Below are positions 1-64,000 of a stretch of 64,000 bases of DNA, piece by piece. The position numbers and the translations under genes are program-made. The stretch is taken from the NCBI GenBank assembly GCA_031835245.2, contig JAVKOQ020000018.1, forward strand, positions 1 to 64,000, written 5' to 3'. The notes below the pieces were generated by a model that was not told the DNA's origin, made no database searches, and was given only the letters and a program-made list of their open reading frames with translations. Position 1 is the stretch's first letter, and every line of letters starts with the position of its first letter. The DNA is from Balamuthia mandrillaris. Lineage: Eukaryota.

Positions 1-1
1 T

Positions 2-71
2 AGTTTTATAGAATGGACCATGGGGAGTTGAATGCCGTAGGTTCTGAGTACCCGCCCCTAACCCTAACCCT
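2..71 (+). repeat. 70-bp direct repeat, copy 1 (ends CCCTAACCCTAACCCT at 56-71)
   Basis: Base-for-base match to 3015-3084; may extend beyond the window start. Confidence 0.97.
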
Positions 72-477
72 TCTTGGTGATGGTGTCACTCGAGCAGCAA
101 CAACAGGAGCGACAGGACGCACTACAGCATTGACAACAACCTCAGACCATGCTTACTTGTTGTTGCTAAAAAACCAAATGGATGCCATCAAAGATCAAGT
201 CAAACAGGCCATTCGACATTGCAAAAGAGCCAAACCCTCCTGTTCTAGCAAACAATTGTGCAAAGACGCATGTTTGTTAGATGATGTCTTACATATTATC
301 GCATCCACTCCAGATGGACTGGTGAGCAAAGCTGCTGAAGCCAGTTGTTGGTTACACAGTGTTTGTACTGGTGCCAGAGCCATTACAGCTGCAAACATTC
401 GTTTGGGTGATATTGTGGCATTTCGACCTAAACTTTCATCCTCCTCTTTCAACAACAACAACAACAACAACAACAAC

Positions 478-553
<76 letters not shown>

Positions 554-557
554 TAAG

Positions 558-610
<53 letters not shown>

Positions 611-1751
611 AATGACAACATCAGCTGCCATCACCAAGAGGATGCATTTTCTGCTCCTCCTCTTTATTTCCTTTCATTGTGCCAACAAGTCACCAAAGGA
701 ATACCAAATCATTGGAATCATGTCGTTACATTTGAAGGTTATTTAACACCACCACCACCACCACCACTACCATCATCATCATCATCACGAGGATCATCTT
801 CTTCACCATCACCATCATCACCACTTAGGACCGCTGCTGCTACGACCTCTGCTGCTGTCACCACCCCTGCTGCCACCACATCAACAACATCAACACCAAG
901 CATTTGTCTTGGAGATTTTATTTACTGGTTAAACAAGCATCTGTTATGCAAGCATGGTTTGGATTTGCGCGAGTTTCACAACTGGCGCTTGACAGACAAA
1001 CAAAAACAAACATCATTATGGGGATGGTCACGCGATACTTTAAATGCCAAGTTGCAAGATCGGGCTGTTCGGGCTGGTTATCCTGAAGGATTGTTTTCCT
1101 TTCACTCCTTGCGTGCTGGCTTCCTTTGCACTGCCTTGATCTTGGAGGGACTGCAGGAAGGCCACAGTCAGAACAATGTACTGGATACTACTGCCCTTAT
1201 CGCAGGTTGGGTACCTCGTGGTAGATCCCAGCAAGTCTACGTCAAGGATACATTAAAACGTGCTATTGTGGCCAATCGCTTGGTCAGCAATGTTACTACT
1301 CATCCTCATTCTTCTTCTTCTTCTTCTTCTTCTTCGTCATCTTCATCCTCTGTTGCAACTACCACTGCTGATTATCATCCTCCTCGACATTGCGGTTTGT
1401 TACTGCTCATCTGATTTTTGTTTTTTCTTTTGTTTTTTCTTTGGCTGGGCTAGCTGCCTGACCAGCGTCAATAAACCACCACCACCACCACCACCACCAC
1501 CACCACTACCACTTGATGGACTGACTTGCTCTCTTTTTGGTTCTTTTCATCCTCACTCCCTTGCATGCATACAGTTATTGCTCCAGAGCTAGTTACCAAA
1601 GAAGCATTTCACAATCTATCCCCAGATGCTTTGCAACAATCCAACTGGTCTGCAGATACCAACTATCAGAGTTTTATTCATGCTGTTCGCCAACGGTTTG
1701 TTTGTGTGTTGTTTGTTTGTTTTGTTTGCATAGTATCCACCACCATCACCA

Positions 1752-1787
<36 letters not shown>

Positions 1788-2899
1788 TTATCTATCCAGT
1801 TAGTCATGGCTTGTTTGTTTGCTTGCTTGCTTGCTTGTATTCAAAAATGCACCCTTAGACCTGGCGCTCAGCTAGAACGCACAGGTTTATTGTGGCAGCA
1901 GCAACATTCATAGTCTAAACAATAATTGTTATAATTGGTCTTGGTTCATTTGTTCTTCTTTTGACATTCACTCACACTTTGTTTTTTGTCTCTTTTCCCT
2001 TTTTCTTTCTTTTCCTCTTTCTTTCTCTCGCTTTCTCTTTCTCTCTTTTTCTTCTTTTACACTGCTTCTTTAGGTGGTTCATGAAACGAACAGATTTGCC
2101 AACCAAAGATCAACAAATACGATTTTATTGCTCCTTGTGGCTTGAATGTTGTACCGCTTGGGTAGAAAATCATCCAGATGAGTTTGACAAGGATGTGCTA
2201 GCTGAAGCTGCAGCCACCTATGAGGCCAAAAACAAATCTCCTCTTCGTTGGCCCAATATTCATCGCCAGCTGTGCCGTCAACACATCTCTGGCATTCTGC
2301 AAAGCTTTTTCAGTGGCTTGAATGAGCTGGTGGATGAGTTTGTAGCTCCTGTACTTCCCAAGTTGGTCAACGGATCACCCATTCACAAAGCATTCCTCAC
2401 CCCTCGTCAAGAGCAATCATCCTCTTCCCTTGCTTCTCTCGATGATGACGATGACAAGAGTCGTGACTCAAAAAAACAAACACCACAACGACAACGACTT
2501 CGCAGAGCGCTTCAGCGACAACAATTGTTATCCAGTCGACTCAAATATCGAAAGAATGGCCATCGGCAACGGATCGCTTGGCAGGCACCAGAAATCCGTA
2601 GACTTGTCACTTGGCGCTTGCGTGATGAATGGTCTTGGTTGGAGATTGCCAAACACTTGCCTACCCAACGTCGAACCAACAATGATTGCTATGATAAATG
2701 GCGCAATCTCCTCACAGAATTCTCCAACAATCTGGACGCTTTGAAGGCCAAATACTTGGTGGCCCACGATGAGGACTTTGACAAATCGGATGATGATGAT
2801 GATAATGACAACACTTCCTCCCCATCATCATCTCCTACTTCTACTACCACTACAGTTATATCCATCTTGGATGAAGAGGAAGAGACAGAGGAGAAATGA
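13..2899 (+). CDS. Tyrosine recombinase with C-terminal Myb/SANT (telobox-like) domain; spliced; frameshifted inside a CAA tract
   Basis: Box I TGARAITAANIRLGDI (R at 376-378), VTKG (K 695-697), HSLRAG (1103-1120), AGW (W 1208-1210) and QVY (Y 1238-1240). GT-AG introns 1395-1574 (phase 1) and 1696-2073 (phase 2) join the frames to the last exon, which carries W..(19)..W..RRTNNDCYDKWRNL (~2570-2713). One frame change is needed within 559-610. Confidence 0.75.
450..609 (+). repeat. Interrupted (CAA)n microsatellite (poly-N/Q) inside the recombinase ORF
   Basis: Seen directly; register changes near 478, 519 and 553-558. Confidence 0.97.
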
Positions 2900-3014
2900 T
2901 GATGATGATGATGATATTATGATTATATCTTGTTAGATTATATAGGTATTCCTATACAAAAATTGAAAAAATTGCTACTTTGACCCACTTTATCCGTTAG
3001 ACTTATAGACTTAG

Positions 3015-3084
3015 AGTTTTATAGAATGGACCATGGGGAGTTGAATGCCGTAGGTTCTGAGTACCCGCCCCTAACCCTAACCCT
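3015..3084 (+). repeat. 70-bp direct repeat, copy 2 (ends CCCTAACCCTAACCCT at 3069-3084)
   Basis: Identical to 2-71. Confidence 0.97.
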
Positions 3085-3600
3085 ACCAGAGCACTACTGA
3101 TGTCCCACAAGCCAACTGCTGTGCCAACTGGTCAGGAGAAGAGTTGCCATCCATCACCACTACAGCCTGGTATATGCTGCATTATTGTTCCATGGAGATA
3201 GGCTCAGCTAGAAGCTGGCCTTCTTTGCCATCTCCTTGGTCAATGCGAAAAGCTTCCATTTCTTGTTTGGGCTCTTCATTTGCACAAATCCTGAGAAGCC
3301 TGCATCCAACAGGTCAGGATATTGCAAAGAGAAGATGACTAATGTGGTGCGAAGCAAGTTTCCAGGTGTCCACAGTATAGACTCCTCCTGTTGTGGTTCC
3401 TCTCCACACTGCCTGCCTTTTCTTTTGCTCAAACGGATGCTCCAACCCCAGCTTGGCGTCACTCAGAAGCGTTCTTGGGTTTCACAGAGGTTCTATTGAA
3501 AATCAGGAAGGTGTGGTGATGCTCTGGCTCATGACAAACGGAAAGTTGCCTTCTGGAGAGACCAATGGCACAGGTCCCCAATCAGGTGAATGGTTCATCG
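3085..3600 (-). pseudogene. Glycosyltransferase family 90 (CAP10/POGLUT-like) pseudogene fragment
   Basis: Manual minus-strand translation across frames gives HPFEQKKRQAVWRGTTTGG, RTTLVIFSLQYPDLLDAGFSGFVQ and ISMEQ*CSIYQAVVVMDGNSSPDQLAQQLACGTSVVLW. These are GT90-type motifs in order, with two frameshifts and an internal stop; the upstream limit is approximate. Confidence 0.7.
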
Positions 3601-3915
3601 AAGGTCCTCCTCTCGCTGTTTTCTAACCACGTAATTGTGTCTTGACGTTACAGACGGAGGGAAGGGAGGGGCTGCCATGGGTGGTGTTGCGTCAGTGTGC
3701 AGCTGAAAGGGAGCAGGAACAAAGGATCCAGTTCTTTCTGGGCAGGGGGAGGGGAACGGTTGCCGCTGCAAGGTCGTGCTGCTGACCACAAGCATCACTC
3801 CAACCACTCCTTGCCATTGGGAAATTGTCAAATCGTAAAAATGTAAAATTATTGCCAAAATTGAAATTCAAGAAGGAAACAAAGGTACAATGCAGAGAGT
3901 TAGAGCCAACCCTCG

Positions 3916-6106
3916 TTATAGTGAAGAAGAAAGTTCGGGAACGGGTGTGGGGGTTGCTGGTGTGCCGTGAACCCGGAAACGATACACGCAGGTATAGTCC
4001 TTATTGCCGTAATTGGAGAGCACCTCCAGCCGAATGGCCTTGAAGCCACGGGCTGGGATTTTGTCCTTGTTCTGTTGCACAAACAGAGAAAGCAAGAAAC
4101 AACAAGAGGGTGAGAACGAACGAACAAAGCAAGAAAGAGTTAAGGCTGCTCATACATCTACAGAGAATGTTTGCACTTGCCGACCGTTGATGTCATATGT
4201 GTATTCTCCAAGCTTGACTCCGATGCCGTCCTTGTCTTCATATCCCTATTTTGTTTTCAAATTTCAGAGACGAACAGAAGAAGCTTGCATCAACAAACAA
4301 CAACGTACGTATACTAAAAAGTTTTGGGGAGCGCTGGTAAAATCGCGGGCTACACCACGAGACACGTGGTCCAAAGAGAACTCTGAAGGCAGCACTGGTT
4401 GAGGGAGCTCGATGGTCACAAAGCCATGACTGCCCGGGAAGGCCCAACAGTGTCCAAGGGCGTTGCTTGGCTGCGGGAAAAGGCAATCGAAGTGAGTAAC
4501 AAGGAGAGAGCAGAGAGCAGAGAGCAGAGAGCAGAGAGAAACCATTAGGATAACAGTCGGAGATTCGGATGACTTGCCAGACAACCAATCAAGGAAGCCC
4601 CTCTGATAAGAGGGAGAGGTGTAACTGAAAATTATGCGAGCGCCTCCAGACTCCAACGCGTAGTCAGTCTTGTTCAACCTGTCCGCCGCGAACTTCTCCA
4701 ACTCGTTCCAAATGAGCTGAATTACCACGTCGTTGGACAGGTCCATTTGTTTTTCGTTGATGTAGCGGGCAATCCTTTGGACCTCTTCTTCCGTCAGCTC
4801 AACCTTGGCAGCAGGTTGGTCTTGTTGTTGCTGCTTTAACTGCTCTGTCACTTTTTCCAGTTGATCTTTGAGATTCATTAGCTCCTTGTTGAGTCCATCA
4901 ACGTCGACTCGGTCGTGATCAGCTGAGAGCGCTTTGATTTGTGCAACCAAAGCAACGTATTCGTCTTCAAGCCTCTGCACCTCTGCACCCAACTTGCTCT
5001 GCAACGCCTTTTCCAGCTCGTCTCGAATAGTGGCGAGGTCTGGTTTGCTTCCTTTAACGGTTCCATCAATCCATTGTTGAATGACTTCCTTGTGATGCTC
5101 GAGTTCCGCGGAAAAGTCGATTGCTGGCGTAACCTTGATTTTTGCAACTTCATCTTTAACAATTTGTTGGATGTCAGCAATGTCGACACTTCCTTGTGCT
5201 CTGTCATCACTCAGTTTAATGTGTGCGATGGCGGTTTCCAGCTGCTCCCTGAGTTGCTCGTCAAGCCTTTCTGTCAACTGACCGTTGTTCTCTACAAGCT
5301 TACGCTTAACCGCCTCCATGAATGTATCCTGTAATTGTTTGCGATCTTCATCGCTGAGAGAGGTCTAGCCAACATTGGTTGGATTAGATAAGAACAATGC
5401 TGCTGAAAGGTGTTGTACGCAGGAAGAACTCTACCTTCAAAACTTTGAGGTCCTCCAGAGTGGCGAAGCGATGGTTGGCCCAACCTTGGAGGGAGTCTTC
5501 GATTGTGCTGGCTAACTTCTTTTCCAGCTCAGCCAGAGTCTTTTTGGCAACTTCAAGTTCTTCTTTCGTTGGGACGTCGTTTTTGATGAAAGCCTCCAAC
5601 TGGGTGTACGCCTCCTTCAGCCCAGTTAATTCACGCATGTCGGCATCTCGTTGCCTTTGCAGCGATCTTACTTCTGGATTCACTTTCGATAAAATCAACT
5701 CTTCAATTCGCTGCAAACAAAATAGCCACGTTTAACACAAATAATCAAAACTAAAAAGGCAAAGACTAAATGGCAAGTTGCAGGAAGCATTAAACAGTGC
5801 AAATCTTACTTTGTGGTCAACTGGAGCCACTTGGCCGGTAGGGTTCCAATTGGCCAACGCTTGGTTGATGAATGATTGCACATCTCCCCGTGTCACTGGA
5901 CTCTTTGTTAATATGTTGACACAGTGAAAGAACAATTAATACATACATGGCTTGTCTTCTGATTGCTTTGCTTCAATCATCTTGGTCAATTTTTGTACTG
6001 CCCTGTCTACAACAGCAATTTCTTCGCTCTGCTTGCTTACACTTTGGATCCGTGTATTATGTTGTTGCAACTCTTGTTCCAAAGCTGTGGAAAAGGAAAG
6101 GGTAGG

Positions 6107-6142
<36 letters not shown>

Positions 6143-7048
6143 GAAAACTAGTTATTCAATGCTGAACAGTAAACTTTTGCCATACCTTCAACACGCGAGT
6201 GTGTAACTGGAGGAAATCTTGCAAAATAGTTTCTCACTTCTGTAGAAACCAGTTCTGGGAGATTGTAGTCGGTGTTGCCTATAACTATTCTTTGGTCTCC
6301 AGTTTGTTGTAGGCCCAAGCTTTGATAGAGGGCCATCACTATAAGAAATGCAAATAACAACAACGCAAGTTGTTTTACCCACTGTAAAAAGGTATCATGA
6401 GCAATAACAGCAGGGCGAATAGAATTGGTAATGGAGGGGAAAGAGGAACCTTCGAAGTAAGAAAGTCCTTTCCATATTTAAGAAGCTTGACGTCAAAGCT
6501 AAGCAACGCCCACAGCAAACTTTTCGCAAAGTCTTGAAGCGCCACCACCGGTGTGGTTAACCATGAAAACATTTCGCGTGCATCTCCGGGCTCCACAAAG
6601 GTTTTCACTGAAAAAAACATAAACGAAGGAGTCACTTGAGAAAGGGTGATAAAAGAGAAGGGATAACATGAGAAGCAACACACACCTGGGGTTTCTGGTA
6701 CGAAGTCGTCGGCTCTTCCGACGGCAACGCGCTCGGATTCTCCAGTCTCGGTTACTCCATTCCCAGCCCCCACAAGATACGCTCCAACACCGGCGCCATT
6801 ATCTTTCTTTTTTGCAGGAGAGCCCAAGTGTTCGTTATTAGGAAGCGGAGACTCCAACCCCTGATAGTGCCGTGTTCGGTAGTAATAGATACGAGGCGTC
6901 GTGCCTCCCAACCCAGAAACCTTCCTGCCACGCCTTCGTGGGGTTCTGTTATGCAGCAGCGGTGTGGGTTACGCACACCAAAACAAAAAAATACCAAACA
7001 AAAACAAACAAACAGTGGGAGTGAACGGAAAACGCACGTTTCGGACAT
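3916..7048 (-). CDS. SUN-domain (Sad1/UNC-84) inner nuclear membrane protein, multi-exon
   Basis: TM segment, long coiled coil, then DYALESGGARII, GHCWAFPGSHG, FSLDHVS..TSAPQNF and SNYGNKDYTCVYRFRVHG; stop at 3916-3918. Confidence 0.92.
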
Positions 7049-7255
7049 GTTACTTAAATGTGTGGGGTGTACGAAAGTCTAGCAGAGAGTCCAAAGCACA
7101 GGCCGGTGTGTGGTTCGTTTTCTTGTTCTTTCTCTCTGCTGAATGAAACCAACTGCAGGAAATAAAAAGGGTAAGAAAACGACCACAAATTGTCCAACGG
7201 TGTTTGAGGGGTAGAATTTTGTTTCGCGCCAAAATCAATATCCTTTTGTATTAGG

Positions 7256-7332
7256 TGACGTCATCGATAGAATATGACGTCAGCACGCCTCTTTGCGGCA
7301 TAATCCTTCACAAGACTTGCTCAGTGACGTCC
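7256..7332. promoter_or_regulatory. Cluster of CRE-like TGACGTCA palindromes in a divergent promoter
   Basis: TGACGTCA at 7256-7263 and 7275-7282, TGACGTCC at 7325-7332, between the divergent SUN and phosphorylase starts. Confidence 0.45.
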
Positions 7333-7937
7333 GTCAAAGAAGGGGAACTTCACAAAGAAGAAGGAGAGACGAACAGCCAACGAGGGCCGGCAGTGGCTGT
7401 GCCCGGTCACCCACGAAAATGGCAAAGGTGTTTCTAAGAAGGATACAATAAGGTGGTAGTGTTGACTAGCAGCATAGCGGGTTAACCCCGCGCCAACCAA
7501 CGTCGTCTGTTGCCCACACGCGCTCTCATCTGCCTGTTTTATCTGTGTCCCTGCGTTCTGGTTGGACAGGTTGTCGGTATTGCCTCCATTTCAAACACCT
7601 TATCAACCAAAATGCTGGTGCCGCGCACCTTTTCGCCAGGCTTCAAGAACATTCCTTGCTCAAACCGCGGCCAATGGGGGGCGGAGAAGAAGCAAAAAAG
7701 CCTAATTCATAATGGTTGCTACTTCCTTTTAATTTTATTAAATCACCGCTAACGGACGAAAGAAAAAAAAACCAAACCACTACAGCACCTCAAAGGCTAC
7801 TATCTCTCTCTTTTTGTTTTTTTGGATTTATAGGGCGTTTTTCCGGGTTACTCTGTCTCATTTTTTTGCCATCTCCGACGACAAAAGTCACTACTTTTTT
7901 TCCATCTCTCGAAACCACCGCCAATCGCCTTCACGCA

Positions 7938-8604
7938 ATGCAGAACCCAGCAAGCTCATCTTCCGTCAGGTAAGCTTCGTTCACTTGCGCTTGTCTCCTT
8001 TTTTTTCTAGTTTTGCCGACTCGCGAGTAGCGGAGTATCATTTGGTTTTTGTTGTAGTGTTTTTTAAAACACCCGCTAATGTTAATCTTTCAACAAAGCA
8101 ACAAATCCGTCGAGTTGTGGAACTTGTTAAGCAGCGGTGGTGCTTATGGTTCGTTTCACTACTTGATTTCTTTCTCTGGTCAATGAATGGGCTTTTTCTC
8201 ACTGTTTGTTCCCCACTCTGACAGATATGGTCGAGCTGCAAAAGCGGTTCATCTACCACGCCCAAACCACCGTTGGAGCTCGTTCCCCCGAGCTTACTCC
8301 ACTGCAAGCCTACAAGGCTCTCGCTCACAGGTTTATTTCTTCTTTGTTCCTTTCTGCCTTTTTTGGCCGCTCACCCTTTTTTTTTTTTTGAACAACAGCG
8401 TGCGTGAAGATGTGGTGCGGCGGATGAATGACACACAGCTGAAACTCTCTCGTTCAAAGGAAGGCAAAGAGGTCTGCTACCTTTCTCTTGAGTTCCTTAT
8501 GGGACGCTCCCTCCAGAACGCCATCCGCAACCTCGACGTAAAGAGTCCTTATGGAGATGCCATTCTTGCTTTGGGCTACCATTTGGAGGATCTTTATGAG
8601 CAAG

Positions 8605-8635
<31 letters not shown>

Positions 8636-11600
8636 TGCACTTCTACTTGTTCCCTCCCTCCCCTTCTTCTTTGGTCGTTTTCTTCTTCAAATGTCGCCTG
8701 ACAGAAGTATGGCTCCTCTTAGGAATGTGACGCTGGCTTGGGGAATGGTGGCTTGGGTCGCCTGGCGGCCTGCTTCATGGACTCCTTGGCCTCATTGAAC
8801 CTGCACGGATGGGGCTATGGCTTGCGCTATCGCTACGGCATCTTTAAGCAAGCCATTGAGGGTGGTAAACAAGTTGAATACCCCGACCCGTGGTTGGCCG
8901 CCGGTAATCCTTGGGAGGTGGAACGTCATGATGTTGTCTACCCTGTTCGTTTCTTCGGCCATTCGCAAATGACGGAGGCAGGCGACAAGGTTTTCCTTGC
9001 TTAGTTTCCTTCCCTCTGTTTATTTGTTGACTTTTTTTTTGTGTCTTTTCATCTAGTGGGAATGGGTGGGTGGTGAGGTTGTATACGCACAGGCGTATGA
9101 CATGCCAGTGCCTGGCTACCGTACCCACAACACGTTGACAATTCGTCTTTGGAGTGCTAAATCTGCTCAGGTAAAATTTCTTCCGCCTCTCTTCTATTCC
9201 GTGATCGAACTAACTTCCTTCATAATATTGCACGAACACAGGACTTCAATCTTTCAGAGTTTAACGCTGGACATCACGTGAAAGCCTTTGAAGAAAGAGA
9301 AAAGGCGGAGAGTATCACCAGTGTGCTCTATCCGAATGACAACCACCCCGAAGGCATGCCTTTGCGTGCACATCCTGCTGTTTCCCTGTCTACTCACGCC
9401 TTACTAACGTCGTTCTCTCTCTCTCTCTCTCTCTCTCCCCAATACAGGAAAGGAGCTACGCTTGAAGCAACAGTATTTGTTTGTCAGCGCTACCATTCAA
9501 GACATTCTCTATAGGTTCAAAGTGAGAAACCTGCAGTTTATTTTGGGAGACGAGTCCTCTGCCTCATCCCAAACAAGAAACCAGATCATCGCCGTAAAGC
9601 TTGGTTGCAGAGCAAATACAAGAGCCATTCTTGAACGCTTGACGCAGCAATCCATCATGCAACTCAATGACACGCACCCTACACTCAGCATCCCAGAACT
9701 TATGCGCATTTTGATGGATGAAGAGGTCAGTTATCTTCTTTTTTTCTGTTTCTCTTCCGTGGTGTTCAATGCTTAAAACGTTATTTATTCTCACTTCCAA
9801 AGGGCACATCGTGGGATGAGGCGTGGGATACCTGCACTGAAATGTGCGCCTACACTAATCACACTGTATTGCCCGAAGCTCTAGAGAAGTGGCCCGTTCA
9901 TCTTGTGGGAACTATGCTACCTAGACATCTTCAAATTATCTTTGAGATCAACCGCCGCTTTTTGGACCACATGCAAGACGCCATCGATGAAACCAGCATT
10001 CAAGCGATTCGTAATGCCTCCATCATCGAAGAAGGAGAGGAAAAGCACATCAAGATGGCTAATTTGGCCATCATTGGATCCCTTGGATCCAAGTATGTGA
10101 ACGGCGTCGCTGCCATTCATACCGGCTTGCTGAAGACCATGGTACATATTTTCGCCTTCAGGTTTTGCTGATGAACTGTTTGTTGACCAGGACTCACATC
10201 CCAATCATCACAGGTATTTCCTGAGTTTTACACTTTGTGGCCAAAGAAGTTCCAAAACAAAACCAATGGCATCACACCAAGAAGGTTTGCTCATTAATTT
10301 GTTCTTTGCTTCTTTTCTAACCTCTACTTCTCTTGGCAGGTGGTTGAACCAAGCAAACCCTGCTCTGACTGCTTTATTGGAGGAAACTTTAGGCAACTCC
10401 AATTTCGTTCAGCAGTTGAGCCAGTTGCAAAAGTTGCGACAGTTTGCTGATGACGCTGAGTTCCAGCAAAGATTTGTTGCTGTAAAACAGCAGAACAAGA
10501 AGCGATTGGCAGCTCACATCAAACAACTGATGGGAGAGGATGTTAATCCAGACGCGCTCTTTGATATTCAGATTAAACGCATCCACGAGTATAAACGGCA
10601 GTTAATGAACATTTTAAGGTATTTACTTTTTTTTCAAAAAAACTTTTGAGTAGTATCGTTCTCTGTTCATGTTCGTCTTCAACAGCAGCTAACCATACCT
10701 AACTTCAAAAGTGTAATCGACCGGTATCGCTCCATCAAGCAAATGTCGGCAGAGGAAAGAGTACAAGTGGTGCCACGCGTGGTGCTTTTTGCAGGAAAGG
10801 CTGCTCCTGGCTACTTCATTGCCAAGATGATCATTAACCTCATCAACAACGTGTCGGAGGTTGTGAACAAAGACCCTGAAGTTGGAGATTTGCTCAAAGT
10901 CTTCTTTCTGCCAAACTACTCCGTTTCTCAGGCGGAGGTGTTGATTCCTGGTGCTGATTTGTCGCAACAAACTTCCACTGCCGGTATGGAAGCTTCTGGC
11001 ACTGGGTATCTATTTCTCTCTTTCTCAACCTTTTGTTGTTTCTCTCATTTTCTCCTGTTTGTTATTCAGCGGCTAACTTTTTTGACATCATAATACAGAA
11101 ACATGAAATTTGCGTTGAATGGTGCTCTGATAATAGGGACTTTGGATGGAGCTAATATTGAGATCAAAGACGAGATAGGAAAGGACAATATCTTTATTTT
11201 TGGCGCGACCGCCGACGAGGTTCAAGATATTCGCAAGCAACAAAGGTACATTCTGTTTTCTTAAGCTTTCAACGTATACTTTAAAGGAACAGACGAGAGA
11301 GAATGAAGGGGAGGGGGGAAGAATGATGACATATAATATTTTATGGAGATGCTCTGATCTGCAGTGAAGACTTACCTTCAAGAATCTCAACGAACTCTGA
11401 AGCAGATGGACAAGAATACTTTTACGCGCTGTTGAATTGCCGTCAGAACTAACTTCTCTCTCTTGCAAATGAAACGTTGAAACAACAGTGAAGGCAAAGC
11501 AAAAGTTGATGAGCGATTCCAACAAGTACTGGCCATGATAGAATCGGGCTTCTTCGGCGACGCCCAAACCTTCCAACCCTTGTTAGAAAAGCTGCGCCCT

Positions 11601-11977
11601 GAAAATGACTACTTCTTGGTGCAACATGACTTCGCTACTTATATCCTTTTTTACTTTTCTCATTCCTTTTTACCCCCTGTCTCTCATTCTTTCTCATTTG
11701 CCTTAACTTCTTGTTCACATCTGGAAGCTCAGCAACGCGTTGATGAAAGCTATAAGGACAAGCAGCGATGGGCAAAAATGAGCATTCTCAGCACAGCAGG
11801 CTCTGGCTTCTTCTCCAGTGATCGCACCATCCAACAATATGCTGACCAGATTTGGAACATTCGGGTGGGTAGCTCCCATTTTCATTATCCCCTTTTGTTA
11901 CGTTCCGCCCTCTAAAACCTATGTCTTATTTTCTGTCGATTGCCCCAAAAAAGCCTCTGGAGATGCGGGAAGAGTGA
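7938..11977 (+). CDS. Glycogen/starch phosphorylase (GT35), multi-exon
   Basis: [72 protein letters not shown] (PLP lysine), FSSDRTI. Confidence 0.97.
11641..11718 (+). other. U12-type (minor spliceosome) AT-AC intron
   Basis: 5' end ATATCCTTT, branch motif CCTTAAC at 11701-11707, 3' end CAC. Removal restores [15 protein letters not shown]. Confidence 0.9.
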
Positions 11978-12264
11978 CTTCCACACACCTGACTGCAACC
12001 CACCAGCAATACAATTGTAGCTACTAACATTTTTGAATTTTTACTAATAATAACAATGGTCAAAATATAATCATTATATGTTTAAAGTAATGGATTGGTT
12101 GTTCTATATTAATTAAACCAACAACCAGGCTACTCCATTTTTTTGTTGTTGTGCACACCCGATAAAAAAAAAAACAAGACTAGCGAAAGAGAGAAAGACT
12201 AACCACAGCATTACAATAGAACTCTGGTGATAGATAGCCTGTTCGCCACTCCGAAGAAGCAGAG

Positions 12265-12916
12265 ATGAGCGAAGAAGCAACCGCAGCAGCGGAAGCCGCT
12301 CCAGCTTCTTCTGCGGAGGGCATTGAAAACATGATCCACCTACAAACCATGACCGAAGAAACCATTCTGCAAAACTTAAAAGTGCGGTACAATGACAAGA
12401 AAATTTATGTGAGTATCTTCTCTCTCTCTCTGTCTCTCTCTCTCTGTCTCTCTCTCTGTCTCTCTTCTTGCTCACCTCTTGCTTTCTCTCCTCTGGCGTC
12501 TCTGCCCCGCCGAACAGACTTACACGGGTTCCATTCTAGTGAGCGTAAATCCCTACGAGGAATTGCCCATTTACACAACGGAGGTGGCCCGTTCCTACAT
12601 AAACCAACCTATGGGGGAGATGCCGCCACACGTCTTCGCCATTGCGGACGAGGCCTATCGCTGCATGCTCCGCGATGGCAGCAACCAGTCTGTCATCATC
12701 AGCGGAGAGTCGGGAGCTGGCAAAACGGAGGCCACCAAGCTCATGCTCCAGTTTTTGGCTTTCAAGACGCGAAGCGAACAGGTTGGCAAGAAACAGACGG
12801 AGAACCTTGTCGAGCAGTTGTTGCTGGAGTCCAGCCCTATTTTGGAGGCGTTTGGTAACGCCAAGACCGTTCGTAACGATAATTCGAGTCGCTTTGTACG
12901 TTTGTTTTTTGCTTGC

Positions 12917-12953
<37 letters not shown>

Positions 12954-13682
12954 CTCTCTCTCTCTCCTCTGGTTCTCCTTTCTCCTCTTTTGTCTCCGCT
13001 CCTTGCTTTCTCTCTCTGTCTCGTTCCTTTTCTTCACTTGGCCTTTTTTTTTTGCAACTAAAAATAAATGAAAAAAATAAAAAAAAAAAAGGGCAAGTAC
13101 ATAAACATCCAGTTCGACCAACGGGGAGCCATCGTTGGCGCCAAGATCGAAAACTGTTGGTGATTCACCTCCCTTTCACTCGCTTGCTTTCACTAATGCT
13201 TCTCTCTCTCTCTCTCTCTCTCTCTCTTGCTGCCCATATCCGCCTGGTTTGAAAATAACAAAAGATCTGCTTGAAAAGGTTTGATCCGTTGAGGTGGTTT
13301 TATCCGAGCGAGCTACTTAACTATCGCAAAACAAAACAAAAAACAACAGAGCAGACTAGCCTATCAAGCTCCCGATGAAAGAAACTATCATATCTTCTAC
13401 GCCCTGTGCCGAGGCCTTTCCGAGGAGGATAGAGGTATATGCTTGCTTCCCTGTAGCTTGCCATCACTGCTTGAGCGTTGTGTGTTAACTAAATGTATTG
13501 GGTGTGCTACAGAGCAGTGGCATATTGGGCCTCCAGAAAGCTTTCATTATCTCAACCAGAGCGGCTGCACTACCATCAAAGGTGTTGACGACGCAAAAGA
13601 CTTGAAAGACATCAAGGTGCATCTCTCGCTGTTGCTCCTACTCGCCCTTAATTAACGCTCATCTCCTTTTCTCTTCCCCCCT

Positions 13683-13724
<42 letters not shown>

Positions 13725-15840
13725 ACTTCACTCCCTTCCTTCAACGTTTCCTTCTTGCCTTTACTGACGCAAAATCTGGCAACACAACTATGCTCTTTGT
13801 GTGACAGAATGCGATGCAACTACTGGGAATGGGTGACCAACAAGAAACAGTATTCCAGACAGTGGCTGCCATCCTTCATCTTGGAAACACTCGTTTTGTG
13901 CCAAGAAAGGAAGGCGATGGTTGTGCGGTTGAAAATATGGAGGGTTGGTGTTCAGGCTCATTTCCTCGTCATTGTTCTTTTTGTTCTTGCAGAGTCTATA
14001 CTTACCCCCACGTGCAATTCCTTAGAATTGCAAATAGCGGCCAAGTTATTGGGTGTCCCTGTTGAACGGTTAGCCAAAGTACTCGTTACCCGGTTCAACA
14101 AGATCCGTGGCGAAGGTGCGTTTTTTTCGTGTTGTATTCACGCTCTCTCTTTTTAACAACTGAAATCGGTTCCACATCGTGCTTCGTATGATAGTGTTCG
14201 AAGTCCCGTTGTCACCTGCTGAGGTATCCTCATACTCGTCTGTGCATTTGATATGCTTGGCTATTTCTATGTTATTCTTAAGTTTGTCTGAAACGTTTGT
14301 TTGAATTGAAGGCAGGAGATGTTAGGGATGCCATAGCAAAAGCTCTGTACGGAAGACAGTTTGACTGGTTGGTGGAATGCATAAACAAATCAACTCAGAG
14401 GACGCACAAACAAGGAGACAAAATAACATTCATTGGAATTCTTGATATATTTGGTTTTGAGAACTTTAAAGTGAACAGCTTCGAGCAGCTATGCATCAAC
14501 TATACAAATGAAAAGTTGCAGCAGCTAGTACGCTATCCTTTTCCTTTGTTGTTTGAACACGTTTATCGTCGATCACCTTGTTAAGCCATGCACCTTCCAG
14601 TTCAATCAACATATCTTTAAGCAAGAACAAGAGGAATACACCAAAGAACAGATCGACTGGACAAATATCGCCTTTAAAGACAATCAAGGATGTATTGATC
14701 TTATTGAATCGGTAAAGCGGTCTCTCTCTCTCTCTCTCTCTCTTCCCGTCTCTTCCTCTCTTCCATTCACTCCCTCCTTCCTTTCTCCTCTCTGCACATA
14801 TTCTACTAACAATAAGAATACAGAAACTGGGCATACTTTCGCTACTACAAGAAGAATGCCGTTTCCCCAAAGCGTCTGATGAAAGCCTGTTGCTAAAGCT
14901 GCATGATAACCTCCAAAAAAGCGATTTTTACGAAAAGCCCAAAAGAAGAGGTCCTCATTTTATCGTGAAGCATTACGCCGGCGATGTAAGTTACGATGTA
15001 ACCGGCTTTTTAGAGAAAAACAAAGACACTGTCATGGACAGCGTTGCAATTCTCCTGGCAAATAGCAATAACCCTCACATTAGCGGCTTTTTTCAAGCTG
15101 ATGCTGCGATGGCAACTACCAGTGGTGGCGGTGGCGGTGGCGGTGGCGGTGGCGGTGCCAGTAGAAGAGGACCAACAAGCTCTGCCAAAGATACCGTTGG
15201 TTTGCAATTTAAGGTATGTTCATGCATGTCTGTCCCGTACTGTAAATTAGAATTTTTCTCCTTACACTTATAATTATTGTCCTCCAAGAACCAACTCAGC
15301 TCGCTTGTTGCGACTCTGTCAAGTACAAAACCCTATTACGTCCGTTGCATGAAACCAAATACACTGAAGCAAGCCAATTTGTTTGATGACGATTTGGTGC
15401 TAACCCAACTGCGGTATTGTGGTATGTTGGAAACTATTCGCATCAGAAAATTAGGCTTTCCTATTCGTCGCGACTTTGAGACTTTTAACGATAGGTTTGT
15501 TTTCGTCTCCTTCTTAATACACTGCATTTCTCGAATCTCTGTTCTTATCGATAATCTTTTAGATACGCGTTGTTGGAACCCGCAAGCCGACAAGTAGAAG
15601 ACCCGAAAGAAGCTGCTTTGATGATTCTCAACAGGGCGTCTTCTAACTTGCCCGTAGGGACGTATACTGTTGGCCTTACCAAAGTGTTCCTTCGTGATGA
15701 GCCTTTGGCCATCTTAGAGGATATGCGCAACGCTTTCTTCCTGAAGAGTGCCATATGCTTACAAACAAACTGGCGAGCTTTCCTTCTTCGTAGACGTTAC
15801 CAACAGATAAAGGCCTCTTCTGGCTTGCTTCAAAAATGTT

Positions 15841-15878
<38 letters not shown>

Positions 15879-18800
15879 GGTCTCATTTCTATTGGCTGAC
15901 CCACCACCAACAGTTTACAGAAGATTTGCCCAACGCACTTCATTCTTAAATACACGCGAAGCAACTACAGCTATTCAATCAGGTTCTCCTTCTTTCTACC
16001 TCCCCCTATACTCCTTTTCTTACATCATTGACTTACAAATTATGCTAGCGATGCGAATGCGCCAACAACGAACAAAGTATACTGCTGTTAGGGCTGGAAC
16101 CATTGCGTTACAAGCAGCCATTAGAACTCATAATGCGGTGCAACTAAAGATACGTCTGGTGGAAGAGGAAAAAGAAAGGCAGAGAAGATTGGAAGAAATC
16201 AAGCGACTCAAAGACAAAGAAGAAAGAGAACGAAGAGAGCGAGAGGAGCAAGAACGGCAAGAAAGAGAACGACAAAGAAGAGAGGAAGAAGAAAGAGCGA
16301 AACAAGAGCGCGAGCGAAAGCGACTGGAGGAAGAAGAACGAGCCCGCAGAGAAGAAGAAGAGCGCCAGCGGAAGAAAGAGGAAGAAGAGAGGATGATGCA
16401 ACTCAACCTGAACTTGCAGGAGCAGAAACAAGTCCAATCCCTGCAAGACATGCTAACTCCGCGTCACAGCACCTCCGCGCGCTTCTATTCCCCTCGAGAT
16501 GCCGTTCCTCCCAGTCCGCCTACTCGCGAAGAAGTTGAACTTGAACAGGATATGATGGCTGCACTTCCACCCCCGCCTGCAGAGTGGGGCGACCTTCCGC
16601 CTCCTCCTTTTGAAATGGGAATGCCACCCGTTCCTCCAGAAGCAGGTGATGGTGATCTGCCTGACTTTGCGCCTGGAGAGATGCCAGAACTGCCATCTGC
16701 GATGGAAGCACCTGAGGGTGACGGAGAAGAGGCCGAAGAGCAACCAAGTGATGCAGCAAACTATGACTTTGACTTTTATGCGACAGAGGAAGATGATGCT
16801 GCCGACTATAAATGGCAATCTGAGGAAGGTTTATATGGGCATTATTTTGAGGCCTATGCTAAGCAACGATATAGTACATTTGCTATCCACTGTGTTGTTC
16901 CATGTTATTTGTGCGTCTATTTACATTTTTCTTTTGTTGCAGGAGAACACAAAAAACTATCGTTGCAGCAGCTTATGTGCTGGTCTAAGGTTTGTTCTCC
17001 GTCTGTTTATCCTTTAAACGTACGTTTCTACCAATTATTTATTTGTTTTTTTCTTTATAGGACCCGTTGAAGGCATCGTTGTTAGAATTACAGAGTGAAG
17101 AAGATAACAAAGTTGCTATTGAAGTCTCTAAAAGTACAACGCTTTTCATTGGCTTCATAACAGAGAGAGAGAGAGAGAGTAAGAGAAAAACTCAGCGCAA
17201 TCACTAACTTCATGCCTATTTTGACAGAGATTCACGCTTACCTCCGCAGCAAGAAGAGTGTGGATGATAACTTTGCTACAATTGCATTCCTGTTACGTGT
17301 TGGTCTTCGCGATTCCTCTGCTTCCATTCCACCTACTTTTGATCCTGCTCACCCTCTACCACCATCCTCCGACGTTCCATTGACCCCATCAGCCGAAGAA
17401 CACAAAGACCCTAACACAACCGCTATTCAAGATGAGATTTGGTGTCAACTATGCAAACAAGTGATGGTACCACCCACATCGCAAATGGCATGGAAGAGTA
17501 AAATCAAAGGACCGGATGCCAACAGCTTGAAGAGGGGATGGGACCTCATGAAAATGGCAGCATGCACATTCCCTCCAAGCGATGAGCTAGCTCCATACGT
17601 CTTCAGCCTGTGCAAAAGCGCGCAAGAGACAGCCCAACAAGCCATGCAAGCCCCTGAAACAGCTTCGGAGAGCATTCACTCCATCATTTCGCAAAGTGCT
17701 GCCTTTGTGGATACGTCACTGAAGCGAATGGGAAGAAATGGCCCTAGGAAGTATGTACCGTCGGTGATGGAACTGAAGGCCATCGAGAAAATGGAGCCTA
17801 TACTTTGTAGAGTTTTTTTCATGGATGGCGCTGTCAAAGCTTTTTTCATTGACTCTTCCACCACCGCTGCCGAACTCAAGCAAGAAGTTGTGAGCAAATT
17901 GGGGTTGGCTTACACCTTTGGCTTCTTCTTGGTTAAAGTCTATGGCAATATCGGTAGGTTTTCTCTTACTCTCTTCCAGTCGTCTCCTTCCTCCCTCTCT
18001 CGTTTCTTCTCTCACCCTCTTCCTCTTCTCTCTTCCACTCCACCAATTTCTTTCTTCGGATCATCATGTTTTCGTAGAACGAGCAATGAACAATAGCTCC
18101 AAAGTTGGCGATGAAATCGCTGAGTTTGAAACTCTACGAGATGTGATGAAGATGCAAGGCGTCGAGGTCCGTATGCGCATCGCTTTCAAAAAACGCATTT
18201 TCTTGCCAACACCGAACGACTCTCTTGATCTCTTTGGAGCTGCCACTCGAAATCTGCTGTTCCATCAGGTACTGTAATTTTTAACCGGATTACAAGTCAT
18301 TCGCATGCTCATCTCGTTTTTTTTGTATTTCCTTTGTTTGATATATGTAGGTCGTTGAAGAAATCCGATCAGCAACATTGCCTACTTCAAGAGAGAAAGT
18401 GTTGGAGTTGTGTGGCTTGAAATGCCAGTACGACTATGGTGATAACACTCGTCTTCTTATCCCAGCATTTGTGTATGTTTCTCTCTCTCTCTCTCTCTCC
18501 CTCTTCTCTCTTTTTATGTTTCTCTCACACACATGAATGTACGTTCCAGGGAGTTACACGTTCCAATGTATCTACGAACAGAAGCCACTGATACAGAACG
18601 CTGGATGGAAGATCTTCTTCAAGAACATACTCGTCATGCTGGCATATCTGCTGAAGAAGCTAAACTGCAATACTTGCAGAGAGTTCAAGAGTTACCACTC
18701 TATGGTGCCACTATGTTTGCCATGAAGCTCGTCACCAACACTGTTAAATTGATCAGAGATCAAGGTTATCTTGCCATTAGTGGCAAAGGACTTAGTTTTG

Positions 18801-21752
18801 TCACTCGCGACCACAATGGGGTTAGTTTTTTATTTTGCTCGCTCCCGTCTCCAATTGCCTTTTACGTTATTATTTATTCTTCTTCTAATAGCAAGTTGTT
18901 ATGACGCCCACTATTCCCTTCTCTGACGTGCTGAGTTGGTCACACGAAGGCACAAATACTACCATTCATGCAATTGTTGAAGGAGAACGAAGTGTTATTG
19001 AATTAGCTTGTCATCAAGTACTTCTTTCTCTCTCTCCCTCTCTCTCTCTCTCCCTCTCTTTCTCTTTGTTCGATGGATTCTAATCACATTATTGTGATAT
19101 GCAGTCATCAGAAATAGACCTTCTGATGAAAGAGTATGTGGAACAACTTACAGCCAGCTCTCAATACGCCAAAGCTTTGGTTGATTACCACGTTCCTGAT
19201 ACGAAGCACCTTCTTTCCTTCAACAAAGGCGATATCATCTTTGTCAAGGTCAAATATTGTTGCAACTCTAGGTTTTCCGTTTTACTTTTTTGTCTCATTT
19301 CCGCTGTTAAACACATCAGAGCAAGAAAGGACAAAGAGGATGGTACTATGGAGAATGTAAAGGAAAGGCGGGCCACTTTCCAATTGATATGGTCCAAATG
19401 TTGGTCGGCGTGCCTGTCGATATCCCCGAGGCAACCCCCTCCGCCCAATCAACCCTACGATCCGCTACGTCTAAGCGTCACTCTTTCCATCCTAACACTC
19501 ACCGCCTTTCCCAAGAGATTGGTGGCCCTTCCTTGAGAGACAGAGCTTCCACTGATACATGCCCCTCGAGCTCATCGTCACCCGCCGAGGCAGAAACGGA
19601 AGGCTCTTCTCCTACAGCAGGATCGCCCTTAGACGAATCCAACAGCGATGCTGGAAATCAGGGTCACCTCCCCCGAATAACTTCCATGCCTATGTAAGTA
19701 TTGTTGTCTTATTTTCCAAGGAGCAGTAAGTTTTTGCGATGTTTGACATTTTGTGTTTGAATAGTGGTGGAAATCTTTCGAAGAAGATTCACTACCGGCG
19801 TACCATGCGTAAGTCAGCTATGTGGAAGAAGAAAGTGGCTATTGAAATGGAAGAAATAACATCCTTCTCCAAAGTACCTACTTTAACTCTCACTCATCTC
19901 TTTTGGCCTACTATACTCTCTTCTGACGCTCACGCAAACAAAAACAGGAACCTATTCATGACTCTTTGTTACCATTAGCTGCCCGAGACAACAAAGCTGC
20001 CTTGAAGATGTTCAAACGGATTATGATGTACATGGGCGATCTCCCTTGCAAAATAGAACAGGAAATCATGCTGCCGCAGCGCATTCTTGAGCAGGGTATC
20101 AACAATAGAGAACTTAGGGATGAAACCTACTGCCAGCTCATGAAACAGGTTCACAAGAATCCTCGTCCCACCAGCGAAGAACGAGGATGGATCTTAATAG
20201 CTTTAGCCTGCTCCACCTTCATTCCTTCCGACAGCGTTTTGGCAGAACTCATGAAGTTGTTGGAAGACAAACAACAAAACAGGTTGGCTAACCCTACAGT
20301 TGCCTTCATTGCGAGTGCCGCCACCGAGAGATTGCAGAATGCAATGTTGATTGGAGAACGATCTCTGGGTCCATCCCTCATTGAAGTTAATGCCTTGAAG
20401 CGTAGACAACGCGTTGTGTGTCGTATTTCTATGCCTGATGGCGCGTACCGTGCTCTTCACATCGATCCCTGGTTTGTTCTCTTTCCCTTTCCTTGCTTCA
20501 TTAACTTCACTTATAATTGTATGCAACCACAACAACCACAGGACGACTGTGAGAGAAGTACTGCCAGAGTTGATATCAAAACAGGTCCACTTCCAAGATG
20601 AAACTGATCCAAAAGACTTTGCGCTGTTTGCGAGCGCTTCCGCCGTTTCCTCTGATCATTCCAAGTCCTTCATTAAGTATCCTATTCCCGAACAAGCTCA
20701 GATCTGCGAAGCTTTGACTCGGTGGGAAACGTTGGAACAGGCCAAAGGCAAAAAGTTGAAAAAACTCGTTCCGGAGTTTGCTTTGCAGCTGCGAAAGCAA
20801 ATCATCAGGAAGGAAGATGATGAGAGAGTTCTCAAGGATAACAACTTGTGTGAATTCCTTTTCGCTCAGGTACCACCCTAACCAGACATTGTCCCTCCTA
20901 AGTTTTCTATTTTGTTGTTAACTCTGTTGTTGATCATCCTTTGCAAATAGATGGTGGAAGACTTTTTATCTGGACAGTTACCCATCCCAGATGAAAAGCT
21001 AGTGTTGGAAATGGGAGCTATTCTGGTGAATCTGCTCTTCCGTCGTGGCAAGAATTCTTCAGCTCCACTCTTACCGTACTCTCCCTCTCTCCCTCCCTCT
21101 ATTTGTTACCATGGCGTTCTTATTTCTTTGGTTACCACACAGAGAAATGTTGGATCAGTTTTTGCCGATGAATCTGCTTGCTCAAGCGGACAGATCCCAA
21201 TTGTTGCAAGGGCTCATCGTTGAATGCGCCCTGAAAAACGAACTGGGAGGTTTGGAGGCCAAGCGTTGGTTCTTAGAACAAGCCCACGCTAGTCCTTTAT
21301 ACGGACTCGTTATTTATCCCGTGGTAAGTGGCGTCAGGATGTTTTCTCTGCTCCTTAACTTCTCTTTCTCTCTCCCTGTGTTGATATTCACGTTCATTTG
21401 ATAACAGAGGGAAGACCATAACGACTTGTGGCTGGCACTTGGTCCAGAGAAGCTCATGCTCGTGGAGCCCTTCACTGGCGTTAGTTCTCCTTTTCTCTCT
21501 CTCTCTCTCTCTCTCCTTCTTAACAACGTGAGCTTTAACTAAACCATTTAATGCCATGCAACACAACAGGAGGTACTCAAAGAATGGACTTTTAAGGACA
21601 TAGCAAACTGGGGTAGCACTCGCACTGACTTTCATATTGTGGCTGGAAATCTCTTCAAACCAGAGAAGCGCTGCTTCTCGTGCCCCTACGCGCCCTACAT
21701 CACTGTACTCTTTGGACATTATTTGGCCGCGTGGAAAGAACTGAACGAATGA
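12265..21752 (+). CDS. Unconventional MyTH4-FERM myosin (class VII-like: motor, IQ, SAH, MyTH4-FERM, SH3, MyTH4-FERM)
   Basis: [44 protein letters not shown] motifs, ER/K helix (~16160-16395), two DE(I/T)(W/Y)CQL.KQ MyTH4 blocks, and SH3-type ALVDY..LSFNKGD..GWYYG..GHFP. Confidence 0.95.
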
Positions 21753-21838
21753 AAAAAAAAAAACCGGTCCCCATCCTTCGGCCTTGTATTATCAAACACA
21801 AAAAAACCCCCGATGAACATTCCTCGCTCTCCCTCTTC

Positions 21839-21915
<77 letters not shown>

Positions 21916-22438
21916 CACGGTGGGGTGGTTGCAATTTTTGCGATATTTTTCCATTTGTTGGGATTAATTTTTGTTTGTTGGCTTCAACGAAAAGAAAAAA
22001 ACAAATAGCGAGGGAAGGAAGGAAGGGAGAAGAAAGACAACTAAAGGAGGAGGAAGACCAAGTAGTAGTAGTTGACTATTGGCTACCTTCCTTTCCTTTT
22101 TTTTTCTTATTCGCCTTGTATTCTCCCTCCTCCACGCTTGCTTGTCACTCTTATAAGTATCGTTTGTTTGTTCAGGCCAGCCAACCGTTATCTAGGAGGG
22201 TAACTTGCCTCGGAACCAAACTTTGGAGGTCCTACGGGAGAGCAGCACCGCGTAACTTAAACTTGCAGCTCTTTTCCTCCGCTTTCTTTCCATTCTAACA
22301 ACCACCCCTTCAAACAAATAGAGGGAGATCACCTATCGAAGGAACCCCTGAAAGAAAAAAAAGGACACGGGGGGAAGGGGATAACAATTGTAATCAAACA
22401 GCGGCAACAACTACCACCACTATATATCATATTTGAAA

Positions 22439-22940
22439 ATGGCCTCCAGCGTTTGGAAGTTTGGCCATTCGTTGGACAGGGTGGTGGCGGGTGTGAGGGA
22501 GGGTCTCTCTCAGTTGGATGGCTGCGAACTAACGGCTGTCTCTCGCACCGAGGCTCGTGTCCGCATCAGCGCTACTTTCACCAACGATGCTGGGCGGGTA
22601 GTTTCTTCATTTCCTTCCCTCCTTGGCTTGGCTTCTCCTTCTTGCTTCTGTCCCTGTTTTCCCTTTTTTTTTTTTTGGTTGTTTGTTATTGTTACCTGTC
22701 CTTCTTTATAGCGTATGTTGATCTTTCTTTTTTTGTTCAGGTGGACGATGTAAGTTTGGATGTGGAAGAAAAGGAAGGGCAGACGTTCATCACCCTGTTT
22801 TCTAAAACCAGAGGCAAGGGTGAAAAGTCATTCTATGATCAGAACCGCAGGAACTTGTATCGCGTTTATGCGGCGCTGCCTTTTACCCCTGTTTCCTCCG
22901 TCCCAGCTTTGCCCGTCACCATTCCTCAAGAGGCATGCCC

Positions 22941-22981
<41 letters not shown>

Positions 22982-23381
22982 TCATTTTTCTCTTATTGCG
23001 TGTTTGCTACCCATGTATTTTTTTTCTTATTTTTCATTTGGGTACCGCAGTATGAGTTGTTGGTGATTGCAATGTTGGACCCCAAAAGTGGAGTAACTCT
23101 GAAAGATCGCAAATGGATGATTCTAAAGAAGTACCCACATACATTTTGTTCGTACATCCCTGCTCTTTTTCCTTTGCACCTTTCTTATGAGAGTTGGCTA
23201 ATACTTGCAACTAAATGGACAGTGGGCTCAGAAATGGTGGACTGGCTCATGCAACACAAAAACATTTCACGTGAGGAGAGCGTTGAGCTTGCTTCTAAAT
23301 TGTACAAACTCGGCCTCTTTACGTATGCTGAAGGCAAGAACAAACCTTTCCGTGATGGCAAATTTTATTACCGTTTCATGG

Positions 23382-23422
<41 letters not shown>

Positions 23423-26400
23423 TCTCTCTAGTCTCCGCCCCTTGATATCTGTGTTTTTGTTTTTAATTCACGTGTGTTGCAAAAGATTGGTGATGATGCG
23501 AATTGGGAAGAGTTGGAAAACTTAGAACAGAGAATGCAAGCTATCGAACGAAAAGCAACAGACGAGTACAACCGCCTCTTGTTCAATGCTCCGCACGTAC
23601 CCGATCCATCCGCCGCCAGCCAACCTTCCGTAATAGTACCTTCTTCGCCTCGTTCTGCTATTTCGTCGAACCAGCGGTCGCCCTCACCCCCGTTGGGGCG
23701 TCGCAGCAGCTATCCCGGCAAGAAGGAAAAGCAAACAAAGAAAAAGACCGCCAACGACCTCAGCAGCTCAGAAGAGAGTGATTCCCGTTAGTATCTCTAT
23801 TTCCTCTCCTCTCCTCTCCTCTCCTCTCCTCTCCTCTCCTCTCCTCTCCTCTCCTCTCCTCTCCTCTCCTCTCCTCCTCTCCTCTCCTCTCCTCTCCTCT
23901 CCTCTCCTCTCCTCTCCTCTCCTCTCCTCTCCTCTCCTCTCCTCTCCTCTCCTCTCCTCTCCTCTCCTCTCCTCTCCTCTCCTCTCCTCTCCTCTCTCTC
24001 TTCTCTCTCTCTCCCCCCTTTCTTCCTCTTTCTCATGCGCAATTCTTGCTCTTTCGCCAGATGTAAGTGAACGTCGAAACTCGAGCAGCAGCAAAGAAGT
24101 AGGTGCTAACTTGGGAATATCAAGCGGCGAATCAGGCTCCAAACAGCAAAAGCTATTGAGCCTCACCAAGTTTACCCGCAAGCGTGATCTGACATCTTCT
24201 GGAGTGGAATACATGCAACCTCCATCAGTTGATGGCAGCCCGCTTACTCTTCAGAGGAAACATCTGAGTGACCTGAAACGAGACGAGAAAAAGAAAAAGG
24301 GCGGGTTATGGGCTTCGCGGAACAGAATCATGACAAGAAAGAAAAGCAAGAAGGAAAAAGAAAAGGAGAAAAAGTTGGGGAGTAGGGCCTCCAGTGCAAG
24401 CAGCGGGGTGGTGTATGTGCCGGCCGGAGAGGGCAAAGGACTTCTTGTGGTCGGCGCGGATCATGCCTCTGAAGAGGTGGTATGGGATGATGATCCCCTT
24501 ACAGCACGTAAACGGCTCATCAAGGAGGAACAAAAGCGGATAGAAATGTTGAAGAATATGAAGAAATTTTGGGAGATGAAGCTTTATGGAGAAGTCATAG
24601 GTAGAAAGAAAGCAGAAAGCATTGAACGAACTTTGCAACGCTCTAACACGACGCTTGAGGAGGACTCGGGGCTGGATGGCGGAAAAGAGGCATCAGCTCC
24701 CACGGGAGAAGAAGAAGAGAGAGAAGCCCAACCCACTGACAAAAAAAGGGACAAAACAGGACCAACAAAACACAAGCGAATACGAAGTAAGAGCAAGAAA
24801 GACGAAAAGAAAAGCAAACCACTATCCGGAAGCAAAACGGCAGAAGACAAGGACCAAGCAGATACTGTCTGTGAAGTCAAGAAACGGGCAAGAAATTTGA
24901 CAATAGGTTCTCCCACTGGCTCTTCCTCTTCTTTCAAGAAAATGTTGGAAGACGTTTCTGGCAGTTGGAGTAACGACGATGGCACTACCAGTTGGATAAA
25001 GGAGCAGTTTGAAAATCGAAGAAAGGCTGGCGGTAGCGTTGTTCTCCAAACACCGGACAGCACCCAAATCACGAAAACGGAAACTGAAGTTTTATCATCC
25101 TCAGCAGCACCATCATCATCAGCATCATCTTCTTCTACTTCTTCGTCATCCTCTTCCTCCTCCACGGTAGCGCCCATTAAAGATCCTCCTCCTGCCATTA
25201 TTTTGCCATCTGAGGACGTCGACGGGTCGGCACCTACTCGTGTTAGGTTTGACACTGCTTCCCAAAAAATGGCTGAAAAACGGTGGCAAGATTATTTGGC
25301 TGCTCAAGACTTAAAGAGATCACGCGCTACTATCCAGGTATCTCGTTTTTCTCTTATTCTTTACTCTTTCAATCCTTTTGTTCTGTCCTAACAGTTCAGT
25401 AACAACAGGGCTTTGAGTTGCTGAAAGGGGTAAAAAAACTTCCGGTGGACAAGTTTACAGGAGAAAAAGGGGATAGTATCGTAGATGAATCGGCCGATTA
25501 CGACGATGATGACGACGTCTTGAACGTATCAATAGAAGAGATCCTGTATGACTGTGAACAGCGTAAAGAGGTGCTGGAGAAAGCAAAAGAGCTCATACAA
25601 ACCAACTATGAGCTGAGACTGAAGATCCAGGAAAACCATTTACAATCTCAGATGCTGTTCAACCACCTGAATACCTCTGGAGCAACCGCGACCGCGACCG
25701 CGACCGCCATCGAAAAGAAATCACAGAAAACAGAGGAAATGGAGAGCCAATCACCATCTTCCTCTTCCAAAGAGAGTGATGAGACCTACAAACTGTTGGA
25801 CCAATCCGATTTCGATGGAGATGTGGCCTCCGCTTTAGCAAGTTATGGAGGTAGTGATTCAGCTATACTCCGGCTTTCAGAAGATTCCCCGCAGCGGGAA
25901 GAGAACGAGGAGGAAGAAGAAGAGGATGACAGCGATGATGAAGAAGAGGAAAGTTCTTCTAGCTATTATGACGAAGATGAGGACGACGATGACGACGATG
26001 ATGAAGAAGATAGCGGTGACTCAAGCGACGAAGAGGTATTACCATCTGCCACAGAGTACCTGCTGACCTCTGATAGTATCATCATGAGAAGCGAGATGAC
26101 CAGACAGCAATCCTATGCCAGTCCCTCTTTCATCCAGCCACCATCAGAGATAGTTCGCCCTGTTGACAAATCTTCTACCAAACAAAATGAAACTTCCACA
26201 TCTACACAACAGCAACAACAAAACGATGAAGAACGTAAAGTCAATTTCCTACCGAAAGTTTTGACAGAGGGAGAATTTGCCTACTGCAGAAACATCGACT
26301 TCACCGACGTTGTTTTGTTGGAACCACCAGTAGGCTACGGAGCGTTCGGAGTTGTTTATCGTGGCATTTGGCGTGGTGCCATTGTCGCTGTTAAAAAGGT

Positions 26401-27387
26401 TTTCTCTCGTTCTTCCTGTTTCGTCTTTTCCCCTCTCCCTCTCTCTCCTCCTCCTATAGTAGCCTTTCAGCCTTGTTAACCGAGTATGATAGTTGTTGGT
26501 TGTCTTAGATAACAAACAGTTTCTACAATTCTTGCGGGAGGCTGAGATCATGGAGTATGCCATCTCCTTTTAAAACTTTTCTATTACCATTTTTTTAATT
26601 TTTATTTTTTAAATACAAGGCATGTGTCGAACCATCCCAATGTAGCCCACTTCTGCGGTGTGACCTCCACAAAGCCCCATTACTGTATTGTTGGAGAGTT
26701 CTATGAACACGGCAGCATGGTTGACTATCTACGAAACAATCCAAATGCCCCTCTCAACGTGGTTGTGTCGATGGCGAGGGATGCTGCTGCGGGAGTTCTT
26801 CATCTTCACAAAGAAGATATCATTCACCGGTACTCATTTTGTTTAATTTTTTTGTTTGCTATTTGTGTGTGTGCGTGCGTGCATGCGTGCGTGTGCGCGC
26901 ACAGTGCTATCAATGCTGATTTATTACCTTAACGAAAAACAGTGATTTGGCAGCAAGAAATCTGTTAGTATGCTCGAACTTGCACGTACATGTTAGCGAT
27001 TTCGGATTAGCGCGCACCAAACAACGGGTAAACGCGCAAACGAACGGCAACTTGGGTGCAGTCAAGTGGATGGCTCCGGAGGCCATCACCCACCGCCACT
27101 TCAGCGAGAAGAGCGACAGTTGGAGCTTTGGCGTTGTACTTTGGGAGATGGTGACGGGCGGCAAAGAGCCCTACCAAGACAAGGAGATCCTTGATGTGGC
27201 TTTGGGAGTGTCGAGCGGGGCCCTCCGCTTGGAGATACCAGAGGAATGCCCCAAACCGCTGAGAAGGCTCATCAAGAAGTGTTTACAACATGATCCGCAG
27301 CAACGACCATCCTTTGAGGAGATATGGGGGCAGCTTGATGAGTTTCTTCGGTTTCTTGAGGGGACCACTAATTCTTCATCTTCTTGA
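22439..27387 (+). CDS. DEP-domain protein kinase (TKL/tyrosine-kinase type), multi-exon
   Basis: DEP: GSEMVDWL..REESVELASKL..KPFRDGKFYYRF. Kinase: GYGAFGVVY, VAVKK, HR|DLAARN, DFG, KWMAPE, SDSWSFGVVLWEM. Confidence 0.88.
23802..23995 (+). repeat. (CCTCT)n intronic microsatellite
   Basis: Seen directly. Confidence 0.95.
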
Positions 27388-27565
27388 ATAACTTCTCTCT
27401 CTCTCTCTCTCTCCCATGTGTAAAAGATAAGTAAGCTAAGACGTATCAGTTGCTCTTTTTGTTTGTTTTATATCATCACACCACCACCAATAATAGAATA
27501 TTTATTCTTCTCTTTACCACCATTTATAATATTTATTTATTATTTTTATTTATTAAATAGACATT

Positions 27566-29341
27566 ATGGCGGAGAGGAGAAAAAGAAAGGCAGGGGCCGA
27601 GGAAGAAGGCGACGACAACAAGAAGGCAGTTCGTCCTTTTAAGAAGCACCACCAGGAAACAACTGCCGCAGCAGTTCAGCACAAGGAGACGGGCAGAGGA
27701 GAATGGGACAACCGCTGGGCTGAACTTTTACCAGAAGAGTTATTGTGGCTAGTATTGGCAACACTTGAACGACAGTACTGGGCGATTGCGGCAATGACCT
27801 GTCACCGATGGTACGAAAGCGTTTCATACTTGAGCCGTCAAGTGCCAGTATGGAAGCGTCGTTGGGCAAGCGCAGCAAGTGTCTCGGTCTCTTTGTTGCG
27901 TTGGGCGAAAGCGGAAGGCTATCCCATCAAGGACCGTCGTATATGCAGCAATGCGGCCGTGCAAGGGAGGTTGGATGTGCTTCAAGTGGCACGGCTGGGG
28001 GAAGGTTCTGACTGGGATGAACATACCTGTAGCAACGCCGCGCTGAGTGGACATCAGGAAGTGCTACAATGGGCCAGAGCGAATGGATGTCCCTGGGATG
28101 AAAAAACGTGCAGCAGCGCGGCGCTTGCAGGCCACTTGGACGTATTGCAATGGGCCACAGCGAACGGGTGTGCTTGGGATGAAAAGACGTGCAGCAGTGC
28201 AGCCTATGGTGGCCATTTGGAGGTACTTCAGTGGGCCAGAGCAAAGGGGTGCCCCTGGGACGGGTGGACCTGCAGGAACGCACTCGCAGGAGGCCATTTG
28301 CAAGTATTGCAGTGGGCGACTGACCAGGGCTGCGAATGGTTCGAAGAGGACTGGTCTTCGCTATGTACCAGGGCAGCCTTTTTGGGCCATCTGCAGATGC
28401 TACAGTGGGCTAGAGAGCGAGGTTGTGAATGGAACGAGGATACTTGCGCTGCAGCCGCTGACAGAGGACAATTAGAAACGTTACAGTGGCTACACGCAAA
28501 CGGTTGTCCTTGGGATGAAAGAACCTGCACCAAAGCAGCCTTTTCTGGGCATTTTGCCCTGCTGCGTTGGGCTCGGGAACACGGCTGCCCCTGGAATGAA
28601 GATGTATGCTGCTACTCGGCCAATCGTTTGGAGATACTGCAATGGGCCAGAGCGAATGGTTGTCCCTGGGATGCAAGGACTTGCAAAACAGCCGCCGCAA
28701 CCAACTTCGAGGCCCTACAGTGGGCCCGTGAAAACGGGTGTGATTGGGATGAAGCCACTTGCAGTTCTGCTGCGTCCAGAGGAAACTTGAAAGCGTTACA
28801 ATGGGCTCGAGAGAACGGATGTCCTTGGAATGAAGGGGCTTGCAACGCAGCAGCGAGCGGCGGTCATTTAAAACTACTACAGTGGGCCAGGCAGCATGGT
28901 TGTCCTTGGAGTGAGAAGACGTGCAGCAGCGCAGCGTATGGTGGCCATTTGGAAGTACTTCAATGGCTCCGAGAGCACGGGTGTCCTTGGGACCACACCA
29001 CATGCTCAGAAGCAGCCGCTGGCGGCCACTTGGCCCTCTTACATTGGGCCAGAGAGAATGAATGCCCATGGACCGCCGATACGTGCACAAGAGCTGCCTC
29101 AAGAGGACATCTGGCGGTGTTGCAGTGGGCTCGACAAAATGGATGTGCGTGGAATGTTGAAACATGTGAAGCAGCCGCTTGGAGCTTACGTTTAGAGGTG
29201 CTGCAGTGGGTCATCAGACAAAAGGGGTGCCCCTGGAGCATCAACGACTGCATTCGCTGGGCAAAACGATGGAACTCTCAGAAGGTGTTGGAGTGGAGCA
29301 GGAAAGAAGCTAGCCCCTCCTCACACTGTAAATTGTTCTGA
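27566..29341 (+). CDS. Intronless F-box + ankyrin-like 'WARxxGCPW' repeat protein
   Basis: F-box-like LLPEELLWLVL..AMTCHRW followed by about 17-18 ~25-aa repeats of consensus TCSSAAxGGHLEVLQWARxNGCPWDE. Confidence 0.9.
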   Translation: MAERRKRKAGAEEEGDDNKKAVRPFKKHHQETTAAAVQHKETGRGEWDNRWAELLPEELLWLVLATLERQYWAIAAMTCHRWYESVSYLSRQVPVWKRRWASAASVSVSLLRWAKAEGYPIKDRRICSNAAVQGRLDVLQVARLGEGSDWDEHTCSNAALSGHQEVLQWARANGCPWDEKTCSSAALAGHLDVLQWATANGCAWDEKTCSSAAYGGHLEVLQWARAKGCPWDGWTCRNALAGGHLQVLQWATDQGCEWFEEDWSSLCTRAAFLGHLQMLQWARERGCEWNEDTCAAAADRGQLETLQWLHANGCPWDERTCTKAAFSGHFALLRWAREHGCPWNEDVCCYSANRLEILQWARANGCPWDARTCKTAAATNFEALQWARENGCDWDEATCSSAASRGNLKALQWARENGCPWNEGACNAAASGGHLKLLQWARQHGCPWSEKTCSSAAYGGHLEVLQWLREHGCPWDHTTCSEAAAGGHLALLHWARENECPWTADTCTRAASRGHLAVLQWARQNGCAWNVETCEAAAWSLRLEVLQWVIRQKGCPWSINDCIRWAKRWNSQKVLEWSRKEASPSSHCKLF

Positions 29342-29391
29342 ATGTGAGCCTTTGCCCTAATTTATATCTCAACTGTGCAGACAAACCCAAA

Positions 29392-31169
29392 CTAAAAGTC
29401 ATCATCAACACTCTCTTGGTCCTTGAGAATAGTCAAAATCTTAGACAACTTCCGTTGTGTTCTTTCCTCATAGTTGGTGAGCTTCCGTTCCAATTGTTCC
29501 AGGTGGTAGTTAAGGACAGCTTCCCTTTGCGTAACGTTGTGCATTGTTGGTGCCACCTTCTCCCCAGAAAAGATCGCAGAACCAGCGCGAGGCATTAGAA
29601 ATTGGAAAGAAGGGTTTCGGTGATGACGTGCATTATGGCTCTTGCGCTGGGAACTTGAAGCAGCTCCTGCGCCACCTCTACTTCTCCTTTTCTCCTCTCC
29701 TTCCTTTTGGTTTACCGCTTCCTCGTTTTTAAGGTAGCGTCCTTCTGCCTCTTCCACTTGGTCTGTAAAAGATGTTCTCTCTCTTCTTTCTAGCAGCTCC
29801 GTGCCAACATCCGATTGCCAAAGCATCAGAGAGTTCCTTCTTCGGATAGCTGGGGGAGGTGGAATCGGCACAAATGATGCCCTCGATTTAGTTGTGGCCA
29901 TTTCCTCCATTTCCATATCGCTATCATCGCTGGTAAAGTCATGTTCTTCTGTGTGAGTGATCAACTTTGATTTTCGCACTAGCCTCTTGAATCTTTCTCC
30001 CTGTTATGTGGATATTAAAAACCACTCTCCTGAAAGAAAAACCAATGGAAGCACAAGATGATGAAGAATATGAAGCGAGTACCTTGACAGGGTCATTAGT
30101 GTAAGAAAGAATGAGTTGAGCAACGTTGAGCAGATATTCCAAAGTGGCCCGGTCGATAACCTTTACATAAGATTCACTCAACAAGGCAATCAAAAGATTG
30201 AGCAGCATCGTGCCTGAGATAACAGTAAAACAGAGATAGAGTATGATAGCCCCAAAGTTTTGGTCTTTGGTGAGAGATCCATATGCTTGATCCTGAAGTG
30301 CAGTCTTCACCATAGCCCAATAAGTCGATCTGTAGTCCCATTCCTTAGACCCCAGCAATAGAAAAAGGGCTAGACTGAATGATATGAGAATGGCGAAGAA
30401 AACACAACCCCAAACCACTATGGCATTTATCATCTGTTGTGATGCAAGAAGGTGAGTATTGCAACAAAACTTATTCGGAAGAACAATGCAAGACTTAAAA
30501 AAGGCTGAATGCTTACTCTACTGATAACACGCAACAACACTCCTATGTCGTGATGTATTCGCAAGTACTTAAACAGTCTCAGCCAGCCTAACACAAATAC
30601 TGCACCATTACAACTTACATTAATCTCTTCAGGAGAGAGGAAAGAGGATAGAGGAGAGGACAGTGAGTACTCACTGAAAGATATAATCAACAATTGATAA
30701 CCACGATAACGGGCTAGACGGTTGAAACTGACATATTGAGTGTCATCAGCCTCCCAATCGATGCTCGCCACAATTCCAATCTCAATAAAACGGAATATCC
30801 CTAGCACAAGGAAGCACTATATATGTATACAACAACGTTTTAATAGAGTTAATGGTGAAAGGCAATCAAAGACATAGAGGAACCAACCAAGAAAAAGGAA
30901 TAATCCAAAAGCTGCCAACCGGTAATGTTCTGAAAGTAGCGTTTTTTCTGTTTCCACAACTAAACAAGATAAAGATGAGAGAGCGTTTTTGAGGGGGGAA
31001 GAGAGAGAGAGAGAGAGAGAGAGAGAAAGTGGTGAAGCAGGGGTTCATTACTTTCTTGCATTCCAAAAACAGATAAAATAAGAACCAGATTGATAGGATG
31101 ATCTCAAAGGTTAACTCAACCCAATCGCCCACTGCCACATATCTAAGATGTGTTGAGCTGACATTAGGA

Positions 31170-31203
<34 letters not shown>

Positions 31204-32794
31204 AAACCTGAACAACTTTATAGTCAAGAAATCGGATGACGGATATACAATACCGGAACGAGGCATATCCCACGTTAATCGTATCACACAAAATAAATTG
31301 ATATTTGGATTGTAGACTTGGAAAAGAAAAAAGAGGTAAGCAAATAAGTGCAGGAAGACGAGAAGCAGAATTGTGAATCGTAGTACTTGCAAACTCAAGA
31401 AATACGCCTCTGGTTTGTTCATCGATCCAATTGTTGTTGATAAGTTCTTGAATTTTGTCGTAGGTAGCATTTGCATCCCGCGTGTCCAACGTAACTTTAT
31501 AACCTCCTCTCTCTGGAAACAATTCTTCTAAAGCGCTGATGAACGCTCCGCTATCGGATGGGCTTTCATATGTCCACCTAATAGTTTGTTTGAAAAGATG
31601 AAGAGAAGAAGAATAAGGAAGAAATAGTAATGCAAAGCTAACTAATCGATAAGGTACCCTTCGCCTTGCCCAGGACCAAAAGAGCCTTGCTCTTCTCCTT
31701 CTTCTCTACTGTATGCTCCATAACACTCACCGTTACGTGCCAAGTATTGGTAGTCATCCGTCGCAAGACTGCAGGAACCAGGCTCCACTCTGAACTGCCT
31801 CAATTGCATTTTGTTCGTTACCACTCTATTATAGTTCATTATGAAGGATGTCTCTGGAACAAAAAAGTTGAGCCACAGTGGACCTGTTATCCACTAATGT
31901 AGTTGATGTTAACGAAAGAAATGTTGTGTTAGAAGGCGAAGAAAAGATGGAGAAAGAGGAGAAAACAACGCAACTGCCCATATTTCTGATGTTTGATCGA
32001 TGCCAGCAAAGTATTTACGGAAAAAACCCGGTGAACCCGTTCTGCTGTCCAGAGGGTGGTCTATCAGAAACTCTTCGCCCACTGTTCTCACTGTTTTTTT
32101 TAAAATCATGTTTGGGAGAGAAAATGCCGCTTCAGAGTTAGTTTGCAAAAGAAAGTGATTTACGAAGTGGTACCACAAACCACGTATAGAACTCTCAAAG
32201 TAATATGCTTCTGTGTGCATGTCTGTGTTCGTCAACAACATTACTAATAACATTTAAAAAGTGTTGTGTTAGCGAGCCAAATGAAATGCAGAGCGATGAA
32301 TAAACTACATACAAACGGTCAAGAGGATAAGAAACAAAAAATAAGCAAAAAAGCTTAACCAGAACTGCGTTTTGGGATGCGTGAGCATGTGCCACCAGTT
32401 CTGAGTCCACCATGTGTAACTGAACTTCATGTTAAGGCGCCAAATTGTTTTTAGCTCTTGTTGTACTCGTTTGTGCTTTATGTTGAGAAAGCGTCGAGTT
32501 AGAATCCAAACACAAAACAGGACTTAAAAACCTTTGAATGTCTGAACCTTTATAAAGGGTCTAAGATTTTTATCCACAATATAATACAATGGGGATGTTC
32601 CTGCTGACGTTCTGAGGATGACAGAAGGGCCAAAAAGAATGAAAAAGATAAGTGAATAAAAGAGAACAGATAACGGAAGCAGAACAACGAGAACCTTGCG
32701 AATTTAAGAGTAGCTTTACAATCAAGCAAATGGTTCGTTGTTTCAATTGCTTCTCTATGGTTTAAGTACAATAAATAAATGAATGGGTAAGAAA

Positions 32795-32836
<42 letters not shown>

Positions 32837-34887
32837 AGGAGGAGGGAGGGAGGGAGGGAGGGAGGGAGGGAGGGAGGGAGGGAGGGAGGGAGGGAGGGAG
32901 GGAGGGGAGGGAGGGAGGGAGGGAGGAGGGAGGAGGGAGGGAGGGAGGGAGGGAGGGAGGGAGGGAGGGAGGGAGGGAGGGAGGGAGGGAGGGAGGGAGG
33001 GAGGGAGGAGGAGGGAGGGAGGGAGGGAGGGAGGGAGGGAGGGAGGGAGGGAGGGAGGGAGGGGAGGAGGGAGGAGGGAGGGAGGGAGGGAGGGGAGGGA
33101 GGGAGGAGGGAGGGAGGGAGGGAGGGGAGGGAGGGAGGGAGGGAGGGAGGGAGGGAGGGAGGGAGGGAGGGAGGGAGGGAGGAGGGGGGAGGGAGGAGGG
33201 AGGGAGGGAGGAGGGGAGGGAGGGAGGGAGGGAGGGAGGGAGGGAGGGAGGGGAGGAGGGGAGGGAGGGAGGGAGGGAGGGAGGGAGGAGGGAGGGAGGG
33301 AGGGAGGGAGGGAGGGAGGGGGAGGGGGAGGGAGGGAGGGAGGGAGGAGGGAGGGAGGAGGGAGGGAGGGAGGAGGGAGGGAGGGAGGGAGGGAGGGAGA
33401 GAGAAGAACAAACCGATAAAACTTCTTGGCTTTTGCGAGATGATAAGGTTCCAATTCTTGAACAGCCTCCAACTTGGCACGACTTTGGTAATACGTTTCA
33501 AGCGACTTACAAAGAGGGGTCTCCTGAGTAGCGTTGAGAGGATCAACCAATGCGCCTTTCTTGATGAGATAACGTAATATTTTAGAAGCTCCGTATTTGG
33601 CCGCCATGTGCGTTGGTGTGGTCATCTTATATGTTCTCATGTTTACTGCAAACAAGAGTGTTAATATTATATTCCCTCTTGCTCTCTTCTCTTTCGCTCT
33701 TTCACTCGCTTGTTCATGTTTTGTCAAAAACAAAACGAACCGTCTTGTCGAGCATTGCTGATAAGAAAACGAATAAATCCGACATCGTCACATCGTTTAA
33801 CGGCGTAGAGAAGTGTTGCTCGTTTGCTTCGTTTGGTGACTGTATTATACGTCTCCCATTCCGGTGTCCCCTCCTATAGCAAAGAGAAAAGAGAAAGAGA
33901 GAAGAACAGAATATCATACCTCAGTAAACGCGAAAGGGAGTAAAAGAGAACTTAGTGGAGAGCAGGTACTGTTGGAATGCCGCTAATGTCGTAGTTGAAG
34001 TCGTGAAGTACTCTGGCAATCTCTGGCCCACATTTATTCTTTATTGCCAGACTCATTACTGTATGATACTATCATAGCAAGTAAGCGAAACACAAAACAG
34101 ACACACCGAATAACTAATGGTGATTAAAAGGTCACTTACATGCTGAATGTTGGGTAAGAAGCGGAATGGTCCATAGTCAACCAAGAGGTGAAAAAAGGAA
34201 ATGGTTAGCAAGACAAAGAGAAAGGAATAGAGGAAGACAGATCGTGCCGTTGCATACGTTCTAATGGTACTCAAAGGAAGAATGTGGTTAGCATAAGAAA
34301 AAACTACAAGAAGTGGGGATATTGTACATCTTCTGCGAGCAAATCCTCATCGTCGTACTCTTTGAAGGTGAGAATAGCTTCCAAGAGCTCGCTTCTGCCA
34401 AACTGGGCCGCTATGTGAAAGGCATTTCTTGATTCCTAACAAACGTTTCATTATTCAAAAGAGTGAAGAAAAAAGAAAAACGAAGAAAACTCTATTTACC
34501 ACTTTGGACAGGTAGGTGGTATCGTCACTCGCAACGTCTCTCTTACTTCTATTCTTTGTAATGAGAGAGCTACTGCTATTTGTGTTTGGTATCATGCCAT
34601 CGTCGTCTTCAAACACGTGCTCCAATGACTAAAAATAACATTGTAATGCTACTCCACATAAAAAGAAAGAAAAGAAGCGCAGACGCACAGAACAAGTAAA
34701 GAGAGAGAAAGAAAGAGAGGGACCTTGATTCTGGGATCCGCTTTCTTCTCCATAAGGTATTGAAGAATCTCTGGTTGGTCGTACTTGATAGCGTATTGCA
34801 ATGGTGTGTATGACATTGGAGAGTAGTTGTTCTTCGCTGTGTGCTATACGTTTATATATTTATACATTAACCTATCCTTTCTTTGGA

Positions 34888-34924
<37 letters not shown>

Positions 34925-35624
34925 CAAAAAGCAGATAGCCATGAAGCAAGAAAAGGAGGCAGGTAACCACGAAAGCAAAAGATAGAAAATAGGAAAGGAA
35001 AGAAGGAGAGAAGTGGAGAGAAGCGGAGGAGAGAGAGAGAGAGAGAAGCGATAGCGCGCGAAGCATACCTCTCCAGGCAAAAAACACTGAAGAGGAGAGA
35101 GAGGAATGAGAGCAAGGTAGAGAAAGCACGAAGGAAAGAGAACAGAGAAACAAACTCTTTGGTTGACGAGGGACTTGTCTTTAGCATTGTCCAACAAGTT
35201 CTGCACGTCGTCAAGGTTGCCTTCCCTCACCGCAAGACAAAGGTAGTAGATGGGCGTGTCCTCCAGGCTCGGTTGTCTCAGCAACACCCGCTGCTTCTTG
35301 ACGTTGGAGGAGAGGAGCCTCCGCTTGCTGACGCTGCTGCGGCGGCTCCATCGTTGCCTCGATCCGTTCCCATGGCCGGAGAGGGCGTATCCTTCCTTGA
35401 TCAAGTCGCCCCCTCTCGTTCGTTCCTTTTTGTTGTCTATCTCTTTTTCTTTCCGTTTTGGTTCTCCTCCTTTGGCCTTCTTCTTTGCCCGCTTCTGTTG
35501 TTGTGAGGGCTCCGTTTGTTCTTCTGGTTCTTGCGTTGTTGCAGTTGTTGCTGTTGCCGTTACGGCTGTAACGTCCTCTTCTTCTTCATCTTGAAAAACA
35601 AAATATGATGATGACGAAGAACCC

Positions 35625-35659
<35 letters not shown>

Positions 35660-36004
35660 AGGGGTTGAAAGCATAGAAGAGATAATGAGGAACGAACCAT
35701 CACTGCTGGTGGCGTGGTGAACAAACGTTGCTGTATCCTCAGCCTGCGTTTCCTGCTTCCGATCGGTGGTCTCCTCGAAGGAAAGTTGTGTTGTTGTCTC
35801 TTCGCCGTCGCTGGAAGAAGATGAAGATGATGAAGAAGACTCGTCGGTATAAGTCAACGGCTGGCCATAGGCAGCTGCAGGAACCAGGCCTCCTCCTCCT
35901 CGCCGAGCAACCTCAGCGTGGGGTTCGTCTCCGTCATCGGTGTCACTGCTGCTGCTGCTGCTACTTCCGCTGCTGCTGTGAACAGAAGAAGCTCCTCTTC
36001 TCAT
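29392..36004 (-). CDS. Polycystin-2/TRPP-type cation channel with N-terminal ankyrin repeats, multi-exon
   Basis: ANK-type exons (YTPLQYAIKYDQPEILQYL, NAFHIAAQFG, TPTHMAAKYG..QETPL). TOP-domain motifs LRQFRVEPGSC and NNWIDEQTRGVFLEF..YNPNINLF. Channel motifs WLRLFKYLR and LLNLLIALLSESY. Confidence 0.85.
32829..33399 (+). repeat. ~570-bp imperfect (GGGA)n homopurine tract in an intron
   Basis: Seen directly; flanked by (GA)n. Confidence 0.95.
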
Positions 36005-36176
36005 AATGTTCGGGTTTTAAAGAGCCCCAACGGAAGCAGAAGAAGAAAGAAAGGAGGGCCTTGTTCCCCCCCCCTCGAATTGTCTCTTCATGTGCCTCAA
36101 GGAAGTGGCGGGTGGTTGGTGGTTGGTTGCGGTGGAATCGCGAATTACACATTTAATTCTGGAGGCCCTTCATTAC

Positions 36177-36402
36177 TCTTCTTCTTGTTGTTCTTGTTGT
36201 TCCTCTTGTTCTTGTTCTTGTTCTTCTTGTTCTTCTTGTTCTTCTTCTTCTTGTTCTTGTTCTTCTTCTTCTTCTTCTTTGTCCTTCTTCTTGTTCTTCT
36301 TTGTTCGTCTTCATATTCTTCTCCTTCTCCTTCTCCTTCTCCTTCTCCTTCTCCTTCTCCTTCTCCTTCTCCTTCTCCTTCTCCTTCTCCTTCTCCTTCT
36401 CC
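36177..36402 (+). repeat. (TTC/TTG)n and (CCTTCT)n intergenic microsatellite
   Basis: Seen directly. Confidence 0.9.
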
Positions 36403-36541
36403 TGCAATGTTGGTGAGTAGGGTTCAACCCTGGCCATGATAGAATGCTACTCCTGCCTAGTTCTCCTCCGGAGTCATGCAGCTGCGTCTCCTCCTTGATG
36501 CCACCACTCCCTCCCATAAGGGAAGCATAGAGGCTGAATGG

Positions 36542-39477
36542 TTATACGTCCTTTTTTTTATTTTCAAGTTTATCTTTTTTTACCTCCTCTTCATTCCTTC
36601 TTTTCTTTCTTCTGCCTTCGAAGAAGAACGAGAAGCAAACGAAGCAACAAGGCATACACTCGCTGCCCCAACTGCCTCGCTCGGCCTGCCCACGTATCGT
36701 CCTCCCCTCGGATCGCCGCTTCCAAAGCCAGCCTTGCGTTCCTCCTCGTAAACAGCAACAGCTTGAACATGGAGCCGAAGAAGATGGCCATGGCAGCGCC
36801 CGTAAATGTGATGACGTTGTAGGGCATGCTAAAGTCCGGAGTGGGAAGGTCCACCAGCAATCCATTCGTGTAATGGTACTCGTTCTTACCGTGCTGTGCA
36901 AAAGAAGCAAGAAATGCGGATGATGAAGGCAAGACCGGAACATCGCGAAGCAAGGGTCTTGCAGAAGAAGGAATGATGATGGAAGAGGAATTGGAAGGAG
37001 AGGAGTGAACACGAAGAACGGCGGTTCCAATGTCGAAGCCACGATGAGGGTCTGGTGGGAACTCAGTGAAGTGGAGGAAAGCTTTCTCAAAGTCAAAGGA
37101 TAGGATGAGGACGGTTCGTGGTGGAATGCTCATCGTAGCTTCGATGATGGCTGGCGAGCCTCTGTCTTCTCCTGGAATGAAGCTAAACTCTTGCAATTCT
37201 GGTTTTTGTTTTGTCGAAGAAAGAATCAAAAGAAATGAGTGACAATAAGAATAAGAAAAAAGAAGAAAGAAAAGAGAAACAATGAACAAAGCAAAAAAGG
37301 AAGTAACGATAAATAAAACAAGAAGAATGAGACACAAATCAGCTAGTAACAAACAAATATTAACAAACCTTGCAGCGGACGATCAACTGGAGTACCATTG
37401 ACAGCAAGAGAGAAGGTGTGGAAGTAAAGTCGAAGGTACCAAGGCACGGTTGAGAAGTAAGTCACCAAAACGGGATGGCTTCTCTCATTGACGAGGTCTA
37501 CATTGAGACCCTCTGACTCTGGTTCAGTGCCTTCTGTCAAGTATCGTCTTGCCGTGACACGATCGCGAAGAGAGTGGGAGGGGTGATGAATCTCAGAACA
37601 ACTGATGGTGGAGGATGGAGGTGGGGCTTGAGGAAGTAGGTCTTGTTCTTGCTCACCATCTTCTTCATTACCTGATTCCTTTTCGTTTTGTTCTTCCTTC
37701 TTTTCGGTAACATTTTGTTGATCTGGTTCTTGCTCTTGTTTTGGTTTTGTAAGTTCTTGTTCTTCTTTGTTTTCTGTAGATTGCTCTGATACTTTCGTTT
37801 CAACTTGACCGGTTTCTTGTTGTTCTGGTCGGTGTTCGTTTTCGGTCCTCTCCTTGTCTTCATTAAGTTTTTCGCCTTGTTCTCCTTTCTCTTGCTCTTC
37901 TTTCTCCGCAAGGACTTGTTGCGCTGCTTGTCCATTTTGTTGATCTCGTTTTTGTTGACTTTCTTCTTGTTGTGGCTGTGCTATTTCTTCTTCCTTCTGA
38001 ATGACTTGGTTCTCCGGTTCATGCTCTTGTTCTTTCTTTTCGTCAGTAGAAACGATTGGTTGATAAGAAGCTTCCTCTGTGGAAGGAGCAACACCAACTT
38101 CCTTCTGCACTGTTTCCGTTACATCTTCTTTGGATGGAGCATCTGTATCTTCGTTTTCTTCTTTCGATTCTTCCTTTTGCTTATCATCTTCATTGGTGCG
38201 TCTCAGCACGTCTCTGAGATTTCTAAACAAGGGCTTCGATTCTTCCTCTTCCTCTTCTGATGGTTCATCTTGTCTTTGTTCTGATTGTTGTTCTACTTCT
38301 TCCAGAGGAGGGTCACTCCAAAGAATTCGTAAATTGAAGACATTTTGGGAGTTGTGCAGAGTAGAAGAGTTAAACGCAACAAACCATGTATCGATGGTTT
38401 CCTCTTTTTCTTCATCTTCCTGTACTTCTTCATCAGGTTCAGCTTTTTCTTCGTCTTCTTCAGCTGCTGTTGGTGAGAGTACAGAAGAAAGCGATCCATC
38501 AACGCTATTGTAGAAGTAAGAAGGCGGAGGAATGAGAGTGAAGTTTCGATTAATAGCGTCCAGGTGAGACAAGTCCAAATAAACGGAGCTGGAGGCTGCC
38601 AATGGACATGCTTTCCAGCTTGTTATCTTGTTTATCTCGAATAGAGAAGATAAATGCCATTCTGTTGTTCGTATTCTTAGTTGCAAATGGAAATGAATGA
38701 ATTGACAAGACAAGAGAGGTGTTACCCCATTTGTTAGGATTGTAATGAAGGTGATGAAGAGAGGAGTCAATAACGACAGTTATTGTCTGAGTCAACTCCA
38801 GTTGTACAGATTCACATTCATTGTCCTATTGTTGTCAAAATATTAGGAATACCCAGCCAACAAGCGAACAAAGAGAGAGAGAGAGAGGAAAGTACTGGTT
38901 ATACCTTTTGAGAAGACGAAATGCAAACTGGACGCACATGAGCAGCAATTGAACGAAAGTGGCCCGCGGCTGACTTGAGAGGATCCCAAAGTGCCGCAAG
39001 TCCTGCCTAAACGATAGATGCAAGTCAGTATAGTAAAAAGGAGAAACAGAGAGAAAGAGCGAGAGAGAGAGAGAGAGAGAGCAGGACCTTGGTTCTACAA
39101 GGTAGGAGCTTGGACCAGGGAGTGAGGTTTTCTGTGCATGCTGGTTCACGCGGCAGAGAGCTGTATCTCAACTTTACATTGTCTGAGAATGGTATGGTAG
39201 CGCAACAGTGAGTGATGAAAAGTGATGCTGTAACTGAAACGCAGAGTGGAAGAATTACCAGAAGAAACGTTCAGAGACTCTGGCACAAAGGCAAAGCGAG
39301 GCTCGCATGTGTTCTTCACATCCATCAAGTTAAGAGAAGCACAAAATAAACCAGAGAGAGCGTGAGTGAGGCCTTTCCACTGTTCATCAACTCTTTTGTG
39401 ATTACCAAGTTAGTTTTGAACAGAGAGAGAGAGAGAGAGAGAAGAGAGAGAAGAGAGAGCAGAGAGACAGAGAGAGC

Positions 39478-39525
<48 letters not shown>

Positions 39526-40018
39526 GAGGCAGAGGCAGAGGCAGAGGCAGAGGCAGAGGCAGAGGCAGAGGCAGAGGCAGAGGCAGAGGCAGAGGCAGAG
39601 GCAGAGGCAGAGGCAGAGGCAGAGGCAGAGGCAGAGGCAGAGGCAGAGGCAGAGGCAGAGGCAGAGGCAGAGGCAGAGGCAGAGGCAGAGGCAGAGGCAG
39701 AGACAGAGACAGAGACAGAGACAGAGACAGAGAGAAGCACAGCAGAGAAAGGAAGAGCGCAACGAACGAAGTGGAAGGAATAGGACTGAGATAAGCCCAA
39801 AGCTGAGCGCCAACGGGAGCAGAGACCAAAGGAGGACCCCACTTGTGCTCCTGCCAACGTCCCTGCGTGAAGGTAAGGTGCAGCTCCTCCACGTTGTACT
39901 TGCGCACCAGTTGTCCCAATGTCTTGGGAAAGAGAGAGTAGTGTACTATTTGTTTGTTGGCATTGCTAAGTGAGACAACACATGAAAAGAAGAGAGGAGA
40001 AGGTGCAGAGAAGAAGTA

Positions 40019-40058
<40 letters not shown>

Positions 40059-40329
40059 TAAAGGTACCCCCACTGTCATGGGAAGGAGGCAACAAAGTGG
40101 TGAAATGCCAATGAGCAACAGTGTCGCCCTCTTTCAACGGCCGAAGCAACAGTTCTTCTCGAAAAGAGGTGTCAAAAGAGAAGGAAGAAGAAGAAGACGT
40201 AGAGGTGTCGATCTCCTCCCATACGTCGGTGGTCAACGCATGGCAAGGAAGGCTCGTCCGTGTCAAAACCACAAAGAAGAACAAGTACACTGCGCTTCCC
40301 ACTGGAAACGCACAAAAAGGGCGTCTCAT
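36542..40329 (-). CDS. PIGT: GPI transamidase subunit PIG-T/Gpi16, multi-exon
   Basis: Signal peptide, [70 protein letters not shown] plus C-terminal TM. Confidence 0.92.
39525..39700 (+). repeat. (AGAGGC)n intronic hexamer repeat
   Basis: Seen directly. Confidence 0.95.
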
Positions 40330-40581
40330 CCCACAAAAAAAAAAACAAAACAAAAAGGGTTGTTTGCTCTCTTCTCTTCTCTGCTTTTATTTTTCTTTCC
40401 ATTAATTAAAGAGAGCACAAAATCTGCAGCATCAAACATGAATTTCTGCAGCATTTGTGATCTATCACTTCCACCTCATAGAATATATTCTCTAAGAGGT
40501 TGCATGGTGTCGAGACCCTAGCTTCACGTCGACGAGATACGTTTCTACGAAATCTTTACTAATAGGAATCACATTTCTACG

Positions 40582-41919
40582 ATGTTGCCCCACAGCCAGC
40601 CGAAACCTAAGAGCCAAAAAATGCAAAAAGAAAAAAGCAAAGATGAGAGAGACCTCAACAACAACAACCACGAAAGCGAAGGCTTACCGGTGTTGGACGT
40701 GAGGAGGGTTAGAACTGGGTCCTATCCTGAAGAAGAGGGTGGCGTCCTTTTGCTCAACAAGCCCATCGGCATGACGCCGCTTCAGCTGATCCAATCTTTC
40801 CGCGCTCGCTGTCGACAAAAATTAGCAGACGAAAGCGAAGAGACGGAACCAACGAAGCAGCAGAAGAAGCACGAACAAGAGCCAAAGATAGGCTATGCAG
40901 GACGGTTGGACCCTATGGCGAGGGGATTGATGGTGTGCTTGGTCGGTGAGGCCAACCGACGACAAAAGCAGCACGAGCTGCTCACCAAGGACTACCAGTT
41001 CGACGTTCTGTTCGGCCTTTCAACGGACACATTCGACGTGTTGGGCCTTGTCGATGCTTCCTCCGAAAGTTGGATGGTTCGAACGTCTCGTCGACGACAA
41101 CAACAACTTCTTCAACAAGCACAACGACAGAAAAGAAACCAAAGAGCAAAGAAAAAGAGACGTATTGATGATGGGGAACAAAAGCAAAAACCAACTGGAG
41201 AGGCTGAGGAGGAAGAAGAGGAAGAACGAGAAGACGAATCGGACATGTGGAAGGAGACACAGTTACTGTCGGAGGAACGGATACGAAACATGCTGCCTTT
41301 GTTCATCGGCGAACGGAATCAAAAGTATCCTCCGTTCAGCTCCGTTCGGGTGAAAGGCAAACCGCTTTTTCACTGGGCCAAAATGGGAAAGGAGAAGTTG
41401 GAAGAGATGAGCCCTTTCGTTCCTTCCGTGCGAGTTACCGTCATGGACTTGAAGCTCCTGGATTGTTATTGGCTCGATTTGGAGACGTTGCAACGGATCG
41501 TTAGAGAACGCATAGGGAGTGTAAAGAGTTCTTCTTCCTCTTCTTCAGAGGAAACGTTTCGACAAACAGAAATACTTCAATCATGGAATGACCAAATCTT
41601 CACTCCTTTGGAACACCTTTTGCCAGAAGAGGAGGAAGAATACGAGAAGGAAAGAGGAGAACATAACACAGCAGAAAGCAGAAGAACTAAGCATTGGAGT
41701 TGGCCTGTCTTCCGAATGAAAGCGACGGTAACATCGGGAACATACATACGTTCACTCGCTGATGAAATGGGAAGAGCTTTATCGTTTCCTGAGGAAGAGG
41801 GTGAAGAACGAAGCGGAGGAGTTGGGGCTATTGCGTTTGATATTTATAGGACTCGAGTGGGTCAACACAATATTGATGATGCCCTTTCTCCTCCTTTCTT
41901 TGATGCTCCTTCAAAATGA
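40582..41919 (+). CDS. TruB-family tRNA pseudouridine synthase, intronless
   Basis: LLNKPIGMT, GYAGRLDPMARG (catalytic D), KDYQF..FGLSTDTFD, QKYPPFSSVRVKGKPL, VTSGTYIRSLADEMG, RTRVG. Confidence 0.88.
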   Translation: MLPHSQPKPKSQKMQKEKSKDERDLNNNNHESEGLPVLDVRRVRTGSYPEEEGGVLLLNKPIGMTPLQLIQSFRARCRQKLADESEETEPTKQQKKHEQEPKIGYAGRLDPMARGLMVCLVGEANRRQKQHELLTKDYQFDVLFGLSTDTFDVLGLVDASSESWMVRTSRRRQQQLLQQAQRQKRNQRAKKKRRIDDGEQKQKPTGEAEEEEEEEREDESDMWKETQLLSEERIRNMLPLFIGERNQKYPPFSSVRVKGKPLFHWAKMGKEKLEEMSPFVPSVRVTVMDLKLLDCYWLDLETLQRIVRERIGSVKSSSSSSSEETFRQTEILQSWNDQIFTPLEHLLPEEEEEYEKERGEHNTAESRRTKHWSWPVFRMKATVTSGTYIRSLADEMGRALSFPEEEGEERSGGVGAIAFDIYRTRVGQHNIDDALSPPFFDAPSK

Positions 41920-41956
41920 TGAACTGCTTTTTCTTGTTGCTTTGAAAAAAACATAT

Positions 41957-44900
41957 TTAATGCGAGAAAGAAGAAAGAGCAGGATACAACGGCATTCTCT
42001 TCTTGAAAATCGGTATGTCGTCGATCAGAACGGTCTTTGAGGAAGATAGTTTGACCTCTTCAACGACAGGGGAAGAAGAAGACTCTTCGCTCTTTGAAGT
42101 TTGTTGTTGAGGCGGAGGGGAGAGAATTTGGCTGCTAAACTTTCTTCTTTGAGGACCGATTATGTAGGTTTCGTAAAACTCTTTCAGCTCCTTTAGCGTT
42201 ATTTTCTGCAACTCTTCCACTTCTTTCACATCTTTGTTTCACACACGACAGAAAAGAAGACACCCAAGTTAACAACCGGACAAAAGACAGTCAGAAAGAT
42301 GAAAAAGAAAAAGAGACTAACCTTTGTCGAAAAAGTAAGAATGGTTGGTGATTTCAGCCCAATACCGACCAGACTGTTGGAACAACGTCTTGGCTTTCTC
42401 CAACTTTCTGGCGGCCAAGGCAGCTTTATGGTTCTGCCATTCCTTATTTTCTTCCTCGTTTTCATGCGATGAGCTTAACTTTTCCAACAGAGCAGAAGTC
42501 GTGTTGCTCAGAAACTCTTCCACTCGTTCATCCAAGAAGTTGGGGTCTTTCTCCGATTGAACGATGATGCGAAGACCGAAAGCGCCGTTCTCACGTTGCA
42601 CGCTAGAGTGCACTATATAGCCTAGTTGTTGCTTGGTGCGCAGCTCGTGGAAGAACGAGTCGCTGATGATTTGGCAAAACAGTTCTCTGCATAATTCCAA
42701 TATGGATAGAAAAGGATGGTGAGAAGAAAATGAACGAGCATATGAACGAGAACGAGAACGAGAACGAAAACGAGAAGAAGAAGAAGAAGAAGAAGAAGAA
42801 GAAGAAGAACAAGAAGATCAATTACTAACGATAAAACGGTTTTACGAATGGAATCAGCCTCTAGGCCAATCTGATAGTAGTTCGTGAGAGCGGTACCACT
42901 TTCATCTGGATTGGTGCCATTGCAGCGAAGCAGATACGATGTGTCGTGGCTCAACATGATGACTCGCCTTTCAGGCAACAAAGAAGGGTGCAGAGGTTTT
43001 AGTTTCAGAACCTCCCTTATCTCTTTGCTCAAGTCTAATGCTTCCTGTTTCATTTTTTTAGCATTTTCATTGAGAGGATGAGAGAACGGAGAGGAGAGGA
43101 GAAGAGAGAAAAGAGAATGAGGGCAGGATGAAGAAGCCAGATTACCTGTTTGGTAAGGTTGCCGTGAAACAGACACTCCACAAAGAGCCCAGACAAAAGT
43201 TGCGGCACAAACGCCTCCAGCTCTTTCGATGTTACGTCTATCGTTTTTCATGTCAGAATCACAAAACCTACAAACAAAAAGATAAGGAAGTGAAACCTTG
43301 AATTGCCTCAAGAAAGGAATCGCTATGCCAACGAAGGTGCTCCATGCACACATTCATGTTATACATGCTGTGCACATAAGGTTGCTCTGATCGAAATGCA
43401 CCATATGTCCTCGCCAACAAGTCCTTCAACGCCAAGAATCGATGCTCATCCTTGACCTCAAACTTGACCATCTTCTCCAAGATGCGCCTCAACAACAGGG
43501 CTTGCTTGTCGTTGAAGCCAGAGATAACGAGCTGCATGCCCACGATGGCAGCGTCCAGCTTGTAGAGCAGGCCAGCTAACTCCGCATCATAGGAGAACTC
43601 CGCCAGGGCGTCCATCAACAACTTGGTGAAAAGGGATGTGAGCACGTGATGACGAGGGGTGGCGTATGCCCATGGTGTGGCAAACTCGATGAGAATGTCA
43701 GCTTTGGGCAGTTTGAAGCGCTGCACTTCCTGTTTGTGCCACACTTTGGTGCGATCAGTGCATTCGATAAGTTCAGGAGGAGAGGGGGTGGAAGAAGTGT
43801 CGTTTTCAGAAGGCAAAGGTCTGAGAGAAAGATCTTCTGGAATGAATTCGTTTGGTCGAGGGAGAAAGAGTTCGGGATCGAGTTGTGGAGGATCTGACAA
43901 ACGATCCAAAAACGCAGAAGTTAATCTCTCCTCTATGTACTGTGTTCCATACCACTTTTCCTCTTTCATCTTTTGCTTGTCTTCTTCTTGAAAGTCTTTC
44001 GCCACAAGCCTCAATCGCATGTTCTTTGGTGTTAGGTATGTTGTTAGCGTTTCTTGGATGAGTTGAGGGTTGTACTCGTCAAACAACATGGGTCCTGCCA
44101 ATATCCATTCGGTCGGATATTGTTGCATACAGTTGGCAAGGAAGCAAACGTATTCAATGGGGTGGTGCTTGTCAGCGAAGCGAAACTCAATCTCGGCCAG
44201 CTTCTTGGATTCCTCAAAGATGTGCTGTTTAGGTCCTTCTGTGCGCAGCAATTTGATATATTGGAAAATGACATCTACCACTTGTTCCCATTCCTCTGTA
44301 TTATAAAAATATTATGGGTCAGTACCAAGGATGGAAAGAACGAAATAAAGAACGACTAAACATTTAGACAAGAGAAATAAGAAGAACACGTTCAGGTACC
44401 AAGGCCTTTGGGTGTAACGTCTATGCTAATCTTAAAAAGGGTAAAGTCAGCGGTAGTTCTATCAGGCCCAGCAATCAACCCGTTGCTCCATCCCTTTGCT
44501 TTCAACAAAGCAAGAATGCTTCCTGGCCCTATTTTTAATTTCCAGAATAAGAACAACATAAAGCAAGACAGAATAGAGAGCAGAACCTTCATGACCGATG
44601 AGGTGCGAAAGGTAAGAACACGGTTTCTGTCTGAAGAATGGTAGTTGAGTAGGCATTGGGAAAGTCAGCGAGATGCTGCGAATAGGTTTCACTGGCACCA
44701 CTTTTTGCAAGATCTATATAGAGGGTAATAGAAAACGAACCCGTCACCATGAAGAGGAAGAGAAAAATCATCAGATAAGAGGCAAAGAAACAAAGGAGTC
44801 TATACGTACTTGTAAATGTTCTTCTTCAAAAGGAATACCGTTGAACACCTGCTGTTCTCTGTTTGTGTTGACGATAGGAGAGAACATCTCAACCGCCCAT

Positions 44901-44977
44901 TTCTCCAAAATGTCTATTGGCTCTATAAAAAACAAAAACAAAGCATAAGATACGTTGAAATTTATATAAAAGACTTT

Positions 44978-45019
<42 letters not shown>

Positions 45020-45776
45020 TAGACAAACTAAAGAGGACGATAAATACTAACCTTTGCTCAGCAAAACAAGCTTCATATGATTCGCAGAGTAATACTTTTT
45101 ATGAAAGGCCAACAGCTCAGCTCGCAGATCAATGCTTGCTTCTTTGGTGGCATCTCGAAGGGTATAAAGATTTCCTTGTTGTTTTGTTGATGTTCGCGTC
45201 GTAATGAGAGGAGAATAAGAACAAGAAGAGAACGACGAAGAGACATACCTGTTGCAAACTTGTGAAAAGGGTGATTTGGACTATATAAAATTGGAGTGAA
45301 AATAAAAAAGTTTAGAGAAATACAATAGCTTTCTTTCCGTGTGACCAATCGTACCTAGCCGTCGATTTCATCAACTATTTACCCCAGGGAGAGTGAGTGA
45401 GAGAGAGAGAGAGAGAGAGAGAGAAAGCATAAGATAACAGCAACACTCCCTCGCCAACAAACTAAAAGGTGAAAAACAAACCTGGAACAGTCGGAAGACG
45501 TCGGCCTGAAGATTTTTGGTGTTCTCTGAGTCAACAGCATGCATTTCTCGGTCAGCCGCATCTTCCGTAAACAGCGGTGCTATGAAAAACTGTAGAACAA
45601 CAGAAGGTGTCATGAACTCTTTGCACTGTAATTATTTCTACTTTTCTTCTCTCATGTGCCCATTTTCTTTTCCATGTTTTCTCTTTCCTTCTCACTTGCT
45701 CTTTCTCTCTTTCTCTCTCGTGCTCAGTGAAGCGGTACGAACCTGCGCAAACCTGAAATAGCAGAAATGAGAGGGG

Positions 45777-45830
<54 letters not shown>

Positions 45831-46073
45831 AGAAGAAGCGGGAAGTATCGACGAACCTATCCAAAGCGCCTTGAAAATAGTCAGGAGTGACGTCGAAATA
45901 GTAGTTTGTGTTCTCCAGGTCAGTGTAGGCATTGCTAGACCCTCCGTGCTCTGCCAAATACGAAGAATAACTTTGTTCGTCGGGATACTGCCAGAAAGAG
46001 AACAGTGAACAAGAGAGAAGCAAATAAGCAGAGAAGCAGAAAAGCAGAGATGAGAGAAGCCGAGAGAGGGAGA

Positions 46074-46115
<42 letters not shown>

Positions 46116-46401
46116 CAAAGAGAAGAAGATAAGGAGAAACTAGAGCAGAGAAAGAATAGGATTAAAGTACCTTTTCAGTACCGAGGAACAACATGTGTTC
46201 CAAAAAGTGGGCCAAACCGGCAACACCGTCCGGGTCGGAAAAGGAGCCGACGTTGACGTTCATCGCTGCCGCGGCCTTGTCCGTCTCAGGATCGGAAACG
46301 AGCAACACTTGCAGCTCATTCGTGAGCACAACGGACTTGTAGCTGCGCTTGTCCTCCTCCGACCGGATGATACCCCTGGCAGCTCCCTCCTGCCCATTCA
46401 T
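41957..46401 (-). CDS. IDE: Insulysin / insulin-degrading enzyme (peptidase M16A), multi-exon
   Basis: [51 protein letters not shown], [14 protein letters not shown]. Confidence 0.93.
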
Positions 46402-47638
46402 TTTTTATTCGGCTTCTCGAAAGCTCTCACTTTTTCCTTCTGCTCGTGCTTAGCACTGTACGGCTAAAGCGGCTCAATGTTACTGAAAGTTTCAAACCAC
46501 CAATCAAAAATCAAAACAGAGGCTTAAACTTACCATAAAAATTGTTTTTTTTTGTCTCATCTCTGGCAGAGATCTTTCACGTCGACAAAAATTCAATGCT
46601 CCTGGAGCTTTACTGTGCGGCCCCTCGACCGAGGTGAATTATTTCTTAGAAAAATAACAGAAAAGGAAAAACAAAAAGAAAAGAAAAGAAACAACAGCAC
46701 TGCTGCCACGGCCGGCTCTCGCAAAAGAATGCAGCAACTTTCAACGCGTCCATTGCGGTAAGCTTTCAGTTTGCTCGCCAGTTGGAAAATGCAATTGTGT
46801 AGCGCTGGCGGTGGCTGATTTGCTGGTCCTCTTCGTTCTCGTTGGTTGGCGAAGATGCTTTCTCATGTTACTTCTTGCCACACTTCAGGTTCATGGCGTC
46901 AAGGCATTTGTTCACGTAGTCTCCTTGCTTCCAATTCCTCTGCCTTTTGCCTTTGCAGTATGCTAAGATGTTTTTGTCCAACTTATTCGTGACTATCGTC
47001 TCCTCAGTAACCTTAGCACCTCGATTGAACGTGCCAAAAGGAGACGGTTTTCGTCAGTTGTTGCATCGTTTCAAGGAACACGCTTCAATAAAGGAGTGGG
47101 CCGCTGCACGCGGCCCAAGGGCCACACGGGCTGCCAGCCCACCAGGCACAGCAGCCCCCGAGCAGCCACCACCTGCAGGTAGGTATATAATATCTACAAG
47201 AAAAAGAGTGGGCAGCCGACGCCTCAGCAACAAGTCGACAAATTTGTGTTTCCATGGTTTCAACGGGGTAGCTATGGATACTTGCCACGACAAAGGCTCG
47301 GCGGATCTGCAGATGAGTCAAACGGGATCAGCGGTTACCAACGGGACCTCGGAACCACAGTTCCGACAGCAGGTCGCCTTCCGAATGATGCTTGTCTTTG
47401 AGCTGCGGGGACCCGAGGTGGCCTTTCAAAAAGCTCTGGTGTGGTTTCATGATTCCGGTGTGGACACCAGGTCGGCTTTCCAACTTGACGACATCCGGTG
47501 AAGACCCTGGTGCTTGTTGGGTGTTGAGTCCAATGGAGGGAGGGAGAAGGTCATGGGGGTATAAATAAATCGCATTTGTTTTATATGTACACTCTTTGCT
47601 TAAACAAAATTTTTCACGTTCAACTCTGTGAATCAGTT

Positions 47639-47920
47639 CTAACGTTCCTCTGGGATGTCCTCTAGCATTGAACCCTTGATCATGGGGACGGACCTCCTCC
47701 GTGCCTGCAGGTGCTTTTTATCCGCCCGTTTTTGGCTTGGCAATTCCTCGTAAGATGTTGTCCACCGGTGTGTCCAGTGCATATCCCAAGGAGTCTTCCT
47801 CCGTAGCTCTCCTTCCAACCACTTGAGGTCCTGGGCAGATAGAGAGAATTCGATGTTGTGGTTCATCTCTTTTGAGTTAGCAAGAGCTACACATCCTCCC
47901 TTTGGGTCGCAGCTTGTCAT
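47639..47920 (-). CDS. Small hypothetical protein (93 aa)
   Basis: Clean ATG-to-stop ORF flanked by AT-rich spacers; no recognised motif. Confidence 0.35.
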   Translation of the reverse strand: MTSCDPKGGCVALANSKEMNHNIEFSLSAQDLKWLEGELRRKTPWDMHWTHRWTTSYEELPSQKRADKKHLQARRRSVPMIKGSMLEDIPEER

Positions 47921-48857
47921 TGTGTCTTGTGTTTGTGGTTGTGTTTGAAAATAAAAAAAGAAAAGAACGAATGAACTATTTATATGCAGCCCGATTCTTT
48001 GAAACGCCGTCCCGAGAGCTTTTTAGGCGTGGTAACAGTTCGCTATGAAGGAAACCCAGCCAGTCGCAGCTCTCCAAAGAAAGCTTTATCGGGTTACGAG
48101 AACTGATGTAATCATTCCGTTCGCTCTCCGACCCGAGAGCCGCGTCTTTCGTTTTGGAAAGTCGATCTGAACCTGGCGGCACAGTTCCGTCCCTTTGCCA
48201 ATATACAGGAGATCACTGCCTTACAAATGGGTCTCCTGTGGTCGTTCGGATAAACAAGCCTTTCCCCAACAACGCAGCTGCAGCAATTGTGTTCATAGTG
48301 AGCTTCTTTCCCTCTGTGCCCAAGGGGCACACAATGCCTATTTTTGGTAAAGATCAACTCATTTTTTTGATTTTCCATTGGTGCTCTGAAAAAACGATGC
48401 TGCGCTTCCAAGATGCACAGCCGTTGCAGCATTTGGCCTGGATATGTCGACAAAATTGCCACCTCTTCCTTTGCTGTTTGCCTCCTCAACATGGAGTGCC
48501 ACTTTAGGGAGGGCGATCGCTGAACGGGGGGCAGCGAGAGAGAGTTTTTTTAACTGCAAACAAAACAGAAGAAGGCCACCACCCCAGATTTCACTTCTTT
48601 TTTTTTTTTGTTTCAAATCTTCTTTGCCCCTCTCTTCTCTCTTTTCTTTTCTTTCCCCTTTTGCACACACAAGTTCTTTTGGGTTTGGTGGAAAGGGATC
48701 ATTAAGCCAAAAGGTTTGCTAGCACTCTGTCTGATTTTTCCAAACGTCTTTTCTGCCCTATTCTTTATTCTTTTACTGTCTTCGCTCTTCTCCTTCTTCT
48801 TGCTAATTCATCTCATCCATGTATGAACAGAGCCACGAAGGGAAACTACACACAAAA

Positions 48858-49722
48858 ATGAAGCTAGTTATAAAGACGTTAAAGCAAGAACAGTTCGACT
48901 TGGAGGTCCCTGCTGAGGCCACAGTACGCCTTTCTCGCAATTAAACATTTCCCCTCGTCTCTCTCCTCTATCTCTCTCTTTTCTCTATCTTATTCTCTTT
49001 TGTCGTTGTCCCCTTTCACAAACTTATAACTTGTTGCTCTTTTAAGGTTGCTGATGTAAAGAAGCAGATTGAGAGTTCACAAAAACACCCCGCCGCTTGG
49101 CAGAAGCTCATTTTCGCGGGCAAGATTCTGAACGACACTTCCAAACTGAATGAGTTCTCCATCAAAGAGGGTGACTTTTTGGTGTTGATGGTTCGCGAGG
49201 TATGATTCTTTTTTTTTCTTTCGTTCTTTCTTTTCCCTTCTCACTTTGGCTATCTATTCGCTCGCAACAACAGCCAAAGGGAGCTGCCGCTAAGCCAGCA
49301 GCCCCCACTGCCACTTCTACCCCTGCTACCACACCCGCTCCTTCTGCTACCACCACAACGTCGACGACAACTGCCACTACCCCTGCCCCTACCTCCACTC
49401 CCTCTACTCCCGCCCCTCAGTCTACACCTGCCGCACAAACAACCCCTGCTGCTCAGCCTCAGTACGTACTTTGTCACTCTCCTCATCCCTGTCTCTCGGT
49501 CTCTCGCTTTTTCCTTCTAACGAAATAACTTTAGGAGTGGGGATTCCTATTCCTCGGCTGCATCTGCCCTTGTGACCGGCTCTGAGCTTGAGGCTATGGT
49601 AACCAACATCATGGAAATGGGCTTCCCTCGCGAGGAAGTTCTCAGAGCCTTGCGTGCCAGCTTCAACAACCCCAACAGAGCCGTTGAATATCTTATGACC
49701 GTAAATTTTTACCCTCTCCTGC

Positions 49723-49762
<40 letters not shown>

Positions 49763-50586
49763 CTCTTGCTGGATTTAGTGTTAGCCGCACCAACCCATTA
49801 ACCTCGACACCAACAGGGCATTCCTGAAACTGCAGCAGCCCCACCTACAGCTCAGCAAACTCAACCCCAAGCACAAACCGAACAAGGTGGTGGTGATGAA
49901 GGCGAAGAGCAAGGCGGCGAGGAGGAAGGTGACGTCGGTGGCGGTGGCATCCCCACCAGCCTCCTCAGCAGCCTTTTGGGCCAACAACAGGGACAAGGCG
50001 GACATTTCGATTGGCTGCGTCAGCACCCCCAGTTCAACCAAATCCGACACATGATCCAGAGGAATCCTCAGCTGTTGGGTCCGTTGCTCCAACAGCTGGG
50101 CCAGGCCAATCCCCAGATCTTGCAGCTCATCAGCCAGCACCAACAGGAGTTTATGGCCCTGCTGAATGAGCCTGTGGCGGAGGGAGCTGCTGGTGGTGGA
50201 GGATTGGGAGGCATGATGGGAGGCATGGGAGGAGGCGGTGGTGGAGGTGGTGGTGGTGTCATTCAGGTTACACAGGAAGAGAAGGACGCTATTGATAGGG
50301 TTTGTTTTTCCTCATTCGTTTTGTGTGTGTGTGTTCCATTTTTTCCTAATCAAATTTTGCGTTATGTAGCTGCAAGCGCTTGGATTTGATAGGTCGGTGG
50401 TGATCCAGGCTTTCTTTGCTTGTGACAGAGACGAACAAGTGACCGCCAACTATCTCTTTGTACGCCTCTTTCTTTCAAACTTTGTGGCGGTTCTTCTTGC
50501 TGACCGAAAAAAAACAATAGGATCACGGTCACGAGTTGATGGGCGATGACTTTGAGGAAGGTGGCGAAGGAGATACCGGATCCTAA
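48858..50586 (+). CDS. RAD23: UV excision repair/proteasome shuttle RAD23
   Basis: [26 protein letters not shown]1 [30 protein letters not shown]-binding [15 protein letters not shown]2 [17 protein letters not shown]. Confidence 0.96.
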
Positions 50587-51347
50587 AACTCAACACTCTA
50601 TCTTACAGACCTCTTTTCTTTTTGTCTTTTTTATTTTAACTTTTAGGCCTGCAACCAAGTAAACCCTTTTTTTAAACCGCTCGCAGCTTTTTTTTTTTGT
50701 TATAATTATTTCCTTTTCGTTGTAGTTTTCCATTTTCCTGTGCCAGGTCGACACGATTTCTGGACCTTCTTTTCACTCGAATTTCACATCACCATAGCAA
50801 CGTGTTGGTAATTAGCCCTGAAATTTCCGGTTTTATGCCTTTTATGGATATTTACACCAAAAAGCAAAAACAGCGGAATTCGGGTGGAAAAGTAAAAATT
50901 TTGCTGTCAGCAGACAGAAGAGAGAAGAGAGGGCAACCAAGACGGTGACAAGGCGCACCACAATTAAATAGAAAAAAAAGGGAGGGCAGGGCAGGGAGAG
51001 GCGCTCTTGTGTTCTTTGTCACACCAGCGAGAAGCAAAAAAAAAAAAACCAAGCTGTTGCGGCATAATAGGATTTTTGTGTGTGGGTTGTGCCTTAAAAC
51101 GACCTCAACGTTGCTGTTGCCGTAGATTTTCATATTTGGGTACTTGCTTCCTAGGCTTTCCTTTGCCAACAAGACTATTTTTTTGAAAGATTTTTTCTTC
51201 TTTTTTGTTGTTTTCTCGGCCTTTTGGCACAGCACTCCTCGCCCCCTCTATATCTCAGAGGAACCAGAAGGAGGTAACTAACACCTTCTTGCCCCCCCCA
51301 AAAAAAAGATAAGAGGTCCCGCCCTTTGCATCCCTAGCCTTCCCACT

Positions 51348-54085
51348 ATGTTCGCCTGGTTTCCGCTCTTCCCAGGAGAGGAAGAAAACGATGCCACCAC
51401 CACCACTTCGCAACAGCAGCAGCAACGAAGCACCTCTTCTTCTCCTCGTAGCCATCTTCACCCTCACAACCACCGTAATGCCTCAACTCAGCTTTCCGCT
51501 TCGCCTTCTTCTCGCCGTGGCAGCCCTCCCTCTTCTTCCTCCTCCACAAGACGTCTTCGTTCTGTTGCTTCTGCCCCATCGGAGAAAGAAGCCGAAAGAG
51601 GACTCTTTGGTAACTTGCTGGCCAAATTGGGATCCACGCTATCGGTCAGTGGCGGAAACAACAACAGCTCCTACTATGATCGGACAGTCCGAAATGGGGG
51701 AGGAGTAGCAGGAGGAAGAAAGCACAACGGAGCTCGCGGAACAGCTACGTTCGTTGTAGGCGGTTGTTCTCCTACCGAGTGGACCTCTCCTCTCGTTGAA
51801 GCCTCCGCTATTGCCAGGGATCAACGTGCTCGTCATCCTTCGCAATATTCTTCCTCCTCCTCTTCTTCTACCATGAACAAACAACAAAGAAACAGAGGCA
51901 AGTCGTACTATTACTACGATGAAGCCTCTTCCGGTGGTTCTGGTTCGGACTCTGGTGGAGACAGTTGGGCGGAACACATCTCTGCCGTTGCTGATGATGA
52001 CTATGCCGATGACGGTCCTTCCATGATGATCGACGTTGTTAATGCTTCTTCTTCTCGCTTTGACGAAGGAGAATTGGTTGAGGCCGATGAAGCAGAGGAA
52101 GTGATGGTGGGACTTGCTGTGAAGGCATCAAAGTCGACAGGAATGGGACCACTTTTTGAGGAGAGGCTGGAAGTGATGGCGAGCGCTGAAGTTCAGAATG
52201 GATGGAGGAGATGCCGTTCTTCCTCTGGCGGCGATCATCCTTCGCATTACTATCATCAGGAAATAGTGGTTCTTGATAAGGGTAAGAAGCAGAAGCAGAA
52301 GAAAAAGGTTTCGGCTGGTGTGATCTTGTTGGACTTATTGCCGAACGAACTCTGCCTGTTGATTCTGTCGCACTTGGAACCGAAGGAGCTCTGTCTTCAA
52401 ATTGCCCCGCTGTCGAAACGGTGGAACCTCCTCGCCAGAGATAACTGCCTTTGGTTAGTATCGTTTTCTCGTGTTGTTTATGTTGTCATTTGTCCCTTTT
52501 TTATTTCACTCTCTTTGCCCATTTTCTTCGGCTGACTGTACAAACGGATGCACATTCATAGGAGGGACCGTTTTTACAAAGAATGGCAAGGAAAGAGACG
52601 CATACAACCCTCTCTCCAAAACTCAAGCTTCAACGCCCCCTCCGTTCGCAATAGCTGGTACAAAAAGTTTCAGCAACAGAAACTGCTTCACGATAATTGG
52701 ATGAACCCAACTTTTACCCCTCACGTCATTCAGTTGAAGGGGCACACAAAGGGAGTTCGTGCTTTGCACTTTCAGAACGACATTCTTTATTCTGGAGCGA
52801 AGGACTCTAAAATAAAGATCTGGGACATGAACTCGGGACAATGCTTGCACACCCTTCCTGGCGCTAAGGACTGTGTTCAGTCGTTGCGCATGGATGGACA
52901 TACTTTGGTAAAAGCCTTCTCCTTTGCTTTCTTTATCCCTCCCTTCTTACCATTTTTTAAACATATAATAGGTGAATGGTGGAGGATCAGCTGATCCAAT
53001 GGTAAGGGAATGGGATGTCAACACTCAAACCTGTGTCAGAGTGTACAAAGGACACGATGAATGGATTTGTTGCATTCGCTTCGATGGCAACATCATTGTG
53101 CGTTTCTTTTTCATCGTTCAAGTGTTATATTATTAAAACAAATGACTAAGTATTCGAATTCTCTCCCTCATCATAACAGATGAGTTCATCGGATGACCAA
53201 AGTGTTAGATTGTGGGACAGAAGGACCGGGCAGTGCATTCACTCTTTGAACGATCACTATGGTATTCTTTTAATCCACCTTTTTCTGTCCTTTCTTTGTT
53301 TGGTCCTTGTCCTATTCTTTTCTTTTTTTTCGCTCACTTTCTCTTCGTGAAAACAAAGATACGGTATGGTGTTTGCAGTACGATGAGGATAAAGTGTTAA
53401 CGGGAACAGCAGCCGGAGATAGGGTCGTTCGCATTTGGGACAGGCGCACTTTGAGGTGCAGAAGCCAGCTGCAGGGACATCGTGGTGGTGTTTACAGCTT
53501 GCAGTACGATGGTGACATGTTGTGGACCGGTTCTACTGGTCAAATCAAGAACTGGGATCTAACCAACAACCAATGCTTGGTATGGCTCTCTGCTTATTTG
53601 CTTCTCTCCTCTCTTCTCTCTCTCTCTCTCTCTTCCTGTTTCTTTTATTTGCTCTTGCCTAAACTTCGACGCAATCAACAACAGAAAACCTTTGACAAAG
53701 AACATTCTTACTTTGTGATGGGGTGCGTAACTCTTTAACTATTTCTCTTCTCTCCTCTCTTACTTTTTTCCAAATCAAACAAACAAATAGTCTACAATTT
53801 GACGGAGTGAAAATGGTGAGCGGAGGATATGATACCTACGTACCAGGCGTGCGCATTTGGGATGTGCAAAATTCCAAAGTGTTAAAGACGTTATCTGGCC
53901 ACAGCAAAGCCATCCGCTGTCTTCATTTCGACTCTGAGAAATTGGTACCTTTGATGATAGCTTCCCCCTTTTTTTTCTTTTTGATTTTCTCCTGCATAAC
54001 CTGAACGTTATGTAAAAAGGCAAGCGGCTCTTTGGACAAGACGATTCTTGTTTGGAACTTCAAAACAGGACCTTTGGCTCTCTGA
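51348..54085 (+). CDS. F-box/WD40 protein (Cdc4/beta-TrCP/Met30-like), multi-exon
   Basis: F-box LLPNELCLLILSHL..SKRWNLLARDNCLW, then about seven GH...WD repeats. Confidence 0.92.
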
Positions 54086-54287
54086 AGTCTTATTATTATT
54101 ATTATTTAAAAACCCTTTCTCTCATTTATTTACCCAACAAACAGACTTCATTTATCGCCACCCCTTGCTTGCTCTTCTTCTTACAAACTATCCGAAGAGA
54201 AGTTTGTTGAAAAAAATAAATAAATATTTATTTAAAAAATAAATTAAAAAATAAATTTTAAAAAAACAAAATACTAAAAAAAGAATG

Positions 54288-54436
54288 TGGAGATTGTCGG
54301 ACTCGAACCGACGACCTTGAGCTTCAGGCTCTCACGCTCTTCCTAGCAAAGGAAAGGAGGGGTAGCGGCTCTCTCCGAGGAGAGAGTAACGATTGAACCC
54401 CCCGAAACCTATGTTATGCCACTGAGCTAAATCCCC
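54288..54436 (-). ncRNA. tRNA-like Pol III RNA (149 nt) with ~77-nt D-loop insertion; G3:U70 acceptor stem; non-canonical anticodon arm
   Basis: Acceptor GGGGATT/AATCTCC+A, D stem GCTC/GAGC, T arm GTCGG-TTCGAGT-CCGAC, variable loop AGGTC, A box TAGCTCAGTGG, B box GGTTCGAGTCC, T7 run just downstream. Confidence 0.85.
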
Positions 54437-54616
54437 TTGGTACAAACGGAGCGAAGTTGCCAGCTCCGACCGATATTTCCTTGGCAACCTCACCGACGAA
54501 ATTATTATATGAAGAGCAGAGAAACTTTTTGGCTCATCTTTCACTCAGCGATAATAACTCGCCAAAATCTATTGAAGATCTGCAAGTGCCAAAGCGAATG
54601 ACCTGCTCTGCGCTGC

Positions 54617-55813
54617 TCAACAAAAAGAGATGATGGGATAGTGCTTGTGCACCGAAAAGTCATATCGAAGGCTCTTTTTGCTGTTAGCGGCAGCTCCTTT
54701 TCCTTTGTTCGAGGGGGCAACGCTCTTTGCGAGTTGCTCCGCACTGGCGAGGTTTTCTTGGATCACTTTTTCGACGCTCCGCAACACCGAATAGGTTTTC
54801 TGTGAGAAGCTTTCTTCTTCCTTCTTTTTTGAATATGAAAAAAAAAGGTGAGAACAAGCTCAAATGTTAAATAGATAAGAACAAGTTACCTGAGATGACG
54901 AAGCGAAAGGATGAGTCCGAATGGCTTCTTCGATGCTCGCTTTGGCTTCCCGCAGGTTTTCTGTTGCGGTACCATAAATCTCTTCTACCTGCATCTATGA
55001 ATTAGTCTACTCATCGCATCTCTGAAAGTAAAAACATAGAAAGAAAGCGAGAGAGAGAGAGAGAGAGAGAGAGAAGAACAAAAGCTTGAGCAAGACGAGC
55101 AGGGAAACGAACCTTAAAAGTGGAGTAATTGGTAGTAGAGCGGAAGTGAGTGGGATGCAATGGCTGCGGCTGTGGCAAGCGATGAAAGACAGAGAAGCGA
55201 TTGAAGAAGCGGCTTTCCATGCTGCCGTATGGGGTTGGGTCGTACGATGGATCTTGGCCCAATTCCATGTTCGCTCCAATTATCATCTGATGACACAAAG
55301 CAAAGGGAGAGAGAGAGAGAGAGAAGAGAAGAGAGGTTAAGAAATGAGACATTCAAGCAGGAAAAAGAAAATAAAAGGAAAAGAACGATGAGAATGAAAC
55401 AGTAAAGAAAGGAACAAAGGAATAAACACGAGAAGATTAAAGGAATAGAAATACTGACCCTAAACAAACCGGAACAAAGTTTGCGTTGAGCATAGATAAA
55501 ATATTGATAATGTTCCATGGGCGGAATTTTAATATCGGGCGTAGAGGAGTCCGTTACCGTCGTGGATGTCGTTTGTTGGGATGCACCACGCTTGCTTCCT
55601 CGTCCACCGCCTCCTTTCCTCTTTCCTCTTCCTCCACCAACGCTGCCGCTGCCTGTCGTTGCTCCTCCTGTCTTGTTTCTCAAGTGCACTTTTTGTTGTG
55701 TATTACAAAAGATCGAGAAATACAAACGGCAACATAAATAATGACAATTCCAAGAGAGACAAATACAGGATAGTGAACGAGGGAGCAAGAGGGCGAGGGC
55801 CAGAGAGAGAGAG

Positions 55814-55852
<39 letters not shown>

Positions 55853-56591
55853 AAGAAGAGGAAGAGAGAGAGAGAGAGAGAGACAGAGAAAGAGAGACGC
55901 GTACAAGGTAGCGGAGCACCAGTAACTTGTCTCGTTCTCTCCCTCATGTCTAATTGGTTCTTCAGCTGCACTGAAAACAAGTAATCCAAATACCAGAATA
56001 ACATGCAATACTCCAACGGATTGTAAATTTCCAACTCAAAACCGAGCAACAAGTAATGAATCATGACGAGTATCGTTTGGTCCATCGTCCAACTGAAAAA
56101 CCAATAGATGAAGGTATCGGGTTGAAGTGGGGTGGGTGCTTTCTTCTTTTCCTGCTTTCTTTGGGCGATGAGTTGGTCGAGAGATTCTGCTTCGTGAAGA
56201 AGAACGGCCCAATCGTCTAAGCAACGAACAAACTTGCGTCTTTGTCGAGAGCGGTTGAAGCATAATAGTTTGAATTGTAGAACTAATACCTATTGTTTAT
56301 AGTGCAATTTGTTCGTTCAGTATTGTCAAGAAGAAAAGATAAAAAAAATGGAAGATGATAAGAACGTGTAGAAAGACACCTTGCAAACTTTATCAAAGAA
56401 GGAAGAAGTAAGAGGATTGTCAATCACATCAGGAGGCAATGGAAATTCTTTCAAGCAATCACGAAGAACATCTTGAATGGCTCTCACTCCTAATATTTTC
56501 CTTGAATGGAAACAAAATATCTATTAGATAATAAAAGACAATTAGTACGAATAATTTCTATTAGAACAAGTGACAGGGAAGAGAAAAAGCG

Positions 56592-56630
<39 letters not shown>

Positions 56631-57625
56631 AGAGGCAGGGAGAAAGAAACCTTCAACCGAGAGCGGGTAATGATATCAGGGGCATCATAGGTGAATAGCA
56701 ACAAAAACTCTTGAATAGCCGATATAAGGTTCCTTCTTCCTGGTTCACTCACGGTAGCTATCTTCTCTCCCTCTCTGCCAGCTGCTCTCGCCTCCTCCAA
56801 ATCCACTTCTGCCACCATTCCACCACCTCCACTTTCTCCTCCTTTCTTCTTTGGCTTCTTGGTCTTTTTTTTACTATCCGCATTCGTGTTACTTTCGTTA
56901 GTAGCAGCAATAATGTCCTGTCTCACAACTTTCAATCCAACAACCGTCAAACAGTCGCACAGTCGCAACATTGCTCTTAGGATCTTGTCAAAGGCATCTA
57001 TTGCTGCTTCGGGAGAAAGTAGCTCAATCGTTCGCGGAGGAACTGGACTCGGCATTCTTCGGCACAATCGTGGATCAAACACGTTCTCCAACAATGAAGG
57101 CGATGAAGAGGAAAGAGCTGAAGAACCGATAGAGAGAGTACGTTGGATGATTGGCAGTTGAGCTAAAGCGTATTTGAGGGCCTTTCTTGCAGCTTCCAAC
57201 GATTTAGTCTCCACTCGTTCCAAGTTAAAAAGTGCCACATAAAATGCTCTCCGAAAACGAAAACGAGCCAAAAGCGCTTCTTCCTCTCCTTCTGTTCCTT
57301 TTCCTTTGTTGTTGCTGTTCTTTTTGTTGTCGGAAGAAGAACGAGCAATGTTAAACAACTCTTCTTCCGCTTCTTTGATGTCTTTCAGAACCTGACTCTC
57401 CTCCACTTCCATACACAAGTTAAAGCCAAATGTGTTCGTCACAAAGTCTTCCTCCTCATAGATGTCTCCCATCATGACCAACGTCCGAACTACATCGCAA
57501 CTCTTCATGAGAGCTGTGCAGTAAATGCGGAGCCATTTGTTGGGAATAGAATGGGGCTCGTGCATGTAGAGGCACGTTAACACAGTTTGAGCTAACGAAA
57601 ACCCAGAGTACCAAGTTGCCTTTTT

Positions 57626-57664
<39 letters not shown>

Positions 57665-58077
57665 GTTAAATAGATGTTAAATGTTGCCGTGACAAAAAGA
57701 TGGAAGAAAAAGAAAGAGAAAGAGAAAGAGAAAGAGAAAGAGAAAGAGAAAGAGAAAGAGAAAGAGAAAGAGAAAGAGAAAGAGAAAGAGAAAGAGAAAG
57801 TAACCTCGCAGCCAAGAAGACGATCAACCACGAAAAGGACTTGAGGAATGGAGAGCTCCGTTTGAGGGAGAAGTCCCAGCTTGCGTGCTTCGTGCAGATT
57901 GTAGACTCCCTCCACGTTCACGCCCGAGTCCATTTTGGGGTCCATTATCTATTTATTGGGTGGTTCGTTGATCGTTTTGAGTTTAGGAAAATAATAACAA
58001 ATTTAAAAAATAAACAGAAAAGAAAAGAAAAGAAAAGAAAAGAAAAGAAAAGAAAAGAAAAGAAAAGAAAAGAAAAG

Positions 58078-58108
<31 letters not shown>

Positions 58109-58209
58109 GAAAAAAGAAAAGAAAAAAGAAAAGAAAAAAGAAAAGAAAAGAAAATAGAAAAGAAAAGAAAAGAAAAGAAAAGAAAAGAAAAGAAAATAGA
58201 AAAGAAAAG

Positions 58210-58242
<33 letters not shown>

Positions 58243-58625
58243 GAAAAGAAAAGAAAATAGAAAAGAAAAGAAAAGAAAAGAAAAGAAAAGAAAAGAAAAG
58301 AAAATAGAAAAAATAGTTTTTTAAAAAAAAGGAAAAAAGTACTTCAATGGCGGACATGGCTTCCATCAGCCCAAAGCCAGACACGGAGAGCAGTTGCCCC
58401 GCTTCCATGTCTATTTATTTATTGCATCGAGGAAGTTGAGTGAGTGTTAAAAACAAAAAGGAGTGAGAGGAGAGAGGAGAAGTTAGCAGTGACGAGAGAA
58501 GTGAGTGAGTGAGAGAGAGAGAGAGAGAGAGAGCAAAAACCGTTGGCTGCGTTGAGCAGGTCTTCATCGATGCTCTTCCACTCGCTGTGTTTGCTCGGTT
58601 TATCGCTCTCAAAAGTGGAACTCAT
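54617..58625 (-). CDS. NAA35: NatC auxiliary subunit NAA35/Mak10, multi-exon
   Basis: FGLMEAMSAIE|IMDPKMDSG, WYSGFSLAQTVLTCLY, IYEEEDF, LLLGFELEIY..EYCMLFWYLDYL, RFFNRFSVF, DFSVHKHYPII. Confidence 0.92.
58017..58303 (+). repeat. (AAAAG)n intronic microsatellite (with (AGAAAG)n at ~57710-57800)
   Basis: Seen directly. Confidence 0.93.
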
Positions 58626-58977
58626 TTTTCGCACAAATAAATAATAATTTTAGAAAAAAAAACAAATAGAGAGGGAAAAAACAAAAAGAAGGGAACCCCC
58701 GCCACCACCACCAACAATCAAAACAAAATGAAAGAGAGTGTGTGTGGTCTTATTCCTCCTTCCTTTCTTTTTGTTTCTTTCTGAACAAAAATAATTATAT
58801 TTAATGTAGCACCTTTATCGCACATTTTGTGCAGCCAGAGACAACAAAAGCTGCAGAGTTATTCAGTAGAACACAAAATGACGTTAAAATGTGCACTAAA
58901 AATGAAATCCTGGTCATTTCAAGACCAAATCGAGACCAATTGGAGCACAACAAACCACGACCGAAAACGAAAAAGAG

Positions 58978-59610
58978 ATGAGAAGAGCAGCAGCTCCCTT
59001 TGGAGGCATTTGGCAGGGCTCCTCCTTCAAGAAGGCTCCTTCTCGCAGCGCTGTCGGTGGAGGGGCAAGAAGAACTCTCTTCGCAAGATCTTCTTTCTCG
59101 TTGCATGACCACATCCGTCTGGCCTCCCCTTCTCGCTTGCTCTTCTGCCTCACCTCTCCTCACACACCGTCCTCTTCTTCTCTCCCTCCATTCCCTTCAT
59201 TGTCTTCTTTTTCCTCCTCCTCCTCCTTCAGCCTCCCCGCTTCTTCTTCCTCTCTTCTTTCGCTCCCTCGTCGCTTCACCACTCTTTCCTCCTCTTCCTC
59301 AGGAGGCCCCATAGAACGTGCCATCCTCACCAAGGTGACCCACCACCTGCAGCCCCAATTCCTGGAGGTGCTCAACGAGAGCAACAACCACAACGTACCC
59401 AAGCACTCAGAGACCCACTTCAAGGTGGTTGTCGTCAGCCCTCTCTTCCACGACAAGAGCATGGTGGAGAGGCATCGAATGGTGAATGCGGTGCTGCGGG
59501 AGGAGCTGAGGGAGAAGGGCGTGCATGCGCTGTCGATAAAGGCCTACTCCACAGAGGAGAAGAAGGAGGAGTGGCGGAGCCCTCCTTGCCTTGGCGGCAG
59601 CAAACGATGA
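58978..59610 (+). CDS. BolA-like protein (BOLA1 type) with probable mitochondrial presequence
   Basis: LEVLNESNNHNVP..SETHFKVVVVS..RHRMVN..VHALSI..SPPCLGG; S/R-rich, acid-poor N-terminus. Confidence 0.92.
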   Translation: MRRAAAPFGGIWQGSSFKKAPSRSAVGGGARRTLFARSSFSLHDHIRLASPSRLLFCLTSPHTPSSSSLPPFPSLSSFSSSSSFSLPASSSSLLSLPRRFTTLSSSSSGGPIERAILTKVTHHLQPQFLEVLNESNNHNVPKHSETHFKVVVVSPLFHDKSMVERHRMVNAVLREELREKGVHALSIKAYSTEEKKEEWRSPPCLGGSKR

Positions 59611-59811
59611 TGATGCATTGATCAGCTTGCAAGCACCCAAGCACAGCCCACAAGGGAAGAGTGCTCCTTGGTCAAATGTGTCGACATAAATTCCTTTGAT
59701 TTCCGGTTGGCTGTTTGAATATTAATGGGATATCATATTTCGTGTCGTCATGATAATATTTTTAATTTTGGTCTTTCTGGTTTCTCCAGAAATAACGAGA
59801 GGAGCTGCCCC

Positions 59812-60460
59812 ATGGAGAGCGGGACGAGAGAGAGAGGACCACCACCGCCGCGCCCACAGCCGCCGGCCCATGGGGGAGCGATGATGATGCACCACCGCAA
59901 CCAATCCGCCGAGGTCCTCTCCTTCGTGCCGTCCTCTTCCTCCTCTCCTCAGGCGCCACCACCCCTCCTGGCCGCCGCTTCGGATGACCAATTGCTGGCG
60001 GGCCGCAAGAAGAGTCGAACCTACGCCCCTCATATTCTCTCTCGCCCTTCTCCTCCTTCCAACAACAACAACGCGCAACCGCCACAAAACTCTTCTCCAT
60101 ATTCTTCTTCTTCTCCAACCTCTTTTTCTCCCTCCTCCTCTTCCTCTTCTGCTTCTTCTCCCATCCCAGGCGGTCGATCTGCTTCTCTTCTCTCCTCCTC
60201 TCCTCCCTCTTTCACTTCTTCCTCTTTCACCTCTTCCCCTGCTTCGCCCTTCAAACATGACACAAAAACAAAAAGTTTTACGCAACAGCAGAAGAAGAGG
60301 AAGAAGAAGGCCAAGGCAAAAGGCATAGAGGCGGTCAGTTCGCTTCTCTCCAATATTTCGTTCTCTCAGATCGGCTCCTCTTCCTTCTCCTCCTCCTCCA
60401 AAGAGGAACTTCGCATTGGCGCCCCTGTTAACTATCGCAACCAGAGTGTCACTGGTTTGT

Positions 60461-60491
<31 letters not shown>

Positions 60492-62403
60492 CTCTCTATC
60501 TTTTTAGTCTTCTCTCTTCTTCTCTCTTCTTCTCTCCTACCATTGCTGCTTCTTCATTTTCATCTTCTGCTGTGCTTCTCTTTCCTTCTCTTTCTTCTCT
60601 TTCTTCTCGCTATCTTACTCTCTTGCTCCCTTGCTCTCTTTCTCTATCTCTTTAGTCTTCTCTTCTCTCTCTCTCTCTCTCCTACTATTGCTGCTTCTTC
60701 ATTTTCACTTCTACTGTACTTCTCTTTTCTTCTCTTTCTTCTCTTTCTTCTCTTCTTCTGCCTATTTCCTTCTCTTTTGTTACTAATGCTCTCTTTTTTG
60801 AAACTTTAAATACAAAGGAATGTTTGGAGTATCCATAGACCGTATACTAAGAGACTGTAACAAAGAGGAATGGCCATTACCTCCCTTCATCGAACAAATG
60901 TGTCTGCACATCGAGACCTTTCTCTTAGGCGTAGAGGGCATCTTTCGTCTCTCTCCAACGATGCAGGAGCTCAAAGCCTTTCGTGACACTGTCAACGATG
61001 GAAGGACGTTTATACTTAGAGAGGATGAAAACGCGGCGGTTGTTGCAGAACTGTTGAAATTGTTTCTGCGGGAGCTGCCTGATCCTATATTGACCTACAA
61101 GCTTTATTATCGGTTTATCTTTGCTGCTAAATCGACTAGTGAAGGTTTGTTGTTGTTTCTCTCTCTCTGCTTCTCTGCTTCTCTGCTTCTCTGCTTCTCT
61201 GCTTCTCTGCTTCTCTGCTTCTCTGCTTCTCTGCTGCTCTGCTTCTCTCCGTCATCTAAACAAAAAACTGACTTTATAAATACGGAACAGAGGAAGTGTT
61301 TATATCTCAATTGAAACAAATAGTAGAAGAGCTGCCACACAGTCATCAATGCATCTTGAAGCGGTTGTTTCGGTGTTTGGCACGAGTTGCTGAGTTCTCT
61401 CACGTTAACAAGATGGACGTGTCCAACCTCGCCAAAGTCATAGGCCCCAATCTTCTCCGTCCTCCGCCTGATGGTTTATTTTTCTCTTTTCTCTTTTTCT
61501 CAGCTGTGTTCTGTCTTTATCCTCTCTGCTTCTTCTCTTTCTAACTTTTTATTTCGCAGATGCAACTGCCACGAAAGACGCCTCAAGAATGATGGGATTA
61601 TCTTCCAACATGAGTCGCATCGCTGAGATGTTCATTCGCTTTGAAAATCATATTTTCGGAGGTGTGGACTATACGTCTCGGTACCGCTTTTACGCTAAAG
61701 TAGTCAGCACTCCGACTGCCTCTGCTGATTCTGACATTGAGGTGCCTAAGCTCTTCTTCTTTCCTCTTCTCTTCTTTTCTGCCTCGTTCTTCTTTCTTAT
61801 TGCTTTCTTGCTTCCTTTCGTTCTTTAACTGTTCAACACCAAAAGTTTTTAAAATTGAGCGAAGGGGATCTGTTGTTAGTCATCGAACGAGTCGAACGTC
61901 CGCTTCCTTCTTCTTCAACAGATCAACAACCGCAACGAACTAAAACGGAAGCATGTTATCGCGGCCATTGCAAGGGCATGCACGGATTGTTTCCTGTTCG
62001 CCACTGCACCGTCTTACGAAGCAAGGACCTTTCCTCCTCTGCTGCAACTTCTCCTCGTTCTGGATGGTCGTTTGTCAAGAAACGGAGCACTTTCTCTGCG
62101 CCCAACCACAAAGAGAAGAAGAGCGGTGAGGCCAACAACAACAACAACGATCAGGACAAAAGAGAAGAAGACGAGGAACCGAAAGGAGGAGCTGAAGAAA
62201 CAAAAGGCGCCGAGGGAGAGGATGACAGAGAAAAGGGTTGGAGAGCGAAACCCTCCGTCATGCGGATCGGCAAACGAAGGACCAACATTGTTGGCAGCAG
62301 TCGAAAAGTTATTCTATCGCAACAACAGCATCAACAACAACAACAAACTAATGAAGAAGAAGAAACACAACAACAACAACAACGCGAAGAAGAAGAACAG
62401 TGA
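59812..62403 (+). CDS. RhoGAP protein with CRIB-like motif and SH3-like domain, multi-exon
   Basis: MFGVSI, EGIFRLS (arginine finger), LLKLFLRELPDP, NKMDVSNLAKVIGPNLL; IGAPVNY upstream; LSEGDLL..YRG..GLFP downstream. Confidence 0.85.
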
Positions 62404-62474
62404 TGCGAATAGCTTTTTTTGTTTACATTATTTGTTGCTAATATAAATAGGAGAAAGAACAGAGAGAGAGAGGT

Positions 62475-62876
62475 TCAGTTGACGTTCCAGCGATTGCCAC
62501 ATGCCATGCAGCGATAGAAGATGGTGCTCGGCTCGTCGGCCGATCGCGTTTGCATCTGGAAAAAGTTTGCTCTCGTGTGCGAACATTTCGGACATTTTGC
62601 TGTTTTCATCCACACAAAGTAAGGCCGAGACAGTGTCAGTGAAAGAGTAGAAAGAAGCAAAGAAGCAAAGTGTAAACCTTCTGTTTGCGGAGCGTTCTCA
62701 AAGATCTCATCGCCCATGATGTGATCCACTTCCTTCCGCACCAAAGGCATCTTCTTGCTGATGCTTTGCTCGATGTTGAATATGTAGGGGCACGTTTGGC
62801 AGTAAAACCGTAGCCTGTTGCCCGGCCCGTTTTCCACCAGCAACAGGTTCGCGCACGTTGGGCAAAACAACACCAT
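62475..62876 (-). CDS. RPC11: RNA polymerase III subunit C11 (RPC11/POLR3K), one intron (~62600-62678)
   Basis: FCPTCANLL, CQTCPY, CPKC..QMQTRSADEPSTIFYRCMACGNRW. Confidence 0.95.
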   Translation of the reverse strand: MVLFCPTCANLLLVENGPGNRLRFYCQTCPYIFNIEQSISKKMPLVRKEVDHIMGDEIFENAPQTEGLHFASLLLSTLSLTLSRPYFVWMKTAKCPKCSHTRANFFQMQTRSADEPSTIFYRCMACGNRWNVN

Positions 62877-63113
62877 CTTTCTTTACTCTTTCTCCCTCGG
62901 TTATCTTGTTACACATTTTCCCGTGTCGACCTGACGAATACCATGTCGACACGGTTATTAAGCTTTTTACTCAAAGGAAACAGAAGGAGACATTCAGCTA
63001 CAAAAAAATGTCTATCTTTGCAGCTGCTTTTGCTTGAAGCCATTCGTTCTTTGTTTATTTACACATTGAAAAGGAGAGAGAGAGGAGAGAGAGAGAAGAG
63101 AGAGGAGAGAGAG

Positions 63114-63196
<83 letters not shown>

Positions 63197-63199
63197 ACG

Positions 63200-64000
63200 T
63201 TAGTAGGAATGTTTGTCGGCTCGGATTTGCTCGGCTCTGCCGGCAACCACCCCCTTCTCATCCCCCAGCAGCCTTCCGGTGGCCTCCCTCAGCGCTCCTT
63301 CCTGCCTCTCCCCCTCACGGCCCGGTACCGGCAGCGGCTGCTCCGTCGAGGTGATCCCAACGCGTCGAAAAGGTTGGATCACTTCTTCCTGCAGCACAAT
63401 AGGTTCTGCTCTCCTCTCGTGGAGCACCTCTCTTTCACGAATGGGTTCTCCTTCTCTTATCGTTGATGTTGTTGGATGGAGAAGAGGTGTTGTTGCGGTT
63501 GTTGCAGTGGGGATGGTTGGTTTCTCTTCCACTCGCTCAACGTACTTTTCCTCGTGAACGGGAATCCTTTTGGTGTGCATCTGCTCGACCATGGGTCCTT
63601 CCATCGTCTTGGTCTCCTCTCTCATCAGAATCGGCTCTGCCGCTGCCGCTGCCGTAGCGGTCGTCGTCGTGGTTGTAGCCACCGTCCTCTTCTCCATGAC
63701 GACAGGTTCCGTCTTCTCCACAAGAACAGGACGTTCTTCCACATGATGACGCTGATGGGGGGGATGTTCGTGAAGCATGTGCCTCTTCTCGTGCTCCGCT
63801 TCCATTTTTTTGACAGTTCCTTTCTTCTTCAAGTCGTCCTCCCTCTTATGATGATGCTCCAAATGGTGTTCATGAGGATGATGATGGTGATGCTCATGAT
63901 GTTCATGAGAGCGCCGGTAAGACTCATCTTTGCTCAATGGAACTGTTTGATAACCAACAAGCGGTTCTCTGTCTCTGTCCACTGGTGCAACGCCATAGGT
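63200..64000 (-). CDS. Hypothetical His/Glu-rich hydrophilic protein, 5' end outside the window
   Basis: Open frame of at least 260 codons with ordinary (non-microsatellite) codon diversity; no recognised domain. Confidence 0.55.
   Translation of the reverse strand, partial: TYGVAPVDRDREPLVGYQTVPLSKDESYRRSHEHHEHHHHHPHEHHLEHHHKREDDLKKKGTVKKMEAEHEKRHMLHEHPPHQRHHVEERPVLVEKTEPVVMEKRTVATTTTTTATAAAAAEPILMREETKTMEGPMVEQMHTKRIPVHEEKYVERVEEKPTIPTATTATTPLLHPTTSTIREGEPIREREVLHERRAEPIVLQEEVIQPFRRVGITSTEQPLPVPGREGERQEGALREATGRLLGDEKGVVAGRAEQIRADKHSY

What the first reader, a model, noticed from the sequence alone, without database searches (positions are those of the whole stretch)
54288..54436. tRNA-shaped RNA with Ala identity pair, a 77-nt hairpin in the D loop and a shifted Phe-like anticodon arm
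Seen: acceptor, D and T stems pair fully, and A box, B box and terminator are intact, so it does not look decayed. G3:U70 and A73 are present, the known AlaRS identity elements. The insert (54418-54342) folds as a long irregular hairpin (GGCA/TGCT, AGG/CCT, GGGGGGT/ACCCCTC, CTCTCTC-CTCG-GAGAGAG). The anticodon arm TGAGA-GCCTGAA-GCTCA has an A-G mismatch, lacks U33 and places CTG at 34-36; it resembles tRNA-Phe CTGAAG shifted by 2 nt. Known: eukaryotic tRNA introns are normally at 37/38, with D-loop introns in archaea and some red algae. Inference: a non-canonical intron-containing or edited tRNA, an aminoacylatable tRNA-mimic ncRNA, or a tRNA-derived SINE head.
Basis: partly seen in the sequence, partly recalled or inferred. 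Interest (0 to 1): 0.75.

Follow-up and report, generated by a model that had tools for sequence, protein, structure and literature searches.

The report
Amoeba tRNA mimic with extra arm
In the amoeba Balamuthia, a transcribed tRNA-shaped gene keeps an alanine-type acceptor end but has a defective anticodon arm and a long extra hairpin that stays in the sequenced RNA, and its first 111 bases appear joined end-to-start in reads, so it is likely a non-decoding RNA that is probably cut and closed into a small circle.

Summary
The element is real (Rfam tRNA, 42.5 bits) and lies in Balamuthia mandrillaris (neighbouring protein 99% identical). New from public reads: (1) It is transcribed on its own: depth about 22 against 1-2 on the neighbouring exon in one RNA run; the second run gave only 2 reads on it. 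(2) The hairpin is retained: 22 reads cover it, none skips it. (3) Two haplotypes differ at 0 of 72 tRNA-body positions, 5 of 77 hairpin positions (fold kept) and 21 of 180 upstream positions (p=0.0008). (4) Seven reads from five starts join the anticodon loop back to G1: a candidate 111-nt circle, not the excised insert. (5) One sister locus exists. The anticodon arm cannot form a normal decoding loop, and CAG is read as Gln at 3 of 3 conserved sites. Best reading: a selected, non-decoding tRNA-Ala-type RNA with an extra arm at D-loop position 16/17, likely nicked in the anticodon loop and likely circularised. Intron and SINE readings are weakened, not excluded. Charging, the circle in cells and function are untested; the junction rests on one library.

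The parts
54288..54436 (-). tRNA-shaped gene, G1 (54436) to A73 (54288), 149 nt
   Evidence: Rfam RF00005 42.5 bits; fold; RNA reads
54430..54436 (-). acceptor stem 5' strand; G3 at 54434
   Evidence: sequence and fold, pair probabilities 0.67-1.0
54288..54295 (-). acceptor stem 3' strand and discriminator A73; U70 at 54291
   Evidence: sequence and fold
54419..54429 (-). A box (polymerase III internal promoter), with the D stem 5' strand 54427-54424
   Evidence: sequence; consensus recalled
54344..54421 (-). extra hairpin arm (RNA 16-93, 78 nt) rising from D-loop position 16/17; retained in the RNA; variable between haplotypes with the fold kept
   Evidence: folds; reads and haplotype differences
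54336..54343 (-). likely G18-G19 (54343-54342), rest of the D loop and D stem 3' strand (54339-54336)
   Evidence: fold; numbering inferred
54318..54334 (-). defective anticodon arm: A.G mismatch, G32, C33; preferred fold is a 4-bp hairpin with a 5-nt loop
   Evidence: unchanged between haplotypes
54326..54436 (-). 111-nt 5' piece (G1 to U111) whose ends are joined in RNA reads; candidate circle (junction ambiguous by 1 nt)
   Evidence: joint 54435 to 54325, 7 reads, 5 starts, run X17 only
54296..54312 (-). T arm with B box (54309-54299)
   Evidence: sequence and fold, pair probabilities 0.96-0.97
54276..54282 (-). run of 7 T, polymerase III terminator; the 5-nt trailer before it is shared with the sister locus
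   Evidence: sequence; X3 record 3
54617..54824 (-). context: last exon of Mak10/NAA35, stop 180 nt upstream of G1 on the same strand

Best explanation
This is a transcribed tRNA-shaped RNA that keeps its extra D-loop hairpin and is likely a selected, non-decoding RNA: its intact acceptor, D and T core would serve as a polymerase III promoter and processing scaffold (and is predicted to accept alanine), while its defective anticodon loop is likely cut after U111, releasing a 111-nt rod-shaped 5' piece that is probably closed into a circle. Shown: own transcript, retained hairpin, 5' boundary at G1, loss of coverage at the anticodon loop, the back-joint in reads, invariant body and fold-keeping hairpin changes. 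Inferred: polymerase III transcription; RNase P making the G1 end; an L-shaped core with the arm leaving at positions 16/17; an endonuclease cut in the 5-nt loop; refolding that brings G1-G4 next to C109-U111; sealing by a ligase that can use a 5'-phosphate (Trl1/Rnl type; RtcB could not, by established chemistry). The hairpin arm would be the working surface, most likely a protein-binding stem whose shape matters more than its letters; no partner is identified. My odds: selected non-decoding RNA about 0.65; given that, circle made in cells about 0.5.
For:: in RNA run X17, depth about 22 over 54328-54417 against 1-2 on the Mak10 exon and 0 over 54454-54561; 22 of 26 laid reads cover the arm and no joint skips it; at most 8 read-bases lie at or beyond 54436, so no leader is seen; depth falls to about 4 past 54325; joint 54435 to 54325 in 7 reads from 5 starts with up to 67 letters on the shorter side, not listed in DNA run X3, which carries the same two arm variants; no pile of read ends is listed at either boundary; both arm variants are transcribed (12 reads of the variant, 10 of the window form at the variable sites). 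One junction is used although longer G runs (RNA 34-39 and five GG pairs) would offer better template-switch sites. Conservation: 0 of 72 body positions against 21 of 180 upstream, Fisher p=0.0008. The second arm variant keeps 25 of 28 pairs and is more stable; 16 of 2000 random variants with the same number of changes do both (80 of 2000 when the 3-nt insertion is held as observed). The 5' piece folds as an unbranched rod with its ends adjacent. G3.U70 is enough for alanine charging across eukaryotes tested (PMC9976931, passages). A 113-nt tRNA-derived circle is seen in ordinary RNA-seq through such reads (PMC4536317, passages); 5' halves can be closed head-to-tail by PNK and Rnl1 in vitro (PMC9942843, passage, the authors' speculation).
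Against: The junction comes from one library, 7 reads that may be as few as 3 fragments; run X16 gave 2 reads on the arm and no junction; only 3-5% of each of 2 of the 3 listed RNA runs was read. A linear 5' piece with adjacent ends could give the same junction by reverse-transcriptase switching. Reads fall in both mate directions, so the strand is not shown. A 72-nt spliced, modified tRNA would be poorly captured, so 'no skipping read' is biased. The arm is not significantly more conserved than the flank (5 of 77 against 21 of 180, p=0.26), body against arm p=0.06, body against coding exon p=0.58; no two-sided compensatory change is seen and one pair is broken. The 17-nt anticodon arm alone being unchanged has chance 0.12. 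Phasing of arm and flank variants rests on matching contig depths. The 5' piece is no more stable than its shuffles (67 and 31 of 200). No homolog outside the species was found.
Confidence: 0.55

Rival explanations
1. A retired tRNA gene or low-copy tRNA-derived retrocopy. It is still transcribed because its A and B boxes survive; the defective RNA is nicked by surveillance nucleases and the junction is a by-product or a library artefact.
For: Anticodon arm broken. The sister locus shares the element exactly from G1 to the T run with unrelated flanks and sits on an unbranched 948-nt contig at single-haplotype depth, as a copied unit would. The host has 427-560 annotated tRNA genes (PMC10471605, Table 2 passage) or 681 (bioRxiv 10.1101/2025.02.25.640156, passage), so spare copies are plausible. 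No homolog found elsewhere.
Against: Body unchanged between haplotypes whose flanks differ by about 12% plus indels (p=0.0008), while the arm in the middle does differ, which simple allele conversion would not give; arm changes keep the fold; both variants are transcribed; only one other locus was laid at 80% likeness from a 62-million-letter DNA run; no flush target-site repeat in the sequence.
Confidence: 0.22
2. A pre-tRNA with a non-canonical D-loop intron. The splicing endonuclease would remove 74-77 nt, giving a short alanine-charged tRNA that either reads CAG weakly (low-level Gln-to-Ala) or donates alanine outside the ribosome; the reads seen would be precursor and by-products.
For: In-silico removal gives an ARAGORN tRNA call in 59 of 63 cut pairs, as Gln(CTG) or Ser(TGA). 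The variable-insert, invariant-body pattern is also what an intron shows. A relaxed motif exists for cuts after RNA 21 and 95: 4-bp central helix with 3-nt bulges. Junctions at D-loop position 20/21 are processed in the red alga C. merolae (PMC3978253, passages). Mature tRNA is poorly seen in such libraries.
Against: 0 of 22 arm-covering reads skip the insert and no insert-sized back-joint is listed, while a 111-nt one is. The relaxed motif has no outer helix and a broken inner helix, and would give a 10-nt D loop. The arm-bearing RNA already starts at G1, whereas D-arm introns are expected to go before end-processing in C. merolae (PMC3978253 section 6). The product would still lack U33 and the 31-39 pair. 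CAG sits at conserved Gln in 3 of 3 sites checked against homologs, so there is no wholesale reassignment.
Confidence: 0.15
3. A tmRNA-like rescue RNA: alanine-charged tRNA-like domain plus an internal reading frame in the arm.
For: G3.U70, A73 and T arm intact, decoding lost; two of three frames through the arm are open for about 28 codons in both haplotypes, and the one indel is 3 nt.
Against: All haplotype substitutions change the peptide in both open frames; the arm is base-paired throughout; D stem and anticodon stem are present, unlike tmRNA (recalled); ARAGORN finds no tmRNA; open frames of this length are common by chance.
Confidence: 0.03

Closest known systems
Cytosolic tRNA-Ala (G3.U70 identity)
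   Same: G3.U70, A73, full acceptor, D and T stems, A and B boxes, T-run terminator.
   Different: No Ala anticodon, no U33, no 31-39 pair; a 78-nt arm in the D loop that is retained in the reads.
tRNAs with non-canonical (D-loop) introns or junctions of Cyanidioschyzon merolae and archaea (PMC3978253, passages and section 6)
   Same: Extra sequence inside the D loop, base-paired next to its ends.
   Different: Only a relaxed bulge-helix-bulge; no spliced read; no insert circle; removal would not give a sound anticodon arm.
tricRNAs, e.g. Drosophila tric31905, 113 nt (PMC4536317, passages)
   Same: A roughly 110-nt structured piece of a tRNA transcript seen through end-to-start junction reads.
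   Different: Here the joined piece is the 5' part of the tRNA body (G1 to the anticodon loop), not an intron; its ends form no bulge-helix-bulge, and a 5'-phosphate end would need another ligase than RtcB.
5' tRNA halves / nicked tRNAs (PMC9942843, passages)
   Same: Cut in the anticodon loop giving a 5' piece; head-to-tail closing of 5' halves was proposed after ligase treatment in vitro.
   Different: The piece is 111 nt, carries its own long hairpin, and dominates the reads from this gene; the parent cannot decode normally.
Circularly permuted tRNA genes of algae (PMC3978253)
   Same: A circular RNA from a tRNA locus.
   Different: Gene order is normal and the circle lacks the T arm and acceptor 3' strand, so it cannot mature into a tRNA.
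tRNA-like non-coding RNAs (menRNA in PMC10275265, passage; tmRNA, mascRNA, rodent BC1/ID, bacterial Y RNAs: recalled, no call)
   Same: A tRNA fold or tRNA-Ala ancestry used for processing, stability or binding rather than decoding.
   Different: None that I read or recall keeps a full cloverleaf with a long arm added at D-loop 16/17 in a eukaryotic nucleus; no Rfam family other than tRNA matches.

Membership tests
canonical decoding tRNA | 7-bp acceptor stem, D stem, 5-bp T stem with 7-nt T loop | tested here: met
canonical decoding tRNA | 5-bp anticodon stem with 7-nt loop, pyrimidine 32 and U33 | tested here: not met
   A.G at 31-39, G32, C33; preferred fold is 4 bp with a 5-nt loop
tRNA-Ala identity | G3.U70 pair and A73 | tested here: met
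   sequence; identity rule from PMC9976931 passages
tRNA-Ala identity | alanine anticodon (NGC) | tested here: not met
   ARAGORN reads CTG or TGA after in-silico removal of the insert
tRNA-Ala identity | CCA addition and charging with alanine | not testable with these tools
   reads do not reach the 3' end (about 2 read-bases in 54274-54291)
tRNA with non-canonical intron | bulge-helix-bulge at the junction | tested here: inconclusive
   three cut pairs have a 4-bp central helix; none has full inner and outer helices
tRNA with non-canonical intron | spliced product or excised intron detected | tested here: inconclusive
   0 of 22 arm-covering reads skip it and no insert-sized back-joint; library biased against short tRNA
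tRNA with non-canonical intron | splicing restores a working tRNA | tested here: not met
   anticodon arm stays defective
tricRNA | end-to-start junction reads in RNA, absent from DNA | tested here: met
   7 reads, 5 starts in X17; none listed in X16, X3, X14
tricRNA | circle is an intron bounded by a bulge-helix-bulge | tested here: not met
   1 of 4 central pairs in either register; the piece holds the tRNA's own 5' part
circularly permuted tRNA | 3' half encoded before 5' half; circle holds the whole tRNA | tested here: not met
   normal order; circle lacks T arm and acceptor 3' strand
tRNA-derived SINE | many dispersed copies | tested here: not met
   one other locus among 8 laid X3 records at 80% likeness, none in the window; the tool filters some records, so this is a lower bound
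tRNA-derived SINE | target-site duplication and simple-repeat tail | tested here: not met
   no flush direct repeat by eye; ends in a T-run terminator
tRNA-derived SINE | neutral divergence of the body | tested here: not met
   0 of 72 against 21 of 180, p=0.0008
tmRNA | conserved internal tag reading frame | tested here: not met
   all haplotype changes alter the peptide in both open frames; ARAGORN finds no tmRNA

The most novel reading that the evidence does not exclude
A tRNA gene has been turned into a dedicated circular-RNA generator: the tRNA core supplies promoter and RNase P cut, the rebuilt anticodon loop is a programmed nick site, and the refolded 5' piece is sealed in the cell into a 111-114-nt rod-like circle carrying the hairpin. 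This would be a route to circular RNA that uses neither the spliceosome nor a tRNA intron, with at least two family members in Balamuthia.
Probability: 0.25. Interest if true: 0.8.

Novelty: new variant of a known kind. Interest (0 to 1): 0.62.

Why it matters
It shows a nuclear tRNA body kept under selection after losing decoding, with a long arm tolerated at D-loop 16/17, a class that tRNA finders miss or mislabel (ARAGORN: no call, or a wrong Pro call with an intron). If the circle is made in cells, it adds a new way of making small circular RNAs and points to a 5'-phosphate-using RNA ligase in an amoebozoan. If the RNA is charged with alanine, it would be a eukaryotic alanine-carrying tRNA mimic with a role outside decoding. 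Amoebozoan non-coding RNAs are little explored; my ten literature searches turned up no description of this RNA, though most subscription papers are not in the library.

Tried and rejected
No whole genome was held, so copy number rests on laid contigs. Homolog searches: metagenome contigs with a close anticodon-arm pattern, 0 hits; with a loose D-loop-insert pattern, 4 hits, 4 of 4 false (tandem or partly duplicated bacterial tRNA genes); viral contigs, three patterns, 0 hits; prokaryote genomes, 0 hits. These collections hold few amoebae, so the blanks say little. The soil run X14 matched the T-arm region at 32 of 38 letters and runs on into what looks like a bacterial tRNA-Ala (identification recalled); it is not a homolog. 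No listed holder run was on record as RNA; the RNA runs laid came by species label. Rejected readings: ARAGORN's tRNA-Pro with a 102-nt intron over 54480-54287, because that upstream stretch carries many indels in the other haplotype; the circle as an intron of a larger tRNA (no bulge-helix-bulge); a spliceosomal GT..AG intron inside the arm at 54408-54343 (no such joint); read-through from Mak10 (depth 22 against 1-2, gap at 0); wholesale CAG-to-Ala recoding; snoRNA, SRP or other Rfam families (next hits E 0.37 or worse, far below gathering). Three look-ups of earlier findings returned nothing. An RPC11 protein search did not name the host; the Mak10 search did. The bacterial promoter/terminator scan is not informative for this eukaryote. 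The single supplement of PMC10471605 was listed but not read; supplements of the bioRxiv preprint were not seen and may hold tRNA or ncRNA annotations that bear on novelty.

Full report
Observation. The element is at 54436-54288 on the - strand, 149 nt. Rfam's tRNA model scores it 42.5 bits against a gathering score of 29, with a long insertion in the D loop; it is the only gathering-level RNA hit in the window, and other families reach at best E 0.37. Plain ARAGORN finds nothing. G3.U70 and A73, A box, B box and a 7-T run are in the sequence. The fold alone is only modestly better than shuffles (13 of 200 for the whole RNA; 12 of 300 for the arm). I place the arm at RNA 16-93 (54421-54344), because the first GG pairs in the basal helix; the second GG would then be G18-G19 and the arm would leave from positions 16/17, which face solvent in tRNA (established knowledge), so an L-shaped core could form without splicing (inference).

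Host and context. The window is intron-rich eukaryotic DNA. The neighbouring Mak10/NAA35 exon is 99% identical to the Balamuthia mandrillaris protein, and that protein maps exon by exon to the window, ending 180 nt upstream of G1 on the same strand. An F-box/WD40 gene ends on the other side. The species has 427-560 annotated tRNA genes (PMC10471605, passages) or 681 (bioRxiv 10.1101/2025.02.25.640156, passages). No whole genome was on hand.

Anticodon arm. With the insert removed in silico ARAGORN calls a tRNA in 59 of 63 cut pairs, as Gln(CTG) or Ser(TGA); its drawing has A.G at 31-39, G32 and C33. The arm's preferred fold is a 4-bp hairpin with a 5-nt loop (-4.7 kcal/mol against -1.0 for the long-loop form). 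It is unlikely to decode well. CAG codons stand at conserved Gln at 3 of 3 sites compared with homologs: RPC11 residue 109 (Gln in 45 of 63) and two phosphorylase sites aligned to Gln in E. coli maltodextrin phosphorylase; so CAG is not reassigned to Ala, though rare misreading is not excluded.

Transcription. Of 19 listed runs I laid 4 on 54274-54800 at 80% likeness: RNA runs X16 and X17 (about 3% and 5% read), DNA run X3 and soil run X14. In X17, 26 reads were laid; depth is about 22 over 54328-54417, 1-2 on the Mak10 exon, and 0 over 54454-54561, so this is a transcript of its own. At most 8 read-bases lie at or beyond 54436: no leader is seen. No joint skips the insert. X16 gave 4 reads, 2 on the arm. 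Reads lie in both mate directions, so the strand is not shown. Sequence downstream of 54274 was not covered, so read-through past the terminator is open.

The back-joint. In X17 depth falls to about 4 past 54325, and 7 reads from 5 starts (at least 3 fragments) run from 54435 back to 54325, with up to 67 letters on the shorter side and one letter of ambiguity. The natural reading is G1 joined to U111, in the anticodon loop. It is not listed in X16, X3 or X14; X3 carries the same two arm variants as X17, which makes a DNA duplication unlikely but does not exclude it. No pile of read ends is listed at either boundary. The piece folds as an unbranched rod with its ends adjacent, linear or circular, though no more stably than shuffles. 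Its ends form no bulge-helix-bulge, so it is not a tRNA intron circle. A 113-nt tricRNA is detected in ordinary RNA-seq by just such reads (PMC4536317, passages). A reverse-transcriptase switch on a linear piece with adjacent ends is the alternative; either way a defined end in the anticodon loop is implied, since longer G runs are not used.

Selection. X3 holds two versions whose depths add up (44.7 and 36.6 in the arm, 80 in the shared 3' part). The variant differs from the window at 5 positions and one 3-nt insertion, all inside the arm, at 0 of 72 body positions, at 21 of 180 upstream non-coding positions plus many indels, and at 4 of 184 coding positions (I left out position 54512, which belongs to the other record). 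Body against flank p=0.0008; arm against flank p=0.26; body against arm p=0.06; body against coding p=0.58. Substitution counts beside gaps may be inflated and phasing rests on depth. The variant arm keeps 25 of 28 pairs and is more stable (-35.7 against -31.5 kcal/mol); of 2000 random variants 123 are as stable, 86 keep as many pairs and 16 do both; with the insertion held as observed 247, 246 and 80. One change swaps G.U for G-C, two add pairs, one breaks a pair, one shifts a 2-bp helix, and the insertion lengthens the top hairpin; none is two-sided. Both versions are transcribed.

Family. X3 holds one more locus sharing RNA 1-20 and 114-149 plus trailer, with unrelated flanks and an unread middle; 2 RNA reads show it. 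It may be a sister with another arm or the ordinary parent tRNA. No relative was found in metagenome, viral or prokaryote collections (the 4 hits were false); these hold few amoebae.

Intron test. Among cut pairs giving a 7-11-nt D loop, three have a 4-bp central helix; the best (after RNA 21 and 95) has a broken inner helix, no outer helix and a 10-nt D loop. D-loop junctions are processed in C. merolae and are expected to be cleared before end-processing (PMC3978253, passages and section 6), whereas here the arm-bearing RNA begins at G1. With no skipping read and no insert-sized circle, the intron reading drops to about 0.15; short mature tRNA is under-sampled in such libraries, so it stays open.

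Mechanism. Shown: transcript, retained arm, G1 boundary, coverage loss at the anticodon loop, back-joint, conserved body. Inferred: polymerase III transcription from the A and B boxes; RNase P at G1; alanine charging through G3.U70 (PMC9976931, passages); a nick after U111; refolding and sealing by a 5'-phosphate ligase (RtcB needs a 5'-OH: PMC9942843, passage); the arm as a shape-constrained binding surface. Confidence 0.55; relic or retrocopy 0.22; intron 0.15; tmRNA-like 0.03 (all changes alter both open frames).

Novelty. It works like other tRNA-derived non-coding RNAs but fails membership of decoding tRNAs, tricRNAs, permuted tRNAs, SINEs and tmRNA on tested features. Ten literature searches (listings and abstract starts) showed no account of it; 12 of 28 passages of a review of non-canonical tRNA structures (PMC7609411) and 3 passages of PMC10275265 showed no long D-loop arm. 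Earlier scan notes held nothing. Verdict: new variant of a known kind, interest 0.62; a dedicated circle-making tRNA scaffold has probability about 0.25 and would deserve 0.8.

Noticed in passing
run X3, record 3 (948-nt contig; matches window 54276-54323 and 54417-54436): Sister locus: shares RNA 1-20 and RNA 114-149 plus trailer (1 difference in 48 letters), unrelated flanks, middle not readable; contig depth 44, about one haplotype; 2 RNA reads in X17 show the same joint.
   Followed up: partly
window 54437-54616: The two haplotypes in run X3 differ strongly in this non-coding stretch (21 substitutions in 180 nt plus many indels) against 4 in 184 nt of the adjacent exon: high heterozygosity or old duplicate copies.
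   Followed up: partly
window 54453-54491 (-): A 10-nt inverted repeat (54491-54482 with 54462-54453) upstream of the gene; seven letters of its 3' arm also occur 24-30 nt upstream of the sister locus (loose end). Could be an upstream promoter element or chance (a 9-letter version occurs twice in the window, 0.9 expected).
   Followed up: partly
window 54343-54408 (-): The arm holds a GT...pyrimidine tract...AG stretch like a short spliceosomal intron; no read shows it spliced.
   Followed up: yes
window 54326-54436 (-): The candidate circle is 111 nt in one haplotype and 114 nt in the other, both multiples of three, but all three frames hold stops (read from the sequence).
   Followed up: yes
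window 27557-29341 (+): Single long reading frame (594 aa) with an F-box and many ankyrin-like repeats; resembles repeat proteins of amoebal giant viruses (recalled, not tested).
   Followed up: no
window 40522-41919 (+): Single long reading frame for a TruB-family pseudouridine synthase in an otherwise intron-rich region.
   Followed up: no
window 62475-62882 (-): RNA polymerase III subunit RPC11/RPC10 gene; best database relative found only 55% identical over most of its length.
   Followed up: partly
L001 and L003, 47-1158 (-): Dense bacterial-type tRNA array with three adjacent Ala genes (TGC, CGC, GGC).
   Followed up: no
L002 501-635 (+); L004 501-649 (+): Partly duplicated tRNA-Ala genes, like integration-site remnants; false hits to my pattern.
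   Followed up: no
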